A stretch of 64,000 bases of DNA. Origin: Fidelibacterota bacterium (GTDB lineage Bacteria > Fidelibacterota > Marinisomatia > Marinisomatales > Marinisomataceae). Positions 1 to 64,000 of the stretch are shown here, one piece after another; position 1 is the first letter of the stretch, and each line of letters starts with the position of its first letter. The notes beneath the pieces are model-generated. The model had not been told where the DNA came from. It did not search any database and saw only the letters and a list, made by a program, of their open reading frames with translations. The stretch spans positions 60,663-124,662 of the forward strand of contig JAOIOW010000003.1 in assembly GCA_028140795.1 (NCBI GenBank), written 5' to 3'. Position numbers and translations under genes: made by a program.

Positions 1-368
1 GATTCTAGTCTAGCTAACTCTTCCTTCATTTCAAGCTGATACTTTATTGCAGTATCTACGTCAAATTTTGATATATCCTTTGTTTTAGATCGTAGCTTAC
101 CAACCTTTTCGCGATACTGCTTTTGAGCTTCACGTACCATGTCTTTATACTCTTTTTGCATTGGAAAAAACTTTTGCGCTTGTTCTGGTGATAAGTCTAA
201 ATAATTGGTTTGAAGCCCAATCATAGTAGATTCTTTTTGATCTTGTAATTGCTCCATACGTTTTTTACGCATTTCCATTTTTTCCATATCTTCTGCATTT
301 TTACGTTGCATCTGACCTTGAGCAAAAATACTTGTTAAGAATATTGATAAAATAAGTAATTGTTTCAT
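1..368 (-). CDS. Spy/CpxP-like periplasmic protein, partial (C-terminus lies beyond the window edge)
   Basis: Not in the ORF track. My translation from the ATG at 368 gives MKQLLILSIFLTSIFAQGQMQRK..., a signal peptide followed by K/E/Q-rich helices with 'LSPEQAQKFFP' (LTXXQ-like). The frame stays open to position 1. Confidence 0.45.
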   Translation of the reverse strand, partial: MKQLLILSIFLTSIFAQGQMQRKNAEDMEKMEMRKKRMEQLQDQKESTMIGLQTNYLDLSPEQAQKFFPMQKEYKDMVREAQKQYREKVGKLRSKTKDISKFDVDTAIKYQLEMKEELARLE

Positions 369-431
369 GATTTCTCCTGTTTATTAATCATATGTATTTC
401 TTTAAACACTGTTATTTAATAAAAGTTTCAA

Positions 432-794
432 TTAACCTTTTCTGGCATTTATAAATGACTTTACTGACATTATAAATCCGACAAGACATAAAACAAAAGT
501 TGTAAATTGTTCAACGGTTGCTAAAGGCCTTTCTAACTCATTGCCACTAAAAAGATAACCAGCTAAATCAGAAACAGATCCAAAAGTAGCTCCAATTCCA
601 AGAATTAATATTAACACATTTACATGTGCAAAATGTTTATGAAATTTTGGAAAACTTTTTCCTAAAAACAAAACAATCTGCATCAAAAGCCCAAGTATTG
701 AGGGAATGAGCGCAGTAAAAGTCATAGCAAAAGCATAAAATGCTATGCCCAAAATAATTAAACTTATACTAATTTTATTAAAAATATTATCCAT
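432..794 (-). CDS. Small integral membrane protein, unknown function
   Basis: 120-aa ORF with about 4 hydrophobic helices. No recognisable family motif. Confidence 0.5.
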   Translation of the reverse strand: MDNIFNKISISLIILGIAFYAFAMTFTALIPSILGLLMQIVLFLGKSFPKFHKHFAHVNVLILILGIGATFGSVSDLAGYLFSGNELERPLATVEQFTTFVLCLVGFIMSVKSFINARKG

Positions 795-804
795 AATATT
801 CCTC

Positions 805-1518
805 TTATTTTTCTATAATTTCGCTAATTTTTTTAAAACTTCCATTTAATTCCGAAATCATTTTTTCGGTATATGGATTAAAATTTTGAATATCTTCAAA
901 TAATTCCCAAGTATCGTTACATGTTTGACTTACAAGCTTATGCAATGCTTTATAGCCTTCTGTATCAATTCTAGTTTGGTTTGTTCCAAAATCATCAATA
1001 ACTCTTCCAACAAAATGGGTTAATCCTTGTGATCTTGCAGCCATCATGTCATGCTCTTCAGCAGAAATTTCTTCAATGGTAATATTTTGACTTTCAAAAT
1101 AGTTTTTCCAAAAATCATATCTTTCAAAATTATTTCTTACCGATTCCATAGTCATGACTGAACCACTATCTTTTAGGGAATCAGGACCAAATAATGGATG
1201 TGTTGCTATTATGTCTGTTTGAGTAGGCAAATTATCTTTCATCACTTTTTTTGGAAATACTTTTACGGAACAAACATCTATTAAAGTCTTTCCGCTTTCA
1301 ATTTTATCTGAAATATTGATTATCAGCTCTTCAAAATCTCTAATAGGAACAGCAATGAAAATAGTTTCATTTTTAAGAGCGTCTTCAAATGAAACTTCAT
1401 TGATTTCTGTATTATTAATTGGATTTTTATCAAATACGTCTACTTCAAAACCTTTTGAGAGTAACGCATGTAGCATTGCTCCAAATCTACCAAATCCTAT
1501 GATGCTAACTTTGTTCAT
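805..1518 (-). CDS. tyrA: Prephenate (or arogenate) dehydrogenase, short form
   Basis: N-terminal Rossmann motif 'IIGFGRFG' and 'ATHPLFGP' (the HPMFGP-type motif of TyrA). ATGA overlap with the upstream pheA gene. Confidence 0.85.
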   Translation of the reverse strand: MNKVSIIGFGRFGAMLHALLSKGFEVDVFDKNPINNTEINEVSFEDALKNETIFIAVPIRDFEELIINISDKIESGKTLIDVCSVKVFPKKVMKDNLPTQTDIIATHPLFGPDSLKDSGSVMTMESVRNNFERYDFWKNYFESQNITIEEISAEEHDMMAARSQGLTHFVGRVIDDFGTNQTRIDTEGYKALHKLVSQTCNDTWELFEDIQNFNPYTEKMISELNGSFKKISEIIEK

Positions 1519-2081
1519 GAGTCCAACCTTTTAACAGCCAAGAATAACGTTAAATTTCTCTTCAAGTCATGTATATCATTCTCAAGAATGTTAAGTCCAT
1601 ATTTCTTTGCGGAAAATTTACTTGCAATAACTGCAACTTTTTTCGGTAATCTTCCCTCTGCTAAATCTTGAGCAGCCTTAGCAGTATCATCCTCCTCAAC
1701 AAGCTTTTTTGACCAGAATTTTTCAGCCAAATAATCTTTACATTGCTTTAATGCTTGTTCATGTGAATGAATTTCTTCAATATCTCCGACTGAAACTCCA
1801 TCTATTGCTAATAAATTTTGGCTGATTTCTACATAAAACATGTCAATGATTTGACACTGATTTTTTGCTAAAGCTTCTACGCTTTCAATCACCACTCCTC
1901 CTTGCGCATTTTCCATAGCAAATATTCCTGTATCAATCGAATTATTTGATAAACTATTAAGCACGTTCATTGAGCTAACAAGATATTTTAATTCAAAATC
2001 TTCAATTCCAAATTTTTTACAATATGATTTTGCAGCTTCTTCGCTAAAACTACCTTCAATTCCTTGAATACCTACTTTCAT
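1515..2081 (-). CDS. pheA: Prephenate dehydratase, PDT catalytic domain only (no ACT domain)
   Basis: 'GIQGIEGSFSEEAA', 'ENAQGGVV', 'SHEQALKQC' and 'NLTLFLAV' match PDT-domain motifs. At 188 aa there is no room for a C-terminal ACT domain. Confidence 0.85.
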   Translation of the reverse strand: MKVGIQGIEGSFSEEAAKSYCKKFGIEDFELKYLVSSMNVLNSLSNNSIDTGIFAMENAQGGVVIESVEALAKNQCQIIDMFYVEISQNLLAIDGVSVGDIEEIHSHEQALKQCKDYLAEKFWSKKLVEEDDTAKAAQDLAEGRLPKKVAVIASKFSAKKYGLNILENDIHDLKRNLTLFLAVKRLDS

Positions 2082-2509
2082 TTTTTCATCTCCAAAATAT
2101 GCTTTATACCTTTAATATAACTTTGTTTTCCTTCACCAAAAAACTGTCCAATGCAAACATTTTTTATGACGGAAGTTTTTCTAAAATTTTCTCGTTTATG
2201 AATATTCGACAAATGTACTTCAACCGTAGGAATTTGAGTCCCAATTATAGCATCTCTTAAAGCATATGAATAATGAGTCAGTGCACCAGCATTTAAAATA
2301 CAATAGTCTACTTTTCCTCTTTTTGAATGCAAAAAGTCAATCATTTCACCTTCCGAATTTGATTGAAAGAATTCAAGTTCAAAATTCTGGCACAATTCAT
2401 GATTTTGAATCCATGCATTGATTTGATTCAGACTCTCACTACCATAAATCTCAGGCTCTCTTTCGCCAAGCAAATTCAGGTTTGGTCCATTCACGATAAT
2501 TAATTTCAT
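2078..2509 (-). CDS. aroQ: 3-dehydroquinate dehydratase, type II
   Basis: 'IIVNGPNLNLLGEREPEIYG' and 'HLSNIHKRE' are typical of type II DHQase. Confidence 0.93.
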   Translation of the reverse strand: MKLIIVNGPNLNLLGEREPEIYGSESLNQINAWIQNHELCQNFELEFFQSNSEGEMIDFLHSKRGKVDYCILNAGALTHYSYALRDAIIGTQIPTVEVHLSNIHKRENFRKTSVIKNVCIGQFFGEGKQSYIKGIKHILEMKK

Positions 2510-3573
2510 AACACGCTCAAACTTTCTTTAATTTGATCAAATGTGATATCTTTGCTGATTCTTGATTTACCAATTTCATCAAGTAAAATAAATCTAATTT
2601 TTTTCTCTCTAAATTTTTTGTCATTCTTAACAAAATTTATAAAAGTCTCTCTGTTATCAATATCAAGTTTTGGTAATTCAAATTTAGACAATAATTGAGT
2701 GGATATATCATATTCATCATTAGATAAATTTCCAAATTTATTGGAAAGATATAATGCGCATTTCATACCATAAAAAATTGCTTCTCCATGTAATAAATTT
2801 TTGTAATTAGTAAATGATTCAATTGCATGCCCAACAGTATGACCAAAATTCAGAATCATCCTTAATTCATTCTCATTTTCATCTTCACTAACAATATCGC
2901 TTTTTATTTCACAACATTGGATAATTATTTTTTGTAAAACATCTATATCTTTATTTTTAATTTTGATTGAATTAGCAACTAAATAATCAAAAAATTCTCT
3001 ATCATAAATGAAGCCGTATTTTACAACCTCTGCAAGAGCAGCTTGCAACTCTCTAGCTGGTAACGTTGATAAAAAATTGGTATCAATTTCTACAGCTATA
3101 GGCTGATATATTCTTCCAACCAAATTTTTACCAACCTTTAAATTAATTCCTGTCTTTCCTCCTATAGCAGAATCAACCATTGCAAGTAACGTGGTTGGAT
3201 ATTGAATGTATTTAATTCCCCTCATAAAAATTGATGATGCAAAGCCCGCAACATCTCCAACTACCCCTCCACCTACTGCAAACACTAATGATGACCTATC
3301 AAAATGTTTTTTTGCCATCTCATTTACAATTAAAGAAATAGATTCAAATGATTTTGCTTTTTCACCTTGATCAATCAAAAAAATATTTACATTAGGTAAA
3401 TTAGAAAGCTCGTTTATTTCATCTTTATATAGACTTAGAATCTCTTTTTGAGTAATTAACATACATTGTGATTTTGTTGACGATGCAAACTTTACAACTG
3501 AATTTTTGAAACCCTCAATCAAACTGATGTTATAGCTATTGTTTCCTAAATCAACTTTAATCTTATTGGACAT
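2506..3573 (-). CDS. aroB: 3-dehydroquinate synthase
   Basis: 'GGGVVGDVAGFASS', 'GGKTGINL' and 'NFGHTVGHAIE' motifs. 355 aa. Confidence 0.93.
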   Translation of the reverse strand: MSNKIKVDLGNNSYNISLIEGFKNSVVKFASSTKSQCMLITQKEILSLYKDEINELSNLPNVNIFLIDQGEKAKSFESISLIVNEMAKKHFDRSSLVFAVGGGVVGDVAGFASSIFMRGIKYIQYPTTLLAMVDSAIGGKTGINLKVGKNLVGRIYQPIAVEIDTNFLSTLPARELQAALAEVVKYGFIYDREFFDYLVANSIKIKNKDIDVLQKIIIQCCEIKSDIVSEDENENELRMILNFGHTVGHAIESFTNYKNLLHGEAIFYGMKCALYLSNKFGNLSNDEYDISTQLLSKFELPKLDIDNRETFINFVKNDKKFREKKIRFILLDEIGKSRISKDITFDQIKESLSVL

Positions 3574-4084
3574 TAATTATCTCCATTATTTGATTGCAGT
3601 TGTCCTGAATAGTCTGATGATCCGTAATAACCTCAATTTTGCATAATGCTTCATACTTTTGTTCTCTTTTTAATATAATTTCTTCAAATACCTCATCTTT
3701 ATTTTGGACATTTAATAATGGCCTAGAATTATCATCTTTAAGCCTATCTAGTAAGATATTTTTAGATGTTTTTAAATAAATGCAATGTTTTGAGCTTAAC
3801 AATTCGTAACTATCTTTGTGTGATACTGCTCCTCCACCAACAGCTATAACAGTATTTTCTTTTAAAATATGTTTTTGTAATTCAGCAAATTCTAACTTTC
3901 TAAAACTTTCTTCTCCCTTTAAAAATAGCTCATTTATGGACATATCAAATGACTTAATTAGTTCATCATCAATATCAATAAAATTCCATCCTAAGCTCAA
4001 AGAAAGAGCTTTTGCGGTGGAAGATTTTCCAGAACCCATCATTCCGATTAAGTATAGCTGATTAATATTTTCCACTGCTTTCAA
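3563..4084 (-). CDS. aroK: Shikimate kinase
   Basis: P-loop 'GMMGSGKSS', 'VIAVGGGAV', and a size of 173 aa. Confidence 0.9.
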   Translation of the reverse strand: MKAVENINQLYLIGMMGSGKSSTAKALSLSLGWNFIDIDDELIKSFDMSINELFLKGEESFRKLEFAELQKHILKENTVIAVGGGAVSHKDSYELLSSKHCIYLKTSKNILLDRLKDDNSRPLLNVQNKDEVFEEIILKREQKYEALCKIEVITDHQTIQDNCNQIMEIINVQ

Positions 4085-5222
4085 TGTGTTTTTTTAATTG
4101 CTTAATACTATCTCCACCGAACTTTTCAAGTAATGCATCCGCAAGGACAATAGCCAACATACTTTCCCCAATGATTGATGCCGCAGGAACTGCACAAGAA
4201 TCTGTTCTTTCTTTATGCGCAAGCTTTGGCTCCATAGTATTCAAATCTATCGATCTTAAGGGCTTTATGAGCGTTGAGATAGGTTTCATGCTTACCTTTA
4301 CATGAATTGGTTGAGCATTGCTCATTCCACCTTCAATACCTCCAGCATTATTTCTTGAACGAGTGATTTTGTCATTTTCAAATAATATTTCATCATGAAG
4401 TTCGCTTCCAAATGCCGCAGATGAAGCAAAACCGGCTCCAACCTCAACGCCTTTAAAAGCATTCACAGACATCATTGCTTGGGAAATTCTGGCTTGAAGC
4501 TTTCCATCAGCGTTGATATAGCTTCCTAAACCATAAGGCATTCCTTTGGCAATTACCTCAAAAGAACCTCCAACTGAATCACCATTACTTTTCGCTTGAT
4601 CAATAACGTTAATCATTTTTTCTTCTGCATCTTTATTTAAACATCTTACTGAGGATTTGTCAGCTAAATCGTTTAATTGAGACATAGTTAAAGAATGGTC
4701 AACTTCTTTATTATCAACTACATCATGAATTTGATATACTCTGCTCCCAATGGTTATTCCTACTTCATTTAATAGTTTTCTGCAAATAGCACCAATAGCA
4801 ACTCTCATAGCAGTTTCTCTTGCTGAAGATCGTTCTAAAACATTTCTAATATCATCAAAATCATATTTCATCATACCTGCTAAATCTGCATGTCCAGGTC
4901 GAGGCATTGTTACCTTTTTATGTTCTTTTTTAGGTTTACCTACTGCCATTCTATCTTCCCAGTTCACCCAATCTAAATTTTTAATGATTAGGGAAATAGG
5001 AGATCCGAGTGTGTGTTCATGTCGCACTCCTGAAAAAATTTCTGCAAAATCTTTTTCAATTTGCATTCTTTTTCCTCTGCCATGACCTTGCATTCTTCTT
5101 AAAAGATCAACCGCAATATATTCTTCAGTAAGCTGAAGACCAGCAGGTATTCCTTCAATGATACCTATTAACCCTTTTCCATGCGATTCACCAGCGGTCA
5201 TATATGATATTTTTTTTAACAT
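4062..5222 (-). CDS. aroC: Chorismate synthase
   Basis: 'TAGESHGKGL', 'RPGHADL' and 'ERSSARETA' motifs. Confidence 0.95.
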   Translation of the reverse strand: MLKKISYMTAGESHGKGLIGIIEGIPAGLQLTEEYIAVDLLRRMQGHGRGKRMQIEKDFAEIFSGVRHEHTLGSPISLIIKNLDWVNWEDRMAVGKPKKEHKKVTMPRPGHADLAGMMKYDFDDIRNVLERSSARETAMRVAIGAICRKLLNEVGITIGSRVYQIHDVVDNKEVDHSLTMSQLNDLADKSSVRCLNKDAEEKMINVIDQAKSNGDSVGGSFEVIAKGMPYGLGSYINADGKLQARISQAMMSVNAFKGVEVGAGFASSAAFGSELHDEILFENDKITRSRNNAGGIEGGMSNAQPIHVKVSMKPISTLIKPLRSIDLNTMEPKLAHKERTDSCAVPAASIIGESMLAIVLADALLEKFGGDSIKQLKKHIESSGKY

Positions 5223-6034
5223 TTTATGTTCTCCAATTGTTTTCTCACGGACTCAATTTGTGAATCCAAATTATAGTTAGTTTCTCTCCAAATTTCAATA
5301 GACTTCAAAGCTTGGAAAATAAACATATCAAGACCATTAATCTTTTTGGAGCATTTATCAAATTTTTTTAAAAATAAAGTTTCTTTCGAAGTATAAATTA
5401 GATCAATTAATACTGTATGATCTTCAACAGGAATATCAAAAAAATTGTCACTGTCTTGCTTATACATTCCTATTGGAGTTGTATTAATTGCAATATCACA
5501 ACTCGTATGATTTGAATTAAATAGATCTATGTTGTTGAAACCGAGGGTATGAGCAAAATTTTGGAGATTGTGAGCATTATCGATAGATCTGTTTTTTATA
5601 ATAATCCTACCAATTCCCTTATCAATTAAGCATTTAACTACAGTTTTTGCAGATGATCCTGCCCCAAGGACAACACAGCTAATTCCATCAATATCTATAC
5701 CATTTTCATTTAAAAGCATATCAAATCCATACTTATCAGTATTAAACCCACAAATCATATTATTTGATTTTGATATACAGTTCACATTATCTAAGATTTT
5801 TGCCTCATCATCAATAGTATCTAAAAACTTTACTACGCTACTTTTGAATGGTATGGTAACATTAATACCATTAAATAAACCAAAATCATTATTGAAAAAA
5901 TCATCAAGCTGTTCATTTTCTAAATGAATTTTTTCAAAAGAACAGTTCAAAATATTCAATTTCTCATAAAGAATTTTATGAAGCTGAGGGCTTAAACTTT
6001 TATCAATTGGGTTTCCAATTACTGCAAATTTCAT
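5216..6034 (-). CDS. aroE: Shikimate 5-dehydrogenase
   Basis: 'VIGNPIDKSLSPQLHK', 'GFNTD' and NADP-binding 'VLGAGSSAK'. Confidence 0.88.
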   Translation of the reverse strand: MKFAVIGNPIDKSLSPQLHKILYEKLNILNCSFEKIHLENEQLDDFFNNDFGLFNGINVTIPFKSSVVKFLDTIDDEAKILDNVNCISKSNNMICGFNTDKYGFDMLLNENGIDIDGISCVVLGAGSSAKTVVKCLIDKGIGRIIIKNRSIDNAHNLQNFAHTLGFNNIDLFNSNHTSCDIAINTTPIGMYKQDSDNFFDIPVEDHTVLIDLIYTSKETLFLKKFDKCSKKINGLDMFIFQALKSIEIWRETNYNLDSQIESVRKQLENIKC

Positions 6035-7281
6035 TTGGTTAACTCGCTAAGATAATTAAAGAAATTTGGCAATGAAATATCAACGCATTGTATATTATCA
6101 AGCTCATATTTTTCAAAAGAAGTAAGGCTTAAAATTGTGAATGCCATAGCAATCCTATGATCATCAAAGGTAGTTATTTTAGGCATTCTTTTTACCTTAC
6201 CTCCTTCAATAAATAAATCATTATTTTTTTCATATGCCTTGATTCCAAATGCTTTAAGATTATGTATAATTGCGCCTAACCTATCACATTCTTTATATTT
6301 TAACTCTTCAACATTTTTAAAAACTGTAGTGCCGTTTGCAAAAGCTGCTACAACTGCTAATATTGGTACTTCATCTATGATTGATGGTATAATTTCAGGC
6401 TCAACTTCTATTGCTTTTGGATTAGATGCGCTAACAGTTAAATCTCCTACTTTTTCTCCATTATGAATAGATTCATTTGATTTTGTTATTAAACAATTCA
6501 TTTTATTTAAAACTTCAACAAATCCAATTCTTGACTCATTAAGCAATACATTAGTCAGTTTTAAATTTGAATTATTGTTAATAACTGCCAAAGCAACAAA
6601 AAAGGCTGCTGAAGATGGATCAGAGGGCACAGAAATATCAATCGACTTTAACTTGGATTTGAGTGGATGAACTATAATTTTACTTCCTTCACTTTCAATT
6701 GATGCTCCCATATTCTTTAACATAATTTCTGAATGATTTCTTGTCGGAATAATCTCATTAACACTTGATACATTATTTCCACCTAAAGCTGAAAAAAGTA
6801 TACTTGATTTCACCTGCGCACTTGCAACTTTCATATCATAATCTATACCGCTAATACCTTCAGAAGCATCTATTGATAAGGGCAATAATCCATCATTAGA
6901 GAAAATTTTACATCCCATTGCTGTTAAAGGCGTAATTATTCGCTTCATTGGTCTTTTTGATAAAGATTCATCTCCAATTAATGAAAATACTAATTTTTGG
7001 GAAGCTAATAGTCCTGCAACCAGTCTAGTAGTAGTTCCTGAATTACCACAATCAAGATCATTTGATGGAGAATGAAGTTCTTTTCCATGAATTACTATTT
7101 CATTTTCTCTTTCTTGTATTGAAGCTCCACAATCTTTCAAAATATTAATTGTTGACTGCAGATCAGCTCCATCATTTAAATTTCTAACATAACTAACTCC
7201 CTCAGCTATGGCTGAAAGCATAATTGCTCTATGAGAAATAGATTTATCTCCTGGAAGTTGCAATGTTCCTTGAACTAGCAT
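6031..7281 (-). CDS. aroA: 3-phosphoshikimate 1-carboxyvinyltransferase (EPSP synthase)
   Basis: 'LPGDKSISHRA', 'GNSGTTTRL' and 'DHRIAMAF' motifs. Confidence 0.95.
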   Translation of the reverse strand: MLVQGTLQLPGDKSISHRAIMLSAIAEGVSYVRNLNDGADLQSTINILKDCGASIQERENEIVIHGKELHSPSNDLDCGNSGTTTRLVAGLLASQKLVFSLIGDESLSKRPMKRIITPLTAMGCKIFSNDGLLPLSIDASEGISGIDYDMKVASAQVKSSILFSALGGNNVSSVNEIIPTRNHSEIMLKNMGASIESEGSKIIVHPLKSKLKSIDISVPSDPSSAAFFVALAVINNNSNLKLTNVLLNESRIGFVEVLNKMNCLITKSNESIHNGEKVGDLTVSASNPKAIEVEPEIIPSIIDEVPILAVVAAFANGTTVFKNVEELKYKECDRLGAIIHNLKAFGIKAYEKNNDLFIEGGKVKRMPKITTFDDHRIAMAFTILSLTSFEKYELDNIQCVDISLPNFFNYLSELTK

Positions 7282-8622
7282 TTAACCTTGCAGCTCCTCC
7301 GCAATATTGAAAGAGAGTTCTAGCGCTTGATTAGCATTCAATCTTGGATCACAATGCGTATGATATCTTGAATTTAAATCCTCATCGCTCAGTTTATAAA
7401 TACCACCTGTACACTCAGTAACATTTTGTCCGGTCATTTCTAGGTGTATTCCACCCAAATGACATCCTTTATCCTTAAGAATCTTTATTGCCTCTGAAGT
7501 TTCGTTTAATAAAGAACTAAAATCTCTAGTTTTTAGTCCTGAGGAAGATTTTATTGTATTACCATGCATTGGGTCTGATACCCATAAAACTTTTTTTCCA
7601 TTTTTTGTTATTTCGTCAATTAATCCTGGAAGATATTTACGGACTTTGTTTTTGCCATATCTAAAGATCAAAGAAATTTTTCCAGGCTCATTATCTGGAT
7701 TAATTTTATCAATTATTTTAATGAGCTCTTTTGGATCTAAACTTGGTCCACACTTAATACCAATAGGATTATTAATTCCAGAACAATATTCAACATGAGC
7801 ACTATCTACGAATCTAGTCCTATCACCAATCCAAACCATGTGCGATGAAGTAGCAAAAGTTTTGCCAGAAATTGAATCTGTTCTTGTAAGTGCAGATTCA
7901 AATGGTAAATGCAATGCTTCATGACTTGTATAAAAATCTACTGAATTTAGATAGTCTACAGAGGAAATATTTACACCAATAGCCTCAATGAAATCAAGAT
8001 ATTCATTTATTTGGTTTGCTATTTTTTCATATTTTTTTCCCTCGGGTGTAGCTTTTACAAAACCCATATTCCAGGAATTTACTTTTCTTAAATTTGCAAA
8101 TCCGCCTTGTGCAAAAGATCTAATAAGATTAAGTGTAGATGCTGATTGTGAATAAGCTCTCAAAAGTCTTGAAGGGTTAGGTTCTCTTTTTTGTTCAGAA
8201 AATTCAATGCTATTTATTGAATCTCCAAAATAACTTGGTAATGTTTTATCATTAACTGTTTCAAAATCAGATGATCTAGGTTTAGCAAATTGACCAGCAA
8301 TTCTTCCTACTTTAATTACTGGTACCTTCATTTTTGCGGTAAAAATGGCACTCATTTGCAAAATCACTCTAAATGTATCTCTTATGCTATTAGCATTAAA
8401 TTCCTTAAAACTTTCAGCACAATCACCACCTTGAATTAAAAAAGCTTTACCTTCAACAGCTGAAGCAAGTTTTTCTTTAAGAATATTACATTCACCGGCA
8501 AAAACTAATGGTGGAAATTTTTCAATCTTCTTTAACGCTTTTTTTAAAGCATCTTTATCCTTGTATTCAGGAATATGTTTAACGGTGAAATTTTCCCAAG
8601 AATTTTTAGTCCACTTACTCAT
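7282..8622 (-). CDS. DAHP synthase, class II (plant/actinobacterial type)
   Basis: 446 aa. 'QGGDCAESF' and 'RIAGQFAKPRSS' are class II DAHPS signatures. Confidence 0.92.
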   Translation of the reverse strand: MSKWTKNSWENFTVKHIPEYKDKDALKKALKKIEKFPPLVFAGECNILKEKLASAVEGKAFLIQGGDCAESFKEFNANSIRDTFRVILQMSAIFTAKMKVPVIKVGRIAGQFAKPRSSDFETVNDKTLPSYFGDSINSIEFSEQKREPNPSRLLRAYSQSASTLNLIRSFAQGGFANLRKVNSWNMGFVKATPEGKKYEKIANQINEYLDFIEAIGVNISSVDYLNSVDFYTSHEALHLPFESALTRTDSISGKTFATSSHMVWIGDRTRFVDSAHVEYCSGINNPIGIKCGPSLDPKELIKIIDKINPDNEPGKISLIFRYGKNKVRKYLPGLIDEITKNGKKVLWVSDPMHGNTIKSSSGLKTRDFSSLLNETSEAIKILKDKGCHLGGIHLEMTGQNVTECTGGIYKLSDEDLNSRYHTHCDPRLNANQALELSFNIAEELQG

Positions 8623-8882
8623 AATTCATTCCCTTCAATTTTCTTAGAAGCAGAAATTACACTTTGGTATATTTCTTTTAAATATTTTGCTTCTTTTTGA
8701 GAAAATCTTGCATCAATTCTAGCATAAATGGAATTTTCTCGCTTCGAATCTTCAATTGGTATATTATTCTTAGATTTGATTTCACCAATCTTTATAACAG
8801 GATCTAACCTATCTACTAAAAGGTCAAAAATCATATTATCAATGTTATCAATATTTTTTCTTTCATCATTTATTTCAATCAT
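8619..8882 (-). CDS. Chorismate mutase (AroQ class, monofunctional)
   Basis: Helical CM_2-like sequence 'IDNIDNMIFDLLVDRLDPVIKIGEIK...SKRENSIYARI'. I place the start at ATG 8882, preceded by GGAGG at 8891-8887. The track's longer start at 8909 lies inside the upstream hairpin and U-tract. Confidence 0.8.
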   Translation of the reverse strand: MIEINDERKNIDNIDNMIFDLLVDRLDPVIKIGEIKSKNNIPIEDSKRENSIYARIDARFSQKEAKYLKEIYQSVISASKKIEGNEL

Positions 8883-8891
8883 AATTCCTCC

Positions 8892-8924
8892 AAAAAAAAA
8901 CCCTAACATTTTTTGCTAGGGTTT
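8892..8924 (-). terminator. Intrinsic terminator hairpin plus U-tract (terminator arm of the Phe/Tyr attenuator)
   Basis: Minus-strand RNA reads AAACCCUAGC-AAAAAAU-GUUAGGGUUU followed by more U. The A9 run at 8892-8900 on the plus strand gives nine consecutive U, three of them in the stem. The U-tract abuts the GGAGG ribosome-binding site of chorismate mutase. Confidence 0.7.
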
Positions 8925-8950
8925 CTATAGTTTGTGATATAATTATTCTA

Positions 8951-9010
8951 TCAGGCGCCTATAGTCCCCCTGCATCTAAAATAGAAATAATAGTTGTTAA
9001 AATTTTTCAT
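8951..9010 (-). CDS. Candidate 19-aa Phe/Tyr-rich leader peptide MKNFNNYYFYFRCRGTIGA
   Basis: ATG at 9010, TGA at 8953-8951. Three Phe and three Tyr codons fall within codons 4-11. Codons 14-17 (AGGGGGACUAUAG, 8971-8959) can pair with CUAUAGAAACCCU (8930-8918), which overlaps the 5' arm of the terminator. Confidence 0.6.
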   Translation of the reverse strand: MKNFNNYYFYFRCRGTIGA

Positions 9011-9051
9011 CAGAGCATATTAGTGATAAAAATCTAATTGAGAAACAAAAA

Positions 9052-9813
9052 TTATTTTTTTAGGTTTTTTACAAAATTTTCAACAACACCCTTTTTTGTA
9101 TCTTTGAGAACTTTTTTTATAACTGCAGATCCAACTACAGCCCCATCTGAAAAACTATTAAACCAATTAACATCATCATTTGTGCTTATACCAAAACCTA
9201 CCATAAATGGCGTTTCGCTATTATCTTTTACTTTTGCTAAGTAGTTCTTCAAATTATTTTTTGAACTCAGGTCATTACCAGTAATACCTAAAATACTTAC
9301 AGCATATATGAGATCTCCTGCAAGTTTTGAAATTTTCTTAATTCTTTTTTCCGAAGTATTTGGAGCTACAAGAAGTATCGGAGAAATATTTTTATTCTTT
9401 AAATTATTACAAAATTCAACAGATTCATCAAGAGGTAAATCTGGTAGAATAACCCCATCAATTTCTGCATCATTACATTTTTTTATGAAATCCTTTGTAC
9501 CCATCCTAAGAATTGGATTATAATAACCCATTAGCGCAATAGGGACATCAGTTTCCTTTCTAATCTCCTTTACTTGTTCAAAAATTTCAAGTAGCGTAAT
9601 TCCATTTTTTAAAGCTATTTCGTTTGCTTCTTGAATAACTGGTCCATCTGCTTGAGGATCTGAAAAAGGAATACCTATCTCAATCATATCAGCTCCTCCT
9701 TTAATTGCTTCCAAAACTAAATTCTTCGTACTATCTTTATTTGGAAAACCTGCAGTAATAAATACTATTAATTTTTTAGAATCTGTTGCAAAAAGTTCTT
9801 TTATTCTATTCAT
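9052..9813 (-). CDS. trpA: Tryptophan synthase alpha chain
   Basis: '[19 protein letters not shown]' and 'GFGIS' motifs. Confidence 0.95.
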
Positions 9814-11018
9814 AATTCAATACCCAATTCCTTTGCAATAGTATTTATATCTTTATCTCCTCTTCCAGATAAATTCAAAATAACATGTTCATTTTTTTTG
9901 ATATTATTATTTTTATTTTTTAAATAAGCAACAGCATGTGCAGTTTCTAAAGCTGGAATTATTCCCTCTTTTTCAGACAACCACTTGAATGCTTCTAACG
10001 CTTCATCATCCGTTGCTGATGAATATTCAACTCTTTTGGTTTTTTGAAGATAACTGTGTTCTGGACCAATTCCTGGATAATCTAAACCTGCAGATAAAGA
10101 ATAAGGTAAAGCAATTTGACCATCCATACTTTGTAGTAACATTGATGCTGCACCATGTAATACACCAAATTCACCCTTCGTAAGAGTAGCAGCATGCTGA
10201 TTTGTATCAATCCCCTTTCCTGCAGCTTCAACTCCAACTATTTTTACATCATCATCAATGAAAGGATAAAATAAGCCAAGAGCATTAGACCCACCACCAA
10301 CACATGCTATAAGTCTATCAGGTAATTTTTTATTAGTCATATCTGTAAATTGTTTTTTTGTTTCAGTACCAATTACAGATTGAAAATCACGAACAAGCAT
10401 TGGGTATGGATGAGGTCCAACAGAAGAACCAATAATGTAGAATGTATCTTCTACATTTGTTACCCAATCCCTAATTGCTTCATTGGTAGCATCTTTTAAA
10501 GTTTTAGATCCAGAAGTAACAGGTATAACTTTTGCACCCATTAAATTAATTTTAAACACATTTAGCTTTTGACGCTCAATATCTTCCTCGCCCATATAAA
10601 CAATACATTCTAAACCAAATTTAGCAGCTGCTGCTGCAGTAGCTACACCATGTTGTCCTGCTCCTGTTTCAGCAATAATTCTTTTTTTTCCCATTCTATG
10701 TGCCAATAAAATTTGTCCAAGGGCATTGTTTATTTTATGTGCACCGGTATGATTTAGATCTTCCCTTTTAAGCCATACATTAAAACCTAGTTCTTCGGAA
10801 ATATTTTTAGCTAAGTATAATGGAGTTGGTCTACCTCCGTAATGTTTAAGCAAATTAAAAAATTCTTTTTGGAAATTTTTATCTTTTTTGCTCTTTAAAT
10901 ATTCCTGCTCTAATTCATCCAATGCAGGAATAAGAGTTTCAGGAACATATTTTCCACCAAATTCTTCAAAATGCCCATACTTATCAGGCATATTATATTT
11001 TTTAACTAAATTATCCAA
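9810..11018 (-). CDS. trpB: Tryptophan synthase beta chain
   Basis: '[11 protein letters not shown]' (PLP lysine) and 'GGGSNA' motifs. Confidence 0.97.
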
Positions 11019-11643
11019 AACTAAACTCCTTCTTTTTTGTTTGTTTTAAAATTTTGACAATCCTAAAGATTTTTGACTTACTTTTTAATCCAGGACTTTT
11101 TTCAACACCACTATTTATATCAACTGCATGAGGATTGATCTGATTAATACCATCCAAAATATTATTTTCATTTAAACCCCCTGATAGTATGATTGGAAGA
11201 TTGAATTTAACATTTTCAATTATTTTCCAATTAAAGATTTTACCAGTGCCTCCAAATTGATTTCTTGTTCTATTATCAAGCAGAATTGCGTGTACATCAT
11301 AATTATTTATTACATTTAAATCACTTTTTTTTGAAACAGATAAAGCTTTTATGACCGGAACTTTGAAATTATTACAAAATTCAGGTGTTTCATTTCCGTG
11401 TAGCTGAATTGCATCAAGATTTAATTCATTTATGACATCATTAATAATATTTTTACTCTCATTTACAAAAATGCCAATTTTTTTTAACCCAGAAGAACTC
11501 ATGCTGATTTTTTTTGCATTTTCTATATCAACACATCTTGGGCTTTTACCGTAAAATATCATCCCAATTGCAGTTGCCCCTGCATTTTTTGCATGCAAAG
11601 CGTCTTTATAATTAGTTATACCGCAAATTTTCAAATCTATCAT
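11011..11643 (-). CDS. trpF: Phosphoribosylanthranilate isomerase
   Basis: 'KICGIT', 'IQLHGNE' and position between trpC and trpB. Confidence 0.9.
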
Positions 11644-12398
11644 AACTCTTTTATAATTCGTTCAAGTTTTTTTCCGGGATTTTTACTTTTCATCAAAGAT
11701 GTTCCCATAAGTATGGCATCATATCCCAACTGCTCAACAATTTTTATTTTTTTAATACTTTTAAAACCACTTTCTGCAACTTTAAGCGAATCTTTAGGTA
11801 GTTTTGGAAAAAATCTCTCAAATCTTGAAAAATCAAGTTCCATTTTTTTTAAATTTCTACAATTCACGCCTACAATTGTAGGACTAAGCTCGTTAATAGC
11901 TAAAAGGTTTTTTCTATCGTGAATTTCTACTAATGTTTCCATTTTTTCATTTAATCCAAAGCTATAAAGGTCTGCCAAATCATTATAGTTCAAGGCTTCA
12001 GCAATTAATAAGAAAGCGTCAGAGCCATGGCTCATTCCTTGTAAAATTTGTTTTTTACTTATGATAAAATCTTTTTGCATAACAGGAATGTTCACTGCAT
12101 TTTTAATATCCTTTAAAAATTTAATATCACCATTAAAAAATCGTCTATCAGTCAGAACAGAAATAGCTGCAGCGCCAGCATTTTCATAATCTTTAGCAAT
12201 TTGAATATGTTCACCCTTTTTAAGAATTATTCCCTCACTTGGTGATGCAAATTTTATTTCTGCAATTATAGATATTTTGCCTCCTTTTAAAGCTTTTTTT
12301 AAACTGAGTCTTTTATAGTTGGAGCTTTCTAAATGTAGTTCAGGAATTTTCTTAATTTCTGTTTTTTTATGATTCAAAATCTTATCTAAAATATTCAC
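11640..12398 (-). CDS. trpC: Indole-3-glycerol-phosphate synthase
   Basis: 'IIAEIKFASPSEG', 'ISVLTD' and 'VGVNCRNL' motifs. Confidence 0.93.
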   Translation of the reverse strand: MNILDKILNHKKTEIKKIPELHLESSNYKRLSLKKALKGGKISIIAEIKFASPSEGIILKKGEHIQIAKDYENAGAAAISVLTDRRFFNGDIKFLKDIKNAVNIPVMQKDFIISKKQILQGMSHGSDAFLLIAEALNYNDLADLYSFGLNEKMETLVEIHDRKNLLAINELSPTIVGVNCRNLKKMELDFSRFERFFPKLPKDSLKVAESGFKSIKKIKIVEQLGYDAILMGTSLMKSKNPGKKLERIIKEL

Positions 12399-13390
12399 TT
12401 TTGAATACCTTTCAATACTTTAAGAGCAGATAACGAATCGACTGATTCTTCCGCTAAAGAATAACCTTCTTTTAAAGACGTTGCTTTACCTCCAACCATG
12501 ATTCCTGCAGCGGCATTCAGCAAAACTATATCTCTGTTAGGACCTTTTTTTCCATTTAAAATATCCAAAATAATTTTTGCATTAATATCTGAAGTACCTC
12601 CCTGTAAATCTTCATGTTTGGACAATGAAATTCCTATAGACTTTGGATCAAATTTTAAATTGATAATTTTACTATCATTTAAAAAATAAGAAATATTAGA
12701 ATCGCAAGTTGTAGTAAGCTCGTCAAGGCCATCGTCTCCGTTAAAAACCATAACATTCTTTGAACCTAAATTTTTTAAAACTTGTGTTTGAATTTTAGTC
12801 AATGATGGTTCAAAAACTCCCATTGCTTGATTTTTAACATTTGCAGGATTACATAATGGACCTAAAATATTGAAAACTGTTTTAATTTTTAATTTACTTC
12901 TAACATTCATAGCATTTTTTACAGCTGGATGAAAATTTGGAGCAAACATGAAACATATATTATTTTTTTCCAAACTTCGAATGCAATTTTCATTTGATTT
13001 ATTTATATCTACGTTCAATGCTTCGAGAACATCAGCTGAACCTGATTTTGATGTCATAGATCTATTACCGTGTTTAGCTACCTTTATTCCTGCTCCAGCC
13101 ACGACAATTGAGGATGCAGTTGAAATATTAAATGTCCCAGAATAATCTCCGCCTGTACCACACATATCAATAGCAGGAAAATTAAGATCTAATTCAATCA
13201 TAGTATGTCGCATAGCTTTTGCAAAACCAGTTATTTCATCAACTGTTTCTCCTTTTGACCTTAAACCAACTAATAAAGCTGCAATTTGAACGTCATCTAG
13301 ATTTCCTTTCATTAATTCCAGCATAATTTCAAAAGCTTCATTCTCGTTGAGATTTTCTTTTTTTACAACTTTTTTTATTGATTCAATCAT
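12395..13390 (-). CDS. trpD: Anthranilate phosphoribosyltransferase
   Basis: 'CGTGGD', 'KHGNRSMTSKSGSADVLEALN' motifs. Confidence 0.95.
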   Translation of the reverse strand: MIESIKKVVKKENLNENEAFEIMLELMKGNLDDVQIAALLVGLRSKGETVDEITGFAKAMRHTMIELDLNFPAIDMCGTGGDYSGTFNISTASSIVVAGAGIKVAKHGNRSMTSKSGSADVLEALNVDINKSNENCIRSLEKNNICFMFAPNFHPAVKNAMNVRSKLKIKTVFNILGPLCNPANVKNQAMGVFEPSLTKIQTQVLKNLGSKNVMVFNGDDGLDELTTTCDSNISYFLNDSKIINLKFDPKSIGISLSKHEDLQGGTSDINAKIILDILNGKKGPNRDIVLLNAAAGIMVGGKATSLKEGYSLAEESVDSLSALKVLKGIQK

Positions 13391-13954
13391 CTATATTTCC
13401 AAAAAATTTTTGATTATGACTTTACCATCTTTTGTAGCAATCGATTCAGGGTGAAATTGAACTCCATAAAGATTTGAAGTCTTGTGTTTAAGTCCCATGA
13501 TGGTTTTATTATCAGTTTCAGCAATTACTTCCAAGCAAGTAGGTAAAGAGGCTTTTTCAACAATTAGCGAATGATATCTAGTGGCATTAAAGCTATCATT
13601 TATACCTTTAAATAATTTTGAACCAAAATGATTAACATTTGAGACTTTACCATGCATAATTTTTTTCGCTTGAACTATTTCACCACCAAAAGCATATCCA
13701 ATTGCCTGATGTCCCAGACAAACACCTAATATTGGAACTTTTTGATAAAAATGTTGAATGACTTCAACAATATTTCCTGCGTTTTCAGGTTTTCCCGGCC
13801 CAGGAGAAATAACTATATGGGAAGGATTAATTTCTTTAACATTTTTTAAGGACGTTTCATCATTTCTTTTGGTAACAATATCTTTTTTTATATCACCAAT
13901 ATATTGCACAAGATTATAAGTAAAGCTATCGTAGTTATCGATAACAAGTATCAT
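13391..13954 (-). CDS. trpG: Anthranilate synthase component II (glutamine amidotransferase)
   Basis: 'GVCLGHQAIG' catalytic Cys and 'QFHPES' motifs. Confidence 0.93.
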   Translation of the reverse strand: MILVIDNYDSFTYNLVQYIGDIKKDIVTKRNDETSLKNVKEINPSHIVISPGPGKPENAGNIVEVIQHFYQKVPILGVCLGHQAIGYAFGGEIVQAKKIMHGKVSNVNHFGSKLFKGINDSFNATRYHSLIVEKASLPTCLEVIAETDNKTIMGLKHKTSNLYGVQFHPESIATKDGKVIIKNFLEI

Positions 13955-15432
13955 TTTATCAACCCATTTTCAGCAAGATCAATTGCAGCATTCATGACTT
14001 TTGCTTTATTTACAGTTTCATCATACTCTTTTGATGGAATCGAATCATAAACAATACCAGCTCCAGCTTGAAAGTATGCAATTTCGTTTTTTAAAATCAT
14101 AGTTCTTATTGAGATGCAAGTGTTTAAGTTTCCGTTAAAATCTATAAAACCAATCGCTCCTGAGAAAATACCCCTACTATCATTTTCTAATTCATTAATT
14201 ATCTCCATTGCTCTTATCTTTGGTGCTCCTGAAACTGTACCGGCAGGAAAACCACTTTTTAAAGCATCAAAAATGTTTTTATCTTTCATAAGTTTTCCTC
14301 TGACATCTGAAACGATGTGCATCACATGTGAATACATCTCAATATTCATTTTTTCTTTAATTTTGACACTATCAAATTCAGAAACTCTTCCAACATCATT
14401 TCTTCCTAAATCAAGCAACATCAAGTGTTCAGCTAATTCCTTTTTATCGTTTAACAAATCTTGAGCATTTCTTTCATCTTCAATTGCATTTTTACCCCTC
14501 AATCTAGTACCAGCTATTGGACGAATTTCAACTTCACCTTCTTGAACTTTAATCATAAGCTCAGGAGAAGCACCAATAACATCAAATGAATCAATTTTTA
14601 AATGGAACATATATGGTGAAGGATTAATAGACCTTAATGCTCTGTAAACATTCAAAGGTTCTGATAAGGTTTTTCGCTCAAATCTTTGACTCAAAACAAC
14701 TTGAAAAATATCGCCAGACTTAACATATTTTTTTGCTTTATTTACAATTTTTTCAAATTCACTTTTTTTAAAGTTAGAGATTGTCGGAAATGATTTTGTA
14801 ACTAATGGAGTTCTAAATTCGTGATTCGAATGTAATAAATTTCCAATTGAATCAACTCTAGAATTAGCCTCATCAAAAAGTTCATTTAAATTTTCACTTC
14901 TTTCAAGATTGACGTTTGATACTACAATGGCGTCACCATTTAAGTGATCAAAAACTATTATGTCTTCAAAAAGCATAAATTTTGAATCAGGTATTTGTAA
15001 ATATTTCGTTTTTTTAACTGGAACATTTTCGAAAAAATCAATCATTTCATATCCAAAGTAACCAACAATTCCTCCTGTAAAATGTGGAAGTTGATCTAGT
15101 TTTTGGCTTTTATGTGAATCATTTAAATTTTTCAAAAAATCAAAGAAGTTAGCATCTATTTTTTTTCGTTTACCATTAATAACCTCAAATAAAGACCTCT
15201 GGTCATATTCAAAGATCCTTGATGGATTTATGCCAACATAAGAATATCTACCATTTTTCTTTGCTTTCTCCACAGATTCAAGAATGAATCCGTAATCGGA
15301 GTGCATTGATAAATTTGCCCAAGCTGCAGTAGGTGTAATAGTATCTGCCATTATTCTTTTGAAAAAAGGCACAACTTTTCTTCCATCTTTTGCAAGCAAG
15401 TTAAATTCTTTTTTTGATAATTTATTTTTCAT
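13951..15432 (-). CDS. trpE: Anthranilate synthase component I
   Basis: 'LESVE', 'PSPYMF', 'GTVSGAPKIRAMEII' and 'GAGIV' motifs. Confidence 0.95.
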   Translation of the reverse strand: MKNKLSKKEFNLLAKDGRKVVPFFKRIMADTITPTAAWANLSMHSDYGFILESVEKAKKNGRYSYVGINPSRIFEYDQRSLFEVINGKRKKIDANFFDFLKNLNDSHKSQKLDQLPHFTGGIVGYFGYEMIDFFENVPVKKTKYLQIPDSKFMLFEDIIVFDHLNGDAIVVSNVNLERSENLNELFDEANSRVDSIGNLLHSNHEFRTPLVTKSFPTISNFKKSEFEKIVNKAKKYVKSGDIFQVVLSQRFERKTLSEPLNVYRALRSINPSPYMFHLKIDSFDVIGASPELMIKVQEGEVEIRPIAGTRLRGKNAIEDERNAQDLLNDKKELAEHLMLLDLGRNDVGRVSEFDSVKIKEKMNIEMYSHVMHIVSDVRGKLMKDKNIFDALKSGFPAGTVSGAPKIRAMEIINELENDSRGIFSGAIGFIDFNGNLNTCISIRTMILKNEIAYFQAGAGIVYDSIPSKEYDETVNKAKVMNAAIDLAENGLIK

Positions 15433-15439
15433 TTTATAT

Positions 15440-15466
15440 AAAAAAAAACCCCGATAAACGGGGTTT
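15440..15466 (-). terminator. Intrinsic terminator hairpin plus U-tract (terminator arm of the trp attenuator)
   Basis: Minus-strand RNA reads AAACCCCG-UUUAU-CGGGGUUU followed by more U, giving nine consecutive U overall. The tract ends 7 nt before the trpE ATG at 15432. Confidence 0.75.
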
Positions 15467-15492
15467 CAAAATCTTGTTAACATGAACTTGGC

Positions 15493-15552
15493 TTACAAGA
15501 CAGATCCCCCGACTTGAAAATACCACTTCCATGTTTTTGAGTTATTTTTCAC
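15493..15552 (-). CDS. Candidate 19-aa trp leader peptide (M)KNNSKTWKWYFQVGGSVL
   Basis: GTG at 15552 is the only possible start in this frame, because an in-frame TAA lies 4 codons upstream. Trp codons are at 15531-15529 and 15525-15523. TAA is at 15495-15493. Codons 14-16 contain CGGGG (15511-15507), which can pair with CCCCG in the 5' arm of the terminator. GUCUUG/CAAGAU can extend that pairing. Confidence 0.5.
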   Translation of the reverse strand: MKNNSKTWKWYFQVGGSVL

Positions 15553-15591
15553 GAGAAAATATTAAAACATAAAATAAAATTTTGCAAATAC

Positions 15592-17988
15592 TTATTTTGA
15601 TTTGAATACTAATTTTGATGATTTTGAAGAATTTACAGCATCATAAGTAAACATAAATGGCTTGAATTCTCCTCTATTATACATCTCTGTTTGATCACGA
15701 TAATGTTTGGATCTAAATAATCCAGATTGCCCAGTTGGAAGTATGCTAAAACCATTATCAAAATCAGAAAAATCAATTATTCTTCTCATTGAGGAACCTG
15801 CTCGAACATCAAAAGGCTTGCTAACAGAATAGCTTGCAGCTCTAGGAGTCATTTCTGAGCCTGCCATTGGAAATGGTCCAACACTAAAATTTATTAATCT
15901 TTGAACCAGAGGATCTGCATCTAAATTATGTTCATAAGTAACTTGATGAACATCTCCCCATATAAGTTCTGAAGGATTTCCATATTTATCTTTAAGAAAA
16001 ATAAATGCGTCTTCAAAAGACTTGTTCACAATATCGTTAAGAGTCTCTTTTTTGACAGTTTTTACATTATCAACCCAAAGATTAGTCTTACCATCAAAAA
16101 TGCTTCTAATTGCTTGAGTTCTTATGTATTTAAGGCTATAAAATGTATCAAATGAACCATCACCAAAGCTCTGCAACTCATCTTGAAATATATTTTGAAC
16201 AAGGTGAATATAAATTGCATGAAATGCAACAGCCCCTTTTGAATCTAATGATTCAACACCATCCCAATCTTTTAGCATTTCATATATTTTATCTGCGTTA
16301 TCTGAAAAACCTAACGTATAGTTCTGAACAAAAAGTGGAGCGTATTGTTGGCCAAATGGAGCAGTTACTTCATTAAGAATAGACTTCATATCTTCAGTTG
16401 ATAATTTTATGTCCGTGTTTAATCTCCTATCAATTTGAGTAGCTCTACTAGGATCAGCCCAATATCTGGATATATAATAAGGATATTCGTTACCAACAAT
16501 TTTATTATTTCCGTTTGATATATATCCTTTTTCAGGATTAAAAGAGAATGGCATTTCATCAAAAGGAATGTATCCTTGCCAATCATACTTAGTTGTAGTT
16601 CCATCAAAAGGAACAAGTTTATCAGCATCAAGTCTGATAGGAATTTTTGTACTTGGTCTCCATCCAATATTTCCTTCTTTATCAGCGTACGTCCAATTTT
16701 GTCCAGGAGCTCCAAACAACTTTGAAGCTTCATTAAAATCTTCCCAATTTTTTGCTTTTGCAAGCATAAATAAGCCAGTGGTTTCGTCAAACGCATCAAA
16801 TTCTGTCCATCTAAATGATATAGCTTTATTCAAAGCTTTGGCGTCTCGATGTATTTCAGATATGATTGGACCTCTATGAGTAGATCTAATAATAATTTTA
16901 CGCTTAGAACCTGATTTAAGAACCAATTCTTCTTCTTCAATTATTAAATCTCTCCATTCACCATCAACATAATATTGTGTTTGATCTTCGTTTAATGATT
17001 CAATATAAAAATCCATATCATCTGTCATGACATTTGTAAAGCCCCATCCAATATTTTCATTATGTCCTATTACAGGCAAAGGAATACCATACAAACCATA
17101 ACCTCCAAAGTTATAATTATTACTTTTTAAACGAATTTCATACCACCAAGGAGGTAAATTGTATGCAAGATGTGGATCATTAGCTAGTAAAGGCTTACCA
17201 GATTTGGTTTTTGTTCCAGAAACTGCCCATGCGTTAGAACCGTAACCATCTCTATCAGTTTTTAACAAATTTCTCAAATTTTCAGTATCGCTGGCATACT
17301 GCTTAAATGATTTTAGTAACACGTCATTTGAAGAGATAGTAACAAAATTTGGATCATAAGATGGTAAAATTTCTGATAAATAATCTGGACCAAGTTGTTC
17401 ATTAATTGCTCCAAAGAATAGTTCAGAATCCCATCCTCCTTGCAATTCCCAAGCCATCATTGTACTTAATGCAACAATGTCAATAGGTTCAAAAGTAGGA
17501 AGTTCATCTATTTGTAATAATTTAAATTCAAGCGGAAATTCTGTTGGAGATAAACTTTGGACATAGGCATTTATTCCATAGCACGTGTCTTCTAAGTGTG
17601 CGAGAATATCTGAAGGTACTTTGTTCAAAGTTTTTTGAGCAATTTTTTCAAAACCAAGTGTTCTTAAAAAACGATCTTCTGTAAAAAGTGTATCATTAAC
17701 AACAGCACTAAGTTGACCTTTATATGCATATTTTAAAAAGGCCATTTGAAATAATCTATCTCTAGCACCCAAATAACCTGCTACTTTAAACATATCAGAA
17801 TCGCTGACAGCAAAAACGCTTGGAACGCCATAATCATCGAACAATACTTCCACATCATCTGATAATGAAAGCTCTTCATTTATGCCTTCATACGAAACTT
17901 CTACTGGACTCAAAAAAACATTTACAGCATAATTTATTATTATGAATAAAGATATTATTAAAAATAGAATTTTATAGCGCGTCCCCAT
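15592..17988 (-). CDS. Penicillin/acyl-homoserine-lactone acylase family protein (Ntn hydrolase, S45)
   Basis: Family-typical 'GYGSNAWAVSG...GKPLLANDPHL' (autoprocessing Ser nucleophile) and an N-terminal signal/anchor. I place the start at ATG 17988. The track's first codon at 18003 is TTG. Confidence 0.85.
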   Translation of the reverse strand: MGTRYKILFLIISLFIIINYAVNVFLSPVEVSYEGINEELSLSDDVEVLFDDYGVPSVFAVSDSDMFKVAGYLGARDRLFQMAFLKYAYKGQLSAVVNDTLFTEDRFLRTLGFEKIAQKTLNKVPSDILAHLEDTCYGINAYVQSLSPTEFPLEFKLLQIDELPTFEPIDIVALSTMMAWELQGGWDSELFFGAINEQLGPDYLSEILPSYDPNFVTISSNDVLLKSFKQYASDTENLRNLLKTDRDGYGSNAWAVSGTKTKSGKPLLANDPHLAYNLPPWWYEIRLKSNNYNFGGYGLYGIPLPVIGHNENIGWGFTNVMTDDMDFYIESLNEDQTQYYVDGEWRDLIIEEEELVLKSGSKRKIIIRSTHRGPIISEIHRDAKALNKAISFRWTEFDAFDETTGLFMLAKAKNWEDFNEASKLFGAPGQNWTYADKEGNIGWRPSTKIPIRLDADKLVPFDGTTTKYDWQGYIPFDEMPFSFNPEKGYISNGNNKIVGNEYPYYISRYWADPSRATQIDRRLNTDIKLSTEDMKSILNEVTAPFGQQYAPLFVQNYTLGFSDNADKIYEMLKDWDGVESLDSKGAVAFHAIYIHLVQNIFQDELQSFGDGSFDTFYSLKYIRTQAIRSIFDGKTNLWVDNVKTVKKETLNDIVNKSFEDAFIFLKDKYGNPSELIWGDVHQVTYEHNLDADPLVQRLINFSVGPFPMAGSEMTPRAASYSVSKPFDVRAGSSMRRIIDFSDFDNGFSILPTGQSGLFRSKHYRDQTEMYNRGEFKPFMFTYDAVNSSKSSKLVFKSK

Positions 17989-18038
17989 ATTGAAAACTAA
18001 CAAATAAATTATCTTTTTAAGAGAATTTTTTCAAAAAG

Positions 18039-19019
18039 TTAATTCATTAGATTTTTGCTAAAAAAATCTGCGGCAAATTTAAATGATTTTTCTCTAGCTT
18101 CCTCATTCCCACCCATTGTTGGTCCCCTTCCTGCGCAGGTCAATAATGCCAACTCTTGCATTGTGGGAGAATTAATTGGGATTTTCCAAAATTCACTTAA
18201 AAATAAGGTACCTTCATCATTCATTGGAAAGAAACAATCACCAAGTGTATAACCGTGTCCTATTGTAGTTAACTCCATTTCTCTATCAAAAGAGTGGTGA
18301 GCATCTTCGTAAATAGTAATATCTATGTTATGTGATAATCCACTTTCACTCAACTTATCTAAAAAATTCGTACATGCAGAAGCAGGTACCCAATCATCCA
18401 ACTCGCCAATCAAAATATGCACTGGTGCTTGACTAAAAATCATAGATTCATCAGGATAAGGATATGCTAAACACCCAGGATAGATTGGTAAATGAGCAGC
18501 AAATCTAAATTCTCCATCATTGATAGCATTAATTAATGGCATCCAGGCAGAATAGAGCGACACAGTGCCTCCCAAACTCCATCCTGTTATTCCAACATTA
18601 TTAATATCAATATTTGGATGTGTTGACAACGTTTCAAGCGCGAGATAACTATCAAGAATCATCATTGCTGAAGTAACTTCTACCTGACTACCAACTGTAG
18701 ATTGAACATCCCTACTATCGAAACTTTGTAATTGAAACGTAGCAAACCCTAATGAACGATACATTTCTAAATATTTTAAATGATGAGGACCCCAGTTTAA
18801 GCTTCCAGCAACCCCAACAATAAGGGGGTATTTTTTTTCTGTAACAAAATCTGCTGGAAATCCTAAGGTTCCAGTAACAATTTGTGTTTCTTGGTTATCA
18901 AGATCAGTAATTACCTCTTCGAATGAAAATGGATTTCTACTCTCAAAAACAATGGTTTCATTTAACGCTTCTTGAGCTATAATCTGAGAAAAAATTAATA
19001 GTAGAAATATTTTTTTCAT
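18039..19019 (-). CDS. Secreted alpha/beta hydrolase (dienelactone-hydrolase-like)
   Basis: Signal peptide MKKIFLLLIFSQIIAQ, nucleophile elbow 'GWSLGG', and a late 'DAHHSF'. Confidence 0.7.
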   Translation of the reverse strand: MKKIFLLLIFSQIIAQEALNETIVFESRNPFSFEEVITDLDNQETQIVTGTLGFPADFVTEKKYPLIVGVAGSLNWGPHHLKYLEMYRSLGFATFQLQSFDSRDVQSTVGSQVEVTSAMMILDSYLALETLSTHPNIDINNVGITGWSLGGTVSLYSAWMPLINAINDGEFRFAAHLPIYPGCLAYPYPDESMIFSQAPVHILIGELDDWVPASACTNFLDKLSESGLSHNIDITIYEDAHHSFDREMELTTIGHGYTLGDCFFPMNDEGTLFLSEFWKIPINSPTMQELALLTCAGRGPTMGGNEEAREKSFKFAADFFSKNLMN

Positions 19020-19516
19020 GATTTCTCCAATAATTGTAAATACGATTTAAATAGCAATCCACCTCCACCGCTATAACCTACAAGCTCTCCATTACTTCCT
19101 ACTATTCTGTGACAAGGTATGATAATAGGGATTTTATTTGAACCACTAACTCTCCCAACTGCTCTAGCAGATTTAGGTTCTTTAATTTTTTCAGCAACCT
19201 GCTTATAACTTTTTGTTTTTCCGTAAGGAATTTTGGACATTTCCTTAAAAACTTTTAATGAAAACTCTGAACCTTCAATATGAACTGGAATATCAAATTT
19301 TTTTAACTTTCTGGTAAAATAAGCATTCAATTGATTTTGGACCTCTTTAGCAAATTTTGAAGAACTATTTTTATTAATTTTTAAAGATAACTGCCTTTCC
19401 ATTAAATCATTTTTATTCTCCGAAAATGATAAATCAAACAGCTTATTATCATTGAATAAAATTCGAAAATAAAAATGAAGATTATTGACTTGAAATATTT
19501 TTTGATTCATAACCAA
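19016..19516 (-). CDS. ogt: Methylated-DNA--protein-cysteine methyltransferase
   Basis: Active-site 'IPCHRIV', 'YGKTKSYKQVA' and 'GGLLFKSYLL'-type C-terminus. Confidence 0.88.
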   Translation of the reverse strand: MVMNQKIFQVNNLHFYFRILFNDNKLFDLSFSENKNDLMERQLSLKINKNSSSKFAKEVQNQLNAYFTRKLKKFDIPVHIEGSEFSLKVFKEMSKIPYGKTKSYKQVAEKIKEPKSARAVGRVSGSNKIPIIIPCHRIVGSNGELVGYSGGGGLLFKSYLQLLEKS

Positions 19517-19836
19517 AAATTGATATCATCATGAACTTTTACTGTTTGGACTCTCATTTTACTATACCATTGCTTGCCATTTTTTTTTGCTTCGATATGT
19601 AGAAAATTTTTTCTCCATATATCTATGCTTTCTAAATCTTGCCAATAAGATATAAAAGTATTTTCCTTCCCATCACCAAATTTTTCGTATCCAAGATAAC
19701 CAGGTATTTCTGTCACTGCATCAATAGTTTTTTGATCCATATCAGCATATCCTTCAAGATTGTCACTCAGTTTGTAAGAAAATATCACTGCATAGCAGTC
19801 TTTAACATTTTTTGGAATTTTATGAATTTCGCCCAT
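19507..19836 (-). CDS. ABM-domain (antibiotic biosynthesis monooxygenase-like) protein
   Basis: 109 aa with a ferredoxin-like ABM pattern '...GYLGYEKF...TFISYWQDLESIDIWRKN..H'. Confidence 0.6.
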   Translation of the reverse strand: MGEIHKIPKNVKDCYAVIFSYKLSDNLEGYADMDQKTIDAVTEIPGYLGYEKFGDGKENTFISYWQDLESIDIWRKNFLHIEAKKNGKQWYSKMRVQTVKVHDDINFWL

Positions 19837-19874
19837 TAAGCCTTACTTATAGATTGAATATATAGATGAACAAA

Positions 19875-19985
19875 TTAGTATCTCAAAATAAATCTGCTAC
19901 CACATTTAGTGCATTTTGCAAGAAAACTAATATACTCATACCACTTGGTTCTTACCCAAGTATGTTTGCATTTTAAACATTTCAT
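19875..19985 (-). CDS. Unannotated 36-aa zinc-ribbon-like ORF MKCLKCKHTWVRTKWYEYISFLAKCTKCGSRFILRY
   Basis: Below the track's size cutoff. ATG at 19985, TAA at 19877-19875. It has a CxxC-x18-CxxC arrangement and sits 38 nt upstream of the ABM gene on the same strand. Confidence 0.4.
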   Translation of the reverse strand: MKCLKCKHTWVRTKWYEYISFLAKCTKCGSRFILRY

Positions 19986-20038
19986 AATTTTTAAAATTTA
20001 AGTATTTTCTTCAAAAAAACTATATAATATCAAAAATA

Positions 20039-20671
20039 ATGAACCCTAAAATACTAAAAATTATCATTGCTGGAATGGCCATTTGTATTGTCTTTTTATC
20101 GTACAAATTCAATGAAGTAAATAACGATTTAAAGAAATACAAAGAGTATTATAAAGACTTATCAATTATGTATCTAAATGAAGTAATTGAAGCTCCTAAA
20201 CTTGAAGCGCCATCAGCCGAAGATATGAAAGTTACAACAATAGATTTTGATAGCAACATGTTACAATTCTCCGATCTTGAAAATAATAATTTCAGTATTC
20301 AAAATTTTAAGGGAAAAAATCTTTTTATCAACTATTGGGCAACTTGGTGTAATCCTTGTTTAGCCGAAATGCCCTACATGGCTGAGCTGTATGAAAAATA
20401 CAAAGATGAAGAAAATATTATATTTTTGTACTTATCTAGAGAAAAATTAGAGACAATAAAAAATTATGTACCAAAAGATGAAAGTCTTCAAAAACTGCCA
20501 ATTTACAAGATTATCACAGATGATGAATTCTTTGCAACTTCAGGTATTCCTACTACCTTCATTGTTAATTCAGATGGAGAAGTTATTGTAAAGGATCTTG
20601 GAAGCGCTTTTTGGAATGACGAATCTGTTTTCAAATTTATTGATAACCTAATTGGTAAAAATGAAATCTAA
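20039..20671 (+). CDS. Membrane-anchored TlpA/ResA-like thiol:disulfide oxidoreductase
   Basis: N-terminal TM segment 'ILKIIIAGMAICIVFLSY' and thioredoxin motif 'YWATWCNPCLAEMP'. Confidence 0.85.
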   Translation: MNPKILKIIIAGMAICIVFLSYKFNEVNNDLKKYKEYYKDLSIMYLNEVIEAPKLEAPSAEDMKVTTIDFDSNMLQFSDLENNNFSIQNFKGKNLFINYWATWCNPCLAEMPYMAELYEKYKDEENIIFLYLSREKLETIKNYVPKDESLQKLPIYKIITDDEFFATSGIPTTFIVNSDGEVIVKDLGSAFWNDESVFKFIDNLIGKNEI

Positions 20672-22253
20672 TATTTCAATTAATACAGATGATCACTTTC
20701 CATACCTTGGAAACGGAATTCAATTTAATGAACATTTATTTGGTTTAGAGTTTGATGCAAACTTAATTCAACAAACATCAGAATTGATATGGCAACCTAA
20801 TTCAACCTTGCCATACTCGACTCTCAAAAAACTTCCAGCTCCTTATAACATATTATCAGATATTGCACTTGAAATGACTGTGCACAATAATTCAAAAATA
20901 GGTTTAATTGGACAGAATGCACTTTTTAATGAAGTAAAATTAATTGATGATGGATTAATGGATAAATTTATTTTGGATGTACAAAATCATATTGCTAATC
21001 CAACAAAAGAATCAGCTGAATTAATTGCAAACGTAAGATGCTGGTCCTCATGGTTAGCAAATGGAATTAAAATTGAGCCAATCTTTAACGGAAAAAAGAA
21101 AGCATGTTCATTCATTCCATGGCCACTATCAGGACTGCTTTTATTATCTTCAAGAATTACAGGTCAACAACCTGAATTTGAGTATGCTGCAGATTATGTA
21201 TTACGTTCTGGAATTCTTCCAGATCAAGAATTAGATAATTATGATGATTTGAATAAAAATATAGATTATATAAGATCAATTAAGCCTTTAGTTGCTTTCC
21301 ATGATTTTGATGGAAACGAACAAGGATTTAGAATGACTCACCTTGCCATGGAAAGAACTTCAAATATGATGATTGAAAATGCTCATTTAGCAGTTGAAGG
21401 AAATGATATTAAGGAAAATCTTGAAAAAATTGAATTAGCTACAATGCAGTCTAATCAATTATTTAATGCAATGTGGAAAGTAAGTGAACCATTGCTCTAC
21501 AACAAAGAAGTAAGGATTTTTATTCAAGGACTTTTTGGAAATCAAGGAAGTATCTATCCAAAAGAGGGTTTATTTTTTGAAAATTGTGGAGATATATTTA
21601 ACGAAGATTATAACTCTAAAGGTTGCTATTTATCCAATTTACATGGCCAAACTGGTGCAAACAGTTCATATCATCCTATCGCAGATGAAATTACTGGTGT
21701 TGGTAATCATACTCACGCATACATCGCAGACGAAATAGTTGATAAATCTATGATCAAAGGAGTGTTAGAGAAAGGGTATGTAAGCTCTGACGATTTACCA
21801 AAAAATGTGGAAGTTGATTCACTAACAAAATTACTAAAATCATTTAGAGTTGGATACAGACCTCCTGCGCATCATGCCATGATTGTTAAAACAAGAAATA
21901 TTATTCAAAACTCAAATTATTTTTCAAAGATTGAATCTAGTAATGATAATAAAAAAATCTTAGCTAGTGCAGTAAGATGGATTATTCAACATCGAATAGA
22001 TCATTATAAAATGGTTGTTAGCTATATTCTACGAGCGCCAGATCCTTATCAGCATCAAACAAAAGCTAAAGGTACTGGAGGGTCTCCTACCCCTACCTTC
22101 CTTCCAAAAATGTTTACTCACAGCATAGATAGATTACAGAGTTTAGTAGAAAATGAAAATTTACCATGGGCAGATAAACTTATTGATATTACGTCAAATC
22201 ATGAAACTGCAATGCAACAATTCCAAAAAATTGCAATGCAATCTGAAAATTAA
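20661..22253 (+). CDS. Indoleamine 2,3-dioxygenase (IDO)-like heme protein
   Basis: Collinear matches to human IDO1 recalled from memory. 'LHGQTGANSS' matches 'FAGGSAGQSS'. 'YRPPAHHAMI' matches 'YMPPAHRNFL'. 'HRIDHYKMVVSYIL' matches 'LRSYHLQIVTKYIL', which holds the proximal His. 'KAKGTGGSP' matches 'EAKGTGGTD'. The track start at 20652 is TTG; the first ATG is at 20661. Confidence 0.8.
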   Translation: MKSNISINTDDHFPYLGNGIQFNEHLFGLEFDANLIQQTSELIWQPNSTLPYSTLKKLPAPYNILSDIALEMTVHNNSKIGLIGQNALFNEVKLIDDGLMDKFILDVQNHIANPTKESAELIANVRCWSSWLANGIKIEPIFNGKKKACSFIPWPLSGLLLLSSRITGQQPEFEYAADYVLRSGILPDQELDNYDDLNKNIDYIRSIKPLVAFHDFDGNEQGFRMTHLAMERTSNMMIENAHLAVEGNDIKENLEKIELATMQSNQLFNAMWKVSEPLLYNKEVRIFIQGLFGNQGSIYPKEGLFFENCGDIFNEDYNSKGCYLSNLHGQTGANSSYHPIADEITGVGNHTHAYIADEIVDKSMIKGVLEKGYVSSDDLPKNVEVDSLTKLLKSFRVGYRPPAHHAMIVKTRNIIQNSNYFSKIESSNDNKKILASAVRWIIQHRIDHYKMVVSYILRAPDPYQHQTKAKGTGGSPTPTFLPKMFTHSIDRLQSLVENENLPWADKLIDITSNHETAMQQFQKIAMQSEN

Positions 22254-24487
22254 AAATTATCTGTTACTAAATGCTCCATGAAGAAATCAGCCATCTTCTT
22301 ATAAAGATGGTATCTATTCTTCCATCCATCAGCTGGATGATCTTCGCTTAAAAAATTGTTATTGGACATTCCATGGTTCGCATTTGAATAAATGAACATC
22401 TCCATATCTTTTCCATGTTCTGCATACGCTTTAGCAAGCTTTATTGAATGCTGATGATGAACATTATCGTCTGCATTTCCATGTATTTGGAGTAGATGTC
22501 CTTTAGCTTTATCTACGTGTGTAAGTACTGAGGCATTTTTATATCCTTCTGGATTTTCTTCAACTAACCCCATATATCTTTCTGTCCAAATAGTATCATA
22601 TAGTAACGGCTCAACATTTGGAGCAATAGATATACCAGCTTTAAAATAATCGCTGGCTAAAGTCATACACATGTTAGTCAAATAACCGCCGCCACTCCAG
22701 CCCCATATTCCGATGTTATCTCCATCAACATAAGTCAGACCTTGTAAATATTTTGCTGCTTCAATATGATCCTTAACAAGATATTTACCGTAATCACCGT
22801 AAGCTAAATCTTTAAATGCTTTTCCTCTTCCACCAGTACCTCTATTATCAAATGAAAAAATAATAAAATCTCTACTTGCAAAATATTGATGTAAAGTGTG
22901 ACTTCCTGCACCCCATCTGTTAACAACTAATTGTGACCCAGGACCACCATAATTATAAAGAATAACAGGATATTGTTTCATTGGATCAAAATTATGAGGG
23001 TATGTAATTAAGGCATTAAGCCTAGTACCATCATCTGTAAAAATATTAATTAGTTGAGGATAGGTTAGATTATAAGCATCAAATTTAGATCTATCTGTCT
23101 CTCTGAGAGTTCTAACAATCTTTCCATTATCTTCTCTTATGAGTGTTTTCGGAGGAACTGTAAAACTTGAATATGAATTAATGAAATAGTTTAATGTTGG
23201 AGAGAAAGATGATGAATGAGAGCCTTTTTCTTTGGTAAGTCTTTTAAGTCTGGAACCATTGAATCTAATGGAATAAAGATGATTTTCTGTTTCAGTCTCT
23301 TTCTTAGCTGAGAAATAAATTGTTTCATTTCTATAATCAATTGCACTAATATTATTTACCTCCCAATCTCCTCTTGTGACTTGATTTATTGGTCTTCCAT
23401 CAGGTCTATTTCTGTAAATATGACTAAATCCATCTTTTTCAGAAATCCAAATGATTTCTCCATCATCCATAATCGCAAAACTAAAACCTCTCTTAGTAGT
23501 CCATGTGCCAATTTCACCTGGAACAATAAAAGGATCTCTGTCAATCCAAGAATCATTTGAATCATTTAGGATTAGATCTGCCCCATTAGTATCGAAATCA
23601 TATTTGTATAAATTCCAATCATTTTGCTTCCTATTCAAAGTAGCAAAATAAAGATTAGATGAATTGGTTTGCCAAATGATATCGGGAATATAATATGCCG
23701 TATCTGGTAAATTGACTGATCTATATTCTTTATTTTTTAAATCTAATATACTAATCGAAACAATAGGATTATCTTCTCCGGTTTTTGGATACCTAATATA
23801 CTTAACAACTGGATATTGTGCTTCATAATCAACCAAAGCATACTCTTTAACATATGTTTGATCTTCTCTTATAAACGCAATGTAATCACTATTAGGACTC
23901 CACTTGTATGAATCATAAGTACCAAACTCTTCCTCATAAACCCATCCAAAATGTCCGTTAAGAATATCTTCGCTCCCGTCAAAAGTAAGCTGTTCTTCAA
24001 GCTCGTTAGTTAAATCAAAAAGATATAAATTGTTATCATTTCGAACGAATGCTAGCTTGTTTGAATCTGGAGAAAATTTTACATTTCTTAAACTATCAGG
24101 ATCACTGGTGACAGGCGTTAAAGATTCTGATGATATATCGTACACATAATATGAACCATAAGAAGAATGTCTCCATAGTTTTACTGAATTCTTTTTTAAA
24201 AGCAACTTTGTTTGATCTGGACTAAATGAATACGAAAAATTGCTTATAATATCTTTTTTGACTGTAAAGGCTTTTAAGGTATCATTTGAAGCAAGATTAT
24301 ATTCATAAAATTCTAACCCTTCATCATTTCTTTCCGAAAAATAATATGAATCAGAACTATTCTTCCAATCATATCTTCCAATTGATTCGGTTCTAAATGT
24401 GCCATCAAGTACGTTTTCTAAAGATATTTTATCTTGGGGAAAAAGCGTACCAAACATTAAAATAATAATTAAGTATTTATATCTCAT
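22250..24487 (-). CDS. Dipeptidyl-peptidase IV family serine peptidase (S9B)
   Basis: Signal peptide, beta-propeller-like N-terminal half, 'GIWGWSGGGY' nucleophile, and a late 'GNADDNVH' motif. Confidence 0.88.
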   Translation of the reverse strand: MRYKYLIIILMFGTLFPQDKISLENVLDGTFRTESIGRYDWKNSSDSYYFSERNDEGLEFYEYNLASNDTLKAFTVKKDIISNFSYSFSPDQTKLLLKKNSVKLWRHSSYGSYYVYDISSESLTPVTSDPDSLRNVKFSPDSNKLAFVRNDNNLYLFDLTNELEEQLTFDGSEDILNGHFGWVYEEEFGTYDSYKWSPNSDYIAFIREDQTYVKEYALVDYEAQYPVVKYIRYPKTGEDNPIVSISILDLKNKEYRSVNLPDTAYYIPDIIWQTNSSNLYFATLNRKQNDWNLYKYDFDTNGADLILNDSNDSWIDRDPFIVPGEIGTWTTKRGFSFAIMDDGEIIWISEKDGFSHIYRNRPDGRPINQVTRGDWEVNNISAIDYRNETIYFSAKKETETENHLYSIRFNGSRLKRLTKEKGSHSSSFSPTLNYFINSYSSFTVPPKTLIREDNGKIVRTLRETDRSKFDAYNLTYPQLINIFTDDGTRLNALITYPHNFDPMKQYPVILYNYGGPGSQLVVNRWGAGSHTLHQYFASRDFIIFSFDNRGTGGRGKAFKDLAYGDYGKYLVKDHIEAAKYLQGLTYVDGDNIGIWGWSGGGYLTNMCMTLASDYFKAGISIAPNVEPLLYDTIWTERYMGLVEENPEGYKNASVLTHVDKAKGHLLQIHGNADDNVHHQHSIKLAKAYAEHGKDMEMFIYSNANHGMSNNNFLSEDHPADGWKNRYHLYKKMADFFMEHLVTDNF

Positions 24488-24529
24488 ATTTTTGAATATA
24501 TAGATTTTTAATGAAAATAATCTAATAGT

Positions 24530-26257
24530 TTATGGAATGAACCAACCCATAGAATCATAAACTATTCCAACCGAAACGAATCCTTGGATAGCAAAAAGTA
24601 CTCCAGTTAATACTAAACCTAACACTGAGCCCATAACACCATTGTTTGCAGCATAGCCAAAGATAGTAGTTGGTTTATAAATCAACTCTTTATAATTGAT
24701 AGATTCATCAACTTGCTGTAATAAGGCTTTTGCACTCGATAAATCGTTAATTCTTTCCTCTCCTTTTCCAGCAAGCTTTAGCTCCCAAATTTCTTCTTCA
24801 ATAATGAAAAGTTCATTTCTGATAAAATCCCTATGCTTTGCGCTAAGAGATTGCAGTTGAATGGCTTTTGAAATTGCAAATAAGCAAATAACTGAAACAG
24901 CAACAATTACTGTTCCAATTAAATACACAGTGGAAATATGGTGCTTCATGCCTGTCCATACTATCAGATTTAATATTCCAACACATAACAAGGAATAAAA
25001 AATTAAAATTGAAGTATAGCCCTGAATTCGTAGATAATATGTTTCACCAAATGATCGTAAAACATTTCTCATGTTCATCCAAGCAAACACATTGACTCTT
25101 TTTTGTAAATCGACAAAGATTCTATCTTCTTTTTTATCTTTATAAAAACTTTTAAAAATTGAAGAAAGTTTTAAACCAGGGTAAGATACAAGCTCTCCCA
25201 ATTTCTTGGATGTAGCATATCTTCTTTCATAGTCTGCTGCACAAACCATTCCAAACATCATAAGTTGAAATCCATTGAAAAGTCCAAGAAGAGTTGCTAC
25301 AGAAATAATTTTTTCTTGAGGAGTAACTCCAAACAAGTCCATTCCATAAAAATATTTTGACAAGAATGCTGCTACAGGTAATAATAACATACATAAATAT
25401 GTCAATTGCTGCATATATTTGAGCGCAGGTAAACGATAAACTGAATTAATTATATTGTAAAGAATAAATCCTGAAGGAAGTTCATTTTCTTTTGTTGAGC
25501 TTGTGGAAGATGGAAATAGCTCATTATTTGACTCATTAATTAATTTATCTCTAGTTTCTTTGCATGGTTCAAATGGAATTCCTTGTAAACAAATATCATT
25601 TTCATCCATAGCAATAGTTAATTCATCTTCAATTAATCCTGGAAACTCCCAAGGGCGCATCCATCCTTGAGCAATTAATCTTCTGACAGTTTTATTATCA
25701 TCCCAATCTGGAGCTGGTAAGCATAAGCGTTCTAAATCCTCTGGTCTAAAATATCCATACTTAGTAGCAATAATTAGTCTTCTAAAAAATAAGAGCAAGT
25801 AAGCTAAAATCATGTGAAATGGATCAATATTAAGAATCAGCTCTTTATCTGAAAAAAGTGCTAAAAATAGCCCAATATTCATCAACCATGATGCAGGATA
25901 AATAATCAACCAATTATTACGGATTGTCGATAAAGAATGGTGTTTTGTAGATATTGCAATTAACTGTCTATTTTGAGAAACGTGCCATGCCCTAGATAAA
26001 GAACCTTCTAAAAATATTGCTGCTATTGGCGAAAAAATGACCGGAGGTAAATTTTCATATATAAAGGATTTCCAAAATGCTTTCCATGAAAAGCTTACTG
26101 GAGAATGAAATTTATCAACTGTTTTATCTTTCGACGCGCTTCTTAATTTTGCAGCTTGATATGGTGAATCTATGCCTGATATAAATTTTTCATCATCTTG
26201 ATTGGAAGGCTTTCTAAGACTCAAAAATGATTGAATTTTTTGGATTGTTTTGCTCAT
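24530..26257 (-). CDS. Multi-pass membrane protein, no recognisable family
   Basis: 575-aa ORF with about 8 hydrophobic helices, two soluble loops and a C-terminal coiled-coil-like stretch. I recognise no motif. Confidence 0.6.
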   Translation of the reverse strand: MSKTIQKIQSFLSLRKPSNQDDEKFISGIDSPYQAAKLRSASKDKTVDKFHSPVSFSWKAFWKSFIYENLPPVIFSPIAAIFLEGSLSRAWHVSQNRQLIAISTKHHSLSTIRNNWLIIYPASWLMNIGLFLALFSDKELILNIDPFHMILAYLLLFFRRLIIATKYGYFRPEDLERLCLPAPDWDDNKTVRRLIAQGWMRPWEFPGLIEDELTIAMDENDICLQGIPFEPCKETRDKLINESNNELFPSSTSSTKENELPSGFILYNIINSVYRLPALKYMQQLTYLCMLLLPVAAFLSKYFYGMDLFGVTPQEKIISVATLLGLFNGFQLMMFGMVCAADYERRYATSKKLGELVSYPGLKLSSIFKSFYKDKKEDRIFVDLQKRVNVFAWMNMRNVLRSFGETYYLRIQGYTSILIFYSLLCVGILNLIVWTGMKHHISTVYLIGTVIVAVSVICLFAISKAIQLQSLSAKHRDFIRNELFIIEEEIWELKLAGKGEERINDLSSAKALLQQVDESINYKELIYKPTTIFGYAANNGVMGSVLGLVLTGVLFAIQGFVSVGIVYDSMGWFIP

Positions 26258-26359
26258 AATTTTTTAAAAGTGATTCAATTTAAAGTATTTTTCAAAATTC
26301 TATTATCAATTTTTTAATAGATTTGCATAAACATTGATGCTGTCATAAATTCGCTGTCT

Positions 26360-28213
26360 ATGGGTCTTATAACAAATATGAGAAGTAGAATGCAAGTAGT
26401 AATGTGGACTATTCTTGTCCTCTTTGTTACTAGTATGGCAATTGGTGGTCTAGTTGGTGGTGCCAGCATTACTGATATTTTTGGTGGTCGCCAAGGTAAT
26501 GAAGTTGGTTCATTAAACGGAAAACCAATATTATTTGAAGATTTTAATCAATTAGTTTCTAATGAAATTAATAGACTAGATCAACAATCAGGTCGTTTAA
26601 TTTCCGACGAGGAAAGAGAATATATCAGAGCTGTTGTATGGGAGCGATTAATTGCTGATTTAATAGTACAAGAGCAAATTGAAAAAAATAAAATTGTAGT
26701 TGGAGACGAAGAAGTTTTATTTCAAATGAAAAATAATCCTCCTCCATTTCTACAAAACTCAGATGCCTTTCAATCATTTGGAAGATTTGATTTAGAAAAA
26801 TATTTAGATGCTGTTCTAAACCCTAGTCAAATTGATTGGAAACCAATTGAAGACTTCATGCAGAATGTGTATTTACCTAGCTATAAACTACAACAATATG
26901 TTTCTAATGCAGCTGCTATTACGTCAAACGATGTGTTAGAAGACTACAAAAAAAGATTTTTAAACTATAAAGTTGAAATTCTTCATGTTACTGAAAAGGC
27001 AATTGATCAGGATTTTTATAACGGATTATTAGCAGATAGACCATCAGACGATGAATTACGCAATCTTTATAATGAAAATATTTCAGACTATGACCAACCT
27101 GAGTTAAGATATTTAAAGTATGTCAAGTGGCCAATTATGTCTAATGCAACTGATACATTGCGCGTTAAACTTGAAGCTGAAGATTTAATTTTTAGATTAA
27201 ATGAAGGTGAAGATTTTGCTTTATTAGCTAATACTTATACTGAAGATCCAAGCAATAGTGCTGATCCTCAAAATCTAAAAGGTGGAAGTCTAGGATGGTT
27301 TAATAAAGGACAGTTATTGCCTGAGTTTGAAATAGCATCCTTTGAAGCTGAAAAAGGATCAATTGTTGGCCCAATTTTAACAGAATATGGATATCATGTA
27401 ATAAAAGTTAATGATAAACGTACTGTGGACAGTAATGAGCAAGTTAATGCCTCTCATATTCTTTTAACTATTCAACCTGGAAGAGGTACTGAAAACGAAC
27501 TTAAAGATACTGCAAGTATATTTGCCTTAGAAGCAACCGAATATGGATTTTTTGCATTAGCTGATTCATTGGGCTTAGAAATTCAAGACTCTAATGGTCT
27601 AAGAAAAGAGTCAATTTTTGTTGATAATTTTGGAGTTGGAAGAAGTGCAGTAAATTTTGCGTTCAATAATGTTGAAGGTTCAACTTCTGATGCTATTAAA
27701 AATGATAATTTCTTTGGGGTATTTTTTCTTGATAAAGTTAGTAAAGAAACAGTTATATCTTTTGAAGAGGTTAAAGAAGATTTGAAAAATGAATTTTTAT
27801 CTGATTTCAAAAAAAATCATATTAAAACTTTAGCCGAATCCATTAAAGATAATTATAAAGGCGAAATGGACCTTTCAGCGATATTTCAAAATAATGAAAA
27901 TCTCGAATACGTTGCTGAAGCAAATTCAGCTTTAATTGGAAGTTTTGAATCTATTGGTAAGAGTAACTTCATAGTAGGTGCCCTAGCTAATGCTAAAGAA
28001 GGTGATATTATTGGTCCTCTTCCAACTTTAAGGGGTCAAGCATTTTTAAAAGTAATTGATATCGCTGATGTTGTAGTTAGTGATTTTGAAGAAAAGAAAG
28101 ATGCTATAAGATTTAGTTTACTTATTGATAGACAGAATGCTATTTGGGGTAATTGGCTACAAGCTTTAAGAGATAATGCTGATCTTAAAGATTATAGATA
28201 CGATTTTTATTAA
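26360..28213 (+). CDS. ppiD: Periplasmic chaperone / parvulin-type peptidyl-prolyl isomerase PpiD-like
   Basis: N-terminal TM anchor, SurA_N-like region, and parvulin domain 'LGWFNKGQLLPEFE...GYHVIKV'. Confidence 0.8.
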   Translation: MGLITNMRSRMQVVMWTILVLFVTSMAIGGLVGGASITDIFGGRQGNEVGSLNGKPILFEDFNQLVSNEINRLDQQSGRLISDEEREYIRAVVWERLIADLIVQEQIEKNKIVVGDEEVLFQMKNNPPPFLQNSDAFQSFGRFDLEKYLDAVLNPSQIDWKPIEDFMQNVYLPSYKLQQYVSNAAAITSNDVLEDYKKRFLNYKVEILHVTEKAIDQDFYNGLLADRPSDDELRNLYNENISDYDQPELRYLKYVKWPIMSNATDTLRVKLEAEDLIFRLNEGEDFALLANTYTEDPSNSADPQNLKGGSLGWFNKGQLLPEFEIASFEAEKGSIVGPILTEYGYHVIKVNDKRTVDSNEQVNASHILLTIQPGRGTENELKDTASIFALEATEYGFFALADSLGLEIQDSNGLRKESIFVDNFGVGRSAVNFAFNNVEGSTSDAIKNDNFFGVFFLDKVSKETVISFEEVKEDLKNEFLSDFKKNHIKTLAESIKDNYKGEMDLSAIFQNNENLEYVAEANSALIGSFESIGKSNFIVGALANAKEGDIIGPLPTLRGQAFLKVIDIADVVVSDFEEKKDAIRFSLLIDRQNAIWGNWLQALRDNADLKDYRYDFY

Positions 28214-29154
28214 TCTTCTCTAAAAACACCAAGCTTATCATATCTTGAAACTCTAGATTCCAAGAAATCACTACTCAAGTTATTTTGCAATTCTTTGATT
28301 TCGCTTAAAATTGTTTCCTTAAGAATGTCTGCAGTAGCATCAAAATGTCTGTGTGCACCTCCAGAAGGCTCGTAAACGATCATATTACAAATATTATGTT
28401 CCATCAAATCTTTAGGAGTGAGCTTTAAGGATTTAGCAGCTTCTGGTGCTTTTGAAGAGTCTTTCCATAAAATAGATGCACAACCCTCAGGACTGATAAC
28501 AGAAAACCAAGTATTCTCAAGCATAATCATCTTATCGCAAAGTCCAATGCCTAATGCGCCACCGCTAGCTCCCTCTCCAATGACAATTGATAAAATTTGA
28601 GTTTTAATTGAAGCCATTTCAAAAAGATTATTTGCTATAGCATACCCTTGTCCCCTTTCTTCAGCTCCAATACCTGGGTCAGCTCCAGGGGTGTCAATCA
28701 ATGTAATTATAGGCAATTTAAATTTCTCAGCTAACTTCATAACTCTTAATGCTTTTCTATAACCTTCAGGTTTCATCATTCCAAAATTTCTAAAAATATT
28801 ATCTTTAGTATTTCTTCCTTTTTGTTGACCAATAATAGCAACCTTTACTTTGTCGATGATTCCAATTCCTGCTACAACTGCGTTGTCATCTGAAAAAGCT
28901 TTGTCTCCATGTAATTCTGTGAAATTATCACACCAAGCATTGATGTAATCAAGGGTATAAGGTCTATTAGGATGTCTGGCTAGTTGGACAGTCTCCCAAG
29001 GAGATAAATCTGTAAAAATTTCTTTTTCTAAATTTTCCCTTTCAGCAATTAAATCTTTTAATTGTTTTGAATCAGATTCGGATGTTGTCAATTTTTCAAT
29101 TTCAAAATCTAAATCTTTTAACGGTTTTTCAAATGGTAAATAATGTCTTTTCAT
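28210..29154 (-). CDS. accA: Acetyl-CoA carboxylase carboxyltransferase alpha subunit
   Basis: 'LDFEKP'-like N-terminus, 'ARHPNRPY' and 'IDTPGADPG..AEERGQ' motifs. I place the start at ATG 29154, in an ATGA overlap with the upstream stop. Confidence 0.92.
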   Translation of the reverse strand: MKRHYLPFEKPLKDLDFEIEKLTTSESDSKQLKDLIAERENLEKEIFTDLSPWETVQLARHPNRPYTLDYINAWCDNFTELHGDKAFSDDNAVVAGIGIIDKVKVAIIGQQKGRNTKDNIFRNFGMMKPEGYRKALRVMKLAEKFKLPIITLIDTPGADPGIGAEERGQGYAIANNLFEMASIKTQILSIVIGEGASGGALGIGLCDKMIMLENTWFSVISPEGCASILWKDSSKAPEAAKSLKLTPKDLMEHNICNMIVYEPSGGAHRHFDATADILKETILSEIKELQNNLSSDFLESRVSRYDKLGVFRED

Positions 29155-29861
29155 CTTTTTAACCTTAGCAGTCGCCATAAACCAAACAACCAAACCTTAA
29201 ATACTGCCTCTATCATTACAGTTTTACTCATTTTTGACTCTCCAACAGTTCGGTCTGTAAAAACTATAGGATGCTCAATCAACTTACAACCTTTTTGAAA
29301 AGCTCTAAAGGAAGTCTCAATTTGAAAACAATATCCCTGTGAAGAACATTCATGAAAATTAATTCTATTTAAAGTATCTTTTGTCCAGCCCTTGAATCCA
29401 GCTGTCAAGTCTTTAACAGGAACACCAGTAATAATTCTTGCATAAATATTAGCAAAATAACTGATATACAACCTTCTGATAGGCCAATTAATTACTCTCA
29501 AACCTCCTTCATACCTACTACCAATAACAAGGTCATTACTTTCCAATAAATTCAACATAGGATTTATTTCTTTAGGATCGTGTGATAAGTCTGCATCCAT
29601 TTGAATTATTTTTTGATAGTTATTTTTTAAAGACCATGAAAAGCCTTCAACATATGCTGAGCCTAAACCTTTTTTTGATTTACGCTCAATTATGAAAATT
29701 TTTTCATTATTTAAGTCTTTAACAATTTTTGCAGTCCCATCAGGAGAATTATCGTCGATGATAAGAATATTTAAATCATCTCTTTGGGCTAAAACTAAAT
29801 TGATAGTTTGAACAATATTTTTTGATTCATTGTAAGTTGGTAGGATAACTAAGTTTTTCAT
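29151..29861 (-). CDS. GT2 polyprenol-phosphate mannosyl/glycosyltransferase (DPM1-like)
   Basis: 'ILPTYNES', 'IDDNSPDGT', 'GLGSAY' and 'QMDADLSHDP' motifs. Confidence 0.85.
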   Translation of the reverse strand: MKNLVILPTYNESKNIVQTINLVLAQRDDLNILIIDDNSPDGTAKIVKDLNNEKIFIIERKSKKGLGSAYVEGFSWSLKNNYQKIIQMDADLSHDPKEINPMLNLLESNDLVIGSRYEGGLRVINWPIRRLYISYFANIYARIITGVPVKDLTAGFKGWTKDTLNRINFHECSSQGYCFQIETSFRAFQKGCKLIEHPIVFTDRTVGESKMSKTVMIEAVFKVWLFGLWRLLRLKR

Positions 29862-30851
29862 TTAATTTATATCTATTGTTTTAACAATCATTTCCATTTG
29901 GCGCATATAAAATGCTTTTTTTCCTCCAGGATTAAAAACTATATAACTTATATAAAAGGTTCTATCATTTTCATAATCATAAAAGATATATCCTTGAAAA
30001 GGACCGCCTTTAGCATCATCAATTGATTCCCATAAACCAAAAATTCTATAAGCTGATTCATCATTGAAATCATCAAATTCAATATTCAAATAATCTTGAT
30101 TGTATTGTATAGAACTAAAATGCTCTTGAGGAAATTCTACGAGATATTCTAAAGCATCTTCCTTGCTAAAATGATTTCCATCTCTCCAATGAACAGCAAT
30201 CCATCTAAATGGAAGTTCTTGCCCAATCCAAAAAAATGATTTATCACTATCATTTCTTATCAATTCCCATCCCCATGGAATTTTCATTGTCCAATCATAT
30301 GATCTATAGATTTCTGACTCTAATTCTTCCTGTCTTTCATTTTCTAAGAAATATTGAGCTTGTTTTTTGAAAAAATTTTCGTCGAATTGCTGTTTAATAA
30401 AAGTGCTATTCTGAAGTAGGTAATCGTTTATTTGCTCATAATCATTACCACTTATAATCATAAATAATTGATTTTTAGCGAATTGATTTCTTGATAAAAT
30501 TAAAGGAGTATCATTTAGTGTTTTTTTAAATGCGCTTTCTCCTAACAAATCTTTGGTTAGCTTAGTTGCAGGATTTAGCTCATAATCACCAATAGATGCA
30601 ATGACAAGATTTGTCTGAGTTTTAAGCGCTGAAAAGCTCTCTGGTTCAGCAAATTTAATATTATAGAATAATTCAGGAGATGGGGTTAAAAGAGTATCAT
30701 TGAAAACAATGGATAATAAAGAACTTATTTTTTCTCTATCTTCCTTTGCAGCAAGTACAACAATATCATCGTTTCCACCAATAGCATCTCGTTTATAATC
30801 GCAGGCTTGAGATATAAATAAAAATATTAAAATTATTAATATTCTATTCAT
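29862..30851 (-). CDS. Lipoprotein, DUF4837-like (family assignment tentative)
   Basis: Lipobox 'FISQAC' follows MNRILIILIFL. The start is chosen at 30851 to avoid overlap with the upstream gene. The DUF4837 resemblance is from memory only. Confidence 0.55.
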   Translation of the reverse strand: MNRILIILIFLFISQACDYKRDAIGGNDDIVVLAAKEDREKISSLLSIVFNDTLLTPSPELFYNIKFAEPESFSALKTQTNLVIASIGDYELNPATKLTKDLLGESAFKKTLNDTPLILSRNQFAKNQLFMIISGNDYEQINDYLLQNSTFIKQQFDENFFKKQAQYFLENERQEELESEIYRSYDWTMKIPWGWELIRNDSDKSFFWIGQELPFRWIAVHWRDGNHFSKEDALEYLVEFPQEHFSSIQYNQDYLNIEFDDFNDESAYRIFGLWESIDDAKGGPFQGYIFYDYENDRTFYISYIVFNPGGKKAFYMRQMEMIVKTIDIN

Positions 30852-31569
30852 CTCTAATCCTTTGAAACTCATAGATAACAACTAAAATAATTGATAATAG
30901 CAAAAAAGCTATCATTGGCTCCCAAGTGATGAAAGGATATCTAACAAATCTATCACTTGCAGTTGGTGGTGGCTGAACCACAGAATCTTGAGTGCTTATA
31001 TTTGCAGCATATTCAATTGACGTATTTCCATGTGGATTATAATAACTTAAATTAATCTCTGTCGATGATGATTCTGAAAAATCATTAATAATTCCCTGAA
31101 AAAATGTTAGACCATTTTGATCTCTAACTCTTTCAAGAGAAAAACCTTCAGCATTAACCGTAAAATCTTCTGAAGCAAAAGGTATTTGTACTCCAAGAAT
31201 AAAAGTTTTAATTATTTGGTTCGACCCAAAATCATATGAAAATCTTCTTGGACCAGGATCTTTGATAAATCTATCCAAAAATAAATAAATAGTATGGTTT
31301 CCATCCTGATTGATAGCTTGCAAAGAATTTTCATTTGTTTTCAAAATTTGTTCAAATTCTAACCCGTCTCCAGAAACTGTATAAAGCACAGAATCTATAT
31401 CTGAAGATACAGGGAATCCAATTTCATCACTTCCAAATTTATCAAACTTATATTCTATTGCTACTCCGGGATAAGAGAATTCAGGATAAATTGTTACTGA
31501 TAACGTATCAATAGTTGTTTGAGCAAAAATTTGGCTTATCAACATCAAATAAAAACATATTTTTTTCAT
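30844..31569 (-). CDS. Exported protein with C-terminal membrane anchor, unknown function
   Basis: Signal peptide MKKICFYLMLISQIFAQ and C-terminal TM 'MIAFLLLSIILVVIY'. Confidence 0.55.
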   Translation of the reverse strand: MKKICFYLMLISQIFAQTTIDTLSVTIYPEFSYPGVAIEYKFDKFGSDEIGFPVSSDIDSVLYTVSGDGLEFEQILKTNENSLQAINQDGNHTIYLFLDRFIKDPGPRRFSYDFGSNQIIKTFILGVQIPFASEDFTVNAEGFSLERVRDQNGLTFFQGIINDFSESSSTEINLSYYNPHGNTSIEYAANISTQDSVVQPPPTASDRFVRYPFITWEPMIAFLLLSIILVVIYEFQRIRDE

Positions 31570-31572
31570 AGG

Positions 31573-32268
31573 CTAAGTTAATTGAAAAATAACAAATAAA
31601 TCATAAAATGCATGAGTTAAAGCAACAATACCGAAACCGCGTTTTATATATATCAACGATAAATAAACACCAGCAATAAATCTTAAAGTAAATGATAATG
31701 GAGTAAATGACTCGATTCCAATATAATGAAATGATGAAAACAGAATTGAACTAAAAATAATCGATAGAATTAGAGAAGAAGATTCATTGGTTTTGAAAAT
31801 GAATGAAAATGATTTTGTTAAAATAAATAACAATAAAAAACGGAAAATAAGCTCTTCATACAACCCTGCCCCAATTGATAAAATGATATTATTTATTACA
31901 TTAGTTGTCAAACCTTGAATTAGATAGATATTTTGAAGAACTAACAATAAAACACCTGCATAAAGCAAAGATTCTATAATCATAATTGAAATATATTTAA
32001 TAGATATATCAAACGTTTTAAAATTTTTTCTTTGACTGAAAAGAACAAAAAAAAGTACAATTATAAAAATAGAACTAGCTGCATAGTATCCGTTCAATCC
32101 TAGCATTTTAATAAATTCTTCAATTAAAACATCTGCTCCGTTTTTAGAAAACGCTATATCTGCTTTGAACAAAAAGAAAATTCCGATTTCATAAATTATA
32201 AAGAGAGGTAAAGTGACAAGTAAGCTATAAAATAAAGATTTAGATTTAAAAAAATATTCAGAAAACAT
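31573..32268 (-). CDS. CPBP-family intramembrane glutamic endopeptidase (CAAX protease-like)
   Basis: 'EELIFRFLL', 'FHY' and 'HAFYD' motifs in a polytopic protein. The start is probably ATG 32268, just after the lepA stop; the track gives 32313. Confidence 0.75.
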   Translation of the reverse strand: MFSEYFFKSKSLFYSLLVTLPLFIIYEIGIFFLFKADIAFSKNGADVLIEEFIKMLGLNGYYAASSIFIIVLFFVLFSQRKNFKTFDISIKYISIMIIESLLYAGVLLLVLQNIYLIQGLTTNVINNIILSIGAGLYEELIFRFLLLFILTKSFSFIFKTNESSSLILSIIFSSILFSSFHYIGIESFTPLSFTLRFIAGVYLSLIYIKRGFGIVALTHAFYDLFVIFQLT

Positions 32269-32269
32269 G

Positions 32270-34054
32270 CTATATTTTAAGAACTGCCAATAGGGCTTCC
32301 TGAGGAACTTCAACCCTTCCGATCATTCGCATTCTTTTTTTACCCTTTTTCTGCTTTTGAAGTAATTTATTTTTTCTAGTAACATCTCCACCGTAGAGTT
32401 TTTCAGTAACATTTTTTCTAAACGGAGCAATATTAGTTCTTGCAATAACCCTTGATCCAATTGAAGCTTGAATAGGGATTTGAATTTGATGCCTTGGAAT
32501 TAACTCCTTTAATTTCTGGCATAAGGCTAAACCTCTATGATAAGAGTCTTTCTTGGCACATATCATTGATAATGCATCAACAGGTTCTTTATTTATTAAA
32601 ATATCTAGCTTATCGAGTTTGCTAGTTTGATATTCTTTAAATGTGTAGTCAAATGAGGCGTAACCTTTTGAGCCGGATTTCATTTTATCATAAAAATCAA
32701 AAAGAATTTCACCTAAAGGTAGTTCATATATAAGTTGCACTTTTGATTTAGATAAATATTGAGTGGATTTGTATTTCCCTCTTTTCTCTTCACATATCTT
32801 CATTACATTACCTATATAATCAACAGGAGTAAGAATTTCTGCTGTAACAATAGGCTCCATTAAACTTTCAAGGAATTTTGGTTCAGGTAATAAAGCAGGA
32901 CGTTGAACCTCAACCTGAGAACCATCTTTTAGATTAGCCAAATATTTTACATTTGGACTGGTGGTAACAATTGAAAGGTCAAACTCCCTTTCCAATCTCT
33001 CTTGAATAATTTCCATATGAAGCAACCCAAGGAATCCACATCTATAACCAAAACCAAGCGCATCACTTACCTCTGGTTCAAAAGATAGCGAAGCATCATT
33101 CAGCTTAAGTTTTTCAAGTGCAGTTCGTAAATCGTCATAATCTCCAGCATCCGATGGAAAAAGACCTGAAAAAACCATAGGTTTTATCTTTTGGAATCCA
33201 GGTAAAGGGTTTTTGCAAGGCTTGTTAAAATTTGTGACGGTATCTCCAGCCAAAACATGTTCAATATCTCTGACATTCGCTATTATATATCCTACTTCTC
33301 CAGCTTTAATGGAATCTGCTTTTTTTCTTTCAATAACAAAATGGCCTACTTCATCTACATCATAGTGTGTATTATGGGCGAAAAACTTAATTCTACTACC
33401 TTTTTTCAATGAACCTTCGTAAACCCTTACATAAGCAACAACTCCTCTATATCTATCATATATTGAGTCAAAAATTAAACCTTTAAATTCTTCATTTTTT
33501 GGTTCGTCTGGAGGAGGAATTTTATCAATGATTGTAGTTAAAATATCTTCAATTCCTTCTCCTGTTTTAGCGCTTGCTAGCAAAATATCATCCTTTGAAC
33601 AACCGACTAGTTCAATAATTTGAGACGTAACATTTTCGATATCGGCATTAGGTAAATCAACTTTATTTATAACAGGGATAATTTCTAAATCATTATCAAT
33701 AGCTAATAAATAATTTGTGACAGTTTGAGCTTCTATTCCTTGAGCTGCATCTACAATTAACAATGCACCTTCACTAGCAGACAGTGTTCTTGAAACTTCA
33801 TAAGTGAAATCAACATGTCCTGGCGTATCAATTAAATTTAAAATATGTCCATTATAATCAATGCGAATCGAATGACTTTTAATGGTAATACCTCTTTCTC
33901 TTTCCAATTCCATATTATCTAAAACTTGATCTTGCATCTTTTTCTTTGAAATGGTTCCAGTATGCTCAAGAAGTCTGTCGGCAAGTGTGGACTTACCGTG
34001 ATCTATATGTGCAATAATACAGAAATTTCTGATAGGTTTTGTCGTACTACTCAT
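32270..34054 (-). CDS. lepA: Elongation factor 4
   Basis: 'IAHIDHGKST', 'DTPGHVDF', 'NKVDL' and a LepA-type C-terminus. Confidence 0.97.
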   Translation of the reverse strand: MSSTTKPIRNFCIIAHIDHGKSTLADRLLEHTGTISKKKMQDQVLDNMELERERGITIKSHSIRIDYNGHILNLIDTPGHVDFTYEVSRTLSASEGALLIVDAAQGIEAQTVTNYLLAIDNDLEIIPVINKVDLPNADIENVTSQIIELVGCSKDDILLASAKTGEGIEDILTTIIDKIPPPDEPKNEEFKGLIFDSIYDRYRGVVAYVRVYEGSLKKGSRIKFFAHNTHYDVDEVGHFVIERKKADSIKAGEVGYIIANVRDIEHVLAGDTVTNFNKPCKNPLPGFQKIKPMVFSGLFPSDAGDYDDLRTALEKLKLNDASLSFEPEVSDALGFGYRCGFLGLLHMEIIQERLEREFDLSIVTTSPNVKYLANLKDGSQVEVQRPALLPEPKFLESLMEPIVTAEILTPVDYIGNVMKICEEKRGKYKSTQYLSKSKVQLIYELPLGEILFDFYDKMKSGSKGYASFDYTFKEYQTSKLDKLDILINKEPVDALSMICAKKDSYHRGLALCQKLKELIPRHQIQIPIQASIGSRVIARTNIAPFRKNVTEKLYGGDVTRKNKLLQKQKKGKKRMRMIGRVEVPQEALLAVLKI

Positions 34055-35630
34055 GAAAATGATTTACAATTGGTATTCTTCTTCCAATACCAAAAGCTTT
34101 TTTACTTACTCTAAGAACCGGAGCAGCTTGTCTTCTTTTATGTTCATTAATATTTATCTTCTTTTTTAAACTTAAATATTGTTCATTTTGCTCATTTCCA
34201 TCTCCGAAAACAATTTTATCTACGATGGGACTAATTAAATCATAATCAAATGGATCAACCTGATCAGGAGCAAGCTCTGCTGATGGTTCTTTATTTATAA
34301 TATTGTTAGGAATAGTTTCATTATATTGATTAATCCACTTTGAAAGCTCATATACTTCAGTTTTATTTAAATCTCCAATAGCTGATAACCCACCACTCAT
34401 ATCTCCGTATAAAGTACAATATCCAAGCGCCAATTCTGTTTTATTTCCTGTAGATAAAACTAAGGAGCCAAACTTGTTTGAAAATGCCATTAAAATATTT
34501 CCCCTTATTCTTGATTGAATATTTTCTTCAGCAACATTTGGATTTGACCCATCAAAATGTACATTCATAACATCTAAATAAGCTTGAAATAAGCTATCAA
34601 TGTCTACTGTTTTAAAATTTGCATCAAGATTTTTAGCTAATTGTTTCGCATCACTTTTACTATGATCACTTGAAAACCTTGAAGGCATTGAAATCAAAGA
34701 TACATTTTCTGAACCAAGAGCATCTACAGCAAGACAAGCTACCAACGCTGAATCAATACCTCCACTTAGTCCAATAACAGCTTTTTCATGTCCTGTTTTA
34801 ATGAAATAATCCTTAATTCCTAAAGATAATGCCTTAAATAACTGCTCATTTGGAGAAATATTTTCAATTAATTCTTTTGTTTTGAGATCGGTTATTAGAA
34901 TTTGTTCTTCAAAAGCATTAGCAATGTCAATTAATTCTGATTCGCTGTTAAAAACCATTGAGAAACCATCAAAAATCAATTCATCTTGGCCACCAACAAG
35001 ATTACAATAAATAAATGGACAATTTGCATCCTTGTACTTGCTTTGAATTAATTTCATCCTGTCATTTTTTCTGTCTTTTGCAAATGGAGAAGCTGAAATA
35101 TTAATAATTAAATCAGGGTTATTTTCAATAATTTCTTCAGATATTTTTCGTTCATATTCATCTTCCCATAAATCTTCACAAATTTGTAACGCAATTTTAT
35201 AATCAGAATTATTTACTTTTAAATCAAATATTCCAACTGAATCACCGCTATGAAAATATCTTCTTTCATCAAATACATCATAATTTGGTAAATGAATTTT
35301 GTGATATTTATAAACTATTTCTCCATCTTGGCACACAGCAGCTGCATTGAATTTTTTATTATCCTCAAAATCAACATAACCCAAAATACATGGAATGGTT
35401 ATTGACTTAACAAGCTCATTTAAGCAGGAAATATTTTGACTAATAAATTCTTTATTATTGAGTAAATCTTGAGGGGGATATCCTGTTATGGACATTTCTG
35501 GAAAGACCACTAAGTCTGCACCTTTTTCTACTGCGGATTTATAGTTTTTAGAAATTATATCAATATTTTTTTGAAAATTTCCTAATGTAGGGTTTATTTG
35601 ACAAACTGCAACATTTAATGCTTTAGACAC
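34047..35630 (-). CDS. nadE: Glutamine-dependent NAD+ synthetase
   Basis: N-terminal CN-hydrolase domain ('VFPEMSITGY', 'ICEDLW') plus synthetase domain with 'GLSGGIDS'. Confidence 0.93.
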   Translation of the reverse strand: MSKALNVAVCQINPTLGNFQKNIDIISKNYKSAVEKGADLVVFPEMSITGYPPQDLLNNKEFISQNISCLNELVKSITIPCILGYVDFEDNKKFNAAAVCQDGEIVYKYHKIHLPNYDVFDERRYFHSGDSVGIFDLKVNNSDYKIALQICEDLWEDEYERKISEEIIENNPDLIINISASPFAKDRKNDRMKLIQSKYKDANCPFIYCNLVGGQDELIFDGFSMVFNSESELIDIANAFEEQILITDLKTKELIENISPNEQLFKALSLGIKDYFIKTGHEKAVIGLSGGIDSALVACLAVDALGSENVSLISMPSRFSSDHSKSDAKQLAKNLDANFKTVDIDSLFQAYLDVMNVHFDGSNPNVAEENIQSRIRGNILMAFSNKFGSLVLSTGNKTELALGYCTLYGDMSGGLSAIGDLNKTEVYELSKWINQYNETIPNNIINKEPSAELAPDQVDPFDYDLISPIVDKIVFGDGNEQNEQYLSLKKKININEHKRRQAAPVLRVSKKAFGIGRRIPIVNHFHE

Positions 35631-36073
35631 TTATCTACTTCCTCAATTAAAGAATCTATAGTTTTAACTTGAATTGATTTTGGAATATCCCAACTATTAT
35701 AAGCAATTAATTGCTTTTCTTGAGCTAATGTGAAGGCTATTTCACTAAGTGTTCCATAGGCTCCAGAAATTGCAACACCTAAATCGCAATTATAGCTAAT
35801 TAAGGCATTTCTAGTTATATCCAATCCAGTTGAAATTGGAATACTGAGATATTCATTTCCAGTTTTAAAATCTTTATCTTTTAAAATTCCAATACATGTT
35901 CCACCGCCAAGTGATACGCCTTTAGCAATAGCTTCCATTACACCTTCACCGCCGCCGCAGAAAACCAACCAATTTTTTTTGGCCATTCGTTTCCCAATTT
36001 CTATAGTATCTTTATAAATTTCTTCTGAAATAAACCTTCCTCCAAAAACAGCAATTCTTCCATCAAATTTCAT
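35615..36073 (-). CDS. LOG/TIGR00725-family Rossmann protein
   Basis: 'IAVFGG', 'VFCGGGEGVMEAIAKG' and 'GAYGTLSEI' motifs. The start is probably ATG 36073, in a TAATG overlap with the asnS stop. Confidence 0.7.
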   Translation of the reverse strand: MKFDGRIAVFGGRFISEEIYKDTIEIGKRMAKKNWLVFCGGGEGVMEAIAKGVSLGGGTCIGILKDKDFKTGNEYLSIPISTGLDITRNALISYNCDLGVAISGAYGTLSEIAFTLAQEKQLIAYNSWDIPKSIQVKTIDSLIEEVDKCLKH

Positions 36074-37374
36074 TATGGCTCCAATCTTCCCATTGTTCTT
36101 GGAAAAGGAATGGTTTGTCTTACATGATCTATTCCACATATCCATGAAACTGTTCTTTCAAGCCCCAATCCAAATCCGGAATGAATAACTGAACCATATT
36201 TTCTTAAGTCTAAATACCACTTGAATGCGCTTAAAGGCAGTCCATGATCTTCTATTCTCTTAACCAAGGTGTCGTGATCATCTTCTCTTTGTCCCCCACC
36301 AACTATTTCACCGTAACCTTCTGGTGCAATAACATCTACTCCTAAAGCAAGTTTATCAGAATCATCTCTTTTCATATAAAAAGCTTTGGTTGCATGAGGC
36401 CAGCTATGAATCATCACAGGGCTATCAAACTTTGAAGCAATCAATTCTTCATCCGGTGCTCCAAAATCACTACCGTACTTAAATTCTTGACCATTATCAT
36501 GTAAGAGCTTAACAGCTTCATCATAAGTTATTCGAGGAAATGGAGATTTTACTTTCTCGAGCAAAGTAATATCTCTTTCCAAAATTTTTAACTCTTCTTT
36601 ACAATTTTCAATACTTTGAGAAACAATATGAACAATAAATTCCTCAATCAAATCCATATTATCTTTTAAATCATAAAATGCCATTTCTGGTTCTACCATC
36701 CAAAATTCTGTTAAATGTTTTCTCGTTTTTGATTTTTCAGCCCTAAAACATGGACCAAAACAATATGTTTTTCCAAAGGCCATTGCCCCGGCTTCCTGAT
36801 ATAGCTGTCCACTTTGAGTTAAATAAGCTGATCTATTAAAATATTCAGTTTCAAATAATGTAGTAGTGCCTTCAACAGCATTTCCAGTAAACATAGGTGA
36901 GTCAATTAACACAAAATCTCTTGTATCAAAAAAATCTCTAATTGATTTAATTACATTTTGACGAACTTTCATTATGGCATACTGCTTCTTTGATCGTAAC
37001 CAAAGGTGCCTATTATCCATTAAAAAGCTTACTCCGTGCTCTTTCAAAGCAATCGGATATTCTTCAGCAATATGAATTACTTCCATATCTTTTACTAGAA
37101 TCTCAACCCCCAAATCAGAACGAGAATCTTCTTGAACAATTCCCTTAACACTTACAGATGATTCTTGAGTAAGGCTAGATTCAAGTTCAAAAACATCAGA
37201 AGAAACATCATTGCTTGTAATGACACATTGGACAAAACCTGTACCATCTCTAACGATTGCAAACCAAATTTTTCCAACAGATCTAAGGTTATAAATCCAT
37301 CCATTTAGCTGGACTTCTTTCCCTATAAAATCTTTTAATTTATTTATTGATATATTTTTCATTTTCTTTACCAT
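36073..37374 (-). CDS. asnS: Asparaginyl-tRNA synthetase
   Basis: OB-fold N-terminus 'GWIYNLRS', class II motifs 'FRAEKSKTRKHLTEFWMVEPE' and 'GFGLGLER'. Confidence 0.93.
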   Translation of the reverse strand: MVKKMKNISINKLKDFIGKEVQLNGWIYNLRSVGKIWFAIVRDGTGFVQCVITSNDVSSDVFELESSLTQESSVSVKGIVQEDSRSDLGVEILVKDMEVIHIAEEYPIALKEHGVSFLMDNRHLWLRSKKQYAIMKVRQNVIKSIRDFFDTRDFVLIDSPMFTGNAVEGTTTLFETEYFNRSAYLTQSGQLYQEAGAMAFGKTYCFGPCFRAEKSKTRKHLTEFWMVEPEMAFYDLKDNMDLIEEFIVHIVSQSIENCKEELKILERDITLLEKVKSPFPRITYDEAVKLLHDNGQEFKYGSDFGAPDEELIASKFDSPVMIHSWPHATKAFYMKRDDSDKLALGVDVIAPEGYGEIVGGGQREDDHDTLVKRIEDHGLPLSAFKWYLDLRKYGSVIHSGFGLGLERTVSWICGIDHVRQTIPFPRTMGRLEP

Positions 37375-37943
37375 GTAGAAAGGATTGAATTTACAACATC
37401 TGATGCAATTTTGTTAATGGCAATATTAATTGCCAACTCTCGTGAATCTCCAAATTCATCATCATCATTTTCATCAAGAATCCCATCGTTATCATTATCT
37501 ATTCCATCCGACGAAGGATCATTATTTATACTATAATTTCCAAAACCTGTAAAAGTTTTTTCAATTAAATTTTTTTCATTTTCATTATCAACCCATAAAA
37601 TTTTTAAAGAGATTGAAAATCGATACTCATCTACCTGTTCATTGCTATCAAATGTAAAAGGTCCATCGGTAGCACTGGTTATCACTCCCAGAATAGTACT
37701 ATCACTATTGCTATCATCTGTAATTTTTAAAATATTTTGAATAGCAATTTCTTGCGTTATTTTTGAAGTTAAATTTTCAGAAATCTCAAATTCCGCGGTA
37801 TCATTTTCTATTAGTGGGATATAAACGTTATTTATATTGGCTGGAATCGATCCTGCCATGGAATAATAACTACATCCAACAAGCATGAAAATTGATAAAG
37901 AATTAACTATCTTTTTTAATTTTCTTTTCAATGCCATAATCAT
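37368..37943 (-). CDS. LptE-like outer-membrane lipoprotein with Asp-rich C-terminal insert (tentative)
   Basis: Lipobox 'FMLVGC', 'NNVYIPLIENDT' typical of the LptE N-terminus, and an acidic 'DGIDNDNDGILDENDDDEFGD' stretch. Confidence 0.45.
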   Translation of the reverse strand: MIMALKRKLKKIVNSLSIFMLVGCSYYSMAGSIPANINNVYIPLIENDTAEFEISENLTSKITQEIAIQNILKITDDSNSDSTILGVITSATDGPFTFDSNEQVDEYRFSISLKILWVDNENEKNLIEKTFTGFGNYSINNDPSSDGIDNDNDGILDENDDDEFGDSRELAINIAINKIASDVVNSILSTW

Positions 37944-39105
37944 TTATTTTTCTATAAAGAGTTCTTTCACTCATATCAAGTGATTTAGCTGCTGCTCTTC
38001 TGTTGTTATTAAAATGCTCTAAAGTTCTTATAATCATTTCTTTTTCAAGATCCTTAGTGTTAAAAGCTCCAATCATCTTACCTTTAATAAGATTTTCATT
38101 CTCATCAAATATTTCATTATCCTGAATTGCTGAACCAAATGATTGATTAATGCTTCTCGATGAATTTAATTCAGAAAAACTAGATTCTTTCATCATTAAT
38201 TTTAAATCTTCAATGTCCTGTCTTAAGAAAAGTAGTTGACGTAGAATTAGTTCTCTTTCTGCTTGATCAGGATCTCTGTTTACAACTACAGGTAGAGAGG
38301 TATTATTTTCCATAGGCTCAATTTTATCTCCAATTAACTGATTAGCAACCATATCTGCAGTAATTCTTTCACCTTTCTGCAAGATTAAAATACTTTCTAC
38401 AAAGTTTCTCAATTCTCTTACATTTCCTGGCCAATGATAATCCTGCATTTCTTTAATTGATTCAGGCGTAAAGCCTTTATACTTAATATCATTTGTTCTG
38501 CTAAATTGCAATGCAAACCTATCCACTAGTAGCCTAATATCATTTGCTCTTTTCCTCAATGGTGGAATATTGATTGTTACGGTTTTCAATCTATAATACA
38601 AATCTTGCCTAAACTTCCCTTCTTGGACCAGTTTTGCCAAATCCTTGTTCGTTGCAGCAATAACCCTTACATCTGTTTTCTTTGTTACAGAATCACCCAC
38701 TCTCATAAACTCACCTGATTCTAAGACTCGAAGAACTTTAACCTGAGTCTCCAATGGCATATCACCAATTTCATCTAAAAAAATTGTTCCCTTATTAGCT
38801 GTTTCAAAGTATCCTTTTCTGGAATCTGCAGCATCTGTATAAGCACCTTTTTTATGTCCAAAAAGCTCACTTTCTATGATTCCTTCTGGAATAGCTCCAC
38901 AATTAACAATTACAAGCTCACTTGATGCACGCTTACTGCCTAAATGTAATGCTTTGCTTACTAATTCTTTTCCAGTTCCTGATTCTCCATTAATTAAAAC
39001 TGAAATATCTACATTTGCTACTTGGGCAACCATTTCTAAAACCTGACTAATAGCATCGCTTTCTCCAATAATACCAGCTTTTTGTTTAATTAAATCTATA
39101 TTCAT
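37903..39105 (-). CDS. Sigma-54-type enhancer-binding protein (AAA+ plus Fis-type HTH, no sensor domain)
   Basis: Walker A 'GESGTGKE', 'FLDEIGDM', 'VRVIAATN' and C-terminal HTH 'NNRRAAAKSLDMSERTLYRKI'. The GAFTGA position reads 'GAYTDA'. Confidence 0.85.
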   Translation of the reverse strand: MNIDLIKQKAGIIGESDAISQVLEMVAQVANVDISVLINGESGTGKELVSKALHLGSKRASSELVIVNCGAIPEGIIESELFGHKKGAYTDAADSRKGYFETANKGTIFLDEIGDMPLETQVKVLRVLESGEFMRVGDSVTKKTDVRVIAATNKDLAKLVQEGKFRQDLYYRLKTVTINIPPLRKRANDIRLLVDRFALQFSRTNDIKYKGFTPESIKEMQDYHWPGNVRELRNFVESILILQKGERITADMVANQLIGDKIEPMENNTSLPVVVNRDPDQAERELILRQLLFLRQDIEDLKLMMKESSFSELNSSRSINQSFGSAIQDNEIFDENENLIKGKMIGAFNTKDLEKEMIIRTLEHFNNNRRAAAKSLDMSERTLYRKINDYGIEKKIKKDS

Positions 39106-39119
39106 AATATCTCCGTTGA

Positions 39120-41114
39120 TTATAACTTAATTTCTTTTTCTAGTTTGTTCATTTCATCTCTTAGCTTGGCTGCTTTTTCAAATTCTAAATTTTCAGCTGC
39201 TTCAAGCATCTCTTCTCTAATCATTTCTACAACAATTTTTTTATCCTCCAGTAAAAACTTATCCGTCGCAACATCTCTTTTAACTTCAATTTCACTATCT
39301 CTGTAAGATTCAGCGACTCTAGTTGATTGCATAATTTCTTCAACTGATTTTTTAACAGTTTTTGGAGTAATGTTGTTTTCTTTATTGAATTTCATCTGAA
39401 TTTTTCTTCTTCGATCAGTTTCATCAATCAAATATTTCATCGAATCTGTTATTTTATCAGCATATAAAATTACTTTACCTTGCTCATGTCGAGCTGCCCT
39501 ACCTGCTGTTTGAACCAATGAACTTTTAGATCTAAGAAATCCCTCCTTATCAGCATCTAAAATTGCGACCAATGATACTTCAGGAAGATCTAATCCTTCT
39601 CTTAATAGATTGATTCCAACTAAAACATCAAAATCACCTAATCTTAAATCTCTTAAAATTTTAACTCTTTCAATAGTTTTCACTTCTGAATGAAGATATC
39701 GAACTCTTAAACCGACAGAACTTAAATACTCGGATAAATCTTCAGCCATTTTCTTAGTTAATGTAGTAACTAAACATCTTTCATCTTTTGACGACCTAAT
39801 CTTTATCTCTGAAATAAGATCATCAATTTGACCAGCAGAAGGTCTAATCATCAACTCAGGATCTACCAATCCAGTAGGCCTATTAATTAATTCAGTAATT
39901 GCCCCCTGAGATAGTTCTAACTCTCTATGAGATGGAGTTGCAGATGCGTAAATAACTTGATTTTGAAGTGTTGAAAATTCATCTGATTTTAATGGTCTAT
40001 TATCATATGCTGAGGGTAATCTAAACCCATAATCAATCAAATTATCTTTACGCTTTCTATCTCCACCATACATAGCCTGGATTTGAGGTAAAGTAACGTG
40101 AGACTCATCTATTACAGTTAAAAAATCTTCAGGAAAAAAATCAATCAATGTAAAAGGTCTTTCGCCTTCTTTCCTTCCATCAAAATATCTTGAATAATTT
40201 TCAATACCAGAACAATATCCAATCTCTTGAATCATTTCAATATCAAAATTAGTTCTTTGACTAATTCTTTGTTCTTCTAAAAACTTTTCGTTTTCATTAA
40301 AGAACTTAGTCCTCTCAATTAAGTCTCTTTTTATCTCTTTAATAACCGAATCATTTTTATCTTTATCAGAAATGAAATGTCTTGCTGGATATAGATAAAA
40401 TTCATCATGCTCAAAATGTTCTTCTCCTGTTAGAGGATCAAATGATACTATCGATTGAATAATATTGTCAAAAATATCAACTCTGATAGCCTTATCCTCA
40501 TACGCTGGAAAGATTTCAAAAATATCTCCTAAAATTCTAAAATTACATCTCTCTAAAACTTGATCATTTCTTTGATAATAAATATCGACAAGGTATTCAG
40601 TTAAGCTAGACCTGCTAATAGAATCATCAAGCTTTAAATGAACCACTTGCTTCTTCCATTCTTTGGGATTACCTAAACCATATATACATGAAACAGAGCT
40701 AACGACAATGACATCTTTTCGTTGAAGTAAAGAGCTGGTTGCTTTTAACCTTAAACGATCTATTTCTTCATTCATTGAAAAGTCTTTTTCTATGAATGTA
40801 TCAGTTACTGGCATATATGATTCAGGCTGATAATAATCGTAATAGCTAATAAAGTATTCAACAGCATTATTTGGAAATAAGTTTTTGAATTCTCCGTAAA
40901 GCTGAGCTGCTAAAGTTTTATTATGAGAAATAACTAAAGTCGGCTTTTGAACTTCCTCAATTACCTTTGCAATTGTATATGTTTTTCCTGATCCAGTTAC
41001 ACCAAGCAAAGTCTGATGAGATGCATTTTCCTTCAATCCATCAGATAATTCAGATATAGCTGTTGGCTGGTCTCCTGCTGGAGAAAATTTTGATTCTACT
41101 TTAAAGTCTGCCAT
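39120..41114 (-). CDS. uvrB: Excinuclease ABC subunit B
   Basis: 'PAGDQPTAI', 'GVTGSGKT' and a C-terminal UVR motif. The start is ATG 41114; the track start at 41123 is TTG. Confidence 0.96.
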   Translation of the reverse strand: MADFKVESKFSPAGDQPTAISELSDGLKENASHQTLLGVTGSGKTYTIAKVIEEVQKPTLVISHNKTLAAQLYGEFKNLFPNNAVEYFISYYDYYQPESYMPVTDTFIEKDFSMNEEIDRLRLKATSSLLQRKDVIVVSSVSCIYGLGNPKEWKKQVVHLKLDDSISRSSLTEYLVDIYYQRNDQVLERCNFRILGDIFEIFPAYEDKAIRVDIFDNIIQSIVSFDPLTGEEHFEHDEFYLYPARHFISDKDKNDSVIKEIKRDLIERTKFFNENEKFLEEQRISQRTNFDIEMIQEIGYCSGIENYSRYFDGRKEGERPFTLIDFFPEDFLTVIDESHVTLPQIQAMYGGDRKRKDNLIDYGFRLPSAYDNRPLKSDEFSTLQNQVIYASATPSHRELELSQGAITELINRPTGLVDPELMIRPSAGQIDDLISEIKIRSSKDERCLVTTLTKKMAEDLSEYLSSVGLRVRYLHSEVKTIERVKILRDLRLGDFDVLVGINLLREGLDLPEVSLVAILDADKEGFLRSKSSLVQTAGRAARHEQGKVILYADKITDSMKYLIDETDRRRKIQMKFNKENNITPKTVKKSVEEIMQSTRVAESYRDSEIEVKRDVATDKFLLEDKKIVVEMIREEMLEAAENLEFEKAAKLRDEMNKLEKEIKL

Positions 41115-41182
41115 AATGACCAATAATTTAAATATTATTAAGGATAAAGTAAAATAATATGTATGACAATTATGTAGATTTT

Positions 41183-41725
41183 TTATTTTATTTTAAGGAA
41201 AAATCTTAGATAATCAAGAAGGCTAATAAATAGTAAAATAGCGGCAATATTTAATAACACAGACGCAATATAATATATACTCTGAATCTTAAATGCAAAA
41301 ATACATAATGCAGCTCCTAAAAAACATACTCCTGTTTTGCCTAAAATATTGGAGCCATAAACTGTTTTTAATTTTGGTAAATACCATAATGAAAATATTA
41401 AAATTGTTAATTGTCTTAAAAAATAAAAGATCATAAACCAAGTTGAGATTAGACCTTCTTGATTAAAAAGGATTATAAAAGCAAATAACGTAATTCCATC
41501 TGCAATTGGATCAAGTGTCTTGCCAAGCTCTGATTTCTGGTCAAGAATTCTAGCAGCAATTCCATCTAAAAAATCTGACAATAATGATACAAAAAGTATT
41601 ATTAAGAAATACGATTGCATTCCATTCTTGTAAGTTATAATCATTGGAGCAATAAGAAAAAATCTCAGAATTGTAATTAGATTAGGGACAAGAAATATAT
41701 CGCTAACTTTGAATAATTTACTCAT
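41183..41725 (-). CDS. CDP-alcohol phosphatidyltransferase family protein
   Basis: 'DFLDGIAAR...G..LDPIADG' signature in a polytopic 180-aa protein. Confidence 0.8.
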   Translation of the reverse strand: MSKLFKVSDIFLVPNLITILRFFLIAPMIITYKNGMQSYFLIILFVSLLSDFLDGIAARILDQKSELGKTLDPIADGITLFAFIILFNQEGLISTWFMIFYFLRQLTILIFSLWYLPKLKTVYGSNILGKTGVCFLGAALCIFAFKIQSIYYIASVLLNIAAILLFISLLDYLRFFLKIK

Positions 41726-42953
41726 ATAATTCCTTTAAAATTTTTTCCGTGGAGCCAGAATTTTCAGTTACAAAAGATTTACAATTTTTGGATGAATTAT
41801 TGTAATTATTTTTATCTAAAAGCCAATTCATTTTTTCCGTAAATAGCTCATAAGAATCGACGGAAAAACCACCTGAAACATCTATTAAACCTTCAGCGTC
41901 AAATTTATTAGAATTAAGAAAATTTGAACCAAAAATAACTGGGTTTGAAGCAGCTGCGGGCTCAATGATATTATGTATTCCCGATTTAGAAAAGCCTCCT
42001 CCAACATAAGTTATAGTACTTTGAGCATATAATTTTGAAAGAAAACCTACTTTATTAACAATAATATACTTTTCTTCAAATTGGTTAAAATTTTGATATT
42101 GATTTATTTTTTTGAATGAAAAATCTTTATCCTCAAGAACAGAGCAATAGTAATTCAAATAGGAATCATTCACCTCATGAGGAACAATTATCACTTTTTT
42201 GAAATGATTCACTAATGGTGAATTAATAAACTTTTCAAAAATAATTTTATTGTCTTCATCCCACATACTTGCAAAAATCAATATACTACCTTCATCTTGT
42301 CTAGAAGAATCAAGTTTATATTCAACATTTTCTAAATTATTTAATATTCTATCATATCGAGGATTTCCAATTTTATAAATTTCATCATTTGAAATATTCA
42401 TTTTTATTTGATGATAATCATTATCACTTACACAAAATATCTTATTAAACATTTTCAAAAATATGCTATATGATTTTCTATATCTTGCTGATGTTAAAAC
42501 TGTTGTAATATTTAACTGATTTGCAGCAAATAAAAAACTTGGCCAAAAATCACTTGAAGTAAAGAATATTTTACTAGGTTTTACTATCCTTAAAACCCTA
42601 AATGATGAAAAAATAAAATCAAATGGTAAATAAATTTTCAAATCAATATTTCTATCATTTACATTTTCAAATCCTGATGGTGAAAAAAAGGAGGTTATAA
42701 TTCCTATACTTTGATCTCTTTTTTTTATTTGTTCAATTAATGTCTCAACTTGTTGATATTCTCCAAAAGATGCGCAATGAAACCAATAAATCTGTGAAAA
42801 CTTGTTCGTTGGGAATGATTTGAGTGCTGAAAAAGAATTAAATCTTCCAATAAATCCTTTTCTTATTTTTGTGTTAAAAATTGAAAAAATAATTGATAAA
42901 AGTAAAATAATTGGAAGAGCTAAAAGGTTGTATAACAATATTAGAACCATCAT
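41718..42953 (-). CDS. waaA: 3-deoxy-D-manno-octulosonic acid (Kdo) transferase
   Basis: N-terminal anchor, 'WFHCASFGEYQQVETLI' (the HxxSxGE motif), and a GT-B C-terminal half. Confidence 0.8.
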   Translation of the reverse strand: MMVLILLYNLLALPIILLLSIIFSIFNTKIRKGFIGRFNSFSALKSFPTNKFSQIYWFHCASFGEYQQVETLIEQIKKRDQSIGIITSFFSPSGFENVNDRNIDLKIYLPFDFIFSSFRVLRIVKPSKIFFTSSDFWPSFLFAANQLNITTVLTSARYRKSYSIFLKMFNKIFCVSDNDYHQIKMNISNDEIYKIGNPRYDRILNNLENVEYKLDSSRQDEGSILIFASMWDEDNKIIFEKFINSPLVNHFKKVIIVPHEVNDSYLNYYCSVLEDKDFSFKKINQYQNFNQFEEKYIIVNKVGFLSKLYAQSTITYVGGGFSKSGIHNIIEPAAASNPVIFGSNFLNSNKFDAEGLIDVSGGFSVDSYELFTEKMNWLLDKNNYNNSSKNCKSFVTENSGSTEKILKELYE

Positions 42954-43951
42954 AATGTTAAAGCCCTACTTACATTGCTATACACTTTTTCGCTGTCTAT
43001 TTCAGTCATACAGTACTGTTCTTTTCTATAACAAGGTCTACTACCATTTTGTGAGCACGGTCTGCACCATAAATCTTTATTTTCAATGACTCTTGAGTCA
43101 CTTAATGTAACTCTGGCACCTGTTTCTTTGGATGTAGGCCCTAAAATCATTGTTACTGGTGTCCCCATTGCTTCAGAAATATGTAAAAGACCAGTATCAC
43201 TACCTAAAGTATGCTGCGCATATTTAACTAAACCCATTGCCATTCTTAAAGATGTTTTATCTTTTAGGTTTATGATTTTGTCATGTTTAATAATTTCATC
43301 ACAAATAACATCATTTGTAGATCCAAGAATTACAATTGTTGAATTAAACGAACGAATTAACTTTTTTATTAATTTATTATAGTTGTCAATCGACCATTGC
43401 TTTTGACTCCACGCAGCACCTGGAACAATAGCTATATAATTATTTCCAATGTTATTTTCTCTTAAAAACTGTTTAGTTTTTTCTTCTTCAAGTTGATCAA
43501 TATACAAGTTTGTTTGAGGAAAAGTTTTATCTTGTCCTAATAAGGTATGGTACATTTTTATATGACTGAAGCTTTCTTCAAAATAATTTTTATAACCGTA
43601 AAACAATAGGAATCTTCTTAATCTTGGTTTTTTTATCTGCTTAAATAAATTCTTTCTTAAAAAAAGTGATAAAACTCTTGTTCTAAAAACGCTATGAATA
43701 TCAAAAATTATGTCATAATTATTACTTCTTAAAAATCTTCCCAATCGAAATAGCTCATTTAATCCTAATTTTTTATCAAAGGATATAAGTTTATCAATAA
43801 TTGGATGTTTTTTTACAAGATCAGAGAATTCCTTCTTGATAAGAAAATGTATCTCACTATCAGGATATTTTTGTTTTACTGATTCTAGAAATGATGTTGC
43901 AAGAACAATATCACCAATTGCACTCATTCTGATGACTAAAATCTTTTTCAT
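42950..43951 (-). CDS. GT9 lipopolysaccharide heptosyltransferase family protein
   Basis: 'KILVIRMSAIGDIVLATS' N-terminus and 'GSDTGLLHISEAMGTP' are typical of GT9. Confidence 0.82.
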   Translation of the reverse strand: MKKILVIRMSAIGDIVLATSFLESVKQKYPDSEIHFLIKKEFSDLVKKHPIIDKLISFDKKLGLNELFRLGRFLRSNNYDIIFDIHSVFRTRVLSLFLRKNLFKQIKKPRLRRFLLFYGYKNYFEESFSHIKMYHTLLGQDKTFPQTNLYIDQLEEEKTKQFLRENNIGNNYIAIVPGAAWSQKQWSIDNYNKLIKKLIRSFNSTIVILGSTNDVICDEIIKHDKIINLKDKTSLRMAMGLVKYAQHTLGSDTGLLHISEAMGTPVTMILGPTSKETGARVTLSDSRVIENKDLWCRPCSQNGSRPCYRKEQYCMTEIDSEKVYSNVSRALTL

Positions 43952-44676
43952 GTCTCATTATTAAAAAGTTTATTAGCAAACCAGGAGACGACTATACTTA
44001 TCTCGTACAAGATTAACATTGGAATAGACATTATAATCAGACTAATTGGGTCTGGAGGGGTAATTATTGCAGAAAGAACAACTGTTATAGCAATAGCCTC
44101 TCTTCTGTATGTTTTTAAAAATTCTGGATTAATTAATCCAATTGAAGAAAATAAGAAGGATGCGACAGGTAATTCGAAAATTAATCCTGCTCCAATCATC
44201 AAAGATAATACAAAACTAAAATAATAATTGATTGAGAAATTGTTTTGGATATCTGCTGTTATCATTGATGCAAAAAAATCTAAAGAAAAAGGTAAGATTA
44301 CCTTATAAGCAAAAACACCTCCCAAAATAAAACAAATAAATGCGGTAAGGATAAGCGGAACTAGTATTTTCTTTTCTTTATCATAAAGGCCTGGAGATAA
44401 AAATTTCCAAACTTGAACTGTTATAACTGGAAGAGATAAAATAATTCCTCCAATGATAGCCAAATTCCATTTTAAAAGAAACATACCTTGAATTGTTAAA
44501 ACCTGAAGGTTTAAATCTGAATTAATTTGAGAAGCAGGTTTTATGAGGATATCTACAAGAAAATTTGCAAAATTGAATGTTAAGACTGACATTAAAAGTA
44601 TCGAACCTAGCGACTTTAAAATTCTCCATCTTAATTCTTCAAGATGATCTACTATTGACATATCATTATTATTCAT
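43948..44676 (-). CDS. tatC: Twin-arginine translocase subunit TatC
   Basis: 'HLEELRWRI' N-terminus, six TM helices and 'LSAIITPPDPIS'. Confidence 0.92.
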   Translation of the reverse strand: MNNNDMSIVDHLEELRWRILKSLGSILLMSVLTFNFANFLVDILIKPASQINSDLNLQVLTIQGMFLLKWNLAIIGGIILSLPVITVQVWKFLSPGLYDKEKKILVPLILTAFICFILGGVFAYKVILPFSLDFFASMITADIQNNFSINYYFSFVLSLMIGAGLIFELPVASFLFSSIGLINPEFLKTYRREAIAITVVLSAIITPPDPISLIIMSIPMLILYEISIVVSWFANKLFNNET

Positions 44677-45611
44677 TTTTTTTTAATTTCATCAACAAGC
44701 TCGTATGGTGACTTTGTTTTTATTGAGGCTTTATCAACACTATCTAGAAGAGCTGTTCTTTCCTCATGCCAAAATTGACTTAAAATATCTTTTTCAACTA
44801 TTGATTTTATTCTTCGATTATATCTCAAAACTTGCTTCTCTTGTATATCTTTATTGTCTTTCATGGATTTGAAGTATGAAGTAATAGCTTGTGAAAAATC
44901 TTCAATACCCTCATCCGTTTTACAGCTTGTTTTGAAAATTGGAATTTTCTTTGAGTCTTTTTTTGTTGATGATAAAATATTATTTATAGATTTAACTAAT
45001 AGATTAGAATCTTTTCTATCTGACTTATTAACAACAAATACATCGGCTAGTTCTAAAATCCCAGCTTTTAGAAGTTGAATTTCATCTCCAGATTCAGGAA
45101 CGAAAACTAAAGTAGTCAGATCAGTAATTTCGGACACACTGTATTCAGATTGTCCTACTCCAACGGTTTCTATAAAAATTATATCTTTTCCGCTAAATGC
45201 CAAAATATCACTAAAATCTTCTGCTAACTCAGTTACTCCACCAAGCTCTGCTCTAGATCCCATACTTCTTACAAAAACATTATCATCATTTACAGCATTA
45301 TTAATTCTTACTCTGTCTCCCAGAAAAGAACCGCCAGTAATTGGGCTTGAAGGATCAATTGCAATCACTCCTACCGATAAATTTTCTTTCCTTATCTGAG
45401 GAATAAGCTTGTTCATTAGTGAACTTTTACCTGCACCAGGAGGACCTGTAATTCCAATCTTCAATGATTTATGAGACTCCTTAAAGATTAGTTGGGACAC
45501 TTCTTTTCTTGAAAAAACTCTATTCTCAATACCAGTCATTAACTCAGAAATGGAAATAAAATCATTTTTTCTAGCTTTATCTGCTATTTCTTTCAAATTC
45601 TTTGACGACAT
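44673..45611 (-). CDS. meaB: MeaB/ArgK-type G3E GTPase
   Basis: 'GITGPPGAGKSS', 'AIDPSSPITGGSFLGDRVR', 'ETVGVGQSE' and 'VVNKSD' motifs. Confidence 0.85.
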   Translation of the reverse strand: MSSKNLKEIADKARKNDFISISELMTGIENRVFSRKEVSQLIFKESHKSLKIGITGPPGAGKSSLMNKLIPQIRKENLSVGVIAIDPSSPITGGSFLGDRVRINNAVNDDNVFVRSMGSRAELGGVTELAEDFSDILAFSGKDIIFIETVGVGQSEYSVSEITDLTTLVFVPESGDEIQLLKAGILELADVFVVNKSDRKDSNLLVKSINNILSSTKKDSKKIPIFKTSCKTDEGIEDFSQAITSYFKSMKDNKDIQEKQVLRYNRRIKSIVEKDILSQFWHEERTALLDSVDKASIKTKSPYELVDEIKKK

Positions 45612-45661
45612 AGCGTAATTTAAAGGATAAAACTTAAAACCATAATCAAATTAGAAAATTA

Positions 45662-45690
45662 TTGACATCTATTTCTGAATAGAATAAGTT
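45662..45690 (+). promoter_or_regulatory. Candidate sigma-70-type promoter for rpsT
   Basis: TTGACA (45662-45667), a 17-nt spacer, then TAAGTT (45685-45690). The -10 element is weak and AT-rich background makes chance matches likely. Confidence 0.25.
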
Positions 45691-45703
45691 GCAACCACAT
45701 TTT

Positions 45704-45958
45704 ATGGATAGACATAAACAACAAATTAAAAGAGACAGACAAGACTTAAAGAGAAGAGCTATTAACTCTCAAAACAAGTCAAGGATGCGTACACTTATTA
45801 AAAATGTATTATCTTCTGACTCTAAAAAAGCTGCTGATGAATATTATTCAAGTGCAGTTTCATTCATTGACAAAATGGCTAGCAAAAATGTTATTCATAA
45901 AAATAATGCTGCTAGACAAAAATCTAAGATTACTAATCATTTAAATTCTTTAAAATAA
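45704..45958 (+). CDS. rpsT: 30S ribosomal protein S20
   Basis: Basic helical protein 'KQQIKRDRQDLKRRAINSQNKSRMRTLIK'. The start is taken at ATG 45704; the track start at 45689 is TTG. Confidence 0.85.
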   Translation: MDRHKQQIKRDRQDLKRRAINSQNKSRMRTLIKNVLSSDSKKAADEYYSSAVSFIDKMASKNVIHKNNAARQKSKITNHLNSLK

Positions 45959-45962
45959 AGAA

Positions 45963-47426
45963 TTACTTATCGTGACCCTGATAATTTGGGGCTTCCTTGA
46001 TGATACTTACTTCGTGAGGGTGACTTTCTTTAACTCCTGCAGATGAAATTTCAATAAATTTTTTATTTTCATATAATGACTTTAGATCTTTGGCGCCACA
46101 ATAGCCCATTGAAGATTTTAAACCTCCAATTAATTGGAAGATTGTATTATTAACTGGACCTCTAAATGGAACCATTCCCTCGATTCCTTCTGGTACCAAT
46201 TTTAATTCATCTTTTTCTTGTTGAAAATATCTTTCACCGCCCCCTTCTTTCATTGCAGCTAGCGAACCCATTCCTCTGTAAGACTTATATCTTCTTCCTT
46301 CATAAACAATAGTCTCTCCTGGACTTTCATCCATGCCAGCAAGCATACCTCCAAGCATTACTACATTTGCACCAGCAGCCAAAGATTTTGCAATATCTCC
46401 ACTATACCTAATACCACCGTCTGCAATAATAGGTATTTTGTGCTTTATTCCAACCTGAGCACAGTCCATAACAGCTGATAGCTGTGGTACCCCAACTCCA
46501 GCAATGATTCTTGTAGTGCAACTAGAACCTGCGCCGATGCCAATTTTTACACAATCTGCACCAGCTTTGATCAAATCTTCTGTTGCTTCAGGGGTTGCTA
46601 CATTTCCCGCAATTAAATCTAAATTTGGAAATTCTTTTTTTACCTCTTTAACTAATTTTAAAACAAATTCAGAGTGACCATGTGCTGTATCAACAACAAT
46701 TGCATCTACTCCTACTTTTATGAGTGCTTTAATCCTTTCTTGCCAATCGTCTCTGACACTTATGGCAGCTGCAACTCTTAATCTTCCATTTTTATCTTTA
46801 GTAGAAAAAGGAAATTCTTCTTTCTTGGTTAAATCTTTAACAGTAATTAAACCATCAAGATTATTTTGCTTATCAACAACTAACAATCTTTCAATTCTGT
46901 GTTTTTGAAGAATCTTTTTAGCGTCTTCGTTGCTTGTATCAGAGTCAACTGTAATTAAATTTTTTGAAGTCATTCTATCTTTAACAAGAGTATTAAGATC
47001 AGATTCAAAACGAATATCTCTTTTCGTAATAATTCCAACTAATTTACCTTTTGATAAAACAGGTAAACCTCCAATAGAATATTGTTCCATTAGTTGTTTT
47101 GCATCTCGTACAGTCTTTTCTTCATCTAAAGTAATAGGATTTCTAATCATACCACTTTCATATCTTTTCACCTTATCTACCATTAGAGCTTGATCTTCAA
47201 TACTTAAATTTTTGTGAATAACACCGATACCTCCTTGTCTTGCCAAGGCAATTGCCATATCAGATTCAGTGACTGTATCCATAGCTGCACTCATTATAGG
47301 AATATTTAAAGTAATATTTCTTGTAAGATTAGTAGCGCAATTCACTTCTTTCGGTAAAACAGAGGATCTTCTAGGAACTAATAAAACATCATCAAATGTT
47401 AATTTCTTTTCAACGTTATTTGACAT
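45963..47426 (-). CDS. guaB: IMP dehydrogenase
   Basis: CBS pair insert, '[13 protein letters not shown]' catalytic Cys loop and 'GGIRYSGDI'. GGAGA ribosome-binding site upstream. Confidence 0.97.
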
Positions 47427-47546
47427 AAATATCTCCGGGCGTAATTAGTGGAATGGCTTGTGTAACCAACTTTTTAGAACAAAAAGCTTTGACTAAGGTC
47501 AACATTGGACAATTTAACAAAAAAGATAAAAAAAACCAGGATATTA

Positions 47547-48305
47547 TTAAGCCTGATCAAACCTTAGAAAATCATACTTTCTTTTAAAGGAGAAATAGTA
47601 ATACATGTTAAAAAAGAGGAAGTATGAAAGTCCAATAAATGCAAACCAAAATTCCTTAGTGGCAATGAAAATAAACATTATCAAAGGAAGATATTTTTGA
47701 GCGTAAATAATTAATTTTTTTGATTTAAATGCTAAAGAAAAAATTAAAAAAGGTAGGAATACTGCAGAACTTGTAGCGAGGACAGGTTCATTTGAGTTTA
47801 CTGATAACAATAAAACAATAACCGTTAAAGATAGAGCTAAAAATATACTGAAATAACTATCTGATCTGTAAATAACATATAGAATGATATTCATCAAAAA
47901 AAATGCAATCATCATTTTTCCAAAAAAGATGATATCAATCAAAGAGAATAAAGCTAAAAAAAGTAGGAAGTTTGTTTGAAAATCAGACTTTACTGTCCTG
48001 AAAGGACCAAAAGTATCAAATCTTTTCATTAGCCAAAGAAATAATAAAGTATGAAAAAGAATATTTGCTATACCAATCCAGTCTTCTTTAATCATCGAAA
48101 AGACATAATTTGTGTTCAAATTAATTTCCATTGATCTGAAAATAGCAATATCAAAACTCTTAACTAGGTAGTGCTGATATGCAAACATACACCACATTGG
48201 AAAAAACATTTCTAATCTGTCGATAAATTCTTTATCAAAAGATTTAAAAATTTTTTGCAGAAAATTAAACTGATTTGAATCTTCTGGAAAAAGTCTTCTT
48301 ATCAT
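47547..48305 (-). CDS. Polytopic membrane protein, unknown function
   Basis: 252-aa ORF, highly hydrophobic with about 7 helices. No motif recognised. Confidence 0.5.
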   Translation of the reverse strand: MIRRLFPEDSNQFNFLQKIFKSFDKEFIDRLEMFFPMWCMFAYQHYLVKSFDIAIFRSMEINLNTNYVFSMIKEDWIGIANILFHTLLFLWLMKRFDTFGPFRTVKSDFQTNFLLFLALFSLIDIIFFGKMMIAFFLMNIILYVIYRSDSYFSIFLALSLTVIVLLLSVNSNEPVLATSSAVFLPFLIFSLAFKSKKLIIYAQKYLPLIMFIFIATKEFWFAFIGLSYFLFFNMYYYFSFKRKYDFLRFDQA

Positions 48306-48310
48306 TTAAT

Positions 48311-49738
48311 TTATATCCATCCAATTGAGTATAGGAAAACAAGGAAAATAAGTACTGGACAAATATATCTTACAGTGAAACTAAATGCAGACTTAAATCC
48401 TTTTGATTTCACAATTCCATTACCAAAATATATAGAATTTGATTCACCAATTAATAAATTTCTAATAACCTCATCAATGCCCCATACATATCCAGCAAAA
48501 ACTGCTAAGAAAAATCCTCCAAAAGGTAATAGAAGATTTGATGCTAAATAATCAGCAATATCAAAAAATGTAAAGGCTTTATCTTGTAAGTTAAAAGTAT
48601 AGTCAGAAAGAACATTGAATGACAATGCACATGGAATAGCTGCAAGATATACTAAACCAGCCATCATTAATACTGCTTTCTTTCTAGACATTTTCCTCTC
48701 ATCTACTAAATAAGCAACGCTTACCTCTAATATTGAAATTCCAGATGTAACTGCAGCGATAGAGAGCAATAAAAAGAATAAGAATGCAAATATATAGCCT
48801 CCAACTAAGTTTGATAATAATGGTGGTAGTACATGAAACACTAGACCTGGTCCAGCTGTAGGATCATAACCCGACGAAAATACTACAGTGAATATTGCTA
48901 CACCTGCAAAAATAGCAATGACAGTATCTAAAAATGCAACTAAATACGATGCATTAACAATATCGTCTTTGTCAGATAAATAACTTCCGTATGTCATCAT
49001 TGCTCCCATACCTAAACTCAAAGTAAAAAAAGCATGTCCTAAAGCTAGAAGGAATGTCTGGCCATTAATCTTGGACCAATCTGGCTGAAATAAGAATGAC
49101 ACACCTTTATTTGCATCTGGGAGAATTAATCCTTGGACAACCAATATCATCAAAATAAATAACAATATTGGCATAAGAAACTTACTTGCTTTTTCAAGAC
49201 CTGCCCTTACTCCTGATAAAAGAATAAAGACAACAATAGATAAAAATAAAGTATGGTATCCTAAAACCCATAAAGGACTACTATTTCTTAAATTAAAAAA
49301 ATCTCCTGCAGTTGAAGGATTTGCAAATGCTGGAGTATTAAAAGTCCCTACTAACGCTTCATATGTATAAGCCAAAGACCATCCACCAACAACACTATAA
49401 AATGATAAAATGGTAAAACTTGCTAAGACACCCAACGCTCCAACATATTTCCAAAAAGGATTATTTGTAAGCGTTTTAAATGCTCCTACAGGATTTTTTT
49501 TAGTAGTTCTACCTAACAGTATTTCAATGTTAAGAATTGGTAAACCAATCAAAACAATACAAATTAAATAAATAAATAGGAACGCAGCTCCCCCATTTTC
49601 TCCAGCTATATATGGAAATTTCCAAATATTTCCAAGACCAACAGCTGAACCTGCAGCTGCTAAAATGAAACTAGCTTTTGAACTCCATTGCTCTCTATTA
49701 TTTTCCATCAATAACTCCTGTCTCTGATTGCGGATCAT
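48311..49738 (-). CDS. Sodium-dependent transporter, neurotransmitter:sodium symporter (SNF) family
   Basis: 'WSSKASFILAAAGSAVGLGNIWKFPY' is the NSS signature. There is an alternative start at ATG 49708. Confidence 0.9.
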   Translation of the reverse strand: MIRNQRQELLMENNREQWSSKASFILAAAGSAVGLGNIWKFPYIAGENGGAAFLFIYLICIVLIGLPILNIEILLGRTTKKNPVGAFKTLTNNPFWKYVGALGVLASFTILSFYSVVGGWSLAYTYEALVGTFNTPAFANPSTAGDFFNLRNSSPLWVLGYHTLFLSIVVFILLSGVRAGLEKASKFLMPILLFILMILVVQGLILPDANKGVSFLFQPDWSKINGQTFLLALGHAFFTLSLGMGAMMTYGSYLSDKDDIVNASYLVAFLDTVIAIFAGVAIFTVVFSSGYDPTAGPGLVFHVLPPLLSNLVGGYIFAFLFFLLLSIAAVTSGISILEVSVAYLVDERKMSRKKAVLMMAGLVYLAAIPCALSFNVLSDYTFNLQDKAFTFFDIADYLASNLLLPFGGFFLAVFAGYVWGIDEVIRNLLIGESNSIYFGNGIVKSKGFKSAFSFTVRYICPVLIFLVFLYSIGWI

Positions 49739-50135
49739 TTTCTTTAACTATTTTATCAAAATCATCTAGATGTGCCTCAACAACAGAATCTAGAATTCCA
49801 TAAAAATACAATCCAATTGCTATCCAAGCAAAACGATTTCTCTCTCTTAAATAATAATCTTGAGATTTGTCATAACTCTCATTGTAGTCTTTGTATTTTT
49901 TTCTATTTTCGTTAAAACTATATAAAGAAAAAAGTTCAGCAGCAATTAAAGTATATCCCTTGATTTTTTGGTCATTGTATAACTGCCCTACACCGGGAAA
50001 AATCAACGACTTTTTTAATGCTACATTAGGATCTTTTGCTTGTTCTTCTGCAGTTCTAAAATCAATCTTCTGCTGAGAGAAACATAGAGAAATTAGAATC
50101 ATCCCTATGAAAATATTTTTTATTACCCTAAGCAT
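49698..50135 (-). CDS. DUF5683-like exported/membrane protein (tentative)
   Basis: Signal sequence and 'SLIFPGVGQLYN' motif, a resemblance recalled from memory. Confidence 0.5.
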   Translation of the reverse strand: MLRVIKNIFIGMILISLCFSQQKIDFRTAEEQAKDPNVALKKSLIFPGVGQLYNDQKIKGYTLIAAELFSLYSFNENRKKYKDYNESYDKSQDYYLRERNRFAWIAIGLYFYGILDSVVEAHLDDFDKIVKENDPQSETGVIDGK

Positions 50136-50485
50136 TCTACTTCAACGTTTGCTCCCATGGGTAAACCTGCAACTTGAATTGTTGATCTAGCAGGAAATGG
50201 TTCATTTAGCCTTTTTTCAATTTCAGCATTAACCAATGGAGTAATTGACAAATCTGTTAAAAAAACTAAAAATTTTCTAACATCATTTAGAGATTTTCCA
50301 TTATCCGATAAAACAGCTTCAAGATTATCAAAAACTTGTATAACCTCTTCCTCGACACTATTATTGTTCAAAGTACCATTTTCAGGGTCAATCGGAATCT
50401 GTCCTGAGGTTATCCATCCTCCAGAAGATAATTTTCTAAACATTGAGTAAGGCCCAACAGGATTTGGTGATTTAAATTTTGACAT
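50123..50485 (-). CDS. ridA: RidA/YjgF family reactive-intermediate deaminase
   Basis: 'PVGPYS', 'GQIPIDP' and 'PARSTIQVAGLPMGANVEVE' motifs. Confidence 0.85.
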   Translation of the reverse strand: MSKFKSPNPVGPYSMFRKLSSGGWITSGQIPIDPENGTLNNNSVEEEVIQVFDNLEAVLSDNGKSLNDVRKFLVFLTDLSITPLVNAEIEKRLNEPFPARSTIQVAGLPMGANVEVECLG

Positions 50486-50487
50486 AA

Positions 50488-50922
50488 TTACTCCTCGATT
50501 TTACATAAACTTAATGTTGCAAGTCCAATTTCATCATTCATTTTTCGATGAGTTTCATCTCTAAAATCATGAATAATGAATTCTCCAACTGCAGCTACTT
50601 CCATTTCAAATAAGTGCCCCCCAAATACCTCCATATCATGGGTTCCTAGGGTAATGTGAGCATGTAAGAATGGTTTACCATCTTTCAATGCTACATTTCC
50701 TTGAAATGATAATAACTCTAATATTTCATCAAATTTTCTATGAATATAATCTTTTGTATTAATATCGTATGCTCCAATATCAATATTTTTGACTGCTCCA
50801 ATACCTGCTAATTGTCCTGAATGAATATTATTTTCAATACAAAAGCTGGTTAATGTTTCCATAACTTTTTCACCCTTCTCAACATAAACGATGAATGAAT
50901 TATTTAATTTTTGAAATTGCAT
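50488..50922 (-). CDS. PPC (DUF296) domain protein
   Basis: 'GQLAGIGAV', 'LLSFQGNV', 'HAHITL' and 'GGHLFE' match the PPC-domain pattern. Confidence 0.7.
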   Translation of the reverse strand: MQFQKLNNSFIVYVEKGEKVMETLTSFCIENNIHSGQLAGIGAVKNIDIGAYDINTKDYIHRKFDEILELLSFQGNVALKDGKPFLHAHITLGTHDMEVFGGHLFEMEVAAVGEFIIHDFRDETHRKMNDEIGLATLSLCKIEE

Positions 50923-53459
50923 TATATTTCCTCCAAAATACTTAAAATTATTTTTTCAACAACTGCTTTTAAATCATCTGCATTCGTATGAGGTATTCCA
51001 GCCATAGCAAAATCCTCTCTACCTCCGCCTCCGCCTTGAAGTTCTAATGCAATAGATTTTACCAAATCTCCAGCTTTTAAATTTTTAGCAATTAAGTCAT
51101 CAGAGACGCCAACAGATATTGTTGTTTTATTTTCAATTTCAGTAAATAAAAATATTATTCCTGAGTCTATCTTATTTTTAATTTTTTTATTCAAGCTTTT
51201 TAAATCTGAAGCGATTCCTAGCTCAACTTTGCTAAAAAATAAATCAGTTCCATTAATTTCCTTTATTGGTTTACTTGCTATTAAATCAACATTCACACTA
51301 TCAAGTAAAATGGATTGACTTTGCTTTTCTTCTACTTTCTTCTGCTCTGCTTCTTTTTGTAATCCTAGTTCTTCTGATTTTTCCTTTAAATACAAATCAA
51401 CTTGATTATGAGTAATAGCGTTTATTCTTCGAATTCCAGATGATATTGCTTTATCATGCTTGATTTTAAATTTATTAATTTTACCTGTACTTGAAACATG
51501 GGTTCCTCCACATAATTCTTTAGAAAACTCACCCATTGTAACTACCCTAACTTGGTCTCCATACTTTTCACCAAACAATGCAGTAGCACCCTCTTTTTTA
51601 GCCTCTTCCAAACTTTTAATACTTGTTTCGACTGTAATATCTTCGTCTATTTTCTGGTTTACAATTAACTCAATAGATTCTAATTCCTTTGAAGAAATTT
51701 TATTTGGATGGGTAATATCAAACCTTAAATATTCTGGATGAACTAGAGATCCTGCCTGATTTACATGGTTACCTAAAACATCTTTTAACGATTGATGAAG
51801 TAAGTGGGTTGCTGTATGATTCACTTTAATATTATTTCTTCTATCAACGTCTATAATGCAATCTACAGAAAGATTATCACCAATATTGCCATTTGTTAGT
51901 GTGCATATATGTAAAACATAATCTCCATTTTTTTGGGTATCATTGACTCTAGCTGAAAAGTCATCATTCCTAATTATACCTGTGTCGCCAATTTGACCTC
52001 CAGATTCGGAATAAAAAGGTGTATTTTCTAGAATGATTATTATGTCTTCTCCGCTTTCAGCGTGATTTATAATTTTTGAAGAAATACTTTCATTTTCATA
52101 ACCAACAAAAATCGAATGGCTGCTTTTAGTTTCTAAGTTCCATTTTAAATCAAGATTATCCATTTCAAATTTTTGACCAGATTTAGCTAACTCTTTTTGA
52201 TTTTTCATTTCAACATCAAAACCATCTATATCAACAGTCATCTTTCTTTCTTCAGCCATAAGCTGAGTTAAATCAAGTGGAAATCCATAAGTATCATATA
52301 GCTTAAATGCATCTTTCCCATGTATTTCTGATCCAGATGTACTGCTTACAATTTTTTCAAATTGAATAACTCCATTTTCAAGCGTTCGCAAGAATGACTG
52401 TTCTTCTGAAAAAATAGTTTGCTCAATATATTCTTGTTTTTCTTTTAGCTCTGGATAATGAGAAGACATTGTCGAAACCACTGAATCAACCAATTTGTAT
52501 AGAATCGGTTCTTTAATTTCTAAATTCATAGCAAATTTTGAACCTCTTCTCAGAACTCTTCTTACAACATAACCTCTACCATCATTTGATGGAACAACTC
52601 CATCAGCAATTGCAAATGACAGCATTCTTATATGATCACAAATAACATTATATGAAACCTCAAAATCTTGATATTTTGTGTTCGAAAAATTTTCTAAATC
52701 TTCAATCGTTTTTGAAAACAAATCAGTTTTATAATTTGAATCTTTGTTTTGCAATACTGAACAAATTCTTTCAAGTCCTGCACCAGTGTCTACATGTTTT
52801 TTTGGCAAATCCTCCATAGTTCCATCTTTGAGGCGATTAAATTGAATAAATACAAGATTCCATAATTCCCAATACTCTGAAGAATTATTAACCAGCTCAG
52901 CTTGTTGATCTCCTGGATTATTCCCAACATAGTAATGAATTTCAGAACATGGACCACATGGTCCAGTTTCAGCCATTTCCCAAAAATTATCCTTTGCACC
53001 AGAACGAATTATTCGATTTGAATCTATATCTGTTTGATTTTTCCATAAGTCGAAAGCTTCGTCGTCTTCTTCATAAACAGTAACCCATAATCTGGATTTA
53101 TCTAGTTTCCAAACTTTTGTAAACAATTCCCATGACCATTCAATTGCTTCTTTTTTGTAATAATCACCGAATGACCAATTTCCAAGCATTTCAAAAAAAG
53201 TATGGTGGAATCCGTCTCTTCCAACTTCTTCCAAATCATTGTGCTTTCCGCTAACTCTAATGCATTTTTGACTATTTGCTACTCGTAAATCTTTAGGTTC
53301 TTCTGTATTCAAGAAAATTGCTTTGAATTGATTCATTCCAGCATTTGTAAATAGCAAGGACTTATCTCCAATTGGAAGAACCGGTGCACTCGGTACACGA
53401 GCATGACTTTTGCTTTCAAAAAAGCTGATAAATGATTCTCTAATTTGTGAACTTTTCAT
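50922..53459 (-). CDS. alaS: Alanyl-tRNA synthetase
   Basis: 'FTNAGMNQFK', 'GNWSFGDYYK', editing-domain 'HTATHLL' and 'CGGTHV' motifs. Confidence 0.97.
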   Translation of the reverse strand: MKSSQIRESFISFFESKSHARVPSAPVLPIGDKSLLFTNAGMNQFKAIFLNTEEPKDLRVANSQKCIRVSGKHNDLEEVGRDGFHHTFFEMLGNWSFGDYYKKEAIEWSWELFTKVWKLDKSRLWVTVYEEDDEAFDLWKNQTDIDSNRIIRSGAKDNFWEMAETGPCGPCSEIHYYVGNNPGDQQAELVNNSSEYWELWNLVFIQFNRLKDGTMEDLPKKHVDTGAGLERICSVLQNKDSNYKTDLFSKTIEDLENFSNTKYQDFEVSYNVICDHIRMLSFAIADGVVPSNDGRGYVVRRVLRRGSKFAMNLEIKEPILYKLVDSVVSTMSSHYPELKEKQEYIEQTIFSEEQSFLRTLENGVIQFEKIVSSTSGSEIHGKDAFKLYDTYGFPLDLTQLMAEERKMTVDIDGFDVEMKNQKELAKSGQKFEMDNLDLKWNLETKSSHSIFVGYENESISSKIINHAESGEDIIIILENTPFYSESGGQIGDTGIIRNDDFSARVNDTQKNGDYVLHICTLTNGNIGDNLSVDCIIDVDRRNNIKVNHTATHLLHQSLKDVLGNHVNQAGSLVHPEYLRFDITHPNKISSKELESIELIVNQKIDEDITVETSIKSLEEAKKEGATALFGEKYGDQVRVVTMGEFSKELCGGTHVSSTGKINKFKIKHDKAISSGIRRINAITHNQVDLYLKEKSEELGLQKEAEQKKVEEKQSQSILLDSVNVDLIASKPIKEINGTDLFFSKVELGIASDLKSLNKKIKNKIDSGIIFLFTEIENKTTISVGVSDDLIAKNLKAGDLVKSIALELQGGGGGREDFAMAGIPHTNADDLKAVVEKIILSILEEI

Positions 53460-53506
53460 CGATAAAATTGTTTCATATGAATCTAAACAAATAATATATT
53501 CAATGG

Positions 53507-54109
53507 ATGAGAAATAATCTATTAGTAACTATTTTATTTTTAGCTTCCAGTTCTATTATTCTATCTCAAGATTTAAGAATTAAAAATTTGCAAATTGAAT
53601 CAAAAAATAACGGTACAGTTATCCAGCTTGATTCCAACAAGAAAGTAAATCTTGAAAATGTTACTGCTTGGTATTCTTCAGAATGGTTCTACATGACGAT
53701 ATATGATGCTAATGCAGATAGTTTATCTTTAGCTAATTACAAAAATGATTCTTTAAAAAATATTGAAGTTTCAAATAGCGATGAATCTACTCAAATTGCT
53801 GTTCAATTATTTTCAGAGATTGAATCTTTTGAAATAAATACTCCGAACAGAAAAACTTTGCAATTTTTCCTGAGAAATAGTCAATTAGTTGCCAAAAATA
53901 GTATTTCTGTGGAAGATGAAATTGATATTGTTCAAACAGAAGAAAAAACTCCAAAAGAAAAAGATATTATCTATGAAAAAGAGCAACCAAGAAATGCTAA
54001 TAGTAAATTGATAGTCATTGCTGGTTTGATTGTTTCTGCTATAGATATTACAAACTCAACATCTTTTTCAGCTGGAGCATTAATAGCAATAATTGCGAAT
54101 TTCTTATAA
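53507..54109 (+). CDS. Exported protein with C-terminal hydrophobic anchor, unknown function
   Basis: Signal peptide 'LLVTILFLASSSIILSQ' and C-terminal 'LIVIAGLIVSAI...ALIAIIANFL'. Confidence 0.5.
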   Translation: MRNNLLVTILFLASSSIILSQDLRIKNLQIESKNNGTVIQLDSNKKVNLENVTAWYSSEWFYMTIYDANADSLSLANYKNDSLKNIEVSNSDESTQIAVQLFSEIESFEINTPNRKTLQFFLRNSQLVAKNSISVEDEIDIVQTEEKTPKEKDIIYEKEQPRNANSKLIVIAGLIVSAIDITNSTSFSAGALIAIIANFL

Positions 54110-54110
54110 A

Positions 54111-55055
54111 CTAAAGCTTAAGAAATTTGTCAGTGTATTCAAGTAGCTTATTTTTAATACCTTCTTCATAAATTGAATGTCCTGCATCAGGAATAATATG
54201 TAAATCTGCTTCTGGCCATGCTTTATGTAAATCCCAAGCTTGAACAACAGGACAAATTATATCATATCTTCCATGAACTATTACTGCTGGAATATGTCTT
54301 ATTTTATCAACATTCTCGATTAAATAATTTTCAGTTGGAAACCAACAATTGTTCATAAAATAATGGCATTCAATTCTAGCAAACGCTTCAGCAAATGTTG
54401 CATCACCAAAATCAGATATAAAATCATCATCTAAGATGAGCCTAACAGAACTTCCCTCCCATGTGCTCCAGGCTTTTGCTGCTTCAATTTTCTTTTTATG
54501 ATCATCACCAGTTAAAATTTCATAATATGCGCTTAATAAATTATCTCTTTTATGTTCAGGAATTGGTGCTAAATAAGATTCCCATTTATCTGGATAGATG
54601 TTGCTTGCACCATATTGATAAAACCAATCAATTTCTTTCTTACGAACTAAAAAAATACCTCTTAAAATTAAACCTTTGCACGCATTTGGATGTTTTTGAC
54701 TATATGCCAAAGACAACGTGCTTCCCCAACTTCCCCCAAAGACTACCCATTGATCAATTTGAAGATGGCCTCTTATCTTTTCTATGTCTGCCACCAAATC
54801 CCATGTAGTATTCTCTTCAAGTTCTGCAAAAGGAGTGCTTTTACCGCAACCTCTTTGGTCAAACATAATTATTCTCCACTCATCTGGATTAAAATATTGT
54901 CTATAAGTAGAACTAATTCCACCTCCAGGTCCTCCATGTAGAAAAATGACCGGTTTACCATTTTTATTACCTGACTCTTCAACAAAAATTGTATGTAATT
55001 CAGATACTTTTAGATTGAAAGAATTGAACACTTTTGCTTTAGGATATAATTGCAT
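54111..55055 (-). CDS. pip: Proline iminopeptidase
   Basis: 'FLHGGPGGG', 'DQRGCGKS' and 'GGSWGSTLSLAY' motifs. Confidence 0.92.
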   Translation of the reverse strand: MQLYPKAKVFNSFNLKVSELHTIFVEESGNKNGKPVIFLHGGPGGGISSTYRQYFNPDEWRIIMFDQRGCGKSTPFAELEENTTWDLVADIEKIRGHLQIDQWVVFGGSWGSTLSLAYSQKHPNACKGLILRGIFLVRKKEIDWFYQYGASNIYPDKWESYLAPIPEHKRDNLLSAYYEILTGDDHKKKIEAAKAWSTWEGSSVRLILDDDFISDFGDATFAEAFARIECHYFMNNCWFPTENYLIENVDKIRHIPAVIVHGRYDIICPVVQAWDLHKAWPEADLHIIPDAGHSIYEEGIKNKLLEYTDKFLKL

Positions 55056-55144
55056 TTTTTAATTTAATAAAAAATTTTTTTTAATATGAATAAAGTTCTT
55101 GATGAATGTTCTAAAATGCGTAATTTTACGTCGATTTTACTGTT

Positions 55145-56266
55145 ATGAAAATTGGAATTTTAAAAGAACACAAATCTGGAGAAAAAAGAGTGGCCATCGT
55201 GCCATCTACTGTTTCTGCATTATCTAAAAAAGGATATGAATTTTTTCTGGTATCTGATTCAGGATTATTATCAAACTATTCTGATGATGATTACAAAGAA
55301 GCTGGAGCTAAAATTGTAAGCCAAAATGAAGTTTTTGATTGTGACATTGTTTGTAAAGTAAATGCTCCATCAGATGAGGAAGTATCACTTCTAAAATCAG
55401 GAACACTCTTTATCTCTTTATTACAAACAATTAAAGAAATTGATTGTGTGAAAAAATTAGCAGATAAAAAAGTGTCTGCATTTTCTTTAAACCTGCTTCC
55501 TAGAACTACTTTGGCACAAAAAATGGATGTACTTAGCTCTCAAGCTAATATTGCAGGTTATAAAGCAGTATTAATTGGTTCAAATCATATTGGAAAATAT
55601 ATGCCACTTTTAATGACTGCTGCTGGAACAATTTCTCCTGCAAGAACTTTAGTAATTGGTGCTGGAGTTGCTGGATTGCAAGCGATTGCAACTGCTAAAA
55701 GATTGGGATCTCAAGTAGAAGCATTTGATGTAAGACCTGAAGTAAAAGAACAGGTTGAAAGCTTAGGTGCAAAATTCATCGAAGTTGAAAGCGATTCAGA
55801 TGATGGTGTTGGTTCTGGCGGTTATGCATCAGAAACCAGCGATGAATACAAAGCAAAACAGCAAGAACTAATGAAAGAAAGAGTTGGAAAGTCAGATATA
55901 GTTATTACAACTGCATTGATTCCAAATAGACCTGCACCGATGTTAATACCTAAAAGTATGGTTGAAACTATGGCGCCTGGTTCAGTTATTATGGATTTAG
56001 CTTCTGAAAATGGTGGTAACTGTGAATTAACTCAAGAAAATGAAATAGTTAATCACAATGGCGTATTAATAGATGGTAATTCAAACTTACCAAGCACAAT
56101 GGCATATCACTCTAGCCAACTTTTCTCAAAAAATATTGAGGCTATCATTGATCACTGCCATTCAGAAGAAGGATTTAAACTTGATAAAGAAGACGAGATA
56201 ATTGATGGAATGCTATTTATTGAAAATGGTGAAGTCCGACATCAACCAACAAAGGAGTCAATGTAA
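55145..56266 (+). CDS. pntA: NAD(P) transhydrogenase subunit alpha, part 1
   Basis: AlaDH/PNT fold, 'RVAIVP', 'VIGAGVAGLQAIATAKRLGSQVEAFDVR'. Confidence 0.93.
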   Translation: MKIGILKEHKSGEKRVAIVPSTVSALSKKGYEFFLVSDSGLLSNYSDDDYKEAGAKIVSQNEVFDCDIVCKVNAPSDEEVSLLKSGTLFISLLQTIKEIDCVKKLADKKVSAFSLNLLPRTTLAQKMDVLSSQANIAGYKAVLIGSNHIGKYMPLLMTAAGTISPARTLVIGAGVAGLQAIATAKRLGSQVEAFDVRPEVKEQVESLGAKFIEVESDSDDGVGSGGYASETSDEYKAKQQELMKERVGKSDIVITTALIPNRPAPMLIPKSMVETMAPGSVIMDLASENGGNCELTQENEIVNHNGVLIDGNSNLPSTMAYHSSQLFSKNIEAIIDHCHSEEGFKLDKEDEIIDGMLFIENGEVRHQPTKESM

Positions 56267-56547
56267 TGCAAATTGATATTGTTAGCTTAATTACTATTTT
56301 TATTCTTGCAGTATTTGTTGGGAATGAAATTATAAACAAAGTTCCACCTACATTACACACACCTTTAATGTCTGGTTCAAATGCTATTTCAGGAATTGCT
56401 ATTGTGGGTGCAATTCTAGCGATATTAGCAGATGCAGGTGATGCAAGTAAATATATTGGTTTAGCTGCTTTAATTTGTGCTACTATTAATGTTGTTGGTG
56501 GCTTTCTTGTTACAGATAGAATGTTAAAAATGTTTAAAAAGAAATAA
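56266..56547 (+). CDS. NAD(P) transhydrogenase subunit alpha, part 2 (membrane)
   Basis: 93-aa, 3-TM protein with 'HTPLMSGSNAISGI', sitting between the alpha-1 and beta subunit genes. Confidence 0.9.
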   Translation: MQIDIVSLITIFILAVFVGNEIINKVPPTLHTPLMSGSNAISGIAIVGAILAILADAGDASKYIGLAALICATINVVGGFLVTDRMLKMFKKK

Positions 56548-56550
56548 AAA

Positions 56551-57939
56551 ATGGAAGCTATTCAAATAACAAACATCCTTTATTTAATATCAGCAGTAGC
56601 CTTTATTTTTGGTATTAAAAGATTATCGCATCCGAAAACTGCTCGAAGTGGAAACTTATTATCTTCATTAGGAATGTTAATAGCTATTATTGCGACCTTA
56701 ACATATCCAGGAAAAGAATTTGACTTCACCTTGATACTTGCCGGAGTAGGTATCGGAGCAGTTATTGGAGCAATCTTTGCAACTAGAGTTCAAATGACTG
56801 AAATGCCTCAAATGGTTGCTATTTTTAATGGTCTTGGTGGAGCAGCATCTGCTTTTGTTGCTTCTTCTGAGTTTTTATCATCACCAAATAGTCCATTTAT
56901 CATTGTATGCTTAAGTGTTTTCATTGGATCATTGACTTTTACTGGTAGTTTTGTTGCATTCGGAAAACTTCAAGGATTTATATCAGGAAGAGCTGTTACA
57001 TTTAAAGGTCAACAAGCTATCAATGCTGTGATTGCTCTGCTTTCAGTTTCCTTAATACTTGCACCTGGTTTATTTTTTGATTCATCAATGTACAGTGGTT
57101 ATTTAAATGCATTCTTTGTTATTATTGTTCTTGCATTAATTCTTGGAGTTGGACTTACAATTCCTATCGGTGGTGCAGACATGCCAGTTGTTATCTCACT
57201 TCTGAACTCTTATTCTGGAATTGCTGCGGCAGCTACAGGATTTTTAATTAGTAACAATGCCCTTATTATTAGCGGATCCCTTGTTGGAGCATCAGGGCTG
57301 ATTCTAACAAATATTATGTGTAAAGGAATGAATCGTTCTCTTGCAAATGTAATTTTTGGTGCAGTTGGAGCTGAGTCTGAAGGTGGAAGCTCAGATGGAA
57401 AAGAAATGAATATTAAAAGCTACTCAACAACTGAAGCAGCTATGATTTTAGATGCTGCAGAAAAAATTATTATTGTTCCAGGATATGGACTTGCAGTTGC
57501 TCAAGCACAACACGTTGCTAGAGAAGTAGCCGAATCTCTTGAAGCTATGGGTAAAACAGTATTGTATGCAATTCACCCAGTCGCCGGAAGAATGCCTGGA
57601 CACATGAATGTTTTGCTAGCTGAGGCAAATGTTTCTTATGACGTTTTAAAAGATTTAGATGAAATTAATCCAGAATTTGAGGATTGTGATGTTGCACTTA
57701 TTCTTGGTGCAAATGATGTAGTAAATCCTGCAGCTAGACACGATCAATCTAGTCCTATTTATGGTATGCCTATTTTAAATGTAGACAAATCAAGAACGGT
57801 AATTATTAATAAAAGAAGTATGAATCCAGGTTTTGCTGGAGTGCAAAATGAATTATTTGGATATGACAATTCTATTATGGTTTTTGGTGATGCAAAAGAC
57901 ATGCTAAATGACTTACTTAAAGAAGTAAAAGAATTATAA
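56551..57939 (+). CDS. pntB: NAD(P) transhydrogenase subunit beta
   Basis: Polytopic N-terminal half plus dIII 'VPGYGLAVAQAQH', 'IHPVAGRMPGHMNVLLAEA' and 'GANDVVNPAA'. Confidence 0.95.
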   Translation: MEAIQITNILYLISAVAFIFGIKRLSHPKTARSGNLLSSLGMLIAIIATLTYPGKEFDFTLILAGVGIGAVIGAIFATRVQMTEMPQMVAIFNGLGGAASAFVASSEFLSSPNSPFIIVCLSVFIGSLTFTGSFVAFGKLQGFISGRAVTFKGQQAINAVIALLSVSLILAPGLFFDSSMYSGYLNAFFVIIVLALILGVGLTIPIGGADMPVVISLLNSYSGIAAAATGFLISNNALIISGSLVGASGLILTNIMCKGMNRSLANVIFGAVGAESEGGSSDGKEMNIKSYSTTEAAMILDAAEKIIIVPGYGLAVAQAQHVAREVAESLEAMGKTVLYAIHPVAGRMPGHMNVLLAEANVSYDVLKDLDEINPEFEDCDVALILGANDVVNPAARHDQSSPIYGMPILNVDKSRTVIINKRSMNPGFAGVQNELFGYDNSIMVFGDAKDMLNDLLKEVKEL

Positions 57940-57970
57940 ACTTCTTTTATTTTTTTTTCTATATTAAATC

Positions 57971-58462
57971 ATGTCAAAATCAACTCTCTATGATATCGCA
58001 AATGAATTTGAAAAATCTTTAGACAACTTATTAGATCATGAAGATTCAGATTTAATAAGTGAAATTGAATCAATCGAGGGTGAATTCAAATCGAAATCAG
58101 CTAACGTTGCAAAATATATTCGAAATCTTGAACATTTAGCTTCAGGTATTAAAGAAATAGAAAGCAATCAAAAACATCGTAGAAACTCTTTGGAAAAGAA
58201 AATTACAAGATTAAAAGATTATCTTCGAATTAATTTTGAAAAAACAAACACAGAAAAAATTGAAAGCGATGACATAGTTATTGCTATGTATAAAAATCCT
58301 GTAAAAGTACACATTGTTGATGAAGAAAAAATACCTGAAGAATTCTTTCAGGTGAAAGAAACTAAATTATTGAACAAAGATAAAATAAAAGAATCATTAA
58401 AGAATGGTGAGGATATCCCAGGATGTGAGCTAATTCAAGAAAAGAGAATTAGCATTAAATAA
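57971..58462 (+). CDS. Siphovirus Gp157-like protein
   Basis: 163 aa with an acidic coiled-coil N-terminus. The C-terminus reads '...YKNPVKVHIVDEEKIPEEFF...KLLNKDKIKESLKNGEDIPGCELIQEKRISIK', matching the Gp157 family pattern as I recall it. Confidence 0.65.
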   Translation: MSKSTLYDIANEFEKSLDNLLDHEDSDLISEIESIEGEFKSKSANVAKYIRNLEHLASGIKEIESNQKHRRNSLEKKITRLKDYLRINFEKTNTEKIESDDIVIAMYKNPVKVHIVDEEKIPEEFFQVKETKLLNKDKIKESLKNGEDIPGCELIQEKRISIK

Positions 58463-58468
58463 ATTATT

Positions 58469-59059
58469 ATGAAATTTTTAGCAAAATATAGGATGTATTT
58501 TTTGAGAGTTTCTATTTTACTTCTTATAGTTTTATCAGTTACAAATAATGACTTTAGAGCCTATACTCTTGAAATAACCACTATCGAATCATTACAAATG
58601 AGTATTTTAGGCTTTGTACTGGTTGTTTTTGGTTCATTTGGTAGAATTTGGGCTTCATTATATATTGAAGGCAATAAAACAAAAAATCTTATTACTGCTG
58701 GACCTTTTTCAATGGTAAGAAATCCATTATACTTTTTTAGTTTAATAATGTTATTAGGTTTTAGTTTAGCATTAAAAGCTATTTATCTTCCTTTGGCTCT
58801 CCTATTAATTTTTGTTTTATTTCACGTACCAACTATTGCTAATGAAGAAAGAAAACTTAGAAAAAATCATGGAGATAAATTTGAAAGTTATATGAAATCT
58901 ACTCCTAGATTAATTCCAAATATTTTTAAGTACAAAAGACCAGAAACTGGGGAAAAAGTATTAGTTAAAATTAGCAGAATAAATGGTGTACTTATTGAAG
59001 TAATTGGATATTTATTTCTATATACTCTTATTGATATAATATATTTTATTTTAGATTAA
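58469..59059 (+). CDS. ICMT/PEMT-like membrane methyltransferase family protein
   Basis: About 4-5 TM helices. 'GPFSMVRNPLYFFSL' and 'EERKLRKNHGDKFESYMKSTPRLIP' match the family's C-terminal signature. Confidence 0.7.
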   Translation: MKFLAKYRMYFLRVSILLLIVLSVTNNDFRAYTLEITTIESLQMSILGFVLVVFGSFGRIWASLYIEGNKTKNLITAGPFSMVRNPLYFFSLIMLLGFSLALKAIYLPLALLLIFVLFHVPTIANEERKLRKNHGDKFESYMKSTPRLIPNIFKYKRPETGEKVLVKISRINGVLIEVIGYLFLYTLIDIIYFILD

Positions 59060-59767
59060 TTCTTTTTCACGAAGCATATTTATTAGATCTTCGCTTTTGT
59101 ACTCTACATTAAAGATTTCATAGGTATCATTTTCTTTTAAATGAAATAAAGTTTGGCTACCTACCTCTAACCCATAGTAACGTTCAAGAATATATCTATA
59201 AAATGATAGTTGTAAAGAATAATGCATAAAATTGCAATCGTCTAAATGTTTTGATGATGAAAGTATTCCTTTCTTGTTCCTAAACGAATTTTTATCAATT
59301 CTTTTATTAGTTTTCCAATCAACTAAATGATACATATTTTGTTCACTATTGTAGACAAGTAAGTCAATTGTTCCTGCTATTCCTAATTCTTTTGAATAGA
59401 CAATAACTTCTGAAAAAAATGAGTTGTGCTCATTCTTTTGTTTCTCTTTTAACCATCTAACACCTGTAATTGACATTTGATGTTTTGGATCAATATTTTC
59501 TTTTACATACATCTCTAATTCATTATGAACTATTGTACCTCTTTCTGCGCCTTTACCCCACTCTTTAAGTACTTCATTTAACGTTTTGCCGCTATACTTA
59601 GGGTTAGTATTTATCAACTTAGTAGCTACTTTTTCTTGATCAAACTTTTCAAAAAAGAAATGGATGAACTCTGTAACGCTTGAAAATTTAAATTCAGGAC
59701 TACTATTAAGAATATATTTATGATTTTCTTGATCTAAACTAATATCGTTTTTGAATAATTCATTCAT
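59051..59767 (-). CDS. RecB-family PD-(D/E)XK nuclease
   Basis: 'GTIVHNELE', 'GTIDLLVY...HLVDWKTNK' (D...D/E-x-K core) and 'QLSFYRYIL' (QxxxY motif). No Cas4-type Cys cluster. Confidence 0.7.
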   Translation of the reverse strand: MNELFKNDISLDQENHKYILNSSPEFKFSSVTEFIHFFFEKFDQEKVATKLINTNPKYSGKTLNEVLKEWGKGAERGTIVHNELEMYVKENIDPKHQMSITGVRWLKEKQKNEHNSFFSEVIVYSKELGIAGTIDLLVYNSEQNMYHLVDWKTNKRIDKNSFRNKKGILSSSKHLDDCNFMHYSLQLSFYRYILERYYGLEVGSQTLFHLKENDTYEIFNVEYKSEDLINMLREKELI

Positions 59768-59769
59768 TC

Positions 59770-59994
59770 TTAACCTTCATGTAAAACATCTTTATTCTTA
59801 GAACCTCGGAGCTTATTAACTCTTCTTCTAGTAACTCTTCTCTGATAAAAACCAAGCGACCACCCTAAAAGCAATAAAATTGGAATTATAGCTCGATCAG
59901 GAGTATCAGATTTTAATGTAAAGTATAAAAGTAGCAATGCAGTTATCAATTGTATTGAAAACTGAATTGAATTAATCGCTTTCAGTTTATTCAT
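59770..59994 (-). CDS. Small 2-TM membrane protein with basic tail
   Basis: 74 aa. TAATG overlap with the pepA stop. Its own stop lies 2 nt before the nuclease ATG. Confidence 0.5.
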   Translation of the reverse strand: MNKLKAINSIQFSIQLITALLLLYFTLKSDTPDRAIIPILLLLGWSLGFYQRRVTRRRVNKLRGSKNKDVLHEG

Positions 59995-61433
59995 TAAGCA
60001 CCGAGCATATCGAGCACTAATCTTATCACTTGTCCAGAAGCACTATTTTTTTGAATATAACTTCTGTTTTCTACATGATATGAAGTTCCTGCAACATCGA
60101 AATGAGCCCAGGGAATATCTTTACCAACAAATGCTTTAAGGAATGCTCCGCCAGCAATAGTTCCTGCTTGACCTGGTGATCCTAAGTTCTTTACATCGGC
60201 AACCTCGGATTTGACTTGATCGCAATATTCATCCCATAATGGTAGTTGCCATACATGTTCTCCGGTATTATCAGAAGAAACTTTAATGTTTTCTACTAGT
60301 GTTTCATTATTGCTCATTATTCCTGTGGCTATATGACCAAGAGTAATAACCACAGCACCCGTTAATGTTGCAAAATCTAGCATATACTCTGGGTCGTAAT
60401 GCTTACTTGCATATGCCAAAGCATCAGCAAGAATTAATCTACCTTCTGCATCAGTATTTAAAACTTCAATAGTTTTTCCATTGTATGCAGTTAGAATATC
60501 TCCAGGTTTATAGGCTGAGCCACCTAACATATTATGCGTTGAAGGAACAATAGCTACAACGTTCATCTTAGGTTGTAATTCAGCTATAGCATTCATCACT
60601 CCAAATACAACCGCTGAACCGCACATATCAAATTTCATTCGGTCCATATTTAAACCAGGTTTAAGTGAAACTCCTCCTGTATCAAAAGTTAAACCTTTTC
60701 CTACAAGCAATACTGGCTTTTCACTTTTCTTTCCTCCAAAATATTCCATAATGATAAACTTTGGAGGTTCATTTGTGCCTTGAGCTACCCCGGCAAATGA
60801 TCCCATGCCCATCTTAGTAAATTCTTCTCTGTCAAAAACTGTAACTTTCATATTACCTTTTTTGCCAACTTCTTTTGCAAAATTTGCCAACCTTGTTGGA
60901 GTAGTCACATTTCCAGGATGATTGCCAAGATCTCTTGAATCACAAACAGCACTTGCAATAATTGCACCTTTTTTTGCTGCATCTTGATTACAAGCATCAA
61001 CCATAGTAATGCTCTTCAAATGATACTCTCCTCTTTCATCCGTGAAATAATCTAAAAATCTATAACTTGAAAGGATCAAACCTTCTGCAAATGCCTGACA
61101 AAAATATTCACCCTCATCTGTTACAGGACACTCAACTGCAATATCACTGTATTTATGCTGCAAAGCATAACCCACAACTTCCCCAGCTGCTCTTCTGAAA
61201 TTTTCTGCTGTTTTATCAGATGAATCACCTAGACCGTAATAAACTATTCTTGAATTATTATCGATTTCAAAAACAAGATCTCCAACCTTTCCTGTTTTAT
61301 TTTGAGATTTGAACAATTCTTCTAAATCTTTATCCATTTTATCTGAAAATGTTGGTACCGCAACCATCCCATAATTTTCATCTACTAAATCTTTATGATT
61401 TTTTAAAAAGTTTAATTTTTTTATGTGTGCCAT
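59994..61433 (-). CDS. pepA: Leucyl aminopeptidase (M17)
   Basis: 'VGKGLTFDTGG', 'NTDAEGRL' and 'TLTGA' motifs. Confidence 0.95.
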   Translation of the reverse strand: MAHIKKLNFLKNHKDLVDENYGMVAVPTFSDKMDKDLEELFKSQNKTGKVGDLVFEIDNNSRIVYYGLGDSSDKTAENFRRAAGEVVGYALQHKYSDIAVECPVTDEGEYFCQAFAEGLILSSYRFLDYFTDERGEYHLKSITMVDACNQDAAKKGAIIASAVCDSRDLGNHPGNVTTPTRLANFAKEVGKKGNMKVTVFDREEFTKMGMGSFAGVAQGTNEPPKFIIMEYFGGKKSEKPVLLVGKGLTFDTGGVSLKPGLNMDRMKFDMCGSAVVFGVMNAIAELQPKMNVVAIVPSTHNMLGGSAYKPGDILTAYNGKTIEVLNTDAEGRLILADALAYASKHYDPEYMLDFATLTGAVVITLGHIATGIMSNNETLVENIKVSSDNTGEHVWQLPLWDEYCDQVKSEVADVKNLGSPGQAGTIAGGAFLKAFVGKDIPWAHFDVAGTSYHVENRSYIQKNSASGQVIRLVLDMLGA

Positions 61434-61442
61434 TTTTTTTCC

Positions 61443-61835
61443 TTACAAACTTAGATTATGTTTAAAACTTACTAGCTTACCATTCTCATCTTTAATTACT
61501 GCAACAAATGTTATATCAGCTGTACACGCTAGTCTTTTTCCGTGATCTTTACTTTCTGCGAATGCTTTAACTTGAACTTTGACTGACGTATTTCCAGTAT
61601 CGATAATTGTTGATTTACATTTTACCCAATCACCAAGGTAAACTGGTTCTTTAAATTCTACTTTGTCCAAAGCCCTAGTCACAGATCCCCAAGCATCGGT
61701 TTCTTCTAGAAATTCAGATGCTGCTTTAGCTGCAGCCAAGTCAAGCCACGAAAGCATGTATCCACCAAAGAGCGTACCTGCCGTATTGATATGAGTGGGT
61801 TGTACTAATTCTGAAAATTCTGAAACTTTATTCAC
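61443..61835 (-). CDS. Hotdog-fold acyl-CoA thioesterase (YciA-like)
   Basis: 'VQPTHINTAGTLFGGYMLSWLD' motif and a size of 130 aa. Confidence 0.8.
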   Translation of the reverse strand: MNKVSEFSELVQPTHINTAGTLFGGYMLSWLDLAAAKAASEFLEETDAWGSVTRALDKVEFKEPVYLGDWVKCKSTIIDTGNTSVKVQVKAFAESKDHGKRLACTADITFVAVIKDENGKLVSFKHNLSL

Positions 61836-61889
61836 GAGGATAATTTATAAAAAATTGTGACTTTTTCAGTACTTTATTTCAAAAAATAA

Positions 61890-63167
61890 TTAAAACTGTT
61901 CTTCTTCTGTAGAACCGTCCATAGCACTTGTTGAAGGGTCTCCAACAATACAATTATTCACTGCATCAAAGTAGCCTGTACCAACCTCTTGCTGATGTGC
62001 AGAAAAAGTATATCCCTTATCCTGATCTGCAAATTCTTTCTCTTGCAATTCTACATAAGCAGTCATGCCAGATTTAACATAATTTTTTGTCAAATCAAAC
62101 ATACCATGCCACATTGAGTGAATTCCGGCAAGAGTTATAAATTGGAATTTATAACCCATTGCACCAAGCTCTCTTTGGAACTTAGCTATTGTAGCATCAT
62201 CAAGATTCTTTTTCCAATTGAATGATGGAGAACAATTATAAGCTAACATTAATTCAGGATGATCTTTCTTAATTGATTCAGCGAATAGTTTTGCTTCTTC
62301 AAGATTAGGCTTTCCTGTTTCACACCATAATAAATCAGAGTATGGAGCGTATGAAAGACCTCTTGAAATTGCTTGTTGAATACCTGGTTTTACTCTATAA
62401 AAACCTTCAGTTGTTCTTTCTCCAGTAACAAACTCAGCATCTCGCTCATCAATGTCAGAAGTAAGTAATTCTGCTGCATTAGCATCCGTTCTAGCAACTA
62501 ATAAAGTTGGAACATTTGAAACATCTGCAGCTAACCTTGCTGCAACAAGCTTATTTATTGCCTCTTGAGTTGGTACAAGGACTTTGCCGCCCATATGACC
62601 ACATTTTTTTACGCTTGCTAACTGATCTTCAAAATGTACTCCAGCAGCTCCTGCTTTTATCATAGCTTTCATAAGCTCAAAAGCGTTTAAAACTCCACCA
62701 AAACCAGCTTCTGCATCAGCTACTATTGGTGTAAAAAAGTCAAATTTTGGACTACCATTAGAGTTCATCCATTCAATTTGGTCTGCTCTTTTAAAAGAAC
62801 TGTTTATTCTTTTTACTAAAGAAGGAACAGAATCAACTGGATACAAAGATTGATCTGGATACATTGCCTCAGCGCTATTATTATCTGCTGCTACTTGCCA
62901 TCCGGATACATAAATTGCTTTTGCACCAGCCTTTACTCCCTGCACTGCCTGCCCCCCAGTTAAAGTACCTAGGCAATTAACATAATCTTCTTTATGGAGC
63001 ATATTCCAAAGCTTCTCAGCTCCAACTCTTGCTAAAGTGTATTCAGGTTGAAGAGAACCTCTTAGCTTAACAACCTCCTCTGCTGAATATGGCCTTTTTA
63101 CATAGGCCCACCTTTCATTCATCTCCCAGTCATTTTTTAACTCTAATACTTGTTCATTTAAATTCAT
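61890..63167 (-). CDS. aceA: Isocitrate lyase
   Basis: 'KKCGHMGGK' active-site motif and 'ARTDA'. Confidence 0.96.
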
Positions 63168-64000
63168 TATAACTCCTCGTATGCTTTAGTGGTTAAAAAT
63201 TCTTCTACATTATCAGACAAAGTGATTTCTTCAAAAATTGATTTCGCTAAATTGAATTTTCCACTTTCAAACTTTTCGATACCAACTTCATTTTTGACAT
63301 TCAATAATTCTTCTTCTAAATATTGCTTAAATAATTTTTTATCAACTATTTTTCCATTATCAAGCCTATTTTTATGCTTAATCCATTGCCAGATTGAGGT
63401 TCTAGAAATCTCTGCAGTTGCCGCATCTTCCATTAAACCATAAATGGCTACGCAACCCAAACCATTAATCCAAGCTTCAATATATTTTAGCGAAATTCTT
63501 ATGTTTGATCTAAGACATTCTTCTGAACTAACTCCATTACATCCTTGCAATAATTGTTCAGCAGTAATTTTTTTATCTGAAATAAAATCTAATTGGTTAG
63601 TTTGAAAAGTATCAAATTTATCTTTGAAAATTTCGTTTACATAATCAGCTAACCCAGGATGGGCAATCCATGTTCCATCGTGCCCATTATTTATTTCAAA
63701 TAATTTGTCTTCATTAACTTTCTGTAAAATCTTTCTATTCTCATCATGATCTTTTGACGGAACAAAAGCTGCCATCCCCCCCATAGCAAAAGCACCTCTT
63801 TTGTGACAAGTATTTACGAGTAATGTAGAATAGCTGGTTAAAAACGGTTGATTCATTGTAATAATGCTTCTGTCAGGTAATAATTTTTCAGGATAAGATT
63901 GTAATGTCTTGATAAAACTGAAGATATAATCCCACCTTCCACAATTCAAACCAATTATATGGTCTTTAAGGTGATATAATATTTCTTCCATTTGAAAAAC
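63167..64000 (-). CDS. aceB: Malate synthase A, C-terminal part (N-terminus beyond window edge)
   Basis: '[11 protein letters not shown]' and '[10 protein letters not shown]' motifs. The frame stays open through position 64000 (..[11 protein letters not shown]). Confidence 0.93.

Follow-up and report, generated by a model that had tools for sequence, protein, structure and literature searches.

A phage-type Gp157 gene, a membrane methyltransferase gene and a RecB-family nuclease gene conserved among housekeeping genes in Marinimicrobia (SAR406)

Closest described systems

The Gam protein of phage Mu is Ku-like: as a dimer, it binds double-strand DNA ends and keeps exonucleases from acting on them. 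The Siphovirus Gp157 family (PF05565, PHROG 253) comprises proteins of ~160 aa, and its phage copies, such as Listeria phage PSA gp46, Brevibacillus phage Jimmer1 gp73, and Shigella phage Sf11 gp8, are encoded in replication/recombination modules, where their neighbors are an annealase (Sak4 or ERF), SSB, and a helicase. We analyzed a 64,000-nucleotide stretch of DNA from Marinimicrobia (SAR406), hereafter the window, which encodes a Gp157-family protein of the same size that is 32-36% identical to phage Gp157 proteins, matches the family over its full length, and has the same predicted long helix and beta-rich C-terminus. Whereas the phage copies belong to replication/recombination modules, the window protein is chromosomal and fixed across a bacterial lineage. 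It also has remote homology over nearly its whole length to Mu Gam (PF07352, PHROG 491), which is of similar size. The founding member of the Gp157 family had been tied to phage sensitivity, a link repeated in a sequence-only reading of this locus; however, it comes from the PER effect of a 302-bp origin element, which is non-coding, and not from the protein (PMC6356513).

In the window, as in Lambda Red and RecET modules, end-protector-like and exonuclease-like proteins are encoded close together. However, the annealase that defines those modules is missing from the window, where the two genes are convergent, belong to different operons, and form a pair that does not recur elsewhere. The window nuclease has the fold and the D...D-x-K and QxxxY motifs of MGME1, AddAB/AdnAB, Cas4, EXO5, and RecE; it differs in being a stand-alone protein of 238 aa with no helicase partner. 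Among phage proteins, it resembles the PHROG 298 “exonuclease” family (E = 9e-25), which includes Flavobacterium phage FpV4 gp24 and the crAssphage nuclease. Shield is an RmuC-based system described only in Pseudomonas defense islands, where it has different partners (PMC10270631); sister clades of the window's clade share an RmuC with Shield, but their partners differ and the window itself lacks rmuC.

Organization and conservation of the locus

The gene encoding the Gp157-family protein (163 aa; PF05565 E = 2e-37; PHROG 253 E = 1e-36) occupies positions 57971..58462 on the forward strand, and its ORF starts 31 nt past the pntB stop codon. An ICMT/PEMT-superfamily membrane methyltransferase (196 aa; PEMT 4e-10, ICMT 3e-6), hereafter PEMT, is encoded on the same strand at 58469..59059, starting 6 nt past the end of the Gp157 ORF. 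A stand-alone RecB-family PD-(D/E)XK nuclease (238 aa; PDDEXK_1 2e-7) is encoded on the reverse strand at 59051..59767, and its ORF converges on that of the methyltransferase with an overlap of 9 nt (59051-59059). The sequence-only reading had given the positions, the lengths, and the convergent overlap of all three ORFs exactly, and its three family calls were borne out by Pfam and motif checks.

The nuclease gene is the last gene of an (ICL)-4HBT-pepA-tm74-nuclease operon on the strand opposite to Gp157-PEMT. Within this operon, tm74 (59770..59994, reverse strand) encodes a small hydrophobic protein of 74 aa, with a 2-nt gap to the nuclease gene and a 1-nt overlap with pepA; further upstream, pepA (59994..61433, reverse strand) encodes a leucyl aminopeptidase of the M17 type, based on Peptidase_M17 domains in an orthologous locus. 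The flanks consist of housekeeping genes (alaS, pntAB, pepA, 4HBT, isocitrate lyase, and malate synthase).

We recovered 23 related Marinimicrobia species genomes. Gp157 and the nuclease were found at the same site in 23/23 of them, and the methyltransferase in 22/23; intact ORFs were also present in hundreds of metagenome contigs. Estimates of dN/dS were 0.10-0.15 for Gp157, 0.11-0.18 for PEMT, and 0.04-0.055 for the nuclease, as compared with 0.08 for pntB and 0.04-0.07 for pepA. Conservation in 23 species genomes and dN/dS of 0.04-0.18 confirm that the three genes are real rather than chance ORFs. The neighborhood comparison that had been proposed from sequence thus found Gp157 and the nuclease syntenic in all 23 relatives, and the accompanying suggestion that a function has kept the genes in place agrees with intact ORFs in these genomes, purifying selection, and the ordinary third-position GC content (GC3) of Gp157 and the nuclease.

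Our main reading, to which we assign a probability of roughly 0.55, is that all three are SAR406 host genes, long fixed and inherited vertically, which form two separate units and not one module. Several observations sit uneasily with it: a role at DNA ends leaves the tight coupling of Gp157 and PEMT unexplained; two basal groups have Gp157, RmuC, and nuclease genes side by side, which could mean a real functional linkage and not coincidence; gene-precise allele replacements of the nuclease and of Gp157, described below, hint at selection of the phage-interaction type; and the similarity to Mu Gam is missed by Pfam and by a shallow profile.

Base composition bears on whether the genes arrived recently. 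The overall GC content of the three genes (0.25-0.28) is lower than that of the flanks. However, the z scores for GC3 relative to the window genes are -0.4 for Gp157 and +0.85 for the nuclease, both within 1 standard deviation, and -2.65 for PEMT; for Gp157 and the nuclease, the low GC content sits in the first two codon positions, a pattern that other weakly conserved window genes share. A recent horizontal insertion, which the description of the genes as “wedged” between operons could imply, was rejected on the ordinary GC3 of Gp157 and the nuclease.

Another possibility is that the genes are a decaying prophage or mobile-element remnant without host function. The membership of Gp157 and the nuclease in phage-rich families and the low overall GC content would fit such a remnant, but the ORFs are intact across the 23 species genomes and the metagenome contigs, dN/dS points to purifying selection on each of the three genes, and their catalytic and cofactor motifs are invariant. 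The window contains no tRNA, no Rfam match, and no CRISPR-like or tandem array, and the only att-like repeats around the genes are short, imperfect, and AT-rich; no integrase, phage structural genes, or tRNA target was found there. The view that no intact prophage is present therefore stands, with credible repeats and phage genes absent and housekeeping genes on the flanks. Because the site is conserved in relatives, selection is purifying, and neither Gp157 nor the nuclease has an unusual GC3, we regard a decaying remnant as exceedingly improbable.

The locus does recombine. Gene-precise allele replacement affected the nuclease in locus L018 and Gp157 in locus L030; the latter lost PEMT and kept Gp157, albeit swapped for another intact allele. 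Discordant, divergent alleles were also found in the housekeeping gene pntB, and recombination is therefore general at this locus.

Gp157 and the methyltransferase

The Gp157 protein scored 129.1 bits against PF05565 (cut-off, 28.6 bits), with residues 5-163 aligned to profile positions 1-162 of 162; the profile search called for in the sequence-only reading thus returned a full-length match. In an AF2 model (pLDDT 85.7), the protein consists of a short helix, a long helix at residues 26-92, and a beta-rich C-terminal domain at residues 96-162. Using hhalign with profiles of 94 and 81 sequences and with controls, we aligned Gp157 to the Mu Gam family with a probability of 90.1% (E = 1.6e-6), whereas reversed controls gave ≤1.6%. 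Gp157 residues 32-158 are colinear with Gam residues 37-160, and the C-terminal domain, which is the strongest part of the match, reached 86% by itself. An earlier, shallow comparison of a 14-sequence Gp157 profile with a single Mu Gam sequence had given 3.6%. Based on the profile-profile comparison, Gp157 is a remote homolog of phage Mu Gam, though not a direct member of PF07352: the Pfam search with Gp157 gave no PF07352 match at E ≤ 1, and Mu Gam maps to its own PHROG and not to that of Gp157.

Searches with the Gp157 model and profile identified little else. Foldseek against the PDB returned designed coiled coils only, the search against BFVD returned Gp157 itself and uncharacterized phage proteins (none named Gam), and the Gp157 profile had no significant match among PDB sequences. 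Mu Gam suggests that Gp157 would dimerize via its long helix and bind or protect DNA ends for the host. If it does so, it would show how streamlined marine bacteria add a domesticated phage gene to a reduced repair toolkit.

The Gp157 family is very common in phages, with 6,545 clusters at 50% identity. The direct neighbors of Gp157 in 80 viral loci include ERF (17), AAA_24 (8), SSB (6), and Rad52 (2). Beyond the lineage, the nearest relatives of the window protein (40-43% identity) adjoin ERF, or adjoin AAA_24 with SSB near, or lie near an integrase and a repressor; these phage contexts uphold the earlier suggestion that Gp157 is of phage origin. In a single-query search of IMG/VR, no close relatives of Gp157 were found. 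In the window, no ERF, Sak4, Rad52, SSB, or replication gene adjoins Gp157, and nowhere in the 64 kb is there a relative of any of the 148 proteins that neighbor viral Gp157. (Our literature search found no joint mention of “Gp157” and “Sak4.”) Gp157 is best read as a domesticated phage gene stripped of its annealase (ERF, Sak4, or Rad52) and SSB partners. A host-fixed, constrained Gp157 without phage partners offers a clean natural case for studying what this protein does on its own.

The methyltransferase scored 40.5 bits against PEMT (PF04191; cut-off, 25 bits) and 28 bits against ICMT (PF04140; cut-off, 24 bits), but it fits none of the NCBIfam subfamilies ICMT, LmtA, and MddA, as its scores were below the equivalog cut-offs (50/160, 44/325, and 16/270 bits, respectively). 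It has hydrophobic segments and the C-terminal cofactor motif of the superfamily, and residues G78-P79, R84-N-P-L-Y88, E126-E127, and T145-P-R-L148 are invariant in 27 orthologs. The match to the Methanosarcina acetivorans ICMT structure (4A2N) was weak (E = 6e-4), and the region of the cofactor motif aligns. Prenylated CaaX proteins are not known in bacteria, and a lipid or small molecule is for that reason the more likely substrate. PEMT is nearly missing from phages (3/50,697 records), and a single-query search of IMG/VR found no close relatives. It is best read as a cellular enzyme of the membrane, expressed together with Gp157.

Wherever a genome carries both Gp157 and PEMT, the two genes lie a few to ~50 nt apart. 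Upstream, a hairpin lies over the pntB stop codon and is followed by a T-run (57919..57958, forward strand); it resembles a terminator, with an RNA fold of -10.8 kcal/mol (z = -2.5 vs. shuffles). The sister clade has a GC-containing hairpin and T-run at the same place, and this sister-clade hairpin shows compensatory changes (ACTCTGA/TCAGAGT vs. ACCCTGA/TCAGGGT). This element looks like a putative terminator that parts pntB from Gp157. A TATATT box (57960..57965, forward strand) lies 5 nt 5′ of the Gp157 ATG and is a candidate -10-type promoter element. The 11 loci that were aligned, drawn from both clades, all share its ATATT core, and the box stays with Gp157 whether the upstream gene is pntB or ADH; TATATA/TATATT-like boxes also precede other window genes. 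A consensus promoter/terminator scan gave background levels only, which is uninformative in AT-rich DNA, and it missed the hairpin because this has fewer than three GC pairs. From sequence patterns of this kind, the TATATT box may be the promoter of a near-leaderless Gp157-PEMT transcript, and Gp157 and PEMT would form a short transcript of their own, bounded by the terminator-like hairpin behind pntB.

In another reading, Gp157 of this lineage no longer acts on DNA and instead serves the co-transcribed methyltransferase as a coiled-coil adaptor or regulator, with the nuclease an unrelated neighbor. The long helix that dominates the model, the lack of the canonical DNA partners, and the adjacency to PEMT wherever both genes occur are all consistent with such a protein. 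However, L030 kept Gp157 after losing PEMT, even acquiring another intact allele; the Gam-like C-terminal domain is the best-conserved part of the match; and the Gp157-PEMT pairing was found nowhere outside the lineage (80 viral Gp157 loci, the IMG/VR PEMT query, and 50,697 phage records). We consider an adaptor role improbable.

The nuclease and its relationship to Gp157

The nuclease scored 31.6 bits against PDDEXK_1 (PF12705; cut-off, 22 bits), and residues D135, D150-W-K152, and Q186-x-x-x-Y190 are invariant in 21 homologs (42-87% identity). Both motifs and fold place it in the RecB family of PD-(D/E)XK nucleases: with the AF2 model (pLDDT 94.1), Foldseek listed MGME1, the nuclease domains of AdnAB/AddAB, EXO5, Cas4, and RecE as the best structures, with E = 1e-5 to 1e-3 for MGME1, AddA, AdnA, and Cas4 (MGME1: E ~1e-5, TM ~0.55). 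At the sequence level, the nuclease matched no solved structure. In the 21-sequence alignment, a single cysteine column (C178) is invariant, and the window protein has no other cysteine; because there is just one conserved cysteine, the nuclease lacks a Cas4/AddB-type 4-Cys Fe-S cluster. An identification as Cas4 was rejected on this cysteine count, on a score of 21 bits against a cut-off of 65 bits (NCBIfam/TIGR00372), and on the absence of a CRISPR array or cas genes nearby. In our main reading, the nuclease would be an independent host enzyme, MGME1/AddAB/Cas4-like and without an Fe-S cluster, and its role would be the trimming of DNA ends, or of single strands, during recombination or repair in the host. 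The analysis shows family membership, homology to Gam, conservation, purifying selection, the geometry of the operons, and a lack of co-occurrence elsewhere; DNA-end binding by Gp157, the polarity of the nuclease, and any cooperation between the two proteins are points that we infer.

Two basal groups carry an rmuC gene (Pfam 5e-50) that separates PEMT from the nuclease gene. In the sister clades, rmuC is directly downstream of the nuclease gene with a 4-nt overlap, and its product is membrane-anchored; in the deepest branch, genes for a homocysteine S-methyltransferase and an EF-G paralog also lie between PEMT and the nuclease. The present 9-nt overlap between PEMT and the nuclease gene arose because the window's clade lost rmuC.

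These arrangements raise the possibility of a cooperating repair module, in which DNA ends are held by the Gam-like Gp157 and then processed by the nuclease, with RmuC as an ancestral partner; together they would be a minimal end-protection/resection or NHEJ-like kit suited to a streamlined genome. Gp157 is homologous to Gam, the nuclease resembles the end-processing enzymes MGME1, AddAB, and Dna2, all genes of the proposed module are under purifying selection, and Gp157, RmuC, and the nuclease are encoded by neighboring genes in the two basal groups and within ~5 kb in the deepest branch. However, Gp157 and the nuclease are encoded on opposite strands and by different operons, and the neighborhood is kept only within one lineage; since the whole region is syntenic there, the adjacency of Gp157 and the nuclease carries little information. 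The usual partner of Gp157 is an annealase and not a PD-(D/E)XK nuclease, and close relatives of the nuclease stand alone in a Bacteroidota chromosome. The nuclease or PEMT was found in 0/80 viral Gp157 loci, and Gp157, PEMT, or RmuC in 0/80 viral nuclease loci; the phage database showed no co-occurrence either. No named host genus was common to its match lists (433 records for Gp157, 48 for the nuclease), and no recombination partner was recognizable beside the phage homologs of the nuclease (FpV4, crAssphage). We therefore treat a repair module as a tentative and rather unlikely alternative. More doubtful still is a wider version, in which an abundant ocean bacterium with a streamlined genome would have captured a Gam/Ku-like phage protein, kept it for very long without its annealase, and built around it a minimal host double-strand-end system (protection or ligase-assisted joining), maybe with the nuclease and an ancestral RmuC, and maybe tied to the membrane via the methyltransferase.

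The Gp157-plus-nuclease pair, or three-gene module, of the sequence-only reading accordingly gives way to two separate units, with opposite strands, rmuC interposed in relatives, and no recurrence in 160 viral loci. For annotators, the lesson is a cautionary and mostly negative one: in a highly syntenic lineage, the adjacency of phage-type genes should not be taken as evidence for a module, prophage remnant, or defense system.

A role in anti-phage defense or counter-defense was the other function considered at the outset; for example, the nuclease could degrade incoming DNA while the Gam-like protein shields host ends or senses phage ends. Both families are abundant in phages, the gene-precise replacements in L018 and L030 hint at selection of the phage-interaction type, RmuC domains can act in defense, as in Shield (PMC10270631), and a tm74 homolog (E = 1e-13) occurs together with a nuclease homolog in one phage-like contig family. 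However, PADLOC gave no system-level or significant specific match. With PADLOC-DB 2.0, the window proteins showed only fold-level Cas4 matches (1e-6) and weak coiled-coil matches (5e-4), so that the check once proposed did not point to a known defense system, and among the sister-clade proteins RmuC gave only a domain-level RTasRmuC match, again with no system. Nor is the locus a variable island, as it is syntenic and constrained within housekeeping operons in 23/23 genomes. The allele swaps were rejected as proof of defense, given that pntB alleles diverge and are discordant too, and the published link between Gp157 and resistance belongs to the non-coding origin. Shield has so far been found in Pseudomonas only, and housekeeping RmuC is excluded from it (PMC10270631). 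We give a defense function little credence.

The small protein encoded by tm74 matched no Pfam family. It is missing in loci L019, L025, and L030, and it is kept at 69-99% identity in most related loci, with a dN/dS of 0.13.

Families of the three genes

Between pntB and pepA, the window encodes a 163-aa Gp157-like protein (57971..58462, + strand), a 196-aa methyltransferase (58469..59059, + strand) and a 238-aa nuclease (59051..59767, - strand) whose gene overlaps the methyltransferase gene by 9 nt. The same three open reading frames had been placed in a sequence-only reading, and profile searches bore out its family calls. The Gp157-like protein (hereafter Gp157) matched PF05565 across the whole domain (E=2e-37) and PHROG 253 (1e-36). 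The methyltransferase scored above the cut-offs of several ICMT/PEMT clan models (PEMT 4e-10, ICMT 3e-6) and below the cut-off of every NCBIfam equivalog; its alignment to the archaeal ICMT structure 4A2N is weak, and its cofactor-binding residues are kept in 27 of 27 orthologues.

The nuclease matched PDDEXK_1 (2e-7) and PHROG 298, labeled “exonuclease” (9e-25). The RecB motifs claimed for it earlier (D135, D150-W-K152, Q186...Y190) are invariant in an alignment of 21 homologues with 42-87% identity. No sequence-level match was found in the PDB. Its structure model (pLDDT 94.1, pTM 0.89) is nearest to human MGME1 (E ~1e-5, TM ~0.55), followed by the nuclease domains of AdnA and AddA, EXO5, Cas4 family proteins, RecE and Dna2. 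Because it has a single conserved cysteine, the window nuclease lacks the Fe-S cluster of Cas4 and AddB.

Conservation and transcriptional setting

Based on the source names of homologues and related contigs, the lineage is Marinimicrobia / Neomarinimicrobiota (SAR406). Some public labels appear to be wrong: L017 (RQOS01000049.1), a locus with exact Marinimicrobia synteny, is filed as “SAR202 cluster bacterium”, and, in a set of labels covering the homologous proteins P0047 and P0042, a Gp157 orthologue is assigned to “Rickettsiales bacterium TMED289” and one orthologue is called “ribosomal protein S15P/S13E” by its source.

In a scan of one genome per species, Gp157 was present in 23 of 23 loci, the gene directly before it being pntB or an inserted ADH gene, and a tblastn map of 13 window proteins showed almost perfect synteny across all loci. 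Pairwise Nei-Gojobori dN/dS was 0.10-0.15 for Gp157, 0.11-0.18 for the methyltransferase and 0.04-0.055 for the nuclease, compared with 0.08 for pntB and 0.04-0.07 for pepA. From this constraint and synteny, the trio is best read as functional host genes that have long been resident, and the earlier idea that they were retained for a function was right. They belong to known families, in a setting that is unusual but explicable. An unannotated 200-aa protein nearby (53507-54109), with a signal-peptide-like N-terminus, evolves by far the fastest in the region (dN/dS 0.35; 42-55% identity vs 75-90% for its neighbours) and matches no Pfam or PHROG family.

The flanking genes are alaS, an alpha/beta hydrolase gene, pntAB, pepA, and genes for a 4HBT thioesterase, isocitrate lyase and malate synthase. 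We found no tRNA, Rfam match or repeat array in the window, and repeats beside the trio are short and chance-like, so the absences noted from sequence alone hold. The GC dip over the trio is mostly an effect of codon positions 1 and 2. Gp157 (z=-0.4) and the nuclease (z=+0.85) have ordinary GC3, the methyltransferase (z=-2.65) being the only low one of the three, and several further window genes are similarly AT-rich. A decaying prophage is ruled out by the synteny in 23 loci and the low dN/dS, and a recent insertion by the ordinary GC3 of Gp157 and the nuclease.

The pntB stop codon lies within a hairpin that has a T-run behind it (57919-57958; -10.8 kcal/mol, z=-2.5), and a TATATT box (57960-57965) lies 5 nt ahead of the Gp157 ATG. 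Across 11 loci of both clades the ATATT core does not vary, and comparable boxes precede other window genes. At the same position the sister clade has a GC-containing hairpin, a T-run and the same box, whether pntB or ADH lies upstream, with compensatory substitutions in the stem (ACTCTGA/TCAGAGT, ACCCTGA/TCAGGGT, ACTCTGA/TCAGGGT). In loci L028, L031, L032, L033 and L030, this terminator-like hairpin (locus positions ~9955-9990) is ~45-15 nt upstream of Gp157, with the T-run and TATATT box after it. From the hairpin, T-run and conserved box, we infer that Gp157 and the methyltransferase share a separate, near-leaderless transcript. The nuclease gene, on the opposite strand, is tightly packed behind pepA and a gene for a 74-aa hydrophobic protein (1-nt overlap, 2-nt gap), which places it at the end of a housekeeping operon.

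In two basal groups, a membrane-anchored 316-aa RmuC (Pfam 5e-50) separates the methyltransferase from the nuclease (L028 and L031-L035, ~11120-12076; L006, 12088-12787), its gene overlapping that of the nuclease by 4 nt; in L006/L007, the deepest branch, genes for a homocysteine S-methyltransferase and an EF-G paralogue stand between the two as well. In the window’s clade, rmuC is absent from the locus, and it occurs nowhere in the 64-kb window; the convergent 9-nt overlap is thus a by-product of rmuC loss. Some relatives have a 337-aa NADP-dependent oxidoreductase (ADH_N_2/ADH_zinc_N) as an insertion between pntB and Gp157 (L028:8904-9917; L031; L033; L007:2502-3515); it too is missing from the window’s clade.

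Gam homology, phage relatives and co-occurrence

In PHROGs, PHROG 253 bears the label “Mu Gam-like end protection”, whereas Mu Gam itself is in PHROG 491 and Gp157 has no Gam match in Pfam; we therefore tested the label. A shallow profile comparison failed (3.6%). Using hhalign with 94 Gp157 and 81 Mu Gam-family sequences, we obtained 90.1% probability (E=1.6e-6) and a colinear alignment (Gp157 32-158, Gam 37-160). The C-terminal domain alone gave 86%, the N-terminal helix alone 1.3%, and reversed-sequence controls ≤1.6%. In the AF2 model of Gp157 (pLDDT 85.7), a short helix precedes one of 67 residues and a beta-rich domain. At the level of sequence profiles, Gp157 is homologous to Mu Gam.

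Phage Gp157 genes adjoin an annealase gene (Sak4 in PSA and Sf11, ERF in Jimmer1), followed by SSB and by helicase or primase genes. Among 148 immediate neighbours in 80 viral Gp157 loci were ERF (17), AAA_24/Sak4 (8), SSB (6) and Rad52 (2); none of the 148 has a relative in the window. Within the family (6,545 clusters at 50% identity), the SAR406 clade is set apart by a gap, with ≥55% identity inside and ≤43% outside. Its three nearest outside relatives are all phage-borne: one adjoins ERF, one adjoins AAA_24 with SSB three genes downstream, and one has an integrase and a repressor a few genes away. More distant relatives occur in mobile-element settings with RadC, ArdC and Rad52. By these comparisons, SAR406 Gp157 is an orphaned, domesticated phage gene; this host-fixed, partnerless Gam-like protein is the main interest of a locus of modest interest overall.

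Neither the nuclease family nor the methyltransferase occurred within ±8 kb in 80 IMG/VR loci with Gp157 relatives, and neither Gp157, the methyltransferase nor RmuC occurred in 80 (of at least 382) IMG/VR loci with nuclease relatives. GenBank phages encode Gp157 in 433 records (Streptococcus, Staphylococcus, Listeria, Clostridium, Escherichia and others) and the nuclease in 48 (Flavobacterium phages, crAssphages, megaphages), with no named host genus in common; the methyltransferase is in 3 of 50,697 phage records. In a Bacteroidota chromosome, the nuclease family also appears on its own. The trio was never found together outside the SAR406 lineage. With opposite strands, rmuC interposed in relatives and co-occurrence in 0 of 160 viral loci, the Gp157-plus-nuclease or three-gene module proposed earlier is unsupported. 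The main alternative, that Gp157, RmuC and the nuclease truly cooperate, draws on their adjacency in the basal RmuC-bearing groups, but we consider it unlikely, as adjacency is informative only inside this one fully syntenic lineage. For the domesticated Gp157, we suggest a role as a dimer that binds DNA ends or shields them. In host recombination or repair, the nuclease may trim ends or single strands, and may ancestrally have done so with RmuC; the methyltransferase would simply be co-expressed with Gp157.

Allele exchange among relatives

In L018, a genome otherwise 92-98% identical, the nuclease gene alone is swapped for a 251-aa allele (L018:11081-11836, corresponding to window 59051-59767); nucleotide identity falls to 45-80% exactly inside the open reading frame and is back at 98% in the gene that follows. 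With ~57-66% identity to all other Marinimicrobia alleles, the new allele (P0132 type) comes from an unsampled donor. L030 carries a sister-clade-type Gp157 allele (L030:10001-10492 with downstream sequence, corresponding to window 57971-59059) between window-clade-type flanks, with ~80% nt identity to L035 and 56% aa identity to the window, and has wholly lost the methyltransferase and 74-aa genes. The pntB alleles of L002, L017 and L021 (pntAB, window 55145-57939) are 82-83% identical to the window, whereas identity in the genes immediately following is 91-99% for L017 and L021 and 81-94% for L002; the pntB and concatenated trees also conflict. Exchange with divergent alleles by homologous recombination therefore seems common here, a breakpoint lying near the boundary of pntB and Gp157.

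That single alleles were replaced with gene precision, the nuclease in L018 and Gp157 in L030, might suggest a defence role, but discordant alleles occur in pntB too and the gene content of the locus is not variable. PADLOC found no defence system, and the defence reading raised earlier is unsupported; we regard such a role as improbable. The phage sensitivity attributed to the founding Gp157, often quoted as a link to phage resistance, traces to a 302-bp non-coding origin fragment, not to the protein (PMC6356513).

In L024 (MAG CM1_5m.P33), flanks with 99-100% identity to the window enclose a broken-up, strongly divergent stretch from the Gp157 C-terminus to pepA (L024:10440-13410; nuclease 36-47%; pepA 59% and interrupted by a stop codon), which probably reflects an assembly or long-read error rather than biology. 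The 74-aa protein has a homologue (E=1e-13) in a phage-like contig family with 36% GC, many small ORFs and two ClpP genes (window 59770-59994, - strand; L010:4402-4608; L124/L125:5279-5608). There it lies ~2.4 kb upstream of a nuclease homologue (44% identity) that the contig itself encodes, and an ATP-dependent DNA ligase separates the two; these contigs could represent a phage of SAR406 with a history of gene exchange with its host.
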